Source: Blepharisma stoltei ATCC 30299 (lineage: Eukaryota > Protista > Ciliophora). Taken from it: DNA of 64,000 bases. Position 1 is the first letter of the stretch; the number at the start of each line of letters is the position of its first letter. The notes below the pieces were generated by a model. The model saw nothing but the letters and a program-made list of their open reading frames with translations, made no database searches and was not told the origin of the DNA. Location: the NCBI GenBank assembly GCA_965603825.1, contig CBFDEM010000047.1, positions 496,001-560,000 on the forward strand, written 5' to 3'. Made by a program: the position numbers and the translations under genes. This document shows positions 1-64,000 of this stretch, piece by piece.

Positions 1-675
1 ATGTAGATTCTGAATCATAGTTCTTCCAAACGGGTCATGAGGCTGGATCATGTCATAATTCAAAAACGCAGAATTAGGATACAGATTTGAGAAGTCTTCA
101 ATTAAAGAATCTGAGTGCTGGGCTTCCATATAAGCGAGCACACACTCTGCTAATATTAGAGTAGGCGCTGATATATTTGTATGTAAAACTAGTTTTTCCA
201 TTAAGAATCTGGAGTTTCTTAAATCTGCGTGCAAGAGTTTGTAGTCTCTTGCTAGTATTTCTTGGTTTGGAGTGATGGGAGATGATATCATGGAGAATAA
301 TTGGGGATTAGAACCAATTATTTGGCTTTTTTGGTTACAAACATCTTCGAAATCGATTTCGACATATTGAAATCGGGCTTCTGGCTTTTCTGTTCTTAAC
401 AGCCAATAAGCAGTATCAAAGCCAGCGCCGATGGAAATAATTTGTTTATTATCATCATCAATTCTCAAGAATTCTTCAACTGTCATTCTAACTCGATGGA
501 CTCTTGCCCAGTAGCCACGATTTATAAGAGGAGGCCTTTTCACTGTGTCTCTTGCAAAGAGTGAGATAAAAGGATCGTGAACATAGCCTAGTTGAGTAGC
601 ATAGCTATATCAAAATTACTTCTTTGAGGAAAGAGCATCTTGTGCTGTAGCTTTTATTGGCTGATCCTCTTGCAT
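1..675 (-). CDS. LCMT1: Leucine carboxyl methyltransferase 1 (PP2A methyltransferase), 3'-partial; absent from ORF track
   Basis: ATG at 675; MQEDQPIKATAQDALSSKN(intron 605-619)YATQLGYVHDPF...RPPLINRGYWARV...KQIISIGAGFDT, matching LCM family motifs INRGY.AR and SLGAGFDT. Confidence 0.9.
605..619 (-). other. 15-nt spliceosomal intron GTAATTTTGATATAG
   Basis: Removal deletes an in-frame TAA and restores the LCMT1 frame. Confidence 0.9.
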
Positions 676-902
676 ATTTAAGAATAGATTTATTCTGATA
701 TCAATAAATAAGGCAGAGAGCATAGTAATAATCTCAAAAATTAAGCAATTGGGATTTTTGCATGTTTTTATTTAATAATAAGAATATTGCATAAGGCATT
801 AAACTTAAGCATGCTTAAATTGATTGCATTAAAAAAAAAGTGTCCAGAATTGGGAACCATTGCATAATTCCTAATCAATTATGCTAATTATGATAAAAGC
901 GA

Positions 903-1622
903 ATGGAAGCTAAATCAAGCAGATTACAGCACCACACTCGTCTTCCATCAGTAAGTCGCAGAAAAAACTCTCCAAGCCGAAAATGCACAGCCAAAGATTT
1001 GCATCTTCCAGCACTAAGCACAAAAAGAAGTGCATCGCCTTATGCGAGCACATTACTTCAAGTGCCAAGATCTAGACCTCAAACTAAGAATCCCAATCAG
1101 GGGCATCAAAGATTGCTTAATTCAAAGTTTTTTACAAAGCTTATAAAAATTAGTGGAGCGTCAGCATCAACGGCTGATACTGGGGTTGATGACTCAGAAA
1201 ATCCTATAATAGAGCCAGATAGCCCAAAAATATCAGATTTAAATCCTTCAAACAATATAAAAGCTGCTATACATAAAATAGACCCTGGATTCCAGCACTA
1301 TCTTGATTCGGACATGACTTCTGAATTAAAGTGCGATCCAAGGGCACTGTTTAGAGAGTCTATTGAGATTAAAAGAGGAAGAATCATTCAATTAGAATAC
1401 AACGATGTTGTAATTGAGGATTCTCATTTATTGCCTCTAGATTCCGAAAGTCCAAAGTTCTCACGAAGAGGAGGTGTTAGCTCCCCTTTTGATTTGGATG
1501 AGACCCGAAATAATTCTAGGTGGAATTCACCAATTCCTCCTAGGCCTGAAACTCGAAATACATATATGAAGCCTCCAAATTACTGCAGGCATTTTCGATC
1601 TAATTCTAACTTTATATCATAA
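903..1622 (+). CDS. Hypothetical Ser/Arg/Pro-rich protein, 239 aa
   Basis: Open ATG-TAA frame with AT-rich flanks; no recognised domain. Confidence 0.65.
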   Translation: MEAKSSRLQHHTRLPSVSRRKNSPSRKCTAKDLHLPALSTKRSASPYASTLLQVPRSRPQTKNPNQGHQRLLNSKFFTKLIKISGASASTADTGVDDSENPIIEPDSPKISDLNPSNNIKAAIHKIDPGFQHYLDSDMTSELKCDPRALFRESIEIKRGRIIQLEYNDVVIEDSHLLPLDSESPKFSRRGGVSSPFDLDETRNNSRWNSPIPPRPETRNTYMKPPNYCRHFRSNSNFIS

Positions 1623-1903
1623 TTTTTTGTAAAATGAGTTTAAGTAAATATTATAATTCTATAATAATCAATGCATTTTTCGTTTTATTGATGGTTTTGT
1701 TAAAATTATATGAATAAAATACAAGAAACATTGTATTATTTATTATTTATTATTGAGGTTGATTTTAAAATAAATTTTAATGGATATTGATTTAATATAA
1801 ATGTATAGATCAAGTTTTTTTCCTTTGATATAATTTCTTTTAATCGCTTATAAATTGTTTCTCATCCCCTTAAATCAAAATTTAAATAATAAATAATTTA
1901 TCT

Positions 1904-3052
1904 ATGGAATCTCGAAAACCTGATGCGTGGGGAGTTAAAGAAGTCAGCGAGTGGCTCTCATCTCTTGAACTTGGCCAATATAAACAAAAATTTGAAGCAC
2001 TGTCAATAGATGGGATGCTACTTTTTGAAATGACCGACCAAGATCTTCTGAATGATCTAGAAGTGCCTGTAAGGCTGCATCGATTCAAAATACTCGAAAA
2101 CATTAAGAAGCTCAAAGAGCACTGTCTTTCTAATCAGCGACAGCAAGATCCAGAAGATAGCTCTCAGCAGCAAGCCAATTCAAGGGCAATCCCAGCTGAA
2201 ATCGAAGAAATCAAATGAGAAATGCTAGTTTTAAAAGCAGTTGAAGGACAGCTACTCAACAACACTTTCCTAATCGGTGCCGAAGGCGCATCAATTGGTA
2301 GAAATTCTGCCTCTAACGATATCGTTATTGGTGAAAGTTTTGTAAGTCGAAAACACTGCGAAATCCGATTTAATCAACCAACCAATCAATTCTTATTGAC
2401 TGATACTGGAAGCACCACAGGGACTTTTCTTATGGTAAGGCAGCCTTTGCGTCTTGAGCTAGGAATGATGTTCCAAATGGGCTTAAGCGAATTTAAAGTA
2501 AATAATGTCCGATATAACCCCTATGGAAAAATCACATCACTTGAATTAGCCATTTATGAAGGGCCTGCAAGACAAAATGCAATTAATGTTAGTGCAGAAG
2601 GACTAACTATTGGGAGAGACATAGCAAATGCTTATTGTATCAGAGAAGATTCACAAATGAGCTCGTTTCATGGAAAAATCACTTATGATAATGGAACTTT
2701 TTATTTGGCTGATATAGGCTCAACAAATAGAACTTGGAGAAGACTGAGTGGGGAAGGGCAAAAAAGTGAACCTTATCCTTTGTTGGTTGGAGATGTAATT
2801 AAAATTGGATCAACTGTCCTTGTTGTGCAGCTTCCTGATAGCTCTCAATTGCCTTCAGTGATAAGTTCTTCTGAAAAAGAAACAGGCGAATCTGTAGTTG
2901 ATGATGCAGCCTGCAAAATTTGTTTCACGAGAGAGCTAAATGTTGCATGCTATCCATGTGGGCATATGTTCTGCGATTTCTGTGTTTCAAAATCCCATAA
3001 CTGCCCTATCTGTAGAAAATATGTGCAAGACCTGGTCAAGCTGTATAAATAA
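1904..3052 (+). CDS. SAM-FHA-FHA-RING protein (putative E3 ligase), 382 aa
   Basis: ORFs 1904-2218 and 2222-3052 joined by in-frame TGA 2216-2218; SAM (WGVKEVSEWLSSLELGQY...IDG), two FHA (IGR..S.KH..GSTTGT; IGR..S.FH..GSTN), C-terminal C3HC4 RING. Confidence 0.88.
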
Positions 3053-3182
3053 AGTTAATAAAATACTATCATGCGCATAACAAATTATAATCTCATTTGA
3101 AGTCTTGATCTAAAAAATCCTTTAAAGCCCAGTCATATTTATACGATCTCTTAAATTCAAACTTTTTTAGAATAAACAATAA

Positions 3183-4919
3183 CTATTTATTGGATTTACT
3201 AATAAATACTGGTTTGAATGTACACTTATTCATTTCTTCATTTATTTTCACTTCTTTTAATTTTTTTATTTTGTCATCTTTTAGCTTAGAAGTGTTCATC
3301 AGTCTTTCATAAAAGTCTTGGCTTCTGGACGTCCTGCTTTTTGCCATAATTTTACCTGATCCTAAGCTGATAAATGATTTTTTTTCTGTTTTTTCAAGCT
3401 CAACTTTGGTTTCTCTTTTAAATATCTGAGCCCTTTCTTCAATTGTCATTTGCTTCATAAAATCTTCAAGCTTTGCTATAAATTTGTGAAAATTCAATAC
3501 CTCATTACTACAATCTAAATCAGTGAAAAATGGAGTTAAAATATGCATAATTTTTTGATCTAAATTTTCTTTATTTATATGCTCAGAAGAAATATGTCCA
3601 TCTCTATCTGAGTCCAGTATGTTAAATAATTTTTCATACTGTTTCTCTTTGAATTGCTTATAAATTGCTTTGGAATTTTCACTAGATTTTTGTGCCATTG
3701 CTGTGGCTTTTCAAAACTCATTTGTCTGCTCATTTGCTTTATCAATCATATTTAAATGCTTGTCTCTTTGGGAATATAGGTGCTCCCAAATAGGGACACT
3801 AGAATCTCCTCTTTCTTTTGATGTAGACTTAACATGAGGATGAAAAAGCTCTTGTCCTGTAGCTTTGTCAACTGAGACATCCGATTTATGTCTTAGATGC
3901 TGTATTTTGGCATCAATTGTGAATCTCAAATTATAAAGTCTGCCGAATACTTCTTCTCTACTGTTTGAAGCAGATTTTTGGCTTATTCTGGGACTATTCA
4001 GAGAAATTGATTTTTCGGAACTTGACTTGCTCCTCGATCGCTTTATCTCAGCTTCTTTATACAAATAATCTTTGCCCACGATACGATTTTTAGTTGCAAT
4101 TGTTTCAATGATTCTTGGAGAAAAAGAGCATTCTTTCAGTTCTTCCTTCAAAACATCTTGTCTTAGAGTGTTTAGCTTTATTTGGTAGTCTTTTGCTTTA
4201 TTAATAAGCAAATCTTCAGTTTTTTCATAGTTTCTAGGAACCATAAGCGTTGAATTCTTATTGATTTTAGGTTTAAACGTGCTTTCGCTTACTTTTTCTT
4301 CTTCTAGTTTATGTTTTATTTTCTCAGCGTTTTTTTTTAATTCTTCCTTTTTCCGGAGACCATTTACGTAAAGTCACTCTCCATGGTTTGCTGATGACGG
4401 TCGAGCTTTAAACGTCGTATCTGGAGAAGGAGATAGAATTGGAGTTTTTTGAATCTTTTTGTACAATCGAGTATATACATTTTGCTTTGGTAATTTTTTA
4501 GCAATTTCATCTGATTTTTTATCAATTTTTGGAGTGTGTTTTTTATTAATAAGCATTTTATTAGTGTTTACAGCCTGTGGAGACGGTTTTGTAGGGGTTG
4601 AGAGAAACTCTGCTAGCAATGCAGAATCTGGTGAAGTCGAGGTAACGCGATTTTCAACCAGTTCTTTGTTAGATTTAATTATATTTGCCAATGATAATTC
4701 AAATGTTTTGTTTAGGTTGTGGCTGGCGGCAAATTTTTTGGCAATAATTTCAGGATCGTCATTTGAATGGACTACTAAATTAACTTGCTTTTCATTTCCT
4801 ATTTCAATAGTCAACACAAAGAGCTCACTATTTTTTAAATTCTCATCTCCACTTGCTATTGGAGATTCGTCTGGGATATTAAAATCAATAGATTCAGACA
4901 AATCTGTGGGCTGATCCAT
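3183..4919 (-). CDS. Hypothetical protein with F.P repeats and C-terminal EF-hand, 578 aa
   Basis: Three track ORFs in one frame joined by TGA at 4374 and 3711; repeated C/STFKP.I motifs; EF loop DSDRDGHIS. Confidence 0.8.
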
Positions 4920-5188
4920 GTTTCACAAATATTTACATATTTTTGAAGTAATTTAGTTTAAACCATTGACCTGATAAATTAATCAATAAAAATCATAATT
5001 TTTCCTTTTGATTAGTTAAATAAGATGCTATATCTCAAGAAAAATTAATTTTATCCTGCCAACTGCTACTCTAAGATTTATTTAACTGATAAAATATGAG
5101 AAATTTTATATGAATAAAATTGTTGAATCGATAAAGAAGAAGATTTTCAAGTTTGATTAATATAATTTCTAATTTTATAGCCAATTTA

Positions 5189-6028
5189 CTAGATAAAAAT
5201 TTTTTCATCATAAAAGTCAATACCTCCTGCTTTTCTTCTAATTTTCACCGGATAGTAAACTCCATTTCCAACGCTAGCTGAGGATATTGGCAATAAAACA
5301 CTAATAATATTACTCCCAAAAATTTGCTTGAAATTATTCATCTTGCTGCCTGTATCAAAAACATTAAATCCTCCGATTCTCACTTCTAACGAACTTTGAT
5401 TAGTAGCAATAAGCCATATATGAAAGAGGCTTAAACATATCAGTGAAAAGAACATTGAGATTCCGACAATAGTACTTAATAGCAGACAAATTGATAAATC
5501 TTCATCGCTATAATAAAGCTTAATTCCACTTGAAGTTCCTAAAATCAGCAAATCAATTGACGTATAAACCAAAAACTGAATAAAATATTTATGATTAAAG
5601 AATCCAATACAGTTCCCTACTCAAGGACAATGATGATCCATTCTAAGTATGCATCTATCACATATTGAACAGTGATGAGTTCTGGGAGGTCTCGATTGAT
5701 GGCATTTATTGCACATTCCTATTTTGGCAGCATAAACATCTGCTTCAATATGATCAGTTGTTAGACCTTCTGTTGTATTGTTAGGCAAAAAATCAAAATA
5801 TTCGGGAATTGTCCCTGGATCAGTTGCTACAACCCTGATGTAGCTTCATAGAATTAAAACCAAATCAAAGTGGAATATGGTATAGAGGAAGATCAGGGGT
5901 ATAGATAGCTTTTCAGATGATATAAAACTTGAATAAAAGCTAAGATATAGGAGAGCCACGACTATGAAAAAAGCGAGTGCTGGGATTCCATAGAGTACCC
6001 TAAGTGCGTAATTTTTATGGAATAGCAT
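5189..6028 (-). CDS. DHHC palmitoyl acyltransferase, 279 aa
   Basis: [28 protein letters not shown](TGA 5621-5623)-VGNCIG; second TGA at 5846; TM helices. Confidence 0.92.
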
Positions 6029-6270
6029 ATTTAGCAAAACAATATATAGCTGTTTTTTAATTTAAATCAGCTTATATATTTTTTGATGTAATGATGCATT
6101 AGATTAGTTACTTAATAAGTCTCACTTATTTAATTCTTGATTATTATTTCCTACACATTTAATTATTAATTTACTATTAAAATTTGCGATTTTATCAAGT
6201 TTCACTTATTTCTTCATTCAAAATAACTTGATGTGCATTGACATTTTTAGCAGTTATTCTTATCACTTGA

Positions 6271-7788
6271 ATGTCCTACCCAAAGGTTCCTCCTAAACAA
6301 GCCCAAACCACTGCAGCTCGTCTATCTGAGCAAAAGAAGCAGCGCTTACTCAAGCTTCAGGAGCGCGAAGATCTGAAAGGCATGCTAATCACTAAATTCA
6401 AGAAAAAGTACGGCGACAAAGTGCCCGGGTTCATTGACAAAGAAGTAGAAAATTTCATGAAGGCTGAAACCCTAACTGAAGCAAATCTGCAAAAACTCGA
6501 CGAAAGGATCCGCAAAAAGGCAGAGGGCGACTATGATACTCAATCAGTGAGATCTCATCAATCAGTTCCAAAATCTCAACAATCAGCTCCAAGTGTTCGC
6601 TCAGGTGTGTCTCAAAAATCAAAAGCATCACGTCAAACTCCTGTGGACCAGCAGTCAGACTTTGATGGCCTTTCAGTGACATCTTCACAGGTCACAGCTT
6701 CGTATGTCCCTGATGACAACGAAGACGAATGGGCAGCTATAATTGATCATGACACCTTAATGTATAGAGAAGAAGAAAGAGCGAGGCTTCGACGTGAAAA
6801 TGAAAATAAAGTCAAGCTCAAAAGAGAGCTTGATAGGCAGCTTGGTGAAAAAGAAATCAGAAAACATATGGAAGTGGAAGAAAATAAATTATATGAAGAA
6901 GCTCAAAAGAAAAACCTTGAAATGATGGAAGATAGAGAAAAGCAGAGAGATCAAGAATATAGAGATAAAATTATGCAGGAAAAAGCTTTGAGGGATAAAC
7001 AGTTGCAAGAAGAAAAAAGAAGGAAAAAACTAGATGAAAGACAGCAAAAAGAATTGGACACCAAATTAGTGACAAGGCTCAAAGAAGAGCTTCAAAATGA
7101 GCAGATGAATTTTGAAGAGCGCAGACGTGAAGAAAGAGCTTATATGCAGCGGATGATGAGAGAAAACGAAGAAAATAAAAAGAAGCAGCAAGAATATAAA
7201 GAAAATGAAAGGCAAAATGATGTCAACTCGATGGAAGATTATGCAAGAATGCTTGATAGGCAAGAGCAAGACCGCCTTAACGAAATAAAAGCTCGTGAAG
7301 AGCGCCAACAGCAATTAATGGCCCGCATGGCTGATACAGTTCTAAAAGAGCAAGACCAGCGCAATAAAGAAGAAGACTTAATGCTTCTCAAGCAAATTGA
7401 AGAAAAAGAAAGACTCGAAAGACTAGAAGATGAAAGACGCTTCCAACGTCAGCAACTTCAAAAAGAAGAGCTAAGAAAATACTTGGATCAGCAAGTTGAA
7501 GATAAAAAGAAAAGAAAAGTCGCTGATAAAATGAACCATGAAGAGCAAGCAGATATGTGGAAGAAGGACTCTGAAGATTTCTTCAGACTGGAAGATGACA
7601 GGAAGAAAAGAGAAAAAGAAATTAATAAAGTCCATGCAGAAATGCTGAAGCAGCAAATGGCTGAAAAGGATTCAAAGAAAGCTAGAGCCAAAATGAACAT
7701 GGAAGAAGTAAGAATGAATAGAGACTTATTGAAACAGATTAAACAAGGCAAAGAAGGGGAAGAAGGGGAAGAAGAACAAGTTGTTTAA
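6271..7788 (+). CDS. Long E/K/Q/R coiled-coil protein (trichoplein/TPH-like, likely cytoskeletal or ciliary), 505 aa
   Basis: Uninterrupted ORF with charged heptads and a DEWAAI..D motif; family call by resemblance only. Confidence 0.75.
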   Translation: MSYPKVPPKQAQTTAARLSEQKKQRLLKLQEREDLKGMLITKFKKKYGDKVPGFIDKEVENFMKAETLTEANLQKLDERIRKKAEGDYDTQSVRSHQSVPKSQQSAPSVRSGVSQKSKASRQTPVDQQSDFDGLSVTSSQVTASYVPDDNEDEWAAIIDHDTLMYREEERARLRRENENKVKLKRELDRQLGEKEIRKHMEVEENKLYEEAQKKNLEMMEDREKQRDQEYRDKIMQEKALRDKQLQEEKRRKKLDERQQKELDTKLVTRLKEELQNEQMNFEERRREERAYMQRMMRENEENKKKQQEYKENERQNDVNSMEDYARMLDRQEQDRLNEIKAREERQQQLMARMADTVLKEQDQRNKEEDLMLLKQIEEKERLERLEDERRFQRQQLQKEELRKYLDQQVEDKKKRKVADKMNHEEQADMWKKDSEDFFRLEDDRKKREKEINKVHAEMLKQQMAEKDSKKARAKMNMEEVRMNRDLLKQIKQGKEGEEGEEEQVV

Positions 7789-7832
7789 GAGCTATAAGTT
7801 AGAAAAAATTAAAATTTAAATTGGAAAATAAT

Positions 7833-9848
7833 TTAACTAAGGTTGCTTAACTGCTCCCATTCGCCTTCGTAAGGATTGAACACCATGATAAAGACTTTGT
7901 GACTGTTAACTTCCATTTGGGTGGGATCGATGATAATTTCTAAAGGAGTTTCCCCATAGTGTCCTTGAAAGTGTAATTTCAATTCTAGCACTTGGTTGAA
8001 GTGTTTGGCGTATAATTTCATAGGGTCTTTAGTAAGCACTACTTGATTAAATCCAGATCTTACTTCAATCTTTGGGAAAAGGCTGTATGGGTCTTCATTT
8101 GAATCAATTCCTTGAAAATGCATACATTCCTTAACAGTTGAATGCCCTGGCTCTGCTTCAGAAAGTTTAGAAATTTTTACCCTTCTTACAAGTCTAAACT
8201 GAGGGATTTCAAGACCTAGCCTTTCCATAAGCTTTTCCATGACTGTATCACACATAGCATGAATTACGAGCTGAGCTTTTCTATCAAGAGGAGTCTTTTG
8301 CAGATTCACAATTACAAGTCTTCCTTGCTTCCCTACAAGCTCAGGGATGTTTGCTGCTGGGGTCACTCTTAAGCTTGATCCCATTGCAAGGCATAAATCA
8401 GAAATCGAGGCCATCTGAAAAGCTTTTTCCAAGATATTTTGATTCAAATTTTCCCCAAAGTTAATAATTGTATCTAAAAGGTCTCCTCCGCAATAAGGAT
8501 CATCACACTTTTGGCCTGTTTCATGCTGATTAACAAAAGGATTTGATCTAACACCGTAATCCCTCATATATTCTTTGTGGCATCTGTTGCAAACTTCGAG
8601 ATTTGTATTTCCGTGCAATTCTCCTAAATTTTCTGGAGGAATTCCACTTTTTCTATGCATACCATCAGTGTTTTGAGATGCTACATACTTTAGCACGCCT
8701 TCTTGCATGAGCTTAACAAAGCTCATATGAGTTAGCGTTGGGATCGCTTTTTCCATTGCTACTCTTTTGGTAGGCTTTTCAGGCTTTTTTCCATTGTGTG
8801 CTTTTCTTTCCCAAGCTCCTGGACCAGTTTGCAGCACTGTTCCATATCCGCTCCTGTAGTCAGGAATTCCTGAGCTTGTAGAAACCCCAGCTCCAGTAAA
8901 AGCCATAAAGTGCGAGGACTCTCTAATCCATTGAGCCAAAATATCAATTTTCCTTTCAAGCTCTTCTGGAGAGTCGAAATATTCTTTTTTTTCTTCTTCA
9001 GTCCTATGTGCTGACGTATTTGTGTTGACTTTGCCAAACTTTTTTTCTGCACACACATTATAAGCATCATTTAGTTCGTCACTTGCAATATATGATTCAC
9101 ATTGATAGCACCAAAATGAAAGATCACTAAAACTTAGGGATAAGCAATGAGCAGTTTCAAGGGCATGCATTAGCATGTGCTCTTTGATATAGCGAGAACA
9201 CTTAACAACTCCACATTTTAGACAGACCCAGTTTTCGCCTATATATTGGCAGTCTCCGCACGGATCAGTTATTTCAATATGTTTTATTGCTTCTAAAGAG
9301 CTATCAAAATATTCAGGTAAAATATGAGGACAGTCATATTTAGGGGATACTGCATACATCCCGCCAAACTGTCTTGCGTTTCTGGCTGCTGCGAGCTCTT
9401 TTTCAAGCTCGTCAACACGAATCCCATCTCCTGGCTCTAAGCGAGGCTGATCTATGTCCATTGGCTGAGACCTTGTTTGGACTTGTACAAAGCGAGTGTC
9501 TTGGTTTTGGAATGCTTCCACAATAGAAATTAATAAAGGGCTTGTAATATAAGAATCACAGTCATAGCACCAAAAAGAACAATCTGTGAAGCTGAAAGCA
9601 ATTGGATGGGATTCTTCGTTGTTATGTAATGACATATGAGAGTTTATATACCGAGAGCATCCGATAAAGAGGCATTCAAGGCATAACCAGTTTTCATTTG
9701 TATTAGAGCATAGGTGGCAGGGCGATTTTCTTGAAATTCTTGCATAAACATCCATATCGATTTTTACATGCCTAGAAATGTGAGGACAATCTTCTTTTGG
9801 AACTACTCCGAAGGAGCCTAAAAACTCTTGTGGTTGGTCACTTGACAT
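7833..9848 (-). CDS. Class IV (SIRT6/7-like) sirtuin with two N-terminal HDAC6-type ZnF-UBP domains, 671 aa
   Basis: Two CPH...C..C...ENW.CL.C...CSRY...HM..H...H....SF.D.SFWCY.C.SYI repeats; sirtuin motifs FTGAGVSTSSGIPDYR, SQNTDGMH, ELHGN, IINFGE, MGSSLRV.PA, VNLQKTPLD. Confidence 0.93.
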   Translation of the reverse strand: MSSDQPQEFLGSFGVVPKEDCPHISRHVKIDMDVYARISRKSPCHLCSNTNENWLCLECLFIGCSRYINSHMSLHNNEESHPIAFSFTDCSFWCYDCDSYITSPLLISIVEAFQNQDTRFVQVQTRSQPMDIDQPRLEPGDGIRVDELEKELAAARNARQFGGMYAVSPKYDCPHILPEYFDSSLEAIKHIEITDPCGDCQYIGENWVCLKCGVVKCSRYIKEHMLMHALETAHCLSLSFSDLSFWCYQCESYIASDELNDAYNVCAEKKFGKVNTNTSAHRTEEEKKEYFDSPEELERKIDILAQWIRESSHFMAFTGAGVSTSSGIPDYRSGYGTVLQTGPGAWERKAHNGKKPEKPTKRVAMEKAIPTLTHMSFVKLMQEGVLKYVASQNTDGMHRKSGIPPENLGELHGNTNLEVCNRCHKEYMRDYGVRSNPFVNQHETGQKCDDPYCGGDLLDTIINFGENLNQNILEKAFQMASISDLCLAMGSSLRVTPAANIPELVGKQGRLVIVNLQKTPLDRKAQLVIHAMCDTVMEKLMERLGLEIPQFRLVRRVKISKLSEAEPGHSTVKECMHFQGIDSNEDPYSLFPKIEVRSGFNQVVLTKDPMKLYAKHFNQVLELKLHFQGHYGETPLEIIIDPTQMEVNSHKVFIMVFNPYEGEWEQLSNLS

Positions 9849-10393
9849 ATTTTATAAGAGAAATGTTAAGCTTTCAATAAAATGTCAAATTCTGGTTAGA
9901 ACTGGTAGTATGGTATCGTGCGCCATTTTTCTTTGCAAGTGATGTCCATTAGAAATCAGCTATGAATTTAATTCAATGTTAACTTTTGAGTTGCAATTAT
10001 TTTTCTAAAATTAAAGAAGAGTTTAGCTTCATATTTAATGTTAACTATTAGGGAAAAAAGCCCTTATATGCAGTATTAGATTTTATAATTTCAAGTTTAT
10101 TTGTCTAAGCAATTAAAACTGTAAAAAGCTCCATATTTTTATAATAAATAGTTCTAATTTTTCTTTGAAAACCTATTGACGATAAAAATAATTGTTTAGA
10201 TAGTCATATAGATAATTGATAGATTTTAAGATTTTATTTCCACAAAATTCTTTTTGCTATGTGATCAATTGGCATATAAAATTTCCATTTATTACATTTA
10301 TAAAATTTCAAGCCGTAAAATCTATTCATTTCTGATAAAGAATTTATAATTTTACTTATTTTTATTATGCAGAAGATAAGTTATATAAATAAA

Positions 10394-11431
10394 ATGAGTC
10401 TAAAGATCAAACTTGTATACAATAAAGAGATTAGAAAACTCGTCAAACGCCCAGAAACAATTGAAGACTTAAAAGCAATGACGCAAAAGCTTTTTGGCTA
10501 CAAAGACTTTTGTTTCAAATACGAAGATACAGAAGGTGACATCATCACAATTTCTTCTGATTCAGAATTAGAAGATGCTTACGAGGAAGCAATCTCAGAA
10601 GATATCAAAAGCATTAAGCTGTATGCTGAAGAAGACAAATCTGTAAATGCAATAGCTGATGCTATATCTGGAATAAATGTAAAAAATGATCAAGATATGC
10701 TACCGATCAAAAGGCCTTTCATAAATAATATCAATTCATATGAAAGAAATGATTATGAAGAAGAGCTAAGAAAAGAAAGAAAGTATGAAACAGCTTGGGA
10801 CAATATTGGATGCGCTTATTGCAGCGTATACCCGATAACAGGAAATTGCTATCAATGCACAATTTGCTATAATTTCAATTTATGTGAGGATTGCTATTTT
10901 GACGGCAATCATATGCATCCCCTTGTAAAGCGTATAAAGCATGGACTGTTCGGCGGCAGAAATGTTTCTATATATATACCACCAAGCATGAGAATTTTAA
11001 ATACAAGTGGAGTGCAAAATGGAGAAACGGTTGAGCATGGAGGAGAAATCATTAAAAAATGAACAATATTGAACAATGGTGAAGCACAATGGCCACATAA
11101 CTGTACACTTGCTAAAGTGAATGGCCAATTAGAAATAGATCCAATTAATATACCGAAACTTATGCCAGGAGACATCACTGAAATAGTCGCAGTAGTCAGG
11201 GTTCAAGAAAGATCTGGCATATTCCATGGAGAATGGAGGCTTCAAACCCCAGCTTTTCAAATGTTTGGCGACGCCTTCAAACTTGAGGTGGTTGTAAGAA
11301 CGTTGAGCCACGAAGAAAAAGTAGCGAAAATGGTGGACATGGGATTTGGAGAAGATGCAAGCTTCGCTTCCTTGGTGGCACATAATTGGGATCTTGATGC
11401 TGCAATTGCTAGCCATTTAATTGGATTGTAA
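10394..11431 (+). CDS. NBR1: NBR1/p62-like selective autophagy receptor (PB1-ZZ-FW-UBA), 345 aa
   Basis: PB1 (KYEDTEGDIITISSDSEL), ZZ finger, FW domain KK-W(TGA 11060)-TILNNGEAQWP...GEWRL...FG, UBA MVDMGF. Confidence 0.88.
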
Positions 11432-11719
11432 AGACTAAAATAAATTAATATGCAAAAATAATTTAAGCCTTTAAAATTTAATTAGGGAAAATTAGAACCT
11501 TAGGATAATTTATTCCCTAGTCTCTCTGATTTATTAAATCAAAACTTTATCCCAAAATCTTAAATTCTAAGCAACCTTAAAAATGTTGATATTTTATAGT
11601 CAATTTTCATGGATTTTACATTTAAATCATTTATTTTTTGAGAAAAACAACTTAATATAGAGCCTTGGAATATCTTTGAGTAAAATTAATTTATTGAGAT
11701 GCAAGATAATAAAGAATAA

Positions 11720-12139
11720 ATGTCCTCTATATGGAATCTTACCAGTGGGCTGCGCACAGGGTTTTTAAAGATTGCACCAGCAGGAAGAGAGCTCTATGGC
11801 ACTGTAGTTAAGTCTGGTGTAAACAAAAAGACAGTCACAGTTAGAGTGAATAGATTTTTTTTCGTCAAAAAGTACAATAAAACCTATTCATGGGCAAGAA
11901 GCTTCCAAGTCCACGATGAAGAAGAGTATTGCGTGCTAGGGGATAAAGTTATTATTAGATCTTGCAGGCCAATGTCGAAAACAAAGCGTTATTATGTTAG
12001 AAATATTGTTGTCATGATGCCCAGGCCATTCACAGGCCAAAAAATTCAAGGGACAATAGAAGTCAATGAAGAGCCAAAAACAGAAGAACCAGAGATAGCA
12101 GAAGAAACAAGCCAAGTAAAAGAAGAGGCAAAAGAATAA
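11720..12139 (+). CDS. MRPS17: Mitochondrial ribosomal protein uS17m
   Basis: GTVVKS..KKTVTVRV...KY.K....VHDEEEYC.LGDKVII..CRPMSKTKR; presequence-like N-terminus. Confidence 0.88.
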   Translation: MSSIWNLTSGLRTGFLKIAPAGRELYGTVVKSGVNKKTVTVRVNRFFFVKKYNKTYSWARSFQVHDEEEYCVLGDKVIIRSCRPMSKTKRYYVRNIVVMMPRPFTGQKIQGTIEVNEEPKTEEPEIAEETSQVKEEAKE

Positions 12140-12369
12140 TAAATAAGACTTTTAGGAATCATTTAGTCGTGGAATTAACTATTGATCTTAGATATAATCA
12201 ATTATTTTAAATTAGAAGAAATTGATCTGAAATTGCAAACTCGACGCACTTAATAATTATTAAAAAACTCTTTTAGCCTGAGCTAAATATGTATTTTAAA
12301 GGTATTTGCTCTTAAGGCTCTTCAATGATAAATATAATATCAGCATTCAATTTATTATCTCATTATCTA

Positions 12370-13314
12370 TTATAATCTACTTACAACTCCCTTATGATGT
12401 GAATTGCAATGCTCACAGTGATTTGGTAACTTTCTATAATCCTGCTCTTTATCGCAAAACATGCAGACCATCCTGCCAGCATAAGACCATGAATGATTTT
12501 CTTGAGCGTCATGGCACTTATTGCAGCAATAATGCTTATAGCAGCATGGAGGAACCATTCAATACGTAACATTTGAATAATTGCTACATTGATAGGGTAC
12601 TCTTGGGTTAATTTTCCCAATCCTTCCTACATTTTTTATAAAATTAAGAGCACTGTCTGTATCTATAACAAGCTGAAGTTTTAGCTCTAGCACTGGGAGT
12701 TCTGGTAGCTGAGTCAAGGCTTTAACATCTTCAATGGTATCCCCTTCACTTTGTACCATAAGTTCTTCGTACTTTTGTAATGATTTTTCATATAATACTT
12801 GAGTCAAAGTTTTGACCTGCTCATATTTCTCTATATACTCGTCAACAATTGTTGAAACTTCATTTTCTAGCTCTTGCTGTTTATTTTCTAAGCAATCTTT
12901 TAAAGAACTAAAATTTTTACTGACTGTTGATAAGACATCATCTCTCTTGCTTGAAATCTCACTGATCGCAGTTTGGATTTTTTCCAAATGATCTTGGCAT
13001 AAGTCAAAATTTTCTTTAGCTTGCTGTCTCATAGCTTCAAGCCGTTCTGAAGGCTCGAGCTTAAGATATTTAAGGGTCTGGGACATATGGGAGATATGCT
13101 CTATGAGCTCCAGAATATGATAGGAGTGAGAAATCTGAATCAAAGGTCGACGGTCCTGCTTCTTATCAAGAGGACATACTATTACATCGGTTCCTGACCT
13201 TAAATCAGCTGCACATGATTTGCAAAGGGTATGCCCACATAATAGAACAAGAGGAATATGAGTTACTCTATCAAAACGCTCAATGCAAACAGGGCATTCA
13301 AGAATAGCTTCCAT
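12370..13314 (-). CDS. RING - coiled coil - CHY zinc finger protein, 314 aa
   Basis: N-terminal RING CPVC...CGHTLCKSC...CPLD; TGA 12559-12561 joins the C-terminal CHY-type PPCCYKHYCCNKCHD...H...CMFC...Q...CEHC. Confidence 0.85.
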
Positions 13315-13456
13315 TGTATTTTAATTAATATGAAATTCAATATATTGTAATCCTTTATATTTTTCTGATCTTAGAAAAATTCTAGTATTTTTATCAAGAA
13401 TAAAATCTTTGGAAAATTTAATTATTAAATAGAAACATTTCTACGTTATTCATATG

Positions 13457-14872
13457 CTATGAAAGTAGTGACAATTTTGTCCTAATGCTCCGGATTATCA
13501 TATCATTGACGTTCTCCTCAGCTTGAATTGAGCTAACATTCAGAGGATCTAGGTATTTTATTAAATTTTCTTGTTTAAATGCTTTGAACTCAAGCTCTTT
13601 TGCATAATTGTGGGCTGACGAATTGTCCGCGGCTACCAGGTCTTTTCCGAGAAAATCGAAGCTTTTACTTACATTGTGATTGATATTTTTAGCAAGCTTT
13701 TCACGGATTTTTCTTCTTTCTTCCAAATACATAGGATTTGATGATTTATTTTTCTTTGAATTTTCTTGAGAGCTGTCGATTCCTGGGGTTTCTATCCTGG
13801 CAGACTTTTGTTTTGTTGTTTTTGCTCGATATTTCATTGAAAAATGCTGCAATGAAGGTGTTGATGACTGGATTTTTTTCTTAACAGGCATCGCGAGTCT
13901 TTCTTTTATCAGTTCCATTTCATGGCGTTTTAAATTATCAATTGAAGGCTGATGAGTTTCTTTGATGTATTTCCCATATTGATTTCTTTTCTGCAGTAGC
14001 AATTTTTTTTCCTGAAGATGCTCTAAATATTTTTGCTTTTCTTTTTTCTCATTTTCTAGATATTCATGCAGTTTATAATCATTTAAATTGTGCAGATCAT
14101 TTATAGACTCAGATTTTTTTGAGTTTGCAAAGTCATCTTCTTTCGGTGTTTGTTTTTTCAAATACTCGTTCGTTCTCTCATAGTCGGAAGGGCTATACCA
14201 ATGCTTTTTTCTTTCTTCAAGCTCCTTACTTTTGATTTCTTTATTAAGTTTGCATTTTAACTCGAATTCTTCTTCGAGTTTTTTGTACAACGGCTTCATA
14301 TGAGGAATTGGACTCATTTCATTTTTCTGTTTTTCTAATAGCTGCTTTCTTCTATCACTCTTTTCGTATAGCTCTTGGATCTTTTTATCTCGAATTTCTT
14401 CTTTAATTTTTTCTTCGTTAATTTCTTCTTGCTTTTTCTTAAGCTCTTCCTCTTCTTTCATCCTTTCTTCTAATTCTTTTCAATATTTTTCTTGCCTCTT
14501 TACTCTCTCAATTTGTTCTTCTTGCAGTTTTCTAGTGAATTCTTGGGCTTCTTTGTTTTTCTTTTCTTCATATTCTTTTGAATATTTTAATTCCGGTAAT
14601 TTAACTACCTTTTTGGGGATTCAGATCTTTTTGCTTCATTCTTGACTCAATTTGCTATTGGTTTCTGATGAGTTATGTAAATCAAGTAGTTTATCTTGAA
14701 GGCCGTTGAGGTTTTTGAGAGCTTCGTTTGTCATTGCTTGATATATTTTGGCCATAGCATTTTTGGTTGATAAACTAAGTTTATCACTCAGTGCTTTCTT
14801 TAATTCTTTCGAAGTCTCTAGTTTGGTAACTTCATGGGCAAAATAAATATCAAGCTTCTTATTACTAGACAT
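13457..14872 (-). CDS. Hypothetical K/E-rich coiled-coil protein, 471 aa
   Basis: ORFs 14636-14872 and 13457-14461 are in one frame through three TGA codons; no TAA/TAG between them. Confidence 0.78.
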
Positions 14873-15290
14873 TATATTCCAAGAAAAATTATTAATTTTA
14901 TATTTAATGTGAATGCTTAAATTAGATATAATTATTGAATGCTCTTTTGAATATGCATTTTCTGAGGTTATAACAGTAAAGCTAATCTCAATTGTATTTC
15001 CGAATATTTAAATTTGTACACTTGTTCTTTAACTACTTTAATATACTTTTAATTTAAATTGTTCGATTTAAAAGCAGCAATTCTATTTTTTTTGCATTAA
15101 AAACTAATTAAATGGATTTTTTGCTATTTTTTCTTTATATTTAAAAAAATTTAAAAAACAAATTTAACAACTCCTATAGCTAGTGGTTTATTCATTGAAA
15201 TTCAAGAAATTTTGCGTCATAATTTAAAGCAGTTGACCATTGGCTTAATAGTCATGCACCCGATAATATTGTTTTATGACCAAAAGTTAA

Positions 15291-16775
15291 ATGGAATCAT
15301 TCGCCCAAGCATTGATCCAAACTCGTTACCAAGAGCTTAGAAACTTGGTAAACAACGATTACATAAATTTTTATACTCCAGAAATTCATATCAAGACATT
15401 TTATGAAGTAGGCCCAAGAATTGATGGAAACAAGCCCCATCGATTTGCTCAGGTCAGAATGTTTACTCATAGACAGTTTCATGCCAAGCGAGCCGTAAAG
15501 TCCTACTCTCTGAGTGATGCAACTCTAACAAGAGATAGAAGCGATATAATGTTTCCAAGCAAGCAAGGCCTTCTTTTTTCTAACATCTTAAACGAGGTAT
15601 CAACACTGGCAAAGATGCATCATCCAAATATAATAAAACTATATGAAGTATTTCTAGAGCCAAAATACATTCACTTAGTGATGGAATTTTGCAAAGGAGA
15701 TACACTTTTTGAACTGTTGCGTCAAATTCGAATCGTCCCTGATAGTAAAGGAATTTCTTATACAGCACAAATTTTAGATGCTGTGAGACACATCCATAGC
15801 CTCAGAATTTGTCATAGAGGATTGTGGGTTGAAAACATTATGTTTGCAGATAGTGAAAAGACTCAAATTAAAATTATGGGGTTTGCAAGTTGCACAAAAA
15901 TGATGACTACAAATTTAACTGAAAAATGCGGAAACCTTTATTATACTGCCCCTGAAATTTTTTCAGGATCGTATAATGAAAAATGTGATGTGTGGTCTAC
16001 TGGGGTGACTGTCTACACCATGCTTGTTGGAGCGCAGCCTTTCCAAGGAGAAACTTATGGAGAAATCGTAAAAAGTATCATGAAGGCAAAAATCTTGAGA
16101 CCTTCGCAATTTAAAAACTTGCCAGGTGAAACTCGGCACTTTATAAAGGGGATGCTTAAAAAAGACAATAGAGCAAGCGCAAATGAACTTCTTGACTCAG
16201 CTGTTCTATATACTTACAATTTCTCACAAAAATCTATGATTTTACAAAAGATTTTGCGCGCAACCTTAAATCCAGAAAACGACAGAATGCTAGAGAAAAA
16301 GCGAAACCTTGCAAATAAGCTAAAATTTGCCTTGTCTAAAATTCTGGCATCGGCAAATATGCTTCCTGACGTCCCTGTCATAGAGAAACTCTGAAAAGAT
16401 CTTGACTCAAACAGAAATGGAGAGCTCAGACCTGATGAGTTTCAAGAAGGTTTAATCAGATTTTTAAAGACTCAAGAAGATGTGCAAGAAAAAGCCCAAA
16501 TGATTTTTAAAAGAATGGATATCACAAGAAATCGCAGCATAACCCACGATGTTTTCATAGGCCTAGTTCATGATATTCCAGATGTGCATTATCTTTATCA
16601 TGCATTCACCAAACTCGATTCAGATGAAGATGGTCTAATTAATGCTGAAGATATTGGTTTGTATATAGATGAAAAGCGAGTCGACAGACTCAATCGCTTG
16701 GTCGCAGAAGTGCTTAGTAAAGAAACGCTGAGTTTTGAGGATTTTTACGTCTTAATAAGGAAATATGCAATATAA
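15291..16775 (+). CDS. CDPK-like pseudokinase with EF-hands, 494 aa
   Basis: Kinase fold (HPNIIKLYE, YTAPE, CDVWSTG) but HRD to HRG and DFG to GFA; TGA 16392 then DLDSNRNGEL and DSDEDGLIN EF loops. Confidence 0.85.
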
Positions 16776-16802
16776 ATTCAAAGTTATAATTATCTTTTAA
16801 TA

Positions 16803-17147
16803 ATGGGAAATTGTTATTGTAACCAAGCTGTAAAAGATTTTGGGCTTCGTGAAGAAATACACTCAGGGACTGTTGTGCTATATATAAAAAAGGGGTGCGC
16901 TAATTCTGATAGAGCTCAAGCCTTATTAAAAGCTGTCAACATAAAGCCAAGGACTATTGAAATCGAAGACACAAAGTATCAAAACTTAAGATTTGCATTG
17001 AAAGGATTTACAGGGCAAAAAGATCCTCCGTATATTTTTATAGGAGGAAAGCACTTTGGAGGCTTATATGACTTGGAAGTTGGAATTAAGCAAAAAACTG
17101 TACAAAAGCTGATAAAAATTGCAGAAGAAAGAAGTGCTGAATATTAA
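16803..17147 (+). CDS. Glutaredoxin-like protein with N-terminal acylation motif
   Basis: VVLYIKKGCANS active-site position, TGQKDPPYIFIGGKHFGG; starts MGNCYC. Confidence 0.82.
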   Translation: MGNCYCNQAVKDFGLREEIHSGTVVLYIKKGCANSDRAQALLKAVNIKPRTIEIEDTKYQNLRFALKGFTGQKDPPYIFIGGKHFGGLYDLEVGIKQKTVQKLIKIAEERSAEY

Positions 17148-17188
17148 ATAAAACATTAATTGTTTTGTAATATTTAATTAAGTGACTT

Positions 17189-17590
17189 ATGAAATTTCTT
17201 ATTGACTTAGGGGAAACAGAGGAGAGATTTGATTGACTTCAAACAAAGGAAATAAAAGTAGAAGACCTGAATGAAGTTAGATGAGCTCTAAGAAGAGCTA
17301 TATGAGGATCATTTCTTGGAGGATTCAGCATTTATTCATCACTTTCATGGTACAGGTGAAAAGGAGGATTTAAACATTATGAGCGAGATAAGGTAGGATC
17401 AATGATAGTTTCAATAACTCTCCCAATTGTTGGGCTTACTAGCTCTGTAGTTATCTTTGCTGCTGGACTTTACTTTTTTTTCAAGACTACAGACAGGATG
17501 TACTTTAAATACAAACAATTAGAAGAGTTTCAATCAGAAGGAATTAGCAATAATCAGCCAATTACTGACACAGCAGCTATTGAATCTTAA
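17189..17590 (+). CDS. Small two-TM membrane protein, 133 aa, four TGA-Trp codons
   Basis: ATG 17189 is in frame with track ORF 17402 via TGA at 17234, 17282, 17303 and 17357; two hydrophobic segments. Confidence 0.72.
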
Positions 17591-17687
17591 GTATAAGATA
17601 TAATCATAGGCTTATAGGCTTTAGTTAGATAATTACACGCTGCAATAATATTAAGAAAACTAATATCAATTTGCAAATGTATAAAAA

Positions 17688-19289
17688 TTATTTAGCTCTA
17701 AATTTGACTGGATCGCTTTTCATTTCCCTCAATAAAAATTTTTTAAATTCATCGAAGCTCAGTGATCCATCATTATTGACATCAGCCTCTTTGAAGAACT
17801 TCTGCCATTCAGAAGGCTCAATCCCAGGAACTGCTTCAATCAATTCTTCTAAACTTAATTGTCCATCACCGCTTTTATCATATAAATTAAATGCTTTTCT
17901 TAATTTCTCAACCTGGGCTGCTTCATTTCAATTAGTCGCAGCAAGAATAAACTCAGAGTACTCAATATCCCCACTGCCATCTATATCGCAGCTCTCGAGG
18001 ATTTCTTCTACTTCTCCAATATCTTCCAGAGCTAAAACCTTGCATTTATCTATAAGCTCTGCCTTGCTAATAATTCCATCATTATTAGAATCTAGTGATT
18101 TAAATATTTCAATATACTCTTTTTCTTCAGCTATGTCTGAAAACTGAGAGACAATAAAAGTAAAAATCGATTTTTCGATAACGGTTTGAGCCTATATAAT
18201 GTATACGCGGAATTTTGAAACTTGAGTAATAGCTTCTTCGTTTCTTGAAGCTTTTTTGTTTAACTTGCTATTTTCAAGTATTCATGGATGATTTAATGCG
18301 TCAGCTGCAGTTATTCTTCGTGTACAGTCTACCTCGAGCATTTTTTTCAGCAAATCCTTTACTTTAGGAGAATATTCACGAAATAGCTCATCGCTTAAAA
18401 TCAATCCTTGTTTAATTTTTTTTGCTAATTCAGCCGAAGTTTTGCCTATAAATGGAGGTCTACCTGTTAGCATGAGATAGAGAACTACCCCTAAACTCCA
18501 AATATCGCTTGAAGTCCTGCTAAACTTGCCTTGGATCATTTCTGGAGATATGTAATGAAGCTGCATAAGTATTACAGTATCCATTTGACTTGTTAAAAGA
18601 TCACAAACTCCTGGAGGCAGCTCGAAGTCCATTATTTTTATAATAGCATCCTTAGATTTTGATTCAAAAACAAGGTTTTCTAGTCTTATATTTCGGTGAA
18701 CAATTCCTCGGCCATGATAATATTTCATGGCTCCTAGAATATCAGAAATATAAGCACTTGCATAATATTCATTTATTTGACCATCAATTATTCGATCAAA
18801 GACATTGCCTCCCATCAAACTTTCAAAAATAAAATAAATTTTATCCTGCGACTTGACTATTTCATAAACCTTTGCTATATGTGGGTGATCCTATATTATT
18901 TTTACGAGTTCTAATAATTTATTCACTTCTTTTCAGCCTTTTGCTTCCAATTTTGGATTTATTAAGGATTTCTTGATTTCTTTTATCAATCTTTGACAAT
19001 TGTTTCTTTTGTCAATAGCAAGTTTATTATCACCAAATAACCCAGTTTCTAGTTTCTTAATGATAATAAAATTTTCTGTAATTGCTTTTGGAACAGTTTT
19101 TATAAATTTCGCTCGATTTATCCCAGCAGATTTTGTTCTTATTTTTAAGGACTCAGGCTGAGAAGTTGATTTTCTTTGTAGATTACTATGGTTTTGTTTT
19201 CGATATTTTCCTTTTGTGTTCGCTTTCTTTGGAGGAGATTTTTGTTGATTAATATTAGCGGTTTCTTCTCGAAACTCACAACAGCCCAT
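17688..19289 (-). CDS. CDPK-like pseudokinase A (MGCC N-terminus, 4 EF-hands), about 518 aa, 3 introns
   Basis: HRNIRLEN and DFE replace HRD and DFG; TGA at 18933, 18282, 17928; introns 18891-18905, 18561-18575, 18192-18206; colinear with neighbouring paralog. Confidence 0.88.
18192..18206 (-). other. 15-nt intron GTATACATTATATAG
   Basis: Terminal TAG would be an in-frame stop; same position as paralog intron 19887-19901. Confidence 0.9.
18561..18575 (-). other. Cryptic stop-less 15-nt intron GTAATACTTATGCAG
   Basis: Reads VILMQ if retained; same position and phase as obligatory paralog intron 20256-20270; A at -6. Confidence 0.8.
18891..18905 (-). other. 15-nt intron GTAAAAATAATATAG
   Basis: Removal gives LEL-DHPHIAK; shared with paralog intron 20583-20597. 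Confidence 0.92.
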
Positions 19290-19403
19290 TTAGAAAAAAA
19301 TATTATAACAATAAAAATGTCAGAATTTTGTATTTGCAATTTTTTACAGCTAAAAGATTAGAATTAGATTTATAAGATAGGCTAACTATTTATTAGTGAG
19401 TAA

Positions 19404-20957
19404 TTAATTAACTTTACTCTCTTTTAAAAGGATTCTTTGAAACTCCTCAAAGCTAATTTTCCCATCATTACTAATGTCTGCTTTCTCAAAAAATTTGTCC
19501 CATTGTGAATTTTCAAATCCCGGAACAGCCACTTTTAATTCTCCTACGCTTAATTGACCGTCACCACTTTTATCAAAACTTTTGAACGCTTTTCTAAGTT
19601 TTTCGATCTGCTCTGAAGTATTCCAATTAGTTGCAGCAACGATAAACTCAGTAAATTCTATTTTCCCATCACCATCAATATCACAAGCCGAAATTATTTT
19701 TTCGATTTCAGAAGAATTTTCTATTGATAAGATCTTGCATCCTTCTATGAGTTCTTCTTTACCTATCGAGCCATCATTATTTGTATCTAATGACTTAAAT
19801 ATTTTTATATATTCTTTTTCTTCAGAAAAATTCGAAAATTGCTTTACAACGTAACTAAATATGGCTTTTTCTATCATACTTTGGACCTATATAAAATATA
19901 CATGAAATTTTGTTAGCTGAATCGCTGCTTGCTTACTTTCCCCGGGCAGGCTGTTGTGCTTATCATTATTTATTATTCATGGATGCTTAAGTGCTTCAGA
20001 AGCAGTAATTCTCCTGCTGTGTTCAATTGTAAGAATTTTTGTTAAGAAATCTTTTAAATCATTTGAATATATAGAAAAAAAAGAATCGCTTAACAATAAA
20101 CCCTTGTTGATTTTTTGAGTCAAGATAGCAGGTGTATCACTTGGAAATGGATGCTTACCTGTCATCATTACAAATAAAATAACACCCAGACTTCATATGT
20201 CACTTGCAGCATGACTATAATCACCTTTAAGCATCTCTGGAGACATATAATGAAACTATATGATATTTACGAATTCCAATCTATAAGGGCTATCAAAAAT
20301 CCTTGATGATTCCCCGAAGTCCTTTAGTTTTAGTAAGGCGTCACGTGACTTCGATTCAAAGACTATATTTTCAGGTCTGATACTTTTATGGACAATTCCT
20401 TTGCTGTGATAAAACTGCATGATTTTTAATATTTCTCCAATGTAATTGCTTGCCTGCTGCTCATTTATTCCATGATCTAAAATTCTTGTGAAGAGGCTAT
20501 CACCTTTTAAGTACTCAAGGACAAAATAAATTTTATCATTTGTTATCATAATGTCATAAACTTTTTCAATTCCTGGATGATCCTAAATGACATTTACAAG
20601 CTCTAAAATTATATTTAATTCATTCCAGTCGCTATCCTTTGCTTTAGGATTAATAATTGTTTTATTGATTTCTTTGATAATTCTTTGACAATTAAATCGT
20701 TTATCAACAGCAAGCTTACTATCACCAAATTGAGTTTCTTGGAACTTCTTAATAACAGAAAAGTTTTCTCTAACCCATGAAGGATCAATTTTTAAAACAT
20801 GAGTTTGAGCTGTTGCCTTTCTACTTAATTCATCATCTTGAGATTTATTTTTGGAGTTCTTTGTATAGTTTTTTGTAAACCTTTTCCTTTTTAATTTACC
20901 TTTCTTTGGAGAGTTATCTGCTTTGGGATCTTCTTGTCTAGAGTCACAGCATCCCAT
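19404..20957 (-). CDS. CDPK-like pseudokinase B (MGCC N-terminus, 4 EF-hands), about 502 aa, 3 introns
   Basis: HKSIRPEN replaces HRDLKPEN; TGA at 20193 (SDI-W-SLG) and 19977 (HP-W); introns 20583-20597, 20256-20270, 19887-19901. Confidence 0.88.
19887..19901 (-). other. 15-nt intron GTATATTTTATATAG
   Basis: In-frame TAG removed; position conserved with paralog. Confidence 0.9.
20256..20270 (-). other. 15-nt intron GTAAATATCATATAG
   Basis: Removal restores ...LEF-FHYMSPEM. Confidence 0.92.
20583..20597 (-). other. 15-nt intron GTAAATGTCATTTAG
   Basis: Removal restores LEL-DHPGIEK. Confidence 0.92.
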
Positions 20958-21254
20958 TTTAATTAAAAAATAAAATAAATCCTTTAACAAATAATTCTCT
21001 TTTTTTTAGAGACAAAGTTGCTCAAAATAAAGTAAACAAAATGATTTGAAATTATTTACTATAATGATTTATAATAGATCAGCAATCAAAATACGATAAA
21101 ATAATAGTGATTAGTTTATGTTGAGAAATTGCAGAAATAACGATGTTTTTTTATAAAGCAGAAGTTAAAATATAAAATAATTTTTTTTAGATTTTTAAAA
21201 GTTTCATTTCTTTGAAATGAATGTAATTAATATCTAATAATTAAAATAAATATA

Positions 21255-24200
21255 CTAGCTTCTCTTAGGATAAACTAACTGCTCATCAACAAAATAATTT
21301 TTCATCTTCTTTTGGAGATATTTTCCAACTAGTTCTTTTTCCATAGTTTTGACTGAATCCTTCGCAAAATCTTTAATTGATGCCATTATGATTCCCTCTT
21401 CACCTTCACATTTTAAAGTCACTAAAAATCTGATTCGATATTTCTTGCATGTTTGCAATATATCGTCACTATTTAAATTCCCATAGTCATAAACAGCTGA
21501 AATGTCTAATTTTCAGAGTTTTAGCACCAAATTAACCTTTTCATGATGCAAAGTCTTAAAATCTATTTTCTGTCCATGAGTTTTGCATATGACTATAACA
21601 AGTGGGCCTTTTATTCAAGGATCAGTGTTTCCTTGAATAATTATCTTGATTATTTTTTCGACAAAAATACGAGACCCGATGCCTGAAATCTTATTTTGAC
21701 TGGCTTTTGAATTAAGCGAAAATGAATCAATTAAATTATCATATCTTCCACCTGAAGCAATAGAAATTCTTTCTTTGCTTATCATTTTTCCTTTAGCAAC
21801 TGATTGAGATGTGGTTACTTTAAATATAAATCCAGAGTAACATAAGATTTCATCGTGTATTAATCCAAGATCAACTAAGAAATTAACGTTGTAGTCTTTA
21901 CAAGTTTCTTCCAAGTGTTTTAAATCAATGTCTAAAATCCTTACAAATGAATTATACTTTCAAATAGAATTTTTTTTTATTGTTTCGATAAGTGATTGCA
22001 AATTTTCTTTCAGCTTTAAATAATATCCTAATCTTTCAGCAGAGTTTGCAGAAATTCCTAAATCAATTAAATCTTTTTTAACTTTTGCCCATTTTCTTCT
22101 TGGTATGTCTCGGCATAATGACAAAACTTTCATTCTTATATTTTCTGTTATTTCGCAATGATGCAAAATAATGTCAAGTAGCCTTGTATCATTTACTGTA
22201 ATTTCTAGCATTGGTAAGCTATTTCCAAACTGCTCTAAAGCTAACAGGGTGACTTTGAGAAGTTCTGCTTTGTATAAATATTTAAAAGAACTCAGCTGTT
22301 CAGGATCGTAACAAAAATCGATGCTTGCTTCCAATGATTCCTCTGGATGTTCGCCTGCAGCAAGAGGTTTGTAGACGTTTGATATTGTAAATCTCTTAAG
22401 AACTCCTTTTATGCTGATTGTATGTAGAAATTTTGCCCATGGGCAAAGTAAATTGCTATTTAGCTGGACTAAAATCCCTGAAGATTCCAAAAACACAGCA
22501 TTTTTATTGCTTTCGATTGGAGTTTTTTTCATTGTCCCATCTTTTTGATACCAAAATATTGAAACATTTGTTGAGTATGGCATGAGCAATGGAGTATTTA
22601 TTTCTAAAGCCCCAGATTTATTTAGCACTGCTTGCAGTTTATTTATGACATTGCTTTTAATCATCGCTTCGATTTTCTTATTGAATTTTTTTCCACCTGA
22701 TAGTTCTGATATTCCTTCAGATATATTGTATGTAAAATTTTGATGCTTAAGATTTGACCTCTCGAATAAAGCATGAAGCAGCATATTATTTTCTGAGTTT
22801 TTAGGATTCAAGCTTATATTCATAAACTCACTGAAAGCTTTTGGGTCAATCTTATGGTATAGCAAGCCACTTTGGAGAAGTTCCTGTGCAGATGGTCTGT
22901 TGTCGGGAATAAGCTCAGTGAGTCATAAAATTATTTTGGGAACCTCTTTGGGGACAGTTTCTAAAAAGTCTCCAGGCAAAATTCTATTATCTCTTAATTT
23001 CATGATTTCTTCTACTCTTTGCATCATTGATCCGAAGGGCCTTCACATTTCAAAGAAAATAATTCCAAGAGAATACATGTCAGTTTTTAAATTGTATTTT
23101 CCGGAGACTTTTTGCTCAGGGGAACAATAAATTGGGGTGCCAATTCCTGTGCTTAAGCTTTCGCTTATCTGTCTTTTTAAAGAGGCTTTTTCAGGTTTTA
23201 AATTTGTCGTTGTGGCTAGTCCAAAGTCTCCCAGCTTCACTTCTCCAAACTCATTTAAAAATATATTTGATGGCTTTAAGTCTCTGTGTATAGTTCCCTT
23301 AGAGTGAATATATACTAAACCTTGCAATATTTCTCTCAGCATTTTCCAGATTTCTATTGGAGATGGAATTTTTTGATCCAGGAGGGTGCGAAGAGTATCT
23401 CCTGCGCAATATTCCATTTGTATGTAAAGTTTGCTAACTTCGGGATCAAATTCATGTAGCACTGATCCAGTCTTATCTGAGGCAATTTCTAAATCTTCGC
23501 TTAGATCATCTTCACTGCTGCTTTCTTCTTCGCTGCTACTTTCTTCTTCGCTATCATAGCTATCTTGTTCATCAGAGTCAGATCCGCTGCTTTCATCCTC
23601 TTCAAACCAAGCATTATGATATCTCACAATATTTTGGTGTTGCAATTTAGACAACAGAACAACTTCTTTCAATATATATCTAATATGGTTCTCCTTTTTT
23701 CCTTTTAATTTTATCTTTTTAATCGCATAAATACTCCCATCAATTTTATTTTTTGCTTTATAAACACTCCCTCCTCCACCTTTGCCAATTCTTATTTCTT
23801 CTTCAAAATATCTTCTATACTCAAACCCACTTATAGTACAAGACAAAGTTGGTTCAGGCAAATTTATTTCTTCTTCTTTCTTTTTCTCATTGATTTCAAG
23901 CTGCATTGAAGGCTCTTTTTTCTTTCTTTTTTGAAGTTCTCCATATATTTCTTCCATCAGCAAACCAGAATTGTCACGTTTCAATTCTTGTTCAACTGGC
24001 TCAGGAATTGATTCTTCTGGCTCAATATTGTATTTCATCAATTCTCGTTGTATGAGATCACACATATCGTAGACCATGGTTTGCGAAACCTTGGATTTTT
24101 CTTCAATTAAAGCTTGGACTTTTAATTTAATATCATGAATCACGTCTTTATGAATATTTACTGCGTTTATTAAGGAGAATATTGGAGGTACATGAGGATA

Positions 24201-24782
24201 GCCAGGAACATAAGTAATTGAAAGGTAAATGCTGCTAAAATTCAAGGCAGAATCTGAAGGATTAGAACGTATAAATATTTTAAAAGAAGCACTACATAAT
24301 TCAGTCAGAGGGTTTAAAATAGTAACATCATCAGAAAAAATAGCCAATAAAGCGTCTAGTTCTTCTTTTTGATCGTTGTAAGTGTTAAAGGCTTCAACTG
24401 CATCTTCAGTAGGCGATATTTCACAATTAATTGTGTTTCCGAATTGATTTTCTTTATTATTTTCTGAAGATTTATTTTCTTCAATCAAACTTGGAAGCTT
24501 AGCTTCTTCATTTATTATTTGCTGAATATCTTTGGGTTCTTTTGTTTCAATTAAAACAGGAGAGTGAATTTCTTCTTCATGTATTGGGTGCACTTCCTCA
24601 ATTGGTTTTAATTTTTCAGGCAATTTTTGAAGAACTTTTTTGCTTCTTTTTCTTTTTCCATGCCTTTTTGGAGGTTGAGTTTGGATTATTTGTGGAGGTT
24701 TAGGCTGGCTTTTATTAAATCATAAATAACCAAAAAATATTCCGAATAGAAAGGATGAGAGTATAATTAGTAGTCCTTCCAT
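21255..24782 (-). CDS. GCN2: eIF2-alpha kinase GCN2 (N-terminal TM anchor, RWD, kinase with acidic insert, HisRS-like), 1175 aa
   Basis: One frame through TGA at 24720, 23043, 22923, 21960, 21615, 21513; RWD (EELDAL..IF, YP..PP), IGKGGGG, YAIKKI, LYIQMEYC, HRDLKPSN, DFGLA, HisRS-like KRF.IS.VY and IASGGRYDNLI. Confidence 0.92.
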
Positions 24783-24979
24783 AATTTAAAAATTTTGTAT
24801 ATTACGTGTTTTGCATTTATATCAGAAATAAGTTTTAAAAGAGTTTTTTTAAATATTTCTAGGATTTTATTATCGAAAATGAAAAATTTCGAGCTTACTG
24901 CAATCAAAATACTTAAACTATTTTTTTGATAATCTGAGTACCAATTATGCCAATAAAAAATATAAGGGTTATAAATTAA

Positions 24980-26002
24980 ATGGATCCAGACGAAGAAATT
25001 CTCAAAGAATACCAGCAAGAAATTCGCAACATGAAAGATGAGATCATTCAGCTTAATAGACAAATCGCTCAAGCCGAAAATGCTGAGAAAGAGCTTGATG
25101 AAAATAACCTCCAACCAGAAGATCGAGATGAAATCTTGAAAAAACAGTCACTTTTAAGGCACTGCCAAGAAGAAATTGAAGAGCTCACTGAGCAGCTTAA
25201 CAAACTTAGAGAAACCAATATTGAGCTCGCTGAGAGCTGTGAAGAGCTTAACAATAGGATTGATCCGCTTCCTATCTCTGACAATCAGCTTGAAGAGCTC
25301 AGAGAACAAATTGCAGCCTTGGAAAAAGAAAATGAAGACCTCAGAAGGCAAAATAGTGAAATTGAAAGCTCGGGCCTTAGGGAATGGGAAAATTTGTCCC
25401 CGCATGCTTCTAATGAATTTTTTGTGAATCTCCAAAAGAAACTCTCAACATTGGAGCAAGAAAATACAACTCTTTCAGCAAAATATAAGAAAGCTGAAGC
25501 AGAGACCAAGAGATTGAAGGAAAATTGTGAAAAAGCTGCCCATAGGTTTAAAAATAACGAAGACACCAGAACTAAGCTGCATTTGCTAGAAGAGAGCTTA
25601 GAAAGATGTGTGCAAACTGAAAATGACTTAAAAGAAGAGATAGATGACGTGGAAAGACAAATCATGCAAAAGTCAGCAAGTACTGAAGGTCAAGATATTA
25701 GAAGCCTGCAACACATGATTAGAGATCTCAATGAAAAGATCAGCCAAGAAAAAGCTCAATGCACAAGACTAGAAAAACAGTTACAAGATAAGCAGCAAGA
25801 ATTGAGAACTGTGAAGATAACAGCAAACCAACCAGTCAGCAAGACTTCGACTAAGCTCAGCAATGATCTGGAATTGCTTGGAAAAGTCCTTGCAGATAAG
25901 ATGAAGTCAGTAAGAGAAAAAGATAAAGAAATCGCTGAGCTGACCTTGAAATATGAAGAAGCCAAGATGCAGCTTTATGGGCCAGAGAAATTCAACGTCT
26001 AA
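24980..26002 (+). CDS. Hypothetical coiled-coil protein, 340 aa
   Basis: Uninterrupted heptad-rich ORF, divergent from GCN2. Confidence 0.8.
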   Translation: MDPDEEILKEYQQEIRNMKDEIIQLNRQIAQAENAEKELDENNLQPEDRDEILKKQSLLRHCQEEIEELTEQLNKLRETNIELAESCEELNNRIDPLPISDNQLEELREQIAALEKENEDLRRQNSEIESSGLREWENLSPHASNEFFVNLQKKLSTLEQENTTLSAKYKKAEAETKRLKENCEKAAHRFKNNEDTRTKLHLLEESLERCVQTENDLKEEIDDVERQIMQKSASTEGQDIRSLQHMIRDLNEKISQEKAQCTRLEKQLQDKQQELRTVKITANQPVSKTSTKLSNDLELLGKVLADKMKSVREKDKEIAELTLKYEEAKMQLYGPEKFNV

Positions 26003-26058
26003 CTAAAAATTATTTAATTTCAAAAAAAATCAGCTCCATTTTATATAAAAATTGTGTG

Positions 26059-27411
26059 TTAAATCAAATTTTCTTCTATACGTTCTTCTGTGTGTTCTTC
26101 TGTAATAGCTGGTGGCGTAGATTTCGGCATCAAATATGTGATTTTTAAGCTCACTAACAGCGTTCCTGCCATGATTCAGAATGTGCCTTGATACCCTAGA
26201 TACTAAATAAATTTTACCGGCCAAATAAAGAGCTCAACACCCCATAAAGAAATTGCTAGTAAAGTGAACCCTAAGAATGACCAAGAAAGGATTCAATCGT
26301 CATGGGGATAAATTATTTTGCAAGCGACTATTATAATCAAATAAGTGCTGCTACCAAAAATGAAACCTAAAGTTGACCAAATAAAATAAAGGATTTTTAC
26401 ACTGGCTATATAATAGATAGTGCCGCATATAAACACTTGAGAAATAATTGCGACATAAGAAACTCTTTTCCAGTCATATTTATCAATTGCAAATCCCCAT
26501 AAAAGTCTGGAAACCCCTCCCACCAGAAATCCAGTTGAGCCTAAATAGGATAAAAAGTGATCATCCTTTATTTTTGTATGGCCAAAATTTTTGTATTCTG
26601 AGACAAAATATGCATAAAATGCAAAACTAAAAAAACAGTTCAAGCTCAGAAGCCAAAAATTTTTTTGCTTTGCAACATCTTTGAGAGTTAGCGTCCTTTG
26701 GTCCATTTGGGTTTCTTTGGTTCCTCCTTGAGATCTAACCATGTAAATTCCTAGTAAAGATGACACAAGATATATTAAAGACATCCATCTAATTGCACCA
26801 GGAACATTGTCATAAACAGAAGATCCGAAATACTGAGATTCGTCATCCTTATTCTCAGGGAAAGTTATAAATGGCGACTCATTGGATGGATTGATCAAGC
26901 TTGTCCATATCAGGCCAAATATAGTTGGTCCCAAACTATAGGCTGAAATTCCAAAACTTGATACAAGTCCAATATTACTTGGGAAAAACTCCCAGCAGGC
27001 CCAAATAATAGGCATATTCAGCATTCCACTGATTACTCCTGCATAGGTCCCATAGAGAATGCAAAAAAAATAATAATTTGTGGCAAAAGAACTTGCAAAT
27101 AAAAAGAGTGATCCGGAAAGAGCTCCAACAGCAGCAGCAATTCTGCAGCCAAACTTTATACATATATAGCTTGCAATGACTGAATAATTATTACTAAATG
27201 CGATCGACTCAATAATGTATGAAAGAGTATAAGCCAGATACATATCTGATTCAGACACATTGTGGTTCTTTGCATGATAATAAGAAGCGAAATATAAACT
27301 AACAGCGCCTCACAAATTTATTGTCCCAGATACCTAATTATGCCTCACTAAGTTGACGATAAAGCACCCAACCAGTGCGAGCAGGCTTTTGGTCTTTTTG
27401 GAAAATGGCAT
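26059..27411 (-). CDS. MFS transporter (OFA/monocarboxylate-like), about 440 aa, 2 introns
   Basis: GTINL-W(TGA 27310)-G, WEFFPSNIGLVS, SRLLWGFAIDKY; many hydrophobic helices; introns 27334-27348 and 26203-26217. Confidence 0.88.
26203..26217 (-). other. 15-nt intron GTAAAATTTATTTAG
   Basis: Removal bypasses a TAG and adds the final TM helix YLGYQGTFWIMAG. Confidence 0.85.
27334..27348 (-). other. 15-nt intron GTGAGGCATAATTAG (GTG donor variant)
   Basis: Removal bypasses an in-frame TAG in MFS helix 1; A at -6. Confidence 0.85.
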
Positions 27412-27467
27412 GTTTTTATTAAATTTTTAAATGGAAAGCTTATTTATTTACACAAAATAATTAGTTA

Positions 27468-27962
27468 CTATGCTACGTTGGTGATTTCTTCACATAAAGT
27501 TAGATAACTGCTGAGTTCTTTTCCAGCTGAAATAAGTTGATTTTTCAACCTAAGACTGGGGTCTATGGCTCTCTTTTTCTTGATAAATTCTACTGCATGC
27601 TCATAGGTTCAGCCTTTCTTGGCCATGTAATAAGCTATTAGAACTATAGCACTTCGGTTTTTTCCCCACTTGCAGTGAACCAATACCTTTTCTCCTTTCG
27701 ATTCTGCTTCATTTATGAATCTAAGGCAGTCTTGGAGATAAGGTATAACACTAAATGTCTTTCCTCTGGGCAAAGGCCTTATGCATAAGTTATACATCTT
27801 TTCATTAGCGGGCACATCAAAAAGTTGCAAAATGTGTTTAATTCCATGCGACTTTAGCTCGCTTTCGTTTTGTACACTGTATTGGTCTCCGATAAAGATG
27901 TTTTCGTCGATTTTATGCATATGATACTTCTTGACGCTTGTTCTAGACTCATTCACGCCCAT
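27468..27962 (-). CDS. Dual-specificity protein phosphatase, 164 aa
   Basis: KVLVHCKWGKNRSA active site; AYYMAKKG-W(TGA 27609)-TYEHAVEFIKKKR. Confidence 0.9.
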
Positions 27963-28252
27963 TTTAATTTTATTTCATATGCCTTAGTTAGGAAAGTTAT
28001 CATCAGTATTTATCGAGTTTTTTTTTAAAGTCGAAATATACATTAATCAATTTTGGCAAAAAATAATTACAATTGGTGGGCAGAAGGGTCATTCATATTT
28101 TTGGTGAAATATTTTATCGGTCAGAATTTAAAACTATGTATGCAATCGAGCGATTAACTATATTAAAATTTACAATTTTGTTATGAGTTTATATTTAAGT
28201 AACTTTCGGCATTATTGATGATGTAAAATTTATCATTTTTTGATTGGTATCA

Positions 28253-28879
28253 ATGTTATATCTTGGCGAGATAGAACTAGAAAAAACAGAAAATAAGCCA
28301 TCAGAAACTGTAAAGCCAAAGCCAAAAAGGCTATCGTATTCTCTTAAACTTGAAGAGTTTAAACAATTTTCATTCCAAACTAATTTCTTTAAACAATTTG
28401 ATTTCAAGCCTGGAAGACCAAGAAGAAAGCAAACTCTTGTATTTCCAAAACCAAAAACCCCTATTTCTTTGAGTATTTATGATATTGATTCTAAAATCAA
28501 GTTAAAAAATAGAAGAAGCATAGAAAATGTTGTAGAACCCCCTAAATCTAAGCCGGAATCGCTACCTTATGATGAACGAGTCAGAATATTCCAAGATTTT
28601 TCTAAACTAAGAGATTTAACCAATCGAAATCAATATCTTAAACAAGAAATCATGAAATACGATAATTACTTTGCAATTCGACAGCCGAGTTTAAATACCT
28701 GCTCATCATGCCCAGTATTGCCTTCAATAACTTCAAATAGTCAAACTGATTTTACATCTCCAAAATTATGAAGAAGAGATACTATTCAGCCTTCCCCATC
28801 GCATTCGAAAAAGAGAGTGAAAACATATGATCCAACTTCAAAACGACCGAGAAAATCAATTTCAAGCTATTTTATGTAA
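28253..28879 (+). CDS. Hypothetical basic protein, 208 aa
   Basis: ATG 28253; TGA 28769 read through to TAA 28877-28879; start uncertain. Confidence 0.6.
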
Positions 28880-28976
28880 TTAATTATAATCTCTTGCATT
28901 AGTGATGAAGGTAATCACACATGGTTGATAATATCCTTGCGCGGGGCGTCGCAATTAATGCAAGGAGTTATAAAAA

Positions 28977-29975
28977 TTAATTAAGATACTTAGAACAGTA
29001 CAGTTTTAGTCGTCTAGTTGCGTCTAGATATTTCCGTGTCCCACCAATCCCAATTTCAATAATTTTTTTCCTCTCAATTGGTGAGCCTGATAAAGGTAGA
29101 AAATTGCCAGGGTTATAATGGTAGCTATGATTCAAATTCACTTCTGGGCTACTTCTTTTTCTTGATCTTACATTCGGTAATGGAGATTTTCGGAGCCCTG
29201 GGCTATTCAACCTTGAAAAAGTATCTAGAATTTCTGGTTTTCTTGTCTTAATAAGTGGTGTTATGTTATGAGGAATCACTCTTCCAAGTTCTCTTTTGGT
29301 TTGGCGAGTTTGGAGGAAATTATTAATAGCTCCATGCCTTTTGTTCAACTGCATCAGACTGTTTCACAAATTTTCAGTTAATTGGTTACTGGGTCCTAAG
29401 TGCTTTATAGAGAAATCATAGCCTTTTTGATAATGTTCCAAAGCTGAATCAAATTTTTGGAGATACTCTGATTCCACGCCAATGTTATAATGAGCAACAA
29501 CCAGCGTTGTTATAGAATTTTCAGCTAAATTCTCATCATTATTTTCCAAATCCCTTAGCAAGCTTAAAGCTTGCTTTGCGTAGCTCAACGCTATATCATG
29601 CTTTCCCAGTTGTGAATTAATTGCACAAATATTAAGCTGAGTTGATGCAATTGCTGCAGGGTCTGAATAAGTTTGCACTTCCAGTTTGAATGCTTGCTTC
29701 AAATAGAATAGAGCCACATTGGGCTGTTTGATTCGTTTATAGTGACAGCCGAAATTATTGAATGTGATTGCAGTTAATTTTAATCGATTTTGCATTCTAC
29801 TAATATCAGGATTTGTCCCGTCGAGTAGAATTTTTTCAGCTTTTTGCAAAAGCTGAAGAGATTCTTTTGGATCATCTAAATTTGCCATAGCATTTTTGTT
29901 TAAGTCAAGAATGTGTGATTCTAGTTTGGAAATGTTATTCTCAGTAGAGTCTTCGACTTCAAGATTTTCAGACAT
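28977..29975 (-). CDS. TPR-repeat protein, 332 aa
   Basis: TPR helices (ITFNNFGCHYKR, TQLNICAINSQLGKH, VAHYNIGVESEY); joined by TGA 29364. Confidence 0.85.
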
Positions 29976-30249
29976 TTTGAATAATGATGCTTTATCTCAA
30001 AATAGTTAATTTAATATAAGCATTATATTCTTTATGCTATTTAGTTTTATTATATCTGTTTAATTATTATTAGTTCTGTTTATTAATCAATAATTCTTTT
30101 TATTATTTAGAGTATTTCACTATTAGCGTGCTTGCATATTAATCAATATTACAATAAAGCAAAAAAGAAGCAAACGATATGAAAGATCTCAATTAAAAGC
30201 CCTTTTTCGCTTCTTTGATGATCTTATTTATAATTTGAAATTATCTCAT

Positions 30250-30297
30250 AATGAAATGAGAATGCGATTAAAATGAAATGAGAATGAGATTAAAATG
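30250..30297. repeat. 22-bp tandem duplication AATGAAATGAGAATG(C/A)GATTAA x2
   Basis: 30250-30271 and 30272-30293 differ at one base; followed by a partial AATG. Confidence 0.85.
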
Positions 30298-30451
30298 TTC
30301 TAAACAAATTAAACATAAGAAATTTTAGCAAAAATCAAATTTGGTTTATACCACTTTTTAATATAAAATTAGTATAAGGTTTAAAAGCCTAACTATATTT
30401 TTAATTAAGAAAAGCATAATAAATAAATGATCAAAATAGTTTATTTTTTAT

Positions 30452-30888
30452 TTAATTATTTTCACTTTCTCTTTTCCTTTGCTCATCTGCATAAGCTTTT
30501 CTGAATTCTCTGAATTTCATATATCCTTGATACTGTTTATAATTCTTCCTTAGCAAGTTCAATTCGCTATTCATTTTTTTGCTAAGAGCCATAACTCCTT
30601 GGATCATTCCCCAACAAATAGCACAAAAAATAAAATTCAGCAAAAACACAGTTAATACTTTTGTATCATCTTCTAACCCATCATCATCTTCTCCTGAGCC
30701 ATCATTGCTCAACTGCATCAAATCTCTATATAATTCATACTGGTAGCTTCATTACTTAATTTCAATGCTCTTGGCTCAGATAAAGCTTGAAGAAAACTCT
30801 TGTTTCCTTTGGCGTCTTCACTATACTGTTTGGATTCTAAAGTTATACACCCCAGAATAAGCAAAGTAAAAACGATATATTGTTTCAT
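30452..30888 (-). CDS. Signal peptide plus single-TM protein, 139 aa, needing a 17-nt intron (30724-30740)
   Basis: MKQYIVFTLLILGCIT signal; joins the TM-bearing ORF 30452-30721 only if GTATGAATTATATAGAG is removed. Confidence 0.6.
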
Positions 30889-31173
30889 TGAATATTGTAA
30901 AACGGATACCTTTACAAAAATTAAGATAATTTTCCATTACGAGATATGCTATCCAAATAGTGAACTTAAATATTATTTGGAAAAAAAATATAATGATGGA
31001 AAGTTCATATAAGTAAACTTTTGTCTTTTGGCCGAAACAGCAAAGAAGTGAAATCTATTCATGGAAATTACTATTTATTTGGAAAATAGAAGAAAATATT
31101 TGAAAATTTCCAAAAACTTTCAATATTTTTCCATAATATATTATATGTGCAAATATCTCAATCTATACTTTTG

Positions 31174-31884
31174 TTAACTTAAAGGTGTTGCTTCTTGAAA
31201 TAGTTTTATTTCTTCTTTAAACTGCTCTTGCATATCCCACCAAGTTGACATACTTGACGGCTTTTCTCCTGAATAAACCTGTGGCCATACACTAGGCGCT
31301 GTTGTTTTAGCAAGCTTAATTTCTATTCTTCCAGTCAAGATTTCATTAGTCTCAGTTCCTTCAGGATCAATGGCTTCAAAAAGTGGCAAATAAAGCTCAA
31401 ACTTTAGCTTATGGTTTGAATGTATGCACTTAGCCATAAACTCAATATGATCATTTTTCACATCAATAACTTTATCATAAACTTCATTGCATCCTGCAGC
31501 ATCCATTCTGTGAGAAAATTTGATATCAAGATATATATGAGTCGTTGACTGTGCCCATCTGAAGCTTGGTCTTATTAATTGTGGATCTTTTTCTACATTA
31601 AATAAGTTGGACAATCTTGCTAAATATCTCTTATAGTTTTGCAAGAAATTTGTAACTGATTTTAATTCGACTTTAGATTCGTCCGCTTTAGAGATTAAAT
31701 ACTCAGCTTCATCCCAAGATCCTTTTTGAATATATGTCAAAATGCAACTAAATAAAGGTTACTCTGAGCTCAAATTTTCTGGAATAATTTGTTGAGCGAT
31801 AACATCTTTGAGATCATAGGCTTGATCAAACATGTTCTCACAGAGGAGCCCAAAACTTACGTGTATCAAGAATAGTAAAAGCAT
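31174..31884 (-). CDS. Signal-peptide CS/p23-like co-chaperone domain protein, 231 aa
   Basis: MLLLFLIHVSFG signal; intron 31748-31762; CS motif PSFRWAQSTTHIYLDIKF...IKLAK....WPQ. Confidence 0.82.
31748..31762 (-). other. 15-nt intron GTAACCTTTATTTAG
   Basis: Removal bypasses an in-frame TAA and links the only upstream ATG. Confidence 0.88.
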
Positions 31885-31910
31885 AAAAATATGGCTTTTT
31901 TAAAAATTAA

Positions 31911-33002
31911 TTAAATAGGGATTTTATATGCTCTATCACTTAGCATTTGGTCTCTTGTAGATGTAGAACTTGCTGATTCAAAAATATTTCTTTTAGTTTC
32001 GTGAGAAGGAGAAACTTTTACTTCGACTCGTTCATCTGGAGGAGAGTCTCTTCTGATTTTGCTTAAAGGTGGACTTAGGACGATTTTACTGCTAGCGCTA
32101 GGCTCGTTTCTGATTGGAATTGATGGGGAGGGCTTTGCAATGTTTGCAGGCTTGCTCTCATTCGGCGGTAATTCATCAATGCTAGTTCTAGTTTCATTAT
32201 TCCAAACTACGCCATCTCCTATTTGCTTTCCGGTGGCACCTGTCATTGGCAAAAGCCATAGCCAAGGATTTTGTCCGAAAACTTGAATCCAATTCCTTCA
32301 CGTGCCTTTATTATAAATCCCTATCCTATTAACTGCTTTTTTATCCATTTGCTCAATCGTGGTGGAGTTAGTCAATATAAGTTTTATATGAAACTTCATA
32401 AATAGTGTAAGCATCACTGATAGCAATGCAGAAAGTAAAAATGCTCCAATTAAAACTGCTTCTGAGTAAGCATGCAAATCTCTAGTATGTATTATATAAA
32501 GCAAATTGCCATAAGCGGGCTTTGAAAGCACCACGACTGCAATATACAAACAATTCAGCACATAAAATAAAACCAGAATAAAAAATTTCCTATTGAAAAA
32601 ACCTACACAGTTGTTAAGCCATGGACAATGATGATCCATGTTCAATACGCATCGATTACACGCTGAGCAATGATGACATCGCTCAGGTTTAAAAACGTGG
32701 CACATTAAGCAGTATCGTCGCCTTTTGGTCTCTGCATCTCCCATATAAAAGCCTCATAGAGGCGGAACCATGCCTGGGTCTGTGAGCATTGCTTTGAAGA
32801 AGCTTCAAAGAAACATAAAAATCAAGATATGAAATACAGATAGAAAAGAGATGATCTTCAGATTTAAATTGGGGATGTCTTCTATATGAGTGAGATATAG
32901 CTGAATAACGTTGATGTAAATAAAAGAAACCACTAGAAATACAAAGAGTACAAAAAAATTTCCCAGAAGTTTGGTGCAGTTTGTAAATGTGCATCTGCTC
33001 AT
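31911..33002 (-). CDS. DHHC palmitoyl acyltransferase, 363 aa
   Basis: KPERCHHCSACNRCVLNMDHHCPWLNNCVG, TDPG, NSTTIE; TGA at 32805 and 32298. Confidence 0.93.
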
Positions 33003-33383
33003 TTTATCTTTGCATGCATAGACAGTTATTTTGGTAAATTAGGAAGACGAAGAGAATTTATTAAGTAAATAAAATTTATTTTGATACGATAGAAATGAAA
33101 AATTTGTTATTATCTTAATTCTCTTTTTTATCTTGAAAATAATTTGATTTTAGCTAAATTTTATTTATTTTACCTTCTTCATCATTAAGTAGCCTAGTTC
33201 TCTACAATTGTTAAAAATTCATAATTCCAAAAATAAGCAATTAATAGTATATCGTAATTAATTAAAAAGATGTAATAGAAAGCAAATGATTCTAAAAAAT
33301 ACGAGCTAATCAATAGAAGAAAAATTGATAGAATTCAAAGCCATATTTCTTCCATGGACAAAAATATAAACTATTTATAAATA

Positions 33384-35417
33384 ATGTATTCCGAGTTTGG
33401 AACCAGCTCAGAAAAAAATGCAGATGCTTATATTAGCGATATTTCTGAGTCAGTTGCCAGAGTTTTATACCAAGAAGAAGAAAGAATCAAAAAAGAAAAC
33501 TACTTAAGAGAAGAAATTTTAATAGGAAATTATTCACCTGAAATTTTCAGAGAATTTCTTAAGTTAAAGAAAAGGTCTGATATTGATCTCTTAAGCATGA
33601 AAGAGCTTACAGATTGTCTAAAAGAGTTCAAAGAAAGCTACAACGATCTAGAAATTGAATTCTCGATGAAAATCGAAGAGGAAACTAGCAGAACCAAAAG
33701 AAAGAAAGATGGCGAGCAGCAAGAAAAAGAAAGAAAGAATATTGAAGATTTCGATGGAAAAGAAATTGAAAACATCACAGAAAAAGATATTTTAGCTGAG
33801 TGCATTAAAGAAGACTTTTCTTCTGATTCTGGGTCAGAAATTTCAAGTCCCAGAATGAAAAAAAGCCCATCAATAAAACCGTTTGAGCATAGGACAAGCA
33901 ATAATGAATTCATACTAACACTTGATGGAAAAGAGCTTTTAAGTGAAGATCATTCAATGAGTGATAGTTTAAATGACTCACTGCTTTCAGAGTCTTCGCA
34001 AAATACTTTAAAAAGAGCTACTCTTGAGCAAGAGTTTTTAAGTCGAATCAAAAAAACACAGAGCCCTAAAATGTCACCGCATAGACTTTCTCCTCCAGAA
34101 ATGTCAATTGATACAAAGGTCTCAAAAGATAGAAATTCCAAAGAAATTTCTCCTTTACTGCTAGACTCATCTTTGCTGGATGCTGGAGTTTACTTGCACC
34201 AAGATGTCTATAAGATTGAATCAATTAAAATCCCAGATAATGAATTATCTATGAAAACGTGCGAGGTTGTAATATCAGAGTAAGATTTATATAGCCCTGA
34301 AAAATCAAACGCAGTCTACTACACAATAACAACAATTCCGCTAGGTTGAGTAGTAAAACGCCACTTAAATGATTTTTCCTGGCTTAGAACCACATTTGCG
34401 TTTTTATATCCAGGTGTATATATTCCTCCTCCTCTCCCTAAAAAATGAACCGGAAAAGATAAAGACGATACTTTGGTTAAAGACCAAAGATTTCTTCAGA
34501 GATTTATCAATTCAGCTATATCTCATCCATTATTAAAAAAATCACCATATCTATTTGAATTCCTTAAAGAGCAAGATTATTCATATTTCGAGACCTTTAA
34601 AAAAGACTGTTCTAAATTAAAAAGGCCTGAATTCGTAGAATTTTTCCCAACTTTGGAAGGTTTTTCATATTGCGATGCATCAAGTCCGAAGGAGTCCTCA
34701 AAAGATATTAGTGATTTTATTACGCTTTCCCAAACCTTACAAAAAAAAATAAAAAGAAGATCAAACAAGCTAGAAGAGCAGCTGACTGAAATATCGATTT
34801 CTATTAATAAACTCTCGAAAACTATAAAAAAATTGCAGAAAGCACAAGAATTAATTTCTAATAACAGAAAAAACTCTGAGTTGTTTAGACTGTTTAGCCA
34901 AACGATGGCTGCATGGGCTAAATGCAATATAGAAAGAGTGAAATCTGTAAAAGAACACATGAGCTCCTTTTTCAAATACACTTATAATGAAGTTCTCCCA
35001 ATTAAAGATATAATCAAAGAAAAAGAAATAAATTTTCAAAATTACTTAAAAGCCGATAAAAAAATCAAAATTAAAAAAGAAAAATTATGAGCCCAAGGAG
35101 ATGTAAGCAAATGGGAAATAGAATCAAGAGAACCGATACAAAATTTAAATACTTTGCAAACAGACAAAGAACTAGCTTTCCATAAGATGCTCACCCAAGA
35201 ATCACAAAAAGTCCAGAAATTGAAAGATTTATATGCGTATTACAATTATAAACTAAACGAAGAAAGTTTATGATTCATCCCGTTCAATGCAAATCGGAAC
35301 ATCAAAGAATTCAGAGAATTCGCTAAAAAGGAGATTGCCGTCATATGGAAACTGAAACAGACTTGGGAAAGTTTTTCAGAAAAATTGGCAAGGCTTGAAG
35401 ACGACCAATCCTTATAA
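33384..35417 (+). CDS. Sorting nexin-like PX plus BAR-like protein, about 672 aa
   Basis: Intron 34280-34294; PX YTITTIPLG-W(TGA)-VVKRHLNDFSWLR...YPGVYIPPPLP; TGA at 34347, 34446, 35088, 35271; stop TAA 35415. Confidence 0.85.
34280..34294 (+). other. 15-nt intron GTAAGATTTATATAG
   Basis: Removal bypasses the TAA that ends track ORF 33384-34283 and opens the PX domain. Confidence 0.9.
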
Positions 35418-35475
35418 ATTGATTAAATCAATAATAGCATAAATTTAAACGTACAAATAATTATTTGAAATATCG

Positions 35476-37035
35476 CTATTCTATAGGTAAGAATTTACTC
35501 AATCTTGGGTCTGGAGATGGACTTTTCATGGTCCTTCTTGGGATTAATGGGCTGTCAAGCATCGGAGAGCTTTGCATGACTATGTCTTGAAATGCACTGA
35601 AATCGAATTCTTTATTAATTGTTCCTTTCAGCTGGTTTACCATCTCATTAACTTCATTTAAACTGATTTCAATTCCAGCATGGAAAAAGCTTTCATATAA
35701 ATCTTGTGAAGTTATAGCGTTTCGAGAACCCTAAATAACTTTTACTTTTGTTAGTAAATAAAAAACATCCTTCAAAATATCTTCGTTCAAAACTTGTTTT
35801 TTATCAAGTGTAGCAATGACAAAGTCACTATAAGCAAAATCTCCATTTGATAAGTATTTGTTTTTTTCTAAGCACTTTTCTAGCTTTTCTACAGCTTTTA
35901 GCTGCTTGGCATTTTTTAAAGCTTGAATGACATCATATGCATTGACAATTCCAGTTTTTTTCGTATCCAAAGCTCTGAAAATGTCGTCAAGCTCTCTGAT
36001 TTCGTTATAAGTCATATGCTTTATGACTAGCTTCATCAGATAATTTTTAAGCTTATTGGGTGCATGATATTTCATCAATGTTTCTATCACATCTAAAGGC
36101 ACATGCTTCAACTTGCTTTGCCTGTATTTTTTAAACCAAGGATGCTTCAGAACCTGAGGCAATTTTATTCTGGTATGTATGTTCTTTGTAAGCATTTGAC
36201 TTATTAAATCTTTTGCTTCATGAGAAATCAAGTCCCATCTTTCATGGCGAAATGCAACTTCTTCATGCAAAATCTTTTCAAAAACTTCATGATGGTTTTC
36301 TCCAGCAAAAGGAGGATAACCTCCTAATAGCACATACATCATAACTCCAATACTTCAGACGTCACATTCAACACCGTAATGCTTGCCTATCACTTCAGGA
36401 GCAAGATAGTAAGGAGTACCTACGATAGAGTGAAATTCTTTTGTTTCTTCAGCAAATTTAATCGATAGCCCAAAATCTATCATTTTCAGCTCAGCATCAG
36501 GAAATCGACTAGTTAATAAAAAATTCTCAGGTTTAATGTCCCTATGACAGATGTGTAAGTTATGCAAATAATTCACAGCTGAGCATATTTTTTCTAATCA
36601 CTTAGCAGCAGTTTCTTCATTCAGTACTCCTTTTAGAAGAAAATCTTCTAGAAGATCTCCACCGTTGCACAATTCCATGACTAAATGGACATAATTCGAA
36701 TCTTCATAGCACTGAAGCAGTTTTATTATGTTAGGATGATCAGCTTGCTGTAATATTTCCAGTTCATTTTTTAGTACATCAATTGAATGAATTTTTGCAA
36801 CGGGAATCGACTTAATAGCAAATTTTTGTTTTCTTGAAGATTGATGGATCCGGACTGCTTCCCTAACAGTTCCAAAATGGCCATGGCCTAATACTTTTAT
36901 AAACTTATAATGGTCACGTATATCTGAATAATAATTACTTTCACGGGTAACACCTCGTAAAGAGGATGTAGGGACAAACTCACCGATTGTAGGATATCTT
37001 CCTCGATTGTGCGGAACATTGCAGCATACTCCCAT
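35476..37035 (-). CDS. Calcium-dependent protein kinase, catalytically intact, about 514 aa
   Basis: MGVCC; LGHGHFG, FAIK, HRDIKPEN, DFG, GTPYYLAPE, CDV-W(TGA 36355)-SIG; TGA 36598; intron 35731-35745; partly degenerate EF-hands. Confidence 0.92.
35731..35745 (-). other. 15-nt intron GTAAAAGTTATTTAG
   Basis: Removal bypasses a TAG and adds the last EF-hand pair. Confidence 0.85.
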
Positions 37036-37550
37036 ATTTGTGTGTAAAGATTCAGTGAAAGAGATTATTATAATTATTTCAAAAAGATTTATAACAGATC
37101 ATAAATGATACATAAATTATTTCATAAAGCTTAGTTAATAATGGCTATATTAAAAAAAAATAGATGAAACTTACCATTCAATCAATAATTAGGCTAAGAA
37201 AAATAAAATTACCTTTAGAAATTATCGATTGATATTTATAAATCCTAATTAAGCAAAAATTCTGTTTTTCTTTATTTTTGCAAAGTATCTGGCTTAGTAC
37301 AGCATCCTGTAAAGTATGCAGCAACTCTTCTGATAAAATATTTAAATCTTTCAGAATTCTAGATCAGTAAAACCTGTATCGGCTCAAAATTAAAATGCCT
37401 CAGCTGAATTCATAAGCAGTTCGTTTTAAAATTTCATTCTTTATGTAAACTGGATTTTAAAGATTTTTGCTGTAAAATCACGCCAGAATTTAAATAAAAA
37501 CTCATTTCTATTGTATTTATTTAAGAAAGCAAATAAGGAAAATGATATAA

Positions 37551-39062
37551 ATGGAAAGAAAAGCAATAGACCTGTTAATCTTCATTCCAGAGCAGCCAAC
37601 TTACTGAATAATTGCCCCAGATACTCTAAAAGAGCTCCTAGAAATGGTCTCACGGCAAATCCATTTAGACCCTTCTCAATTCCACATAATGTACGAAAGG
37701 AGAGGAAACCTTGTCAAAATAATTGACGAAAGGACCTATTCTTCTATCATAAGTCGGTCAATTTCATCATCCCTCGATGAAATTTCTTTTACTGTCCAAT
37801 TTGTTAAAAAATCAATCACAGCACTACATGAGCCGATAGCAGACTTATTAGTCTCAAGCATTCCTCAAGAAACTGCTCAAGCCTCAACAGAAGACACAAC
37901 TCAAGAAAGCAGCTTTAAAATTGAGCGAAAATTATTAAACATCCCTCGGATCTGGGTCGAAAATGACCCACAGTGGATGGATTCAGATTCAAATCCAAAG
38001 ATAAATTCCATCTCTGCCAAAAAAAAATTGCTCTGCCCCAAATTGACGATGAAATCGCATGTAGACGGCATTAGAGGGATTCATTTTTTTAACTCCAAAG
38101 CAGTTCTTGCATCAGGATCTGAAGACTGTATGATTAAGCTGTGGGATTTGAGAAGCTTAAAAAATGAAACTGAAGTATGGGATCCTTATTTGACGTTAAG
38201 AGGACACATAGGAGCTATTTTAGCAATCGCAGGAGGATATAGCTGGGGCGGCATGAATATTAATGAAAATTTATTGTATTCAGCAGGAACTGAAGGAGTC
38301 ATAAAAATATGAAAAATTCCGCACCCAGATTCAATTGATAATGAAATTTCTTCAGAAGGAGAAACTTATTGTCTTGGAACTTGGACTGGCCATAATGATG
38401 CAATATGAAGTTTAAATCACAGTCAAACTGAAAATGCGCTGATTTCTGCAAGTTCTGATGGCTCAGTATTACTGTGGAGAGCACTTGAAATTTCAAGATT
38501 AAATGAAAATTTAAGCTCAGGACGAAGGCATGCTCCATCAAGCATTTTCAATATTCCGAACGAAATCCCAACATCTTGTACATGAGTCCAAACAAACCTC
38601 CAATACATAGCGGTAGGCTATAATTCAAATGCTTTGAGTGTTTTTAATAGAGAAACATCAAGGTATTTTAGAATTCCTTATGCAGGAGAATTACAAAGAT
38701 TTTGCCATCAAGTCAATCAACTGATCAGTTCTTCTGCAAATTCTTTGCTAATTGCAGCACACGATGATAAAAGAATAAGATTTTATGATATAAACTCTAA
38801 CTCTTGCATCAAAGATATGGTAGCTCATACAGATTCTGTGACTACAGTTTCAATTGATAAATCAGGATTTTATTTAGTCTCTGGTGGACATGATGGAAGC
38901 TTGAGATCATGGGATCTAAGGAAGTTTCAATGCTTGCAAGAGCTTCCTGTGCATAGAAAAAAGTATGATGAAGCCGTTCATATTGTTACACATCATCCAA
39001 CTTTGCCTTTATTAGCCTCTGGAGGGGCTGATTGCTTAGTAAAACTTTTCGAATTTAAATAA
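37551..39062 (+). CDS. Striatin-type WD40 protein with PB1-like N-terminus, 503 aa
   Basis: Striatin C-terminal signature VAHTDSVT...SGGHDGSLRSWD...HRKKYDEAVH....HP...LASGGAD; TGA at WD Trp positions (38310, 38406, 38583) and one near the N-terminus. Confidence 0.85.
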
Positions 39063-39114
39063 TGTAATATATTTTTGGAATTAAATTATTATTTTATCCC
39101 CCCTGATAAATAAT

Positions 39115-40041
39115 ATGAAAACAAATAGAAATCCTGAACAATTGAATATATTAAATCAACTATCAAAATATCTTGATTTTGAAATTCATTATTTTAAAAA
39201 GCTGCTGATTAGCTCTCAAAAAGCAGAGATGAATAGAGAAATAGCGAAAATAGAGAATTTCTTGGAAACAATGAGTTCAGAGATAAAATGGAATTATCAA
39301 AATGACATGTTAATCCAACAAATTTTAAAGCATTATAAAACTATTACTGGCCAAATCAAAATTTTATCTGATTTTGTAGGAGAAAAAGAAGAGAGACTTA
39401 GAGACAACTCACTATTTGAAGAAATTAGCAGTTCTTCAGAAAAATGCAAAAGTATAATTATTAGAGAAATCAAAAATATGCTGCTTGCTGGAGAAGATGA
39501 AAATACTTTAATAGAAAGATTTGATTATCCTGAAGTCCAAAAATCTTCAGGGTACTTATACGATGTCTATTTAGAACTTGTATTAAAAGCAACTTTTTCT
39601 AATTATATTTTACAAATAAAAGATGAGCTCCATTTTGATATTAAAAATGCATTTGAAAGTTTATCAGATGAAGATGTGCAATCAATTTTTACTCACGAGA
39701 ACATATTTGGAGAAGATACAAGATTAAAATATAACGATACGGTATTGAAAAGATATTCTATAGATATAGGCAAATGGGATTTCTACCAGCTAGCAGCAGG
39801 CAAAAAGCGAGAATCCAACTCTCTAAGCTATAATGAGTTAGAAAATTTTTTAAATTGGATGGATCTGAACCAAGATAGCATATACAATTGCTTAAAATAT
39901 TATATTTTGAATCTCTTGGTAGCAAGCTTATTAGTTAAAGCTCCAACTCCAAAGATTGATGAGCTTGACTGAGATCAAATTATGTTTTCAGAGTTACTTA
40001 ATACTTCAACAGTCATCAGTGGGAGTTTAGCTGATTATTAA
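39115..40041 (+). CDS. Hypothetical protein, 308 aa
   Basis: Long ORF; TGA 39970 read through to TAA 40039-40041. Confidence 0.7.
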
Positions 40042-40065
40042 TAATAATTTTATAATTATCTTTAT

Positions 40066-41178
40066 TTAGTATTTTGTTGGGCAAAGCAAAAGAAAGTTAT
40101 CTGTGGGACTTCCAATAATAAGAGTTCCGTTGATTATTACTGCTGATGAAGCAAAAATTTTATCTTGCGTGATTATGTCTTCAACAATTCAGCTGCCATT
40201 ATTATTTGCCATTCTACTTACTCCTCCTGCTATGCTTGATCTTATATCTCCGTGCTTGTAATCTCATGATATCTTCATATATTCAATGATTTTGCTAAAT
40301 CCTGTTACCAAGAAGGAGCCATCATTTTGCTTATCAATATTATCAACATGATGTTGGAATTTTACTGTTGCATTATAAGTAAGGCTGAAATCCTCTTTTA
40401 TATCATAAATTTTTACTATCTTTTGTACAGCTTCATCAACAAAAAGTTGGTTGTTTGACAAATGCATCCCATTAAAATTTCCTTCAGTGTCCTGAATAGT
40501 GCATTCTGGGTGTCCTCCTTTGCTTTCTTTGCAATAATAAAGATTTGTGCTTTTGGTCATTATCAAATAATAATCTCTTTTGAGAGTTGTCCATAATGAA
40601 TGATCTCTTCCTTCCAGTTCATCTGGGAATGGCATTCATTCACTCACGTAGAAATGTCCATCTTTCAGCACAGCTATATCATTTAATTTCCCAAGTCAAT
40701 CTTGTGGAAATACAATAGACCTTATATACCTTGCTTTAATGCGTTCTTTTTTGGTTTCTAATAGTCCAAAAATTTCGATTCGTTCACCATAGTTGCCATA
40801 TGCATGGTTTAAAACGTAAAGTGTGGAATTGTCGAGTAGGAATATTCCATGAGGATTGAAAGGGATGTCAGACGGAAATTTAGACATAGGGATTGATCCC
40901 CAGGTTTTTGAAGCTGGGTCAAAATAGAATAATGAGCCTCTGGTACTGTTGCTAGCACTTAAGTGCTTATAATAGTAAGTTTTAATATCGCCTATTGCTG
41001 ATATCACTAGATTTCCATAAAGCTCAAAATCTTCTGCAGCTAAAGGTATGGCGTGCATTTTGCATTTTTCATGATCATGCAGTTTTACTGTCACTATAAT
41101 GTCAAAAAAGTCAATAAGAAAGTAGGCAGCCCAGCTTATCAGAATCACGATGAAGCTAAAAAATAGGCTACAAATCAT
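40066..41178 (-). CDS. Paraoxonase/arylesterase-like six-bladed propeller, copy 1, 370 aa
   Basis: N-terminal anchor, AED, FNPHGI, LYVLNH, LNDI, NGM, HVDNI; four TGA (40696, 40636, 40264, 40189), three aligning to TGG in copy 2. Confidence 0.88.
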
Positions 41179-41492
41179 TCAACAATATGGTTTATATATA
41201 GCTTAAAATAATGATCTATAAAAGGAGCCCCTTAAGAATTGAGTTAAATTATTCATATATTGGACATTTTGCACCTGGCTCTGATAAGTGTAACTCATTG
41301 CATGAATTGAGAAGATTTCTGAAAAGTCAATATTTAAAACATTGAGATCTTCGTGTATGCAGTCATTTTACCTCTTAAGTGGCTTTCTATCTGTGCAAAG
41401 ATTATATAAACAGTATAATTAATAAATTTTTTTTCTTTAACATTGAGAAAACGCCATGATTATAAATACTTACCTTAAATTATTTTTTATTC

Positions 41493-42599
41493 CTAGTCAA
41501 TTCTGCAAGTCAAGATGAAATTATCTGTCGGTCCTCCGATAAAGATATTTCCATCTTCAATCACTGCAGAAGCAGCAAAAATTTTATCTTCAACTATCAC
41601 CTCTTCAACTTTCCAACTGCCATCATTTTTAGTCATTCTACTAATTGTTGATACAACTGGTGATTTTTCCTTATCTGCTTTCAAACGGTCTGCAAGCTCC
41701 ATAAATTCAATCATTCTATTTATTCCAGTAACCAATATAGACCCATCTTTTTGCACAACTATATTGTCTAAATGATGAGAAAAGCTTACTGTCTCAGCTA
41801 GGGCAAGGCTGTAATCTTCCTGTATATTATAAATATATACAGATTTTTCTACTGTATCAGCAACAAAAAGCTGATTATTAATCTTATTAATTCCATTCAC
41901 CATGTACCCTTTTGCTTGGGACATGCACTCTGGAGCTTTCCCTTGCACTTCTTTGCAATATAGAACATTTGTATATTTCCCTGAAACATTCCAAAACATT
42001 TTCTTTATTGTTGTAAGTAATGAATGGTCTCTTCCTTCTGGTAAATCTGGATAGACCAGCCATTCAGAGATATAAAAATGTCCTTCTTTTATGACTGCAA
42101 TATCATTTAATCTTCCAAGCCATTCATTGCCAAACTCAATTGATCTTAAATATTTAGCTTGAATTCCCTCTGCAGATTCAAACAAACTAAAAACTTCAAC
42201 TCTTTCTCCAGAGTTTCCAAATGCCATATTTATTGCGTAAAGTGTATTATTATTGTGGATATCAATTCCAAGAGGGTTGAAAGGTAAATCTGATGGAAAT
42301 TCTAGCATAGGAATATAACCCCAATGTTTAGTCTTGGGATCTATATAAATTAATGACCCTTTCTGAGCTTTTTGAGCTGAAAGGTGCTTATAATAGCATG
42401 CTAAAATATCGCCCATTCCTGAGATAATGAAATTTCCATAAATAGCAAAGTCTTCAGCTTCTGATGGCAGAGAAATTTTTTCACATTTTTCATCATGATG
42501 CAGATTGTTCGTGACAAATACATCTAATTTATTAAGCAGAAAGTAGGCAAGCCAGCTTACTCCTATGGTCAAAAGGCAGATGATCAGTTTCAGATCCAT
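41493..42599 (-). CDS. Paraoxonase/arylesterase-like protein, copy 2, 368 aa
   Basis: AED, FNPLGI, LNDI, VNGI, HLDNI; tandem paralog of 40066-41178; no TGA. Confidence 0.9.
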   Translation of the reverse strand: MDLKLIICLLTIGVSWLAYFLLNKLDVFVTNNLHHDEKCEKISLPSEAEDFAIYGNFIISGMGDILACYYKHLSAQKAQKGSLIYIDPKTKHWGYIPMLEFPSDLPFNPLGIDIHNNNTLYAINMAFGNSGERVEVFSLFESAEGIQAKYLRSIEFGNEWLGRLNDIAVIKEGHFYISEWLVYPDLPEGRDHSLLTTIKKMFWNVSGKYTNVLYCKEVQGKAPECMSQAKGYMVNGINKINNQLFVADTVEKSVYIYNIQEDYSLALAETVSFSHHLDNIVVQKDGSILVTGINRMIEFMELADRLKADKEKSPVVSTISRMTKNDGSWKVEEVIVEDKIFAASAVIEDGNIFIGGPTDNFILTCRID

Positions 42600-42899
42600 T
42601 TTTATAGTAATTATATAAAATTCTAGAGCAATGGAGATTTTATGCAAGCATGGCTTCTTGATTATATCTAAAATAGTATAATTTTTATTTATTGCAATAT
42701 AGATCGTAAAATTCAAAACGCCAACCTGACTTGAATACCAAAATTCGTAATCACCTAAAAAATTCTAAATAATTTTTGCATGAAAGAAGTTAAAATAGAA
42801 ATAGTCAAGATAAAATGATATAATAATTTTTATATATTAGAGAAAAGAATTCTATAGGTATTTTATATTTTCTTTATATGAAATAATAGCGGGTGACAT

Positions 42900-43281
42900 C
42901 CAACTCATCCTCTCAACGACGATAATATGCATATATTTGGGATGATTTTTGCAGTATGTTGACCCTAGCAATACCAGGACCCTCAAGTCTAAAGCCCTAA
43001 CACAAACTTGCTAGTTTTTGCTTTTATTCTGGCATTACTAAATGCTCCTTTTTACAAAGAGACCATGCTTCAGAAAGGATATCTGCTTGACTAGACCTCG
43101 GAATGTGAGTTGGAAGAATGGCTGGCCCATTATTTGCGGGCTATCTAAAAGATCAAATAGGATTTCAAAACACAGAAGCTTCAACCAGTTGATTGATAAT
43201 GCTGTATAAACTGTATTTAAAATACACAGCAAATTTTTTGGAAAATTTGTATCATAATATGTTGAATCGTTCTTTATTTTA
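42900..43281 (+). pseudogene. Decayed MFS transporter C-terminal fragment
   Basis: Frame from 43022 reads ...DHASERISAWLDLGMWVGRMAGPLFAGYLKDQIGFQNT (MFS G...GP..G.L.D..GF pattern); upstream IPGPSSL is cut by TAA 42998 and a frameshift; no plausible start for the upstream part. Confidence 0.5.
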
Positions 43282-43308
43282 AATAAATCATATAGAAATT
43301 ATGATAAA

Positions 43309-43888
43309 ATGGAAAATACTCTAGATATTCAAGAATATTCGCCAATCATAAAAAGTCAAATCTGGCATTATGAAATAGGAAATACTCATGGATTTTGGTT
43401 TTCAAGCACAGGGAAACCAAGAGTAGTCATTGGTCCTCACTGTAACAGACAAATTAGGGATGTATTGTTTAATTTCCGTTTTATTATTTACAATCATATT
43501 TGGAACATTGCTGCTGTTTAGCTCTTATTTTGTCCCAAGAATTATGTCTACAATAAGCTGAGTTGCTTATTGCACTTGTCTAACAAGCTGGCTTATATCT
43601 GGATTAAAAAATCCAGGTCTCGAACTTGAAATACTTACTAATCAACAAGAAATAACGAAATATTTTAACGATAAGAAATTTTGCAGGGTTTGTGAAGTGC
43701 TGAGAGAGCCTGGGACACTTCATTGCGTTGAATGTGATGTCTGTATCAAAGAAAAACAAAGTCATTCTTTAATAGTAGGAAAATGCATTGGTAAAGAAAT
43801 AAAAGTTCCTTATTATATATTGATAGGATCAATTATTTTTCTTGCATCATATATTGGATTTATAGCAGTGTATGCTATTTTTATTTAA
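43309..43888 (+). CDS. DHHC-family protein lacking the DHHC catalytic motif, 187 aa
   Basis: 16-nt intron 43442-43457 gives VIGPHW; KNPG, FCRVC...HCVECDVCI then QSHS in place of DHHC, then GKCIG. Confidence 0.8.
43442..43457 (+). other. 16-nt intron GTAACAGACAAATTAG
   Basis: Required 3n+1 frameshift joining 43309 to the 43697 frame; restores GPHW. Confidence 0.85.
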
Positions 43889-44032
43889 TAATAGCACGGT
43901 TTAAATTACTCTTATTCTAATAATTTATAAAAATTGTAGCATTTCGCTGTGTGCAAGAAAAGTGCAGTAATCACAAAAAAAGCTAGAGATTATGAAAACT
44001 AAAATTTGTTTGTTAATTAAGCATTCATGGGC

Positions 44033-45709
44033 TTAAAGTGCTCTGACTGCATCTTCAGCATAATATTTAACATCCATATCTGTGTCATTTTTTAATTGAT
44101 CGAGCAATAGCATTATATCTTTTCTATTAGTTGTAGATTCCACTAAATTTTTAATTGTTTTCGCTACATTGAACCTTATATTCGGCACTCTATCTTTTGA
44201 TAGTGTTTTTAAGCACAAAAAGCAGTCATTGTCATCTAAATATTTTCCAAGCTTGCTTATGATTCTAAGTGCTGTCATTCTTTTATTAAATGCAGGACTA
44301 TAGCTCAGCACATTTATAAGTGGCATGATATAAATTCTTAATCATTCTCCGTCAAAAGCAATAGCTAACTTATTAGCAGCCTCTAGCACAGCTTCTCTAA
44401 CAGCAAAAACTGGGTCTTCAATTCATTTCATTAAAGGCGTTGCTAGATGCTCATTAAATTCATCTTTTCCTAAAATAGTTCCAAGCTGGGCCAAGCATTC
44501 TACAGCTTTTAGCCTGACCCTTCATTGAGAATCTCCCATCAGCTGAATGAGCAAAGGCACAGAAAACAATGAAATTTTATCAGTAGCCAACGATCCATTG
44601 AAAGTTTGAATATGCTCTGCAAAGCCCATCCTTACTTCAAAATTATCATCTTTTAAAAGCTGAGTTACCAATGGAAGAAGCTTTAATATAACGATATCAG
44701 AGCTTAGATGTGGAGAAATTTGGCATATGCTTTGCATGAGAGCAAGCCTAACATATAGTGATGAATCTTTTACTAATATTTCTAAAGTTGGGAAAAGCTG
44801 AGACTCGACCATATGTGAAGGAATCGATTTAAAAATCAAAGGCAGCTTTTTTAAAGCAATACATCGAACTTCAGATTCAGAGTCCTGGAATAAATTTAAT
44901 ATTTCTGGCAGGAAGTCATGGATAACATTTTCTAGCTCGATTATTTCTTGCAAATGGTCTAAAACTGCATATCTAACTCTTCAGCTTTTATCGTTAGAAA
45001 ATGTTTTTACATGCTCAAGCAATTCTTGATGGTTTTTAAGTAATTTTGTAATGCTTTCTAATGCCATTTGTCTGATGCTGTCATATTCATCAATGCGTAA
45101 CTCATCAAATAATTTCATCAGCTCTTTACTTTCATATACTTGAAGAATTTTTCCTAAGTTTTCTGCAGCAACTTTTCTCACAAATGAAGATTCGTCTTTA
45201 GCCAGCTTAATAAATTCAATCTCAAGCTCAGCTTTTTTATCACTAGTTAATCGTGATAATGGAATATGGAATAAATTACATGCAGCAACTCTTCCATAGT
45301 ATGACTCACTTCCAGAAAGATTGTTTATCACTTCACTTATTTTTTCTTCTAAAATATTTTTTGGCAGCTGCTCAGCGATTTTATTGATGCTTTGAACAGC
45401 CTTGTCTTGGACAACTGTTTCTTCGCTTCTTGATAGGCTTTGCAATGGAGGAAGTAAGCAAGCAAGATAATCGAGCCCTCCAACGTAATTAGAGAGGTCT
45501 CCGAGTTTTGAAGCGATTGCAAGCAAAACTTCTTGATTGTCATCTTCTAATAGCTCGTTTATATAAGGCACGAGCTCCTGCCGAGTTCTTATGTCTCCAA
45601 TTGCTTCTGCAATTTGTTCCAAGCTATTGATAGCATGCAGTCTTGTGTTGTGGTCTTCTGCTTTAAGCTCATCAATTAAATAAAGAATTGTATCAAATTC
45701 TTCATCCAT
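44033..45709 (-). CDS. PPP2R1A: PP2A scaffold (A/PR65) subunit, HEAT repeats, 558 aa
   Basis: LIDELKAED...RL.AI..L..IA.AIG..RTRQELVPY; DKS-W(TGA)-RVRY, DSQ-W(TGA)-RVR, DRVPNIRFNVAK, DTDMDVKYYA; TGA at 44981, 44522, 44423, 44342. Confidence 0.93.
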
Positions 45710-46394
45710 TTAAGTAGCAATTATTATATCGTATTAAAATTTGGAATGCTTTGATAGGAGTTATCATTTTATGATTATAAATGTGCTTTATAGTGATTGA
45801 ATTTCTTTAAATTTGGGACTATATTATCAAGATAAAATATTTTGAATCTAGACTTATAGAAAAATGAAATGGGTTTCAAAAATTTAGTTGATGACTCTGA
45901 GCTATTTCCAAATTCAGGCTAATCAATTTAATTTATGAAAAATTCCCAATATTAAAATAACAATTAGAAATTAAATCTTGATACGTATAGCATAATTGCT
46001 TGCGTGTATTATTTAGTCTAGAAGTTTTTTGTTTTGCATTATTTTTAAAACAACTAGATTTAATAAAAGATTTAAAAAATCATCTTCCATTATAATAATT
46101 TGCATTCTCAGAATTCGCATAAACTTCAAGAAATTTGAAAATTTGTAACCGGTATTAATTATCATTTGATTAATTAACAGATATGGCAAGAGATAATTAA
46201 ATATAAAAAATTTAAAATTTATGTCGATATTTTTAAAACAAACTACACAGCGCAAGAATCAATGCTCCCAGCTTATCAATCTGACTGGAAACCTCAAAAT
46301 TCGTCGTTTTTTAAGATACTGAATCCATTTTTATGAGGACTGAAAAAGTAACCTGCTTCACGTGCCTATAAAATATCCGAATATAATCAATAAT

Positions 46395-46769
46395 ATGAGC
46401 CTATTTGGATATACGTTAGAAGAAACTAGCAGCGAAATCGACTCTTGGGTATCAGAAATCAGAGAAAACCTTAACCACATAACAAATAAGAAAGCCGAAG
46501 ACTACGGCTTTGACTTCACAAACGAAATTCCTCGAACATCTATTGCAAAACGTTTTGAATGGGAGGAAATCCCAGATGATACTAAACCATCATGTGGATT
46601 CTATTCCAGTTTTCGAAATTCTTATGCGAGATCAAGTTTATCTACTATGCCGTCTTTAGACGCCGATCAAGTTGAAGAAATTCCAAAAATCCTAGACTTA
46701 AATCTCAGGGTTTCGTTAGAAAGCGAAAATGTCAGCGATTTTTCTTTGAAGAATCAGCAATCTATATAA
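46395..46769 (+). CDS. Putative Cip/Kip/KRP-type CDK inhibitor, 124 aa
   Basis: EIDSWVSE...KKAEDYGFDFTNEIP.....RFEWEEI matches the CDI pattern KYNFDF.N..PL.GRYEW. Confidence 0.7.
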   Translation: MSLFGYTLEETSSEIDSWVSEIRENLNHITNKKAEDYGFDFTNEIPRTSIAKRFEWEEIPDDTKPSCGFYSSFRNSYARSSLSTMPSLDADQVEEIPKILDLNLRVSLESENVSDFSLKNQQSI

Positions 46770-47197
46770 TCTAGTTCACAATTTTGGTGTAAGGTAACTA
46801 AGAATTTAAAGTTAAACTTGTAAATTGTGGAGTAAATGTAAAGTGCGCCATATTCATATATGATTAAAAGCATGATTATGTTAGATTAAAGTCACGAAAA
46901 CCCGCGAAATCAGAATATTGAGGATTTAGCAATGGCTATTTCCTAATTATGAAATTAAAAGAAAAAGAAGCGATTTAAGCCTTTTTAGTTTGGAACTAAA
47001 AATGTTGGTATCTTAAGTAAAAAAATTATGAATTATGGCAGATTAGATTAATAACAAATTTTTAATTTAAACTAATTCACGCAATTGTGAAAATTGTTAA
47101 AATAGCATGTTTTACGAAGGATTAAAGCAATTAAATACTGAGTTCTTTAAAAAATAAAGCATTTCCATTTTCGATTTACAATCAATTATTATACCAG

Positions 47198-47875
47198 ATG
47201 TCAAAAGTAATCCTTGAAAAAACCTTGCAAGCAGCAGTCCAATGCCCAGCTCTTCTTAATGAAATATCTATTTCATCATGTCAAGAAACTCATGTGCTGT
47301 CAATATTCCAAATCTTAGCAGCCCATAAAATTCCTCCTCCGGTAATTTACTATAATTTGTCCTATTCTTTGCTAGGAGCATCTCAAAAGTTTTCAATTTA
47401 TCGCGAAATCCTAAAAAAAGTTGACACAAGCTCGACATCATCTATGATAAAAAGTTTGATTACAAATTATTACAAATATAAGCCAAGTTCAATGCCGAAA
47501 TTGCATTTTTCAATTGACCAGCAGGTGAAGCTTATAAAATCGCTTTCTATTTTAAGTCTAGAGCCTAGCTATTCCTCTACAGCAAACAATTTGCTTTTTT
47601 ATTTTTCAGATCTGATAATAAGAAGCCCTAATTTTGTGACACCAAATCAAAGCATAGAGATTCTAAATTCCATTATGCAGCTTAAAACCACAGATCAGAG
47701 CCTTTATTGCCTTACAAATATGTGCAAAGTTAATCTAATTAACAACATCACATCAGTTTCAGAAGATCTTGGATTTTATAAAGAAGTAGATCTTGGACCT
47801 CACACTGAAAGAGATTTTTTATATAGTCTTATTATTGCAAAAAATTTAAGTAATACAAAGAATAATTTAAAATAA
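47198..47875 (+). CDS. Hypothetical helical protein, 225 aa
   Basis: Open ATG-TAA frame; start uncertain. Confidence 0.6.
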   Translation: MSKVILEKTLQAAVQCPALLNEISISSCQETHVLSIFQILAAHKIPPPVIYYNLSYSLLGASQKFSIYREILKKVDTSSTSSMIKSLITNYYKYKPSSMPKLHFSIDQQVKLIKSLSILSLEPSYSSTANNLLFYFSDLIIRSPNFVTPNQSIEILNSIMQLKTTDQSLYCLTNMCKVNLINNITSVSEDLGFYKEVDLGPHTERDFLYSLIIAKNLSNTKNNLK

Positions 47876-47876
47876 A

Positions 47877-49262
47877 TTAATTTTTACTAAAAAATTCATT
47901 TATGTTCTTTTTCAATTTAATGTGAATCTTTTTGGTAATTTGCTGGCCGCTCCTGCCTTTCTTTTTAAGGCTGTATCAATAATAGTTTATAATATTTGTA
48001 TAGAACGTGAAAAATAAATTACTTGGCTTCCCAGCGATAAGAATTTGGTAAAATTTTCAATTGTGTAAATATTCGACCACTATATTTTTAGTAGTAGCAG
48101 GCAATATTGCAAATATTTTTTTCTCATCTAACGACAATGTTTCAAATTTTCCATACACATCCATCCTTTTTTGTTTTAAAAATAAAAGTTCAAGCAGCAC
48201 TAATAGTAGGCCTTTAGTTGGATCATTTATCAGTGAATCACTCATGAAAGATTCTCTTCATTCGGTTAACGTCTGTGGAAAGCCAATCAATTCATGCGGT
48301 ATTTCTCTTAGTAAACTATTATAAATTTTGACTTGAATTTCATCAGATGGATCTAATTCTTTTTGGGAAAGCCAAATCAGAGTATTATAGCCCTCGCTTC
48401 TTATTTCTATCTCTGTTTTCTTACAAAAGCATAATCAAGTACTCTTGCATATCTTATATCTCTTCTCAGATCCAAGAGGCACACATTTTAGAAAGTTTGC
48501 TTTATAATCACAGACACTTTCTTCTTCAATTATTAAAGTAGCATTATTAGTCTCCAAAGATTTTTTCTCAGTGCTTTTATTTGTAAATGGTTGGCTAAAC
48601 ACAGGATTCTGCACATTTATTTCTGTTATATCAGTTATAGTGCTTGGAACATAATCTTCATCAACTATTTCTATATTTAATTCATCTCTAGACTCTGTAC
48701 TTTCAAATTTAGGAGGATGAGATCTTTGTATTTCACTCTCATCAAACCTCACATTGAAAGGCGCTGCACCGATATGAGGACCTCCTTCACTTACATGATG
48801 CCTTCCTGCCCCTAGATCTCCTGTACGTTCTCTTCCTTTATTTTGATGGATTGTTGAGCTTCGGCTTCTGGGCTTTATGCCAGTTTCAATGTTTAAGTTA
48901 GAATCTTGAGGAACTGCGGGCTCCTCAGTTGCCCGTTTTATGCTGAATTTTTTTCTATTACTTTCTTGGCCTGACTTAAGATCTCTACTTTTTTGATCAC
49001 GCTCTGATGATTCTATAAAGTCTAAAGAGACAGGATCTGAAATTTGTGCTGCATCAGAGTACCCTACAGTGTCGGAGCCTGATATTTTCAGTTCTTCAGA
49101 TCGATGAGTGCCTATATCTCTATCTGTATTAAATTTTTTATGAAGCTTTACATTAAAAGCTTTTTCTAATTGTTTTGGTTCTGGTAGTAGAGCTTTACTT
49201 TCATCATTCATACTGTCGGAAATCCTTATATTGCTTATAAGAGTTCTTGAAGGATTTTCCAT
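47877..49262 (-). CDS. Hypothetical protein, 461 aa: disordered N-half, C-half possibly a degenerate ELMO domain
   Basis: Track ORFs 48435-49262 and 48057-48245 are in one frame through four TGA to TAA 47877-47879; ELMO resemblance is weak. Confidence 0.7.
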
Positions 49263-49342
49263 TATTTTCTATTAATTTGAAGAATTAAGGCATCTGCTTT
49301 AAGACAACTTTTTCACATTAATTTAATTAATTATTCATGATA

Positions 49343-49915
49343 CTAAGAATCAGTTTTGCTTGTAGCTACAAAAGTTGAAACGCATGCACAGACCTTTAAA
49401 GTGCAGGAACATAATAATCTAAAAATGTTTGCCATAAAGTAAATAACGACTACAAGGGCAACAGAGTCTGTAAAATTCAAGTCTTGGTCACAGGAATTGT
49501 ATTCAATATAAATTACAACACAAACTATTCCTCATGCGAGCTGGAAGCATAAAATAAACCAAGTTACTATACAATATGATATAGCGCAGTAGGCAGATAA
49601 GGCATGTTTAATACAATTTGGAGGTTTCTTGACGAAAAACACAAAATTGAAGAATATGAGAGCATCTGCTGCCATTGTGATGAAGGAGCCTAACAAAAGC
49701 TGTGACATCATTTCTCCACAATAGCTGGATAATATGTAAGTTACCATGCATAAGGCGCTCAAGCAAAGCTTCAAGATTGAAAAGACCAAATCAAAGTAAA
49801 AACAAGGGATCACTTTTTGGTTTAAAAATTCTGATCCTGATCGCTGTATTAGAACTTCGTCATGGCCGCTGTCCATATTGAGATTATTTATAGCGGAATC
49901 GAGTAAATTTCTCAT
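49343..49915 (-). CDS. Four-TM membrane protein, 190 aa
   Basis: TGA 49532 read through to TAG 49343-49345; four hydrophobic Cys-rich segments. Confidence 0.75.
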
Positions 49916-50011
49916 TTTTACTCCAAGTATCTTGACGAATTCAAAAAAGTTATAGGCAATAATATAAATTCTTCAATAATACTATTTCTATCATTGATTT
50001 TCATATTAAAT

Positions 50012-51055
50012 ATGCTTAGACATCTTATTCGGCTTTCTTCTACTTGTTTTCCCCAAAAGCCTGGAGAGTCCTCAGTTCGCAAGCTAGCATTAATTCCTGG
50101 AGATGGAATAGGCCCAGAAATTTGCTCAGCAGCTACAGAAGTTTTATCGGCAATTCACGCTCCAATAGAATTTGAAACATTCCCTAGCCTCAATATCAAC
50201 GATGACAACTCAATTAAAAAAATAAAATCATACCCAGCTGCACTAAAAGGGACAATCAGTCACCAAGTAGGCGAAGGCGCAAGTAATCCAAATGTGCTTT
50301 TCAGGAAAAAATTAGAAGTCTATGCTAACGTCTGCCATGCTTTTTCACTTCAAGGTATCAAGACTAGGCACGATAATATAAATGTCATAGTTATCAGAGA
50401 AAACCTTGAAGGAGAATACAGTGGGCTTGAACATGAAGTTTATCCTGGCGTTGTAGAGTCTATTAAAGTTATAACATATGATGCCTCACTAAAAATTGCG
50501 AAATATGCATTTGAACTTGCATACATGAATAATCGCAAAAAAGTCACAGCAATTCATAAAGCGAATATTATGAAAAAGGCTGATGGAGAATTTCTAAAAG
50601 CAGTGAGACAGGTCGCGAAGGAATATCCGACTATTCAATACCAAGAGATGATTATAGATAATGCTTCAATGCAAATGACTTCAAATCCATGGCAGTTTGA
50701 CGTTGTGGTATTGCCAAATCTTTATGGGTCAATTATTAGTAACATTGTTTCTTTCCTGGTAGGAGGACCAGGGATAACTCCAGGTGTAAATATTGCTAAC
50801 GACTTCGCATTATTTGAGCCTGGGACCAGACATTTGGCGAAAGATATTGCAGGTAAAGGGATTGCTAACCCAACAGCAATTTTATTATCAAGTGCTATGA
50901 TGTTGAGACATTTAAATCTTCCTCATTTTGCAGAAAGACTTCAAGAAGGACTTTTCAAAACAATTCGCGAAGGAAATGTACTTACTAAGGATATTGGTGG
51001 TGTTGCAACTACATATGAGTTCACCAAAGAAATAATTAAAAACATCCAACAGTAA
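50012..51055 (+). CDS. Mitochondrial NAD-dependent isocitrate dehydrogenase, regulatory-type subunit, 347 aa
   Basis: IPGDGIGPEI, IRENLEGEYSGLEH, HKANIMK, ANPTA; NLYGSIISN lacks the two Asp of catalytic-subunit NLYGDILSD. Confidence 0.92.
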   Translation: MLRHLIRLSSTCFPQKPGESSVRKLALIPGDGIGPEICSAATEVLSAIHAPIEFETFPSLNINDDNSIKKIKSYPAALKGTISHQVGEGASNPNVLFRKKLEVYANVCHAFSLQGIKTRHDNINVIVIRENLEGEYSGLEHEVYPGVVESIKVITYDASLKIAKYAFELAYMNNRKKVTAIHKANIMKKADGEFLKAVRQVAKEYPTIQYQEMIIDNASMQMTSNPWQFDVVVLPNLYGSIISNIVSFLVGGPGITPGVNIANDFALFEPGTRHLAKDIAGKGIANPTAILLSSAMMLRHLNLPHFAERLQEGLFKTIREGNVLTKDIGGVATTYEFTKEIIKNIQQ

Positions 51056-51299
51056 ATTGGATTTTATGCTTATACGTGCCAAATATTTGGTTTAAATGCT
51101 AATATTAAATATATTCAATGATTAGAGAATAAAATCATTTGTCTATTTATAAAACTATTTTAGTGTCAGACAAAAATCTAAAAAAGAGAAAATCTGACCT
51201 AATTTTTCTATAACAAAGAAAACGTTAGTAACTTGATTAAATGCCTTAATAATAGTGCTTATGAACTAAAATTTTATCATATCTTAAACCAATCATAAG

Positions 51300-51540
51300 A
51301 AAAAAAATTCCCTCCAAATTCTTTTTTCATCGCATTTGCCTTCTCATTAATTTTTTTCTATCTGATATTGCTCCTTCTCTTATTATTTCTTCGTTTTATC
51401 CTTCCTCTTGTTCTTGTCTGTCATGCCTCACAATCATATTTAGAAATTCATCAAAAAATCTACCTCGCCATATTGAATTAGAAAATAAACAGATTTTCAA
51501 CTATCTTAATTCTTTTATCCAAAGCAGTGATTTTGCCTCT
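51300..51540 (-). pseudogene. Possible decayed calmodulin/centrin-like EF-hand relic
   Basis: Fragments RGKITA, GEVDF/frameshift/DEFLNMIVR and QEEG*NEEIIRE in calmodulin order. Confidence 0.3.
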
Positions 51541-51548
51541 AATAAAAT

Positions 51549-54473
51549 ATGGAACCCGGCAATTTGTCTGCTGACCCAAGCAGCTCAGAATCTGAGAGTT
51601 CAAATTCTCGAGAAGAAACAATCAATGAGCACCGCGAATTTGCTAAGAAACTTAAGACTGAGCAATCCAAGTTCAATAAAAACCATAAGACTCTGCAAGA
51701 GAAGCTCAATCATCTCCTTCAGCAAGCAGAACATTATGCAAGTTTTCTCTTTTATGGAGGCGCCACAAACAATAAAACACCAGTCAAAAGTCCTGTCAAA
51801 AAGCGTCTTAAACGAGGCAAAGACGAAGATGAACTTATCCACGAAATGAAGCATGAGCATCGATTTAACAGACTTACAGCTCAGCCTACAATAATGAAAA
51901 ATGGAGTCTTGAGAGACTATCAAATTGAAGGGGTTAACTGACTCTACAGCTTGTATCGTGCAGGAATCAATGGGATTTTGGCAGATGAAATGGGCTTAGG
52001 GAAGACAATTCAGTGCATTTCTTTTCTTGCGTATTTGAGGGAGCAGGAAGGAATTATAGGCCCACATTTAATTGTGGTACCGAAGTCAACACTGGGCAAT
52101 TGGATTAAAGAATTCGAAAAATGGTGCCCAATTATCAGAACAGTTAAATTGGTGGCTGCTAAACCATATAGAGAAGAAATTCTTAAGAATGAGTTAATTC
52201 CAGGAAAGTTTGATGTTTGTGTCACATCTTATGAAGGAATCACCATTTGTCAGAATTATCTTAAAAAATATAAATGGAGATTCCTTATCATCGATGAAGC
52301 TCACAAAATTAAAAATGACGAGTCCAACTTATCACAACTAATTAGACGTCTGCATAGTGATAATAGACTCTTAATTACAGGAACTCCATTGCAAAACAAT
52401 TTACACGAATTATGAAGTCTATTAAATTTTTTGCTTCCGGACTTGTTTAGTTCTGCTTCAGATTTTGATGAATGATTCAGATTGGGAGCTGAAGAAGGTC
52501 TCACTGAAGAGGAAATCGAAGATAAAAACGTAAAAATGGTCCAGCAGCTTCACAAAATTCTAAAGCCTTTTATTTTGAGAAGGACTAAACTTGAAGTAGA
52601 AAAAGGAATTCCACCTAAAAGAGAGATTCTTGTAACAATTGGCATGACAGCGATGCAAAGAGATTTATATAAAAAAATCCTAACAAATGAACTATGTAAA
52701 CTCGACAATAAAAGCCACTACTTAAACATAGTAATGCAACTTAGAAAAGTATGCAATCACCCTTTCTTATTCCCTGCAATGGACGACGAAAATGCTGCTG
52801 AAGAAAATGTGATTTTGACATCCGGGAAAATGAAACTGCTTGACAAGCTCTTGCCGAAGCTCAAAGAAGGCGGATCGCAAGTCTTGATTTTTTCACAAAT
52901 GACTACTATGATGGACATTTTAGAAGACTATTGTGTCTTTAGAGAGTTTAAGTTCTGCAGATTAGACGGAACAACAGATATTTATGAGAGAGAAAAAATG
53001 ATAGCAAAATTCAATAAGCCTAACTCAAAATACTTCATATTTTTATTGTCCACAAGGGCTGGTGGGCTTGGAATTAACCTAGCATGTGCTGATACTGTGA
53101 TTATTTACGACTCTGATTGGAATCCTCAGATGGATTTGCAAGCTATGGATCGTGCTCATAGAATAGGGCAAACCAAGCAGGTTAATGTATATAGATTGGT
53201 GACAAAGGATACATTAGAAGAAAGAATTATAGAAAGACAGTGCTTAAGGCTGAAGCTTGACTCTCTAATTATTCAGCAAGGCAGATTAGCACCTAGACAC
53301 AAGCCTTTAGATAAAGAAGAGCTGCAAGAAATGCTTCACTATGGAGCTGATGAAATTTTCAACACTATTGAAGATAATTCAGACATTACTGAGGAAGAAC
53401 TTGCCCTTATTTTACAAAGAGGTGAGCAAAAAGTCCAAAGGATTGAGCAAGAACTTGACAATCAGCTTGAGAAGAAAAAAATGAATTTAATCGATTTTGA
53501 AAGCAAAATTGATATGTGGAATTTTGAAAGCGTTGACTATTCTAAAAAGAGAAGAGAAGACTCACGAGAAATTTTACAAAAAGCAATCCATGATAAGATC
53601 TTAGAAGAGTTCAAAGAAAGAAGAGAAAGAAAACTTCAGCAAAACTACAACACAGACTCCAAATTTAACTTTCAAAACTCTGGGTCTTCTAAGCCTAAAG
53701 AATTCAAGCCTGCCCCTGATTTCAGGTTTTTCGATAATAGACCTAGGCTAGTAGAGCTCCAGAAAAAAGAATTCAATAAAGAAATAACTGAAGAAGAAAA
53801 GGCAGAACTTGAACAAATGCTAATGACAGGGTTTGACTGGAATCGAAAAGAATACAACGCATTTTTAAAAGGCTGCGAACTCTATGGCAAAGATGAATAT
53901 CAGCTGATTTCTGAAGTCATGGGAACTAAGACTCCAGAGCAAGTGAAAACCTATGCAGAAGTGTTTTGGAGCAGACTTGATGAGCTAGCCGACAAAGAAA
54001 GGATCTTGAAATCTTTTGAAAAACGAGAAAGTCTTGTAGAAAAACACAAGTTGTCCCAAAAATTGATTGACCAGAAATTTTTGCAATATAAGAATCCATG
54101 GAGAGAGCTGACGTTTGAGTCGAACACTTCTCATAAGTCTAGGATTTTCACACATGATAATGATAGATTGCTGGTGTGTATGGCTAAAACAGTTGGGTAT
54201 GGTAACTGGGAAGCATTGAAAATAAAAATTAGAAAAAGTCCATTATTGAGGTTTGACTATATGCTTAGGTCTAGAACTGCTGGAGAACTACAAAGGAGAA
54301 TTGATAGCTTGATCAGAATATTAGAAAAAGAAGGGGAAGATAGACCTAAACCAGAAGGAAATTCAGGAAAAAGAAAAAGAGAAGCAGCAGCCACAAACGC
54401 AGAACCTGAGCCAAGAAAGGCACTCAAGGTGATTGATAATTCTGCAATTACAAGCTTGCTTAATAGCGTTTAA
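51549..54473 (+). CDS. ISWI: ISWI chromatin-remodelling ATPase (SNF2 helicase plus SANT/SLIDE), 974 aa
   Basis: YQIEGVN-W(TGA), ILADEMGLGKT, DEAH, TGTPLQNNLHEL-W(TGA), DFDE-W(TGA)-F, STRAGGLGINL, QAMDRAHRIGQ, SLIDE FDYMLRSRTAGELQRR. Confidence 0.95.
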
Positions 54474-54533
54474 ATAAATATTATAATGAAAACTGGCTAT
54501 AATGAACAATTTCATTAGTTAGTAATGTACCCC

Positions 54534-55793
54534 TTAACTAAGCTTCTGTACTCCAAAGAAAGTTACAATAACAGTAATATCATCGACAGACTTATTGTAA
54601 GCCTGCTTCCACCTTCTTGTTGCTTCATTTATTAGGCTGTCACAACATGTGTCTTTTTTATTTTTTTCTAACGCATTCGCTACCAATTTTACTGCTTCTT
54701 CACTAGAAATCACATCCCAAATCCCATCTGAAGCAACAATAAGGAATTTATCATTTTCTCTTAAATGGCGCTGCGAAAACTCAGGCTCAGAGCTCACTCC
54801 AAACTCATGGGCAATTGTGTCACCAATCGAGCGAGACATCGCTAAGCCGTGGTTATTTATTGTTTGTCAGACTCTTAATGGGCCAATATCTTTTCCGAAT
54901 GAGCTTCGTGCATGATCAACGATTCCATTGGACTTGATAATTCGATTTTTTTCATCTTCTTCTGTAGGCTTATGGTCTCTAGATAAATCTTTGAAAGTCC
55001 ACTGGCCATTAAAGCTGCCTAAAACAGCTCTGGAATCTCCAATGTTAGCACAAACTAATTTGTCACCGTTAACTAATACAACATTCAAGGTGCTTCCTGA
55101 ATTTTCAGTTGGAAGTTTGCTTTCTGCAATTTGGTCAGTCAATTTTTTGATAGACTTGCTTAATGAATCTTCTAAGTCATTAAGTGAAAATTTGGTATGC
55201 CTTAGTTTGGATTCGACCAAGCCAGGAAAGATTTCTTTGATTTGGAGAGAAATCTCGTGGCCCGAAGGGCCATGCCCATCGCAAACTGTGAAAAGATAAA
55301 ATTCATTTACTTGGTGAAATAATGGTTTAGCGATACATGTATCTTGATTGAATTTTTTATAAATCCCACCGGTTTCACCAATTCTGGATTTAGAACTATA
55401 TGAAACTACGCATGGTTTTTTGGTTCTTGTTATCGCTGGGTGCTGAAGCCCAATAAAGTTTTGGGTTTTTGACCTAAAAAGTCGATGCTCATCTGTGTTT
55501 GAGTCTGAATTTTGTGGCGTCAAAAAAATATCATCATTAAGTAGGCTAAATCTTGGGATGCAAGTACGTTGCTTTTTAAGCCTTAGGCGATTTTTGCTGG
55601 TCTCAGCCAAGCTTGATCTTGACGAAATTACAAATGGCAGAGAAGTTTTTGGTGTTGTTTCAAGGGTATTTGATTCTGACGTCACCTCGCTAGTGATCAA
55701 AAACTGGACAGGATCTTTAAAAACTGTCCTGGTAGATGTACAAGGGATCTGTAAAGAGTCCATTCTTAACATAGATCTTTGCCTGTTGAGCAT
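54534..55793 (-). CDS. PP2C-family protein phosphatase, 419 aa
   Basis: NQD, VCDGHG, SGST, ANIGDSRAV, DHKP, GPLRV-W(TGA 54867), GLAMSRSIGD, ASDGIWD, DDIT. Confidence 0.93.
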
Positions 55794-56485
55794 AATTTTA
55801 TTATCTCATAACTAAAAATAGATTTTTCACTGATCATAAATGAAAGTTCTTGGAAAATGACCATACCAATTATAAATGGTGATATGCATTGAAAAATAAG
55901 CTTAAAATCTAAAGAATTTTGTAAGAAAATCATGAAAACCAAAATGTAGAGAATATTATTTGATTATAAGTTATTCTTTTAGATAATAAAATGATATTTC
56001 AAATTTATTTTTGGTTATTTTTTAACAAATGCAAAAGCCATATCTGGAAGCATTTATACATATGATAAATATATTCAAAAAGCAATCGTCAAGAAATTAA
56101 GAAACTTTAAAAATCAGTAGGTAGAGAGCATTCTTGAATATTATTTTTGATTTTTGTTGAATTTTTAAAGAAATATCACAACCCTATATTTGCATAATTT
56201 TTCAATTTAGAAGATTAATTTGCTGTTATGCATAGGCTATTGAAATTGATGCTTTTAAGTATATTTGATCAATACTTGTTTTTAATAAAGATTGCATTTT
56301 ATTTAAGAATTTATTTTCTTGTCTTCCAATTTTTATTAAATTTCACACCTAGCAATCAACGTATAAAATATCAGAAAGTTATCAACTGAGAAAAATGCGT
56401 TATTTTCATAGAAAAAGCTTGAATTTTGCCTAAACAATTTAATTAAAGTAATAGTAAAAATAAGTTATTTTGCTGGAATATTATA

Positions 56486-57211
56486 ATGAAATCTAAACCA
56501 ATAACACGTGAAAAATTAATGAAGATTCCATCAAGAGTAAGTTCTCAGAGAGACTTAGCGATATTCGAAAAATCAGGCCAATCAAATTATATAAGTCAAC
56601 TGAAAAGAATCATATCGGTTAAAACATTTTTAAATGAATCACGTGGTGTAGCAGAATCCAAAGTAAACGAATCATGATCTCATATACTATCTTCTCATCT
56701 AAATTCTAGCAAATCGATACATCAGAAAAAGGTAAGAAATAAAGCAATCAAGTTTAAACGAAAGGCCGCTATAAATAAAAAATCAAATCCAATAGAAAGA
56801 AGCGTTAGAATTATGGGCAGCTCTGTGGCCAGATATTCTAAACAAAATTCACCTAGAATTGCTCAAAGACCTGTGCACCGGTCTTATAATTCTTGTGATT
56901 TTTCTTGTCAAAGGAAATTATCATCTGATTTAGAAGCACCAATTTCGAGAAAATCGTCTATTCACAGGCAGTCGATTTCGCGGATAAATAATTTAATGGA
57001 GCATGATAAAACTCGAGTTGGGGTGATTTTATTCCGGCCCCCATCACTTATTAGATCTTCGTCCCTGAAAAGTTCAAATATTAAAAGAAGCACACTTTCA
57101 GGAGGATTTAAGAAAGCCAGTAGAAGAAAGATTAATTTATCAGCTGATTTCATTCCTTTTGCTGAACTAGCGAATCATCGGGCATTAAATTTTGACAAGC
57201 ATGTAAAATAA
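56486..57211 (+). CDS. Hypothetical basic Ser/Arg-rich protein, 241 aa
   Basis: Two track ORFs in one frame through TGA 56675. Confidence 0.65.
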
Positions 57212-57395
57212 AGAAAGAAATTAATATCATATGCATTTATATAAATTAACATTGGGTCTAGAAGAATATTTCTTATTTTTCTAAGGCTAGAGAAACTGTC
57301 AAAGATATAAGCAATTTTTACTTAATTCAAAGATCTATGCCCAATATTTAGCTTAGTTTTACAGATATTTAGGTGATAGCTATTCAGTAATATAA

Positions 57396-59414
57396 ATGGA
57401 AGGGAGAGTAAAAGAAATTTCAAAACTTCTTGAATCTGCTATGAGGCTATCTTGCATCATCAAAAAAGGTATCTTATTTAACAAAACGTCAGCGCTAGTT
57501 AAGTTCTCCACCGAAGAACCATATCAGAGTCAAGGCCGAGATTTCTTTAAGCTATACGGCTTCAACTCACTTCTTCCTTTAACCCAAGCTAACTCTGAAT
57601 ATTATTCTCCTTCAAGGCATCATAAAATCTTAATCAGAGGCGAAAAAGAAGAAGAGCAATATATAGAAGTTTGGGATCAGCATAGATTAAGACTTGTAAA
57701 AGAACTTAAAAAAGTTCATTCAACTATTATAGAGAACCCTGTTTTCGGAGAAATTTCTTGGAGCAGTGATGAGAGATATATTGCTTACATCGCCGAAGCT
57801 TCAAAGAAAAAATCTGGGTCATTTTGGAGTGGTGAAGAAGATGTCGGCAATACAAATCTCTATAAAGAAAATTTCGGAGAAGGGCTTGCTAATGTTACTA
57901 ATCCTAGGTTATATGTTTTTGACATAAAAGAAAATTCAGTTTCAGAAATTCCTTTACCAGCTGACATATATCCAGCACAATCAAGGTTCAGACCTAATTC
58001 GTATGATTTAGTTATTGTTGGATTAAAAAAGACTCCATACAAAGTAGGAATGGCTGCAATGCTTAACAGAGAATCCAATCTATATCAAATTAATCTCGAT
58101 ACTAAAGAAGTTATTAAAATTGATACCCAAGATACATTGCAAGGAATTGTTTTTCCTAGATTTAATCCAAGTGGCACTTTACTAGCATATTATGGAGTTC
58201 CAAAAGGAAAAAGAGCCCATATGATGTGCTTATCAATTAATTTGCTTGACTGGGAAAATAAAGCTCCTCGCTGCCTTGTTGATGTTGTTGAAGACTATAA
58301 TGATCATTTTAATGGAATTTATGGATTTCACGATTCACTTTCAACATTAAACTGGCTTAATGATGAAAAATTAATATTTGAGACACATCATAAAGGAAGC
58401 GATTGCATATTTACAGCTGATTTAAATGGAAATGTCAGTGAATTTACTTATGATCTTCTAAAGCCATATCATTTATCCTTACTCGATGTGCAGCAAGACA
58501 CTGCTTTAATTAGAGCTGCAAATGGCTTAAATTTCCATAGAATTCTTATCGCTAATCATACTAATGGTATATGGTCCAACACTTTGATTGATAATCTAAC
58601 CCCAACACCTACAACTCCTGAAGAAGAAAAAATAATAGACGCTTTAAATAGCGCGACTATGACTACAATTAAACATCAAAATACAGAAATGTCAAGCTTT
58701 TTATATCATACTTCTCCAGGCAACCCCTTATATATAATGCCGCATGGTGGTCCACATTCTTCAGCGTTTATAGATTTTACATGGTCTTTAGGTGTAAGAT
58801 TGGCACTGGGCTATAATGTTTTGATGCCTAATTATAGGGGAAGCACTGGGTATGGCAGTAAAAATTTAGAAGCTTTACTAAAAAATGTTGGAACTATGGA
58901 TGTTGAAGACTGCTTGGAGTCTTTAGAGCTTGCCAAACATTATGTGGATACAAACTATGTGATATCATATGGTGGAAGCCATGGAGGATTTTTAAGTGCA
59001 CACTTAGCATCAACTGGAGTGCCCAAACTAAGTATTGTCGTAAATGGTGTTACTGATATTTCTTCAATGAGTTTAGTGACTGATATAACAGATTGGTGTT
59101 ATGCTGAAGTATTTAACGAAGATCCAGTTTTCCCTCCAACTGAGGCTCACATTGCAGGGATGTATAGAGCTTCACCTGTAGCTAGGTCTGGAAATATTAG
59201 CATACCAGTTCTAATTGTGACAGGAGGCTCTGATAAACGTGTTCCACCTCATTCCTCAATGCAACTCTATAGAATCTTAAAAGGTAGAGGAGTTGACGTA
59301 AAGTTACTTTGGTATGATAATGATGGACATAGTCTCTTAAGCAAATCGACAGCTTACGACTTTATAGCTAACCAGTTTGTTTGGGTTGAAGAAAAGATAA
59401 AAGGATCAGCATAA
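57396..59414 (+). CDS. APEH: Acylamino-acid-releasing enzyme (peptidase S9C), copy 1
   Basis: Propeller plus alpha/beta hydrolase; HGGPH, NYRGSTGYG, GGSHGG nucleophile, DKRVP, DGH. Confidence 0.92.
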   Translation: MEGRVKEISKLLESAMRLSCIIKKGILFNKTSALVKFSTEEPYQSQGRDFFKLYGFNSLLPLTQANSEYYSPSRHHKILIRGEKEEEQYIEVWDQHRLRLVKELKKVHSTIIENPVFGEISWSSDERYIAYIAEASKKKSGSFWSGEEDVGNTNLYKENFGEGLANVTNPRLYVFDIKENSVSEIPLPADIYPAQSRFRPNSYDLVIVGLKKTPYKVGMAAMLNRESNLYQINLDTKEVIKIDTQDTLQGIVFPRFNPSGTLLAYYGVPKGKRAHMMCLSINLLDWENKAPRCLVDVVEDYNDHFNGIYGFHDSLSTLNWLNDEKLIFETHHKGSDCIFTADLNGNVSEFTYDLLKPYHLSLLDVQQDTALIRAANGLNFHRILIANHTNGIWSNTLIDNLTPTPTTPEEEKIIDALNSATMTTIKHQNTEMSSFLYHTSPGNPLYIMPHGGPHSSAFIDFTWSLGVRLALGYNVLMPNYRGSTGYGSKNLEALLKNVGTMDVEDCLESLELAKHYVDTNYVISYGGSHGGFLSAHLASTGVPKLSIVVNGVTDISSMSLVTDITDWCYAEVFNEDPVFPPTEAHIAGMYRASPVARSGNISIPVLIVTGGSDKRVPPHSSMQLYRILKGRGVDVKLLWYDNDGHSLLSKSTAYDFIANQFVWVEEKIKGSA

Positions 59415-59789
59415 TAAAAACTAATAATTCTTTAAAAATGGTTTTTGAACCAACATATCATAAAAATTTATTGAGCTATCAAATCTCCTATTCTACATCC
59501 TTACTAAATGATATTCATCCAAAATTAGGTATGGTTAAATATGAAAAAATATCCTTATCAATCATAAGGCAGAGATTGTATAAAATTTATAATACTAGCC
59601 CAATTTCTCTTAGCCATCCAAAATCGAAATAAAATTTTCCTTTTCGGGAGTATAAGGAGTTTTAATCATAAGAAAGAGAAATGAGGTTTGTATCACGTCC
59701 CGATCAATAAGAGAATATACTAAAGAGATCTAAAGATGCAAATCTATTATGTCAAATATCTAAAATGATAAAATTATTCAATAATATAA

Positions 59790-61802
59790 ATGGAAGGAAG
59801 AGTGGAAGAAATATCAAAACTTCTTGAATCTGCTATGAGACTTTCTTGCACCGTTAAAAAAGGTATCTTATTTAATAAAACGTCAGCACTAGTTAAGTTC
59901 TCCACAGATGAACCATATCAGAGTCAAGGCCGAGATTTCTTTAAGCTATACGGCTTCAACTCACTTCTTCCTTTAACCCAAGCTAACTCTGAATATTATT
60001 CTCCTTCAAGGCATCATAAAATCTTAATCAGAGGCGAAAAAGAAGAAGAGCAATATATAGAAGTTTGGGATCAGCATAGATTAAGACTTGTAAAAGAACT
60101 TAAAAAAGTTCATTCAACTATTATAGAGAACCCTGTTTTCGGAGAAATTTCTTGGAGCAGTGATGAGAGATATATTGTTTACATCGCCGAAGCTTCAAAG
60201 AAAAAATCTGGGTCATTTTGGAGTGGTGAAGAAGATGTCGGCAATACAAATCTCTATAAAGAAAATTTCGGGGAATTGCTATTCAATGTTACTAATCCTA
60301 AGCTATATGTTTTTGACATAAAAGAAAATTCAATTTCAGAAATTCCTTTGCCTGAAGACATATATCCAGCACAATCGATGTTCAGACCTAATTCGTATGA
60401 TTTAGTTATTGTTGGATACAAAAAGACTTCATACAAAGTAGGCATGACTGCGATGCTTAACAGAGAATCCAATCTATATCAAATTAATATCAATAATAAA
60501 GAAGTTATTAAAATCGATACCAAAGACACATTGCAAGGAATTGCTATTCCTAGATTTAATCCAAGTGGCACTTTACTAGCATATTATGGAGTTCCAAAAG
60601 GAAAAAGATCTCATGTGACATGCTTATCACTAAACTTGCTTGACTGGGAAAATAAACTTCACCGTTGTCTTGTGGATGCTGTTGAAGACTATAATGATCA
60701 TTTTAATGGAATTTATGGATTTTATGATTCACTTTCAACACTAAGCTGGCTTAATGAAGATAAATTAATATTCGAAACCCATCATAAAGGAAGCAACTGC
60801 ATATTTACAGCTGATTTAAATGGAAATGTCAGTGAATTTACTTATGATCTTCTAAAGCCATATCATTTATCCTTACTCGATGTGCAGCAAGACACTGCTT
60901 TAATTAGAGCTGCAAATGGCTTAGATTTTCATAGAATTCTTATCGCTAATCACACTAATGGTATATGGTCCAACACTTTGATTGATAATCTAACCCCAAC
61001 ACCTACAACTCCTGAAGAAGAAAAAATAATAGACGCTTTAAATAGCACGACTATGACTACAATTAAACATCAAAATACAGAAATGTCAAGCTTTTTATAT
61101 CATACTTCTCCAGGCAACCCCTTATTTATAATCCCCCATGGTGGTCCACATAATCAAGGAGTTGTAGATTTTACATGGCAATTAGGTGCAAGATTAGCAT
61201 TGGGCTATAATGTTTTGATGACTAATTTTAGGGGTAGCACTGGATATGGCAATAAAAACTTAGAAGCTTTGCTAGGAAATGCAGGGGTAGTAGACGTTGA
61301 GGACTGCTTGGAGTCTTTAGAGCTTGCAAAGCAACATGTAGATACAAACTATGTGATATCATATGGTCGAAGTTTTGGAGGATTTTTAAGTGCGCATTTA
61401 GCATCAACTGGAGTGCCCAAACTAAGTATTGTCGTAAATGGTGTTACTGATATTTCTTCAATGAGTTTAGTGACTGATATAACAGATTGGTGCTTTGCTG
61501 AAGTATTCAACGAAGATCCAATTTTCCCTCCAAGTGAGGCTCAAATCGCAGGGATGTATAGAGCTTCACCTGTAGCTAGAGCTGGAAATATTAACGTACC
61601 AGTTCTAATAATTACAGGAGGTTCTGATAAGCGAGTTCCACCTCATTCATCTATGGAACTATATAGGGTCTTGAAAGGCAGAGGAATTGACGTTAAGTTG
61701 CTTTGGTATGACAAGGAGGGGCATGGTCTCTTTGGTAAAGCAACAACTTATGATTACACTGCTAACCATTTTATTTGGGTTGAAGAAAAAATGAAAGGAT
61801 AG
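59790..61802 (+). CDS. APEH: Acylamino-acid-releasing enzyme (peptidase S9C), copy 2
   Basis: Direct tandem duplicate (offset 2394 nt); GRSFGG nucleophile, DKRVP, EGH. Confidence 0.92.
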   Translation: MEGRVEEISKLLESAMRLSCTVKKGILFNKTSALVKFSTDEPYQSQGRDFFKLYGFNSLLPLTQANSEYYSPSRHHKILIRGEKEEEQYIEVWDQHRLRLVKELKKVHSTIIENPVFGEISWSSDERYIVYIAEASKKKSGSFWSGEEDVGNTNLYKENFGELLFNVTNPKLYVFDIKENSISEIPLPEDIYPAQSMFRPNSYDLVIVGYKKTSYKVGMTAMLNRESNLYQININNKEVIKIDTKDTLQGIAIPRFNPSGTLLAYYGVPKGKRSHVTCLSLNLLDWENKLHRCLVDAVEDYNDHFNGIYGFYDSLSTLSWLNEDKLIFETHHKGSNCIFTADLNGNVSEFTYDLLKPYHLSLLDVQQDTALIRAANGLDFHRILIANHTNGIWSNTLIDNLTPTPTTPEEEKIIDALNSTTMTTIKHQNTEMSSFLYHTSPGNPLFIIPHGGPHNQGVVDFTWQLGARLALGYNVLMTNFRGSTGYGNKNLEALLGNAGVVDVEDCLESLELAKQHVDTNYVISYGRSFGGFLSAHLASTGVPKLSIVVNGVTDISSMSLVTDITDWCFAEVFNEDPIFPPSEAQIAGMYRASPVARAGNINVPVLIITGGSDKRVPPHSSMELYRVLKGRGIDVKLLWYDKEGHGLFGKATTYDYTANHFIWVEEKMKG

Positions 61803-62085
61803 GCATAATAAAGCATAATAAATCCTAAAATTGAGAGAGAATCAAAGATATCTTAAATTTTTTTTAAATCATCAATGTATTCCAACTAAAGGACTTTTTA
61901 AAGTTTAAACTCTACACTAAACAATGGCAGAAGAGCCTTAAGAAGAGCACAATAGAGATTTTACAAAATTTCATAATACTAGCCCAATTTCTCTCTCCCA
62001 CAAAATCAGGCATATTTCGCTTCCTAAGAAATTTAATTATGCAAAAAATAAAATGGCAATATTTTGAGGTTTAGGATATACTTAG

Positions 62086-63012
62086 CTATTTCAATTTGTT
62101 AAAACGCTCTTCGATATCATCTAGCTCATTTCTTTGTCCAGGCTGCATTTTTGGGTCATCTTTAGGTGAATTTGTAGGGCTTGGAGTTTTGGTTTCTTCT
62201 TCATGCAAATCTTCAATATCAGGGTCAGGATATTGAATCTTTGGTTTTTCATTTTCTCCACTTGCATCTTCAGCTTTCTTGTCAACAGTATCTTTTGGAT
62301 ATAAATCTTGTCTCAGATTCGATGCAGCATTTTTTTCTTCTTCACTTTCAACCACTCTTGTAGTCATCCTTGTTGGGCAAGAAGCTTCAAAATTTCCGAG
62401 ATTTTGCTGATTAAATTTCATTGGATTTACTATAGTTTGCATATACTAAATGATTTTTACCTTCTTAACTTCTGATCCAGGCACAAAGTCGACTCTTTTT
62501 TCTGATGCAATTTCAATAATTTTCATCATTTTTTCATTTTCTGATGGTATAGAAGACACTAATTTGTTAAGAACGGCATGATTTACCATCCCATCAGCAT
62601 CAATATTCGCTTTTTCGCAATATTCAATGCCATATTTCCCTGCAAATTGCTTTCTTATTTTTATCATTTCTTCACATTCTGATCGGCTAGCACTTCATAT
62701 TAATGTGTCGATTGCTGATCGTAATTCTGCAGGGCAGGTTTTGGACTCAGAAATTTGTCTAATTCTTTCATTGCATTGAATACAAAACATAGAAACGATT
62801 TCTAAAGCTGAGATGTAATTTTCTGTGTTTATAAAACCTTCCACTTTGATCATCGCCATCTCTTCTTGACCATTTCTGAGAAGGGTAGCTATTTCATCTT
62901 TTAAATTATAGTTAGCCGCCATTCGTTTGTTTTTGATGAGACCTATTCTGATTACAGCCATTTGGAGACTTGTTTTTAGCTTATCGGCATTGTAGGATGG
63001 TTTATTCCCCAT
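62086..63012 (-). CDS. IST1: IST1 (ESCRT-III-like regulator of Vps4), about 303 aa
   Basis: KLKTSLQMAVIRI, DEIATLL..G....A.IKVE, AIDTLI-W(TGA 62695)-SA, QFAGKYG, C-terminal MIM1-like LDDIEERFNKLK; intron 62446-62460. Confidence 0.88.
62446..62460 (-). other. 15-nt intron GTAAAAATCATTTAG
   Basis: Removal bypasses a TAG and joins ORF 62086-62442 in frame. Confidence 0.88.
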
Positions 63013-63222
63013 TTTTAATAAATAAAGGGCCAATGGTTTAGTTTCATAGATAATGACATTTTTTTAAAAATAAAAAATTGTTAAACAATAAAATAATTAT
63101 TTTTGATTTTTTTGACAGATTTTGATCAGACGAACAAAGAAAATAATTACTCGGGTTATATATTTACTAATTTATATTTACAGTGAATTTAAGCTAATAT
63201 ATATTTTAAATTCTACTTACAC

Positions 63223-63843
63223 TTATAATCCTTGCTTTATGCTTCTTGATTTCCCTTCAGATGTAAAAGGTCTTGCTTTATTAAAATCAAACTTTTGAAA
63301 AGTCCCTGCAGTTGTAGGTCTATTATATTCTGTAGCAGGTGAATTTGTGCTAAAAAGATCAAAGCTTGTTGACTTTGGAATCCTTCCAGCATTTTCTGAA
63401 AGCTTTAATGACAAATATTGGTTGTAATTAAAATCTCTTTTTCATTTCTTTGTTGAGTACACAGATTTCGCACTTTGCAATCTTCTAAGTATTTTTTTGT
63501 TTTCATCTGTTATTTTAGTCAGCTCTATAACTCTTGAATTCTTATTCAATGATAGATTTTGAGGGGCGGTTTTAGACAAAAGAGAATGAGGAGTTAAAGT
63601 TGAAGGCTTCATATCAATTTCTAGCATTTTTTGAAGAAGAAGCTTATTCTGTTGGTCAATCACTGCTCCTCTGTCATTTTTTATCCGTTCTTGCTTAGCT
63701 CGGCTTTGAAGATGAGGCATTGCTTTTGGAGGAAGATTGTCTATGCGAGGTCTCATGTTTCTTATTTTTATTTGATGCAGCATATGCTCTCTTAAGATTT
63801 CTCGATCTGTGCAGCGCTTGTTGGCACCTACGATATTCCACAT
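63223..63843 (-). CDS. CFAP97/Hemingway-like ciliary protein, 206 aa
   Basis: HQIKIRNMRPRIDNLPP...HL...IDQQNKLLLQKMLEI...ENKKILRRL..AKSVYSTKK-W(TGA 63442)-KRD. Confidence 0.75.
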
Positions 63844-64000
63844 TCAGATAATTTATATTTAACTAATGAAAGAAATGAAAAAAATTAATAAATTCCTAGC
63901 ATTGCTATTAAAAATACATGAATAATATTTAAAAAATCATTGCAGCTTTTTTTAATCATAATATTCGTTGGTTTAATTAATATGAGTATAATTGTTATAA

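Follow-up and report, generated by a model that had tools for sequence, protein, structure and literature searches.

Can a GCN2-type kinase be tethered to a membrane by its own N terminus? GCN2 is the most widespread of the eIF2-alpha kinases. To our knowledge it is everywhere described as a soluble, ribosome-associated sensor, and the membrane-bound eIF2-alpha kinases that we know of sense through lumenal domains. The question was raised by a minus-strand gene in the window, by which we mean the whole stretch of 64,000 nucleotides of Blepharisma stoltei ATCC 30299 DNA that was analyzed. A preliminary description, made from the letters of this stretch, had proposed a signal-anchored GCN2 whose domains lie in the cytosol. 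The reading frame, its transcription, its relatives, and the predicted topology of its product were analyzed in turn.

Reading frame and genetic code

The gene is delimited by the following elements.

21255 to 24782, minus strand: coding sequence of the GCN2-type kinase, intron-less, 1175 codons plus the TAG stop
24780 to 24782, minus strand: start codon ATG; Met1 is invariant across the clade described below
24786 to 24788, minus strand: in-frame TAA, one codon (ATT) 5' of the start
24720 to 24722, minus strand: codon 21, a TGA translated as Trp within the predicted anchor

Translated with TGA as Trp, the frame runs on the minus strand to the TAG at 21255-21257 and holds in-frame TGA at codons 21, 580, 620, 941, 1056, and 1090 and five TGG codons. 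The ATG at 24782 had been named as the only in-frame one 5' of the RWD domain and the TAA at 24786-24788 as closing the frame upstream. Both statements were confirmed in the sequence, where ATT separates the TAA from the ATG and the second in-frame ATG is codon 236, within the RWD domain (about residues 137-248). Under the standard or bacterial code, codons 1-20 split off as a separate mini-ORF of 20 amino acids. The claim that standard-code annotation drops the anchor thus holds for this gene, and it holds likewise for the public Logan call P0001 of an ortholog.

TGA is a sense codon (Trp) in this genome. In the downstream CDPK-like genes it stands where kinases have a conserved Trp (D-x-W-S-x-G and H-P-W), relatives free of in-frame TGA show Trp opposite TGA codons 580 and 620 of the GCN2 gene, and most of the long kinase frames genome-wide have TGA as their only "stops." The assembly comprises 41.46 Mb in 64 contigs, with about 33% GC and 15-nt introns; the published macronuclear genome of the same strain has 41 Mbp, 66% AT, introns of 15/16 bp, and UGA as Trp (PMC9942806). 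The anchor is independent of the recoded TGA, because a paralog on contig C18 and 10 relatives have the module with no stop codon in it. In the ortholog L009, TGA stands at codon 4, next to position 5, where two relatives carry Trp. L009 and the fragment P0002 read TGA as a sense codon, as in Blepharisma.

Transcription of the gene and of its 5' end

Assembled contigs of four public runs covering the stretch were used as RNA data. The four runs are RNA in practice, because the 15-nt introns of the neighboring CDPK gene, at 20256 and 20582, are missing from their contigs and the intergenic regions on both flanks are bare. The GCN2 gene is tiled by these contigs from 21264 to 24780 with nothing omitted and is therefore without an intron. 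One contig of run X1 (24345-24780, 0 mismatches; record 7) spans the anchor-coding part with its TGA unchanged. It ends two bases before reaching the A of the start codon, and X1 is the sole run of the four that reaches 24780; the contigs of the other three stop at 24690-24692, about 90 nt downstream of the ATG. Since RNA contigs reach 24780, the anchor-coding part is transcribed. The preliminary description had called for 5' RNA coverage starting at 24782, which was thus approached to within two bases by X1 and missed by the remaining runs.

The contigs define no 5' end, and the transcript may be shorter than the start at 24782 implies. A hypothetical transcript beginning at about 24692 has no in-frame ATG before the middle of the RWD domain. 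Falling short of 5' ends is normal for these data, because the contigs of the divergent neighbor (ATG at 24980), which is much more highly expressed, also begin 24-50 nt inside its ORF.

The first 20 codons could in principle be an artefact of the gene model, either a uORF ended by TGA or a chance peptide in AT-rich DNA with the true start elsewhere. They do form a stand-alone ORF of 20 codons under the standard code, and three of the four RNA assemblies end about 90 nt past the ATG. We give this reading hardly any credence: TGA is a sense codon throughout the genome, the X1 contig covers 24345-24780, short 5' contigs are what the neighboring gene leads one to expect, and there is no other in-frame ATG before codon 236. 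The paralog and 10 relatives carry the module in one frame with the RWD domain with no stop between them, and M1, G14, and G18 are invariant. A uORF or a wrong start was rejected on these comparative data.

An alternative 5' exon, suggested by a loose end of an X1 contig at 24281, was also discarded. The loose sequence matches an unrelated locus (C13:522558-522587), so this end is an assembly chimera, and other RNA contigs bridge position 24281.

The N-terminal module

Upstream of the RWD domain, three segments were distinguished.

24717 to 24776, minus strand: residues 3-22, predicted to form a transmembrane (TM) signal-anchor helix, one face of which carries small-xxx-G14-xxx-G18
24636 to 24713, minus strand: codons 24-38, a Pro-rich juxtamembrane spacer, and codons 39-49 (24636-24668), the polybasic patch
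24375 to 24635, minus strand: acidic low-complexity linker, codons 50-136, as seen in the pairwise alignment with the C18 paralog

The protein starts with M-E-G, followed by 20 residues without a charged or strongly polar side chain. The Kyte-Doolittle mean over 19 residues is 2.21 for residues 4-22, the highest of the protein, with 1.28 for the runner-up, and a crude, position-independent Hessa sum gives -2.0 kcal/mol for this anchor. N-K-S-Q follows the helix, and then come the Pro-rich stretch and the K/R patch; residues 22-50 (29 residues) contain 10 K/R and 0 D/E. The hydrophobic helix and the basic patch after it, as first described, were therefore both recovered. In the linker, an insertion of about 70 residues is specific to the lineage of the window paralog, and a similar linker is present in the ortholog L009.

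Domain architecture

The window protein was searched (Pfam etc.) in pieces between its TGA codons, and the full-length translation with TGA as Trp was used only in scripts. The following domains were assigned.

24039 to 24374, minus strand: RWD domain, about residues 137-248 (Pfam PF05773, E = 2e-16)
22860 to 23819, minus strand: catalytic domain of eIF2-alpha-kinase type (Pfam Pkinase, E = 1.9e-46), with an acidic/Ser-rich insert
21258 to 22715, minus strand: HisRS-like region; weak match to PF13393 (tRNA-synt_His) at E = 3e-4, below the cut-off

In the translation, the catalytic Lys and the HRD and DFG motifs are intact. The HisRS-like region, weakly matched in the window protein, gives a PF13393 match at 1.7e-8 in the relative P0161. 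A further relative, P0004, was aligned by BLASTP with Gcn2 of S. octosporus and shows 30% identity over 765 residues spanning the kinase and HisRS-like domains; the HisRS-like region aligns up to the GGxYD motif, and the RWD domain aligns too. The best named matches of the clade are GCN2 proteins, and the tree groups it with GCN2s.

Two parts of canonical GCN2 were sought and not recovered in these proteins. The RWD and kinase domains are only about 70 residues apart. P0004 has no separate counterpart of the S. octosporus pseudokinase region, which in BLASTP aligns weakly back onto the single kinase domain of P0004. The match to the C-terminal domain (CTD) model PF12745 extends over 261 positions in S. 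octosporus Gcn2 and over positions 11-87, below the cut-off, in P0161, and the pieces of the window GCN2 gave none. The 3' end of the window gene encodes a short anticodon-binding-like tail in place of a full CTD, some 150 residues follow the GGxYD motif, and P0004 likewise retains a short piece of the anticodon-binding/C-terminal region. As judged from its domains, the kinase is of GCN2 type, with the RWD, eIF2-alpha kinase, and HisRS-like domains all present and the pseudokinase domain and CTD missing. By the same domain comparison, the anchored clade as a whole is without the pseudokinase domain and most of the CTD of canonical GCN2. The contrast with canonical GCN2 drawn in the preliminary description thus stood as regards the additional anchor and was too small as regards these missing domains.

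Relatives of the gene

Relatives were collected by an exhaustive profile-free search and by a word search seeded with a full-length relative. They form a close-knit family, each protein being about 1100 residues long, and a large score gap sets this family apart from the classical GCN2s. All full-length members (P0003-P0005 and P0156-P0161) and the fragment P0002 start with the module. The closest match, P0001, seemed to be anchor-less, its public gene call beginning after an in-frame TGA. In the true frame on its contig (L009), an ATG directly follows an in-frame TAA and opens M-E-S-W (W encoded by TGA); an apolar stretch of about 20 residues comes next, and then a K/R cluster. Annotation in which TGA counts as a stop removes the module, as happened in this call. 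In sum, 13 of 13 sequences carry it: the window copy, the C18 paralog, and 11 relatives from other assemblies.

Met opens the module and is followed by 2-4 polar residues, most of them acidic, an apolar run of 14-22 residues (typically 16-20), a Pro-rich spacer, and 7-10 K/R. The N-terminal alignment, made with 11 of the sequences, shows 27-65% identity over the N-terminal 240-270 residues. Across the 13 sequences, M1 and the GxxxG glycines G14 and G18 are invariant, and the first 20 residues contain no indel. Position 10 is a nearly invariant Ala, replaced by Ser in P0156 and the window copy. The charges flanking the helix are conserved in all 13: 0 to -2 on the N side, and 9-13 K/R versus 0-5 D/E in the 35 residues of the C side. 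The K/R cluster lies 10-17 residues beyond the helix in every sequence, and usually one K/R is found within 5 residues.

Among the approximately 255 other GCN2/PEK homologs retrieved, a screen for an apolar N terminus (cut-off of 1.5 for the 17-residue hydropathy mean) brought up a single sequence at the threshold, P0036, with a mean of 1.51. Together with the hydropathy peak of the window protein and the 13 of 13 carriers, this speaks against a chance occurrence. In the tree, the sequences with the predicted anchor fall into a single clade (SH-aLRT 96), with P0021 as its sister. P0021 comes from an activated-sludge metagenome and has a basic patch and no apolar start; an in-frame stop directly precedes its ATG. 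A sister without the helix points to a single gain on the stem of the clade or to a single loss in P0021.

Evidence of kinship to Blepharisma covers L009, P0002, and L016 among the relatives. On L016, the contig of P0004, a CNOT9 gene is 76% identical to the Blepharisma copy and at most 63% identical to that of any named eukaryote, so the source of P0004 is closer to Blepharisma than is any named eukaryote in the search.

A second copy with the predicted anchor in the genome

The whole genome was searched in six frames with two queries, the RWD-plus-kinase piece and the HisRS-like piece of the window protein. One other gene covers the RWD domain; it lies on contig C18 and is 55% identical to the window GCN2. 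The HisRS-like query found the window gene, the C18 gene, and genuine HisRS. A soluble GCN2 paralog was not found genome-wide, and both genes that combine RWD, kinase, and HisRS-like domains carry the predicted anchor. The survey of homologs for the anchor and for a soluble paralog, as proposed at the outset, thus ended with the module in every clade member and no soluble paralog in the genome.

After its initial M-E-D-P, the C18 paralog has an apolar run of 18 residues, which a Pro-rich spacer separates from a K/R/H cluster; this part contains no TGA. AlphaFold2 was run on its first 250 residues as a stand-in for the window anchor, which contains a TGA. The model has a helix at residues 4-20 (confidence 63-71), disorder at 24-60, and an RWD domain with pLDDT of about 90.

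Predicted topology and alternative readings

According to the positive-inside and charge-difference rules, the more positive flank of a membrane helix stays cytosolic. An N-out/C-in topology is predicted for the clade, because an N flank of 0 to -2 faces a strongly positive C flank. The reading that we consider likely is that of an active eIF2-alpha kinase of GCN2 type, held permanently at a membrane by a predicted, uncleaved N-terminal signal-anchor helix. Of the original proposal of a signal-anchored GCN2 with cytosolic domains, the segment itself has proved genuine, transcribed, and conserved, and the orientation has become a prediction from the flank charges.

The same segment is N-terminal and apolar, as a cleavable ER signal peptide would be, and small residues after the helix in the paralog and in some relatives (...V-S-S, ...N-S) could fit a -3/-1 cleavage site. 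The kinase would then be lumenal or secretory, or would be released after cleavage. This is very improbable. Positive charge is absent from the n-region (net 0 to -2), the stretch of mostly 16-22 apolar residues exceeds a typical signal-peptide core, and the 7-10 K/R placed 10-17 residues behind it in 13 of 13 sequences disfavor translocation of the C side. The RWD, eIF2-alpha kinase, and HisRS-like domains are established to act on cytosolic ribosomes, tRNA, and eIF2-alpha, and real signal peptides and lumenal domains occur in separate PERK-like kinases of this genome.

How firmly the helix would insert differs among the members. The crude Hessa sum is -2.0 for the window copy, -5.0 for the ortholog L009, and +0.5 to +3.9 for the other 11. 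Many of the clade anchors are thus only moderately hydrophobic, and their insertion is not guaranteed. This moderate hydrophobicity in 11 of 13, the invariant GxxxG suggestive of helix-helix packing, and the AlphaFold2 helix confidence of 63-71 would also suit a helix that does not span the membrane, being either a soluble or peripheral element that self-associates through GxxxG or a monotopic or lipid-droplet hairpin; the kinase would be cytosolic or loosely membrane-associated. We regard such a helix as unlikely in view of the 14-22 residues free of charged or strongly polar side chains at the extreme N terminus and of the conserved charge asymmetry, the classic signature of a single-pass anchor. 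Moreover, soluble GxxxG helices are normally amphipathic, and the clade helix is not.

The conserved K/R cluster (K-R-x-G-K-R-K-R-x-K-K) also resembles a monopartite NLS, so that helix and cluster together might direct the protein to the macronuclear envelope or the inner nuclear membrane. NLS-dependent inner-nuclear-membrane targeting, as of yeast Heh1/Heh2, needs a long linker between NLS and helix; here the cluster is only 10-17 residues away, and the substrates and activators of GCN2 are cytoplasmic. There is little chance that nuclear targeting accounts for the module.

Under the preferred reading of an uncleaved signal anchor, the membrane would, at a guess, be the ER or the mitochondrial outer membrane, with the kinase on its cytosolic face. 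The shortness of the helix argues against the plasma membrane.

Comparison with known systems

With canonical GCN2/EIF2AK4 of yeast, human, and Arabidopsis, the clade shares the RWD domain, a kinase with an acidic insert, and the HisRS-like region. In contrast to it, the clade adds an apolar helix and a polybasic patch before the RWD domain, a combination absent from the approximately 255 homologs except the borderline P0036, and its proteins have about 1100 amino acids, compared to 1500-1700 in the canonical form.

The predicted membrane tethering with a cytosolic catalytic domain is shared with PERK/EIF2AK3 and with the trypanosomatid kinases TbeIF2K2 and TcK2 (PMC4450062, PMC10300260), the trypanosomatid enzymes being PERK-like in topology (PMC4450062, PMC10300260). 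In PERK-type kinases a signal peptide is combined with a large sensor on the lumenal or extracellular side and an internal TM helix, and neither an RWD nor a HisRS-like domain is present. This layout is absent from the anchored clade, in which 2-4 residues precede the helix and the remainder consists of the RWD, kinase, and HisRS-like domains. Because the non-cytosolic part would amount to these 2-4 residues, sensing in the predicted topology must be cytosolic.

Two known anchors resemble the module in build. The anchor of microsomal cytochrome P450 (type III, N-lumen/C-cytosol) has a short N terminus of acidic character, then some 20 apolar residues in a helix, followed by basic residues and a hinge rich in Pro that leads to the cytosolic catalytic domain. 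The order of elements is similar to that of the clade module, with no homology and with a kinase as the cargo of the clade; unlike in the P450 anchor, the basic cluster of the clade is much longer (7-10 K/R) and comes after the Pro-rich stretch. Anchors of the Tom20/Tom70/OM45 type consist of a moderately hydrophobic N-terminal helix with a positive C flank, the bulk of the protein being cytosolic. Most of the clade helices are likewise Gly/Ala/Ser/Phe-rich and moderately hydrophobic. The decisive basic residues of the Tom20 type lie within about 5 residues of the helix, whereas the main cluster of the clade is 10-17 residues away, and the helices of the window copy and of L009 exceed typical outer-membrane anchors in hydrophobicity.

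A literature search for membrane-anchored GCN2 in ciliates and protists found no N-terminally anchored GCN2. The nearest reports concern the PERK-like trypanosomatid kinases and the Stentor kinome, the latter a preprint in which PEK pseudokinases are discussed and no anchor is mentioned.

Proposed mechanism and its implications

In the model that we propose, the helix would insert with 2-4 N-terminal residues outside, on the lumenal or intermembrane side, and a disordered tether of 35-115 residues would connect it to the RWD, kinase, and HisRS-like domains in the cytosol. Small-xxx-G-xxx-G is a classic packing motif of transmembrane helices, and the GxxxG face could mediate helix-helix dimerization within the membrane. 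The polybasic patch may bind acidic lipids, ribosomal RNA, or both. The GxxxG dimer and the patch would together take over the dimerizing and ribosome-binding roles of the missing CTD and pseudokinase domain, a compensation hypothesized because GxxxG is invariant and the domains for dimerization and ribosome docking have been lost. Activation would proceed via RWD-GCN1 contact on stalled or collided ribosomes and via the HisRS-like domain, and it would be confined to ribosomes near the membrane.

From the sequences compared here, the sensing of starvation and ribosome stalling in Blepharisma and its relatives is probably tethered to an organelle surface. A wider proposal is made with more reserve, as we rate its chances at somewhat below even: a ciliate lineage may have replaced soluble GCN2 with an obligate tethered form, so that its integrated stress response, triggered by collided ribosomes or uncharged tRNA, would be read only at the organelle surface, on ER-bound ribosomes or at the mitochondrial outer membrane, with the GxxxG dimer and the patch substituting for the lost domains.

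The arrangement, in which the cytosolic sensing domains of GCN2 (RWD and HisRS-like) sit on a predicted membrane anchor with no soluble copy in the genome, makes this lineage a natural experiment for that very reason. It bears on whether GCN2 signaling can be spatially restricted and on what the pseudokinase and C-terminal domains are needed for. The predictions can be tested in Stentor or Blepharisma, for which RNAi and imaging are available.

Stress-response genes elsewhere in the genome

The PERK-like genes of the genome (L003-L007) encode signal peptides and lumenal domains. For Gcn1_N (PF12074), zero matches were obtained in the genome, and the control was likewise without a match. A GCN1 candidate was identified in a frame of 2260 amino acids by a HEAT_GCN1 match over the cut-off. 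Two eIF2-alpha copies are present in the genome, and both keep the acceptor-serine motif (...LSRKRIRS).

Predicted N-terminal tether and the sister of the anchored clade

The length of the tether ahead of the RWD domain varies within the anchored clade, the 13 GCN2-type proteins that carry the predicted N-terminal helix and basic patch. The tether is about 115 residues long in the window GCN2 and in its ortholog on contig L009, compared to 35 to 60 residues in the other members. Both proteins are lengthened by an extra acidic segment of low complexity, about 70 residues long, in the linker between the basic patch and RWD (window positions 24375-24635, minus strand). The sister of the clade, P0021 from an activated-sludge metagenome (L021, nt 907-4023), is a short GCN2 of 1038 residues, in which the basic patch immediately precedes the RWD domain, the apolar N-terminus is absent and an in-frame stop lies just 5' of the ATG.

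Transcript ends and neighbouring genes

In three of the four runs, RNA contigs shared an end point at 24690-24692, about 90 nt inside the GCN2 open reading frame. These ends could reflect a drop in coverage near the 5' end, a two-strain variant bubble, or a minor internal transcription start. Two genes flank the GCN2 gene:

24980-26002, plus strand, divergent neighbour whose coiled-coil product has 340 residues, separated by 197 bp from the start of GCN2
19500-20970, minus strand, CDPK-like gene directly downstream of GCN2

Contig depth was 40 to 107 for the divergent neighbour, compared to 3 to 20 for GCN2. The RNA contigs of this neighbour began at 25004-25030, and its true start may therefore be the second methionine, at about 25031. 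The CDPK-like protein begins with M-G-C-C, likely an acylation site, and two 15-nt introns in its gene, at 20256 and 20582, were confirmed by RNA contigs of three runs, from which precisely these 15 nt were missing at each site.

On two contigs of relatives, L013 (nt 1934-1940) and L016 (nt 3989-4001), both with a GC content of 41-42% and no in-frame TGA, the gene call for the divergent neighbour starts just 5 to 11 bp away from the ATG of the GCN2-like gene. This spacing reflects either extreme compactness of these genomes or neighbour starts that were called too far upstream.

Related kinase and synthetase genes

Five more eIF2-alpha-kinase-like genes, L003 to L007 (contigs C49, C33, C4, C44, and C36, respectively), were found in the B. 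stoltei genome, with kinase domains at 37-42% identity and signal-peptide-like N-termini. At least two of them, L006 and L007, have a PERK-like topology, in which a predicted lumenal portion precedes an internal transmembrane helix. The genuine histidyl-tRNA synthetase of the genome, L012 on contig C9, lies in an 838-residue frame (locus nt 322-2838), in which the class II core is preceded by an N-terminal extension of about 400 residues.
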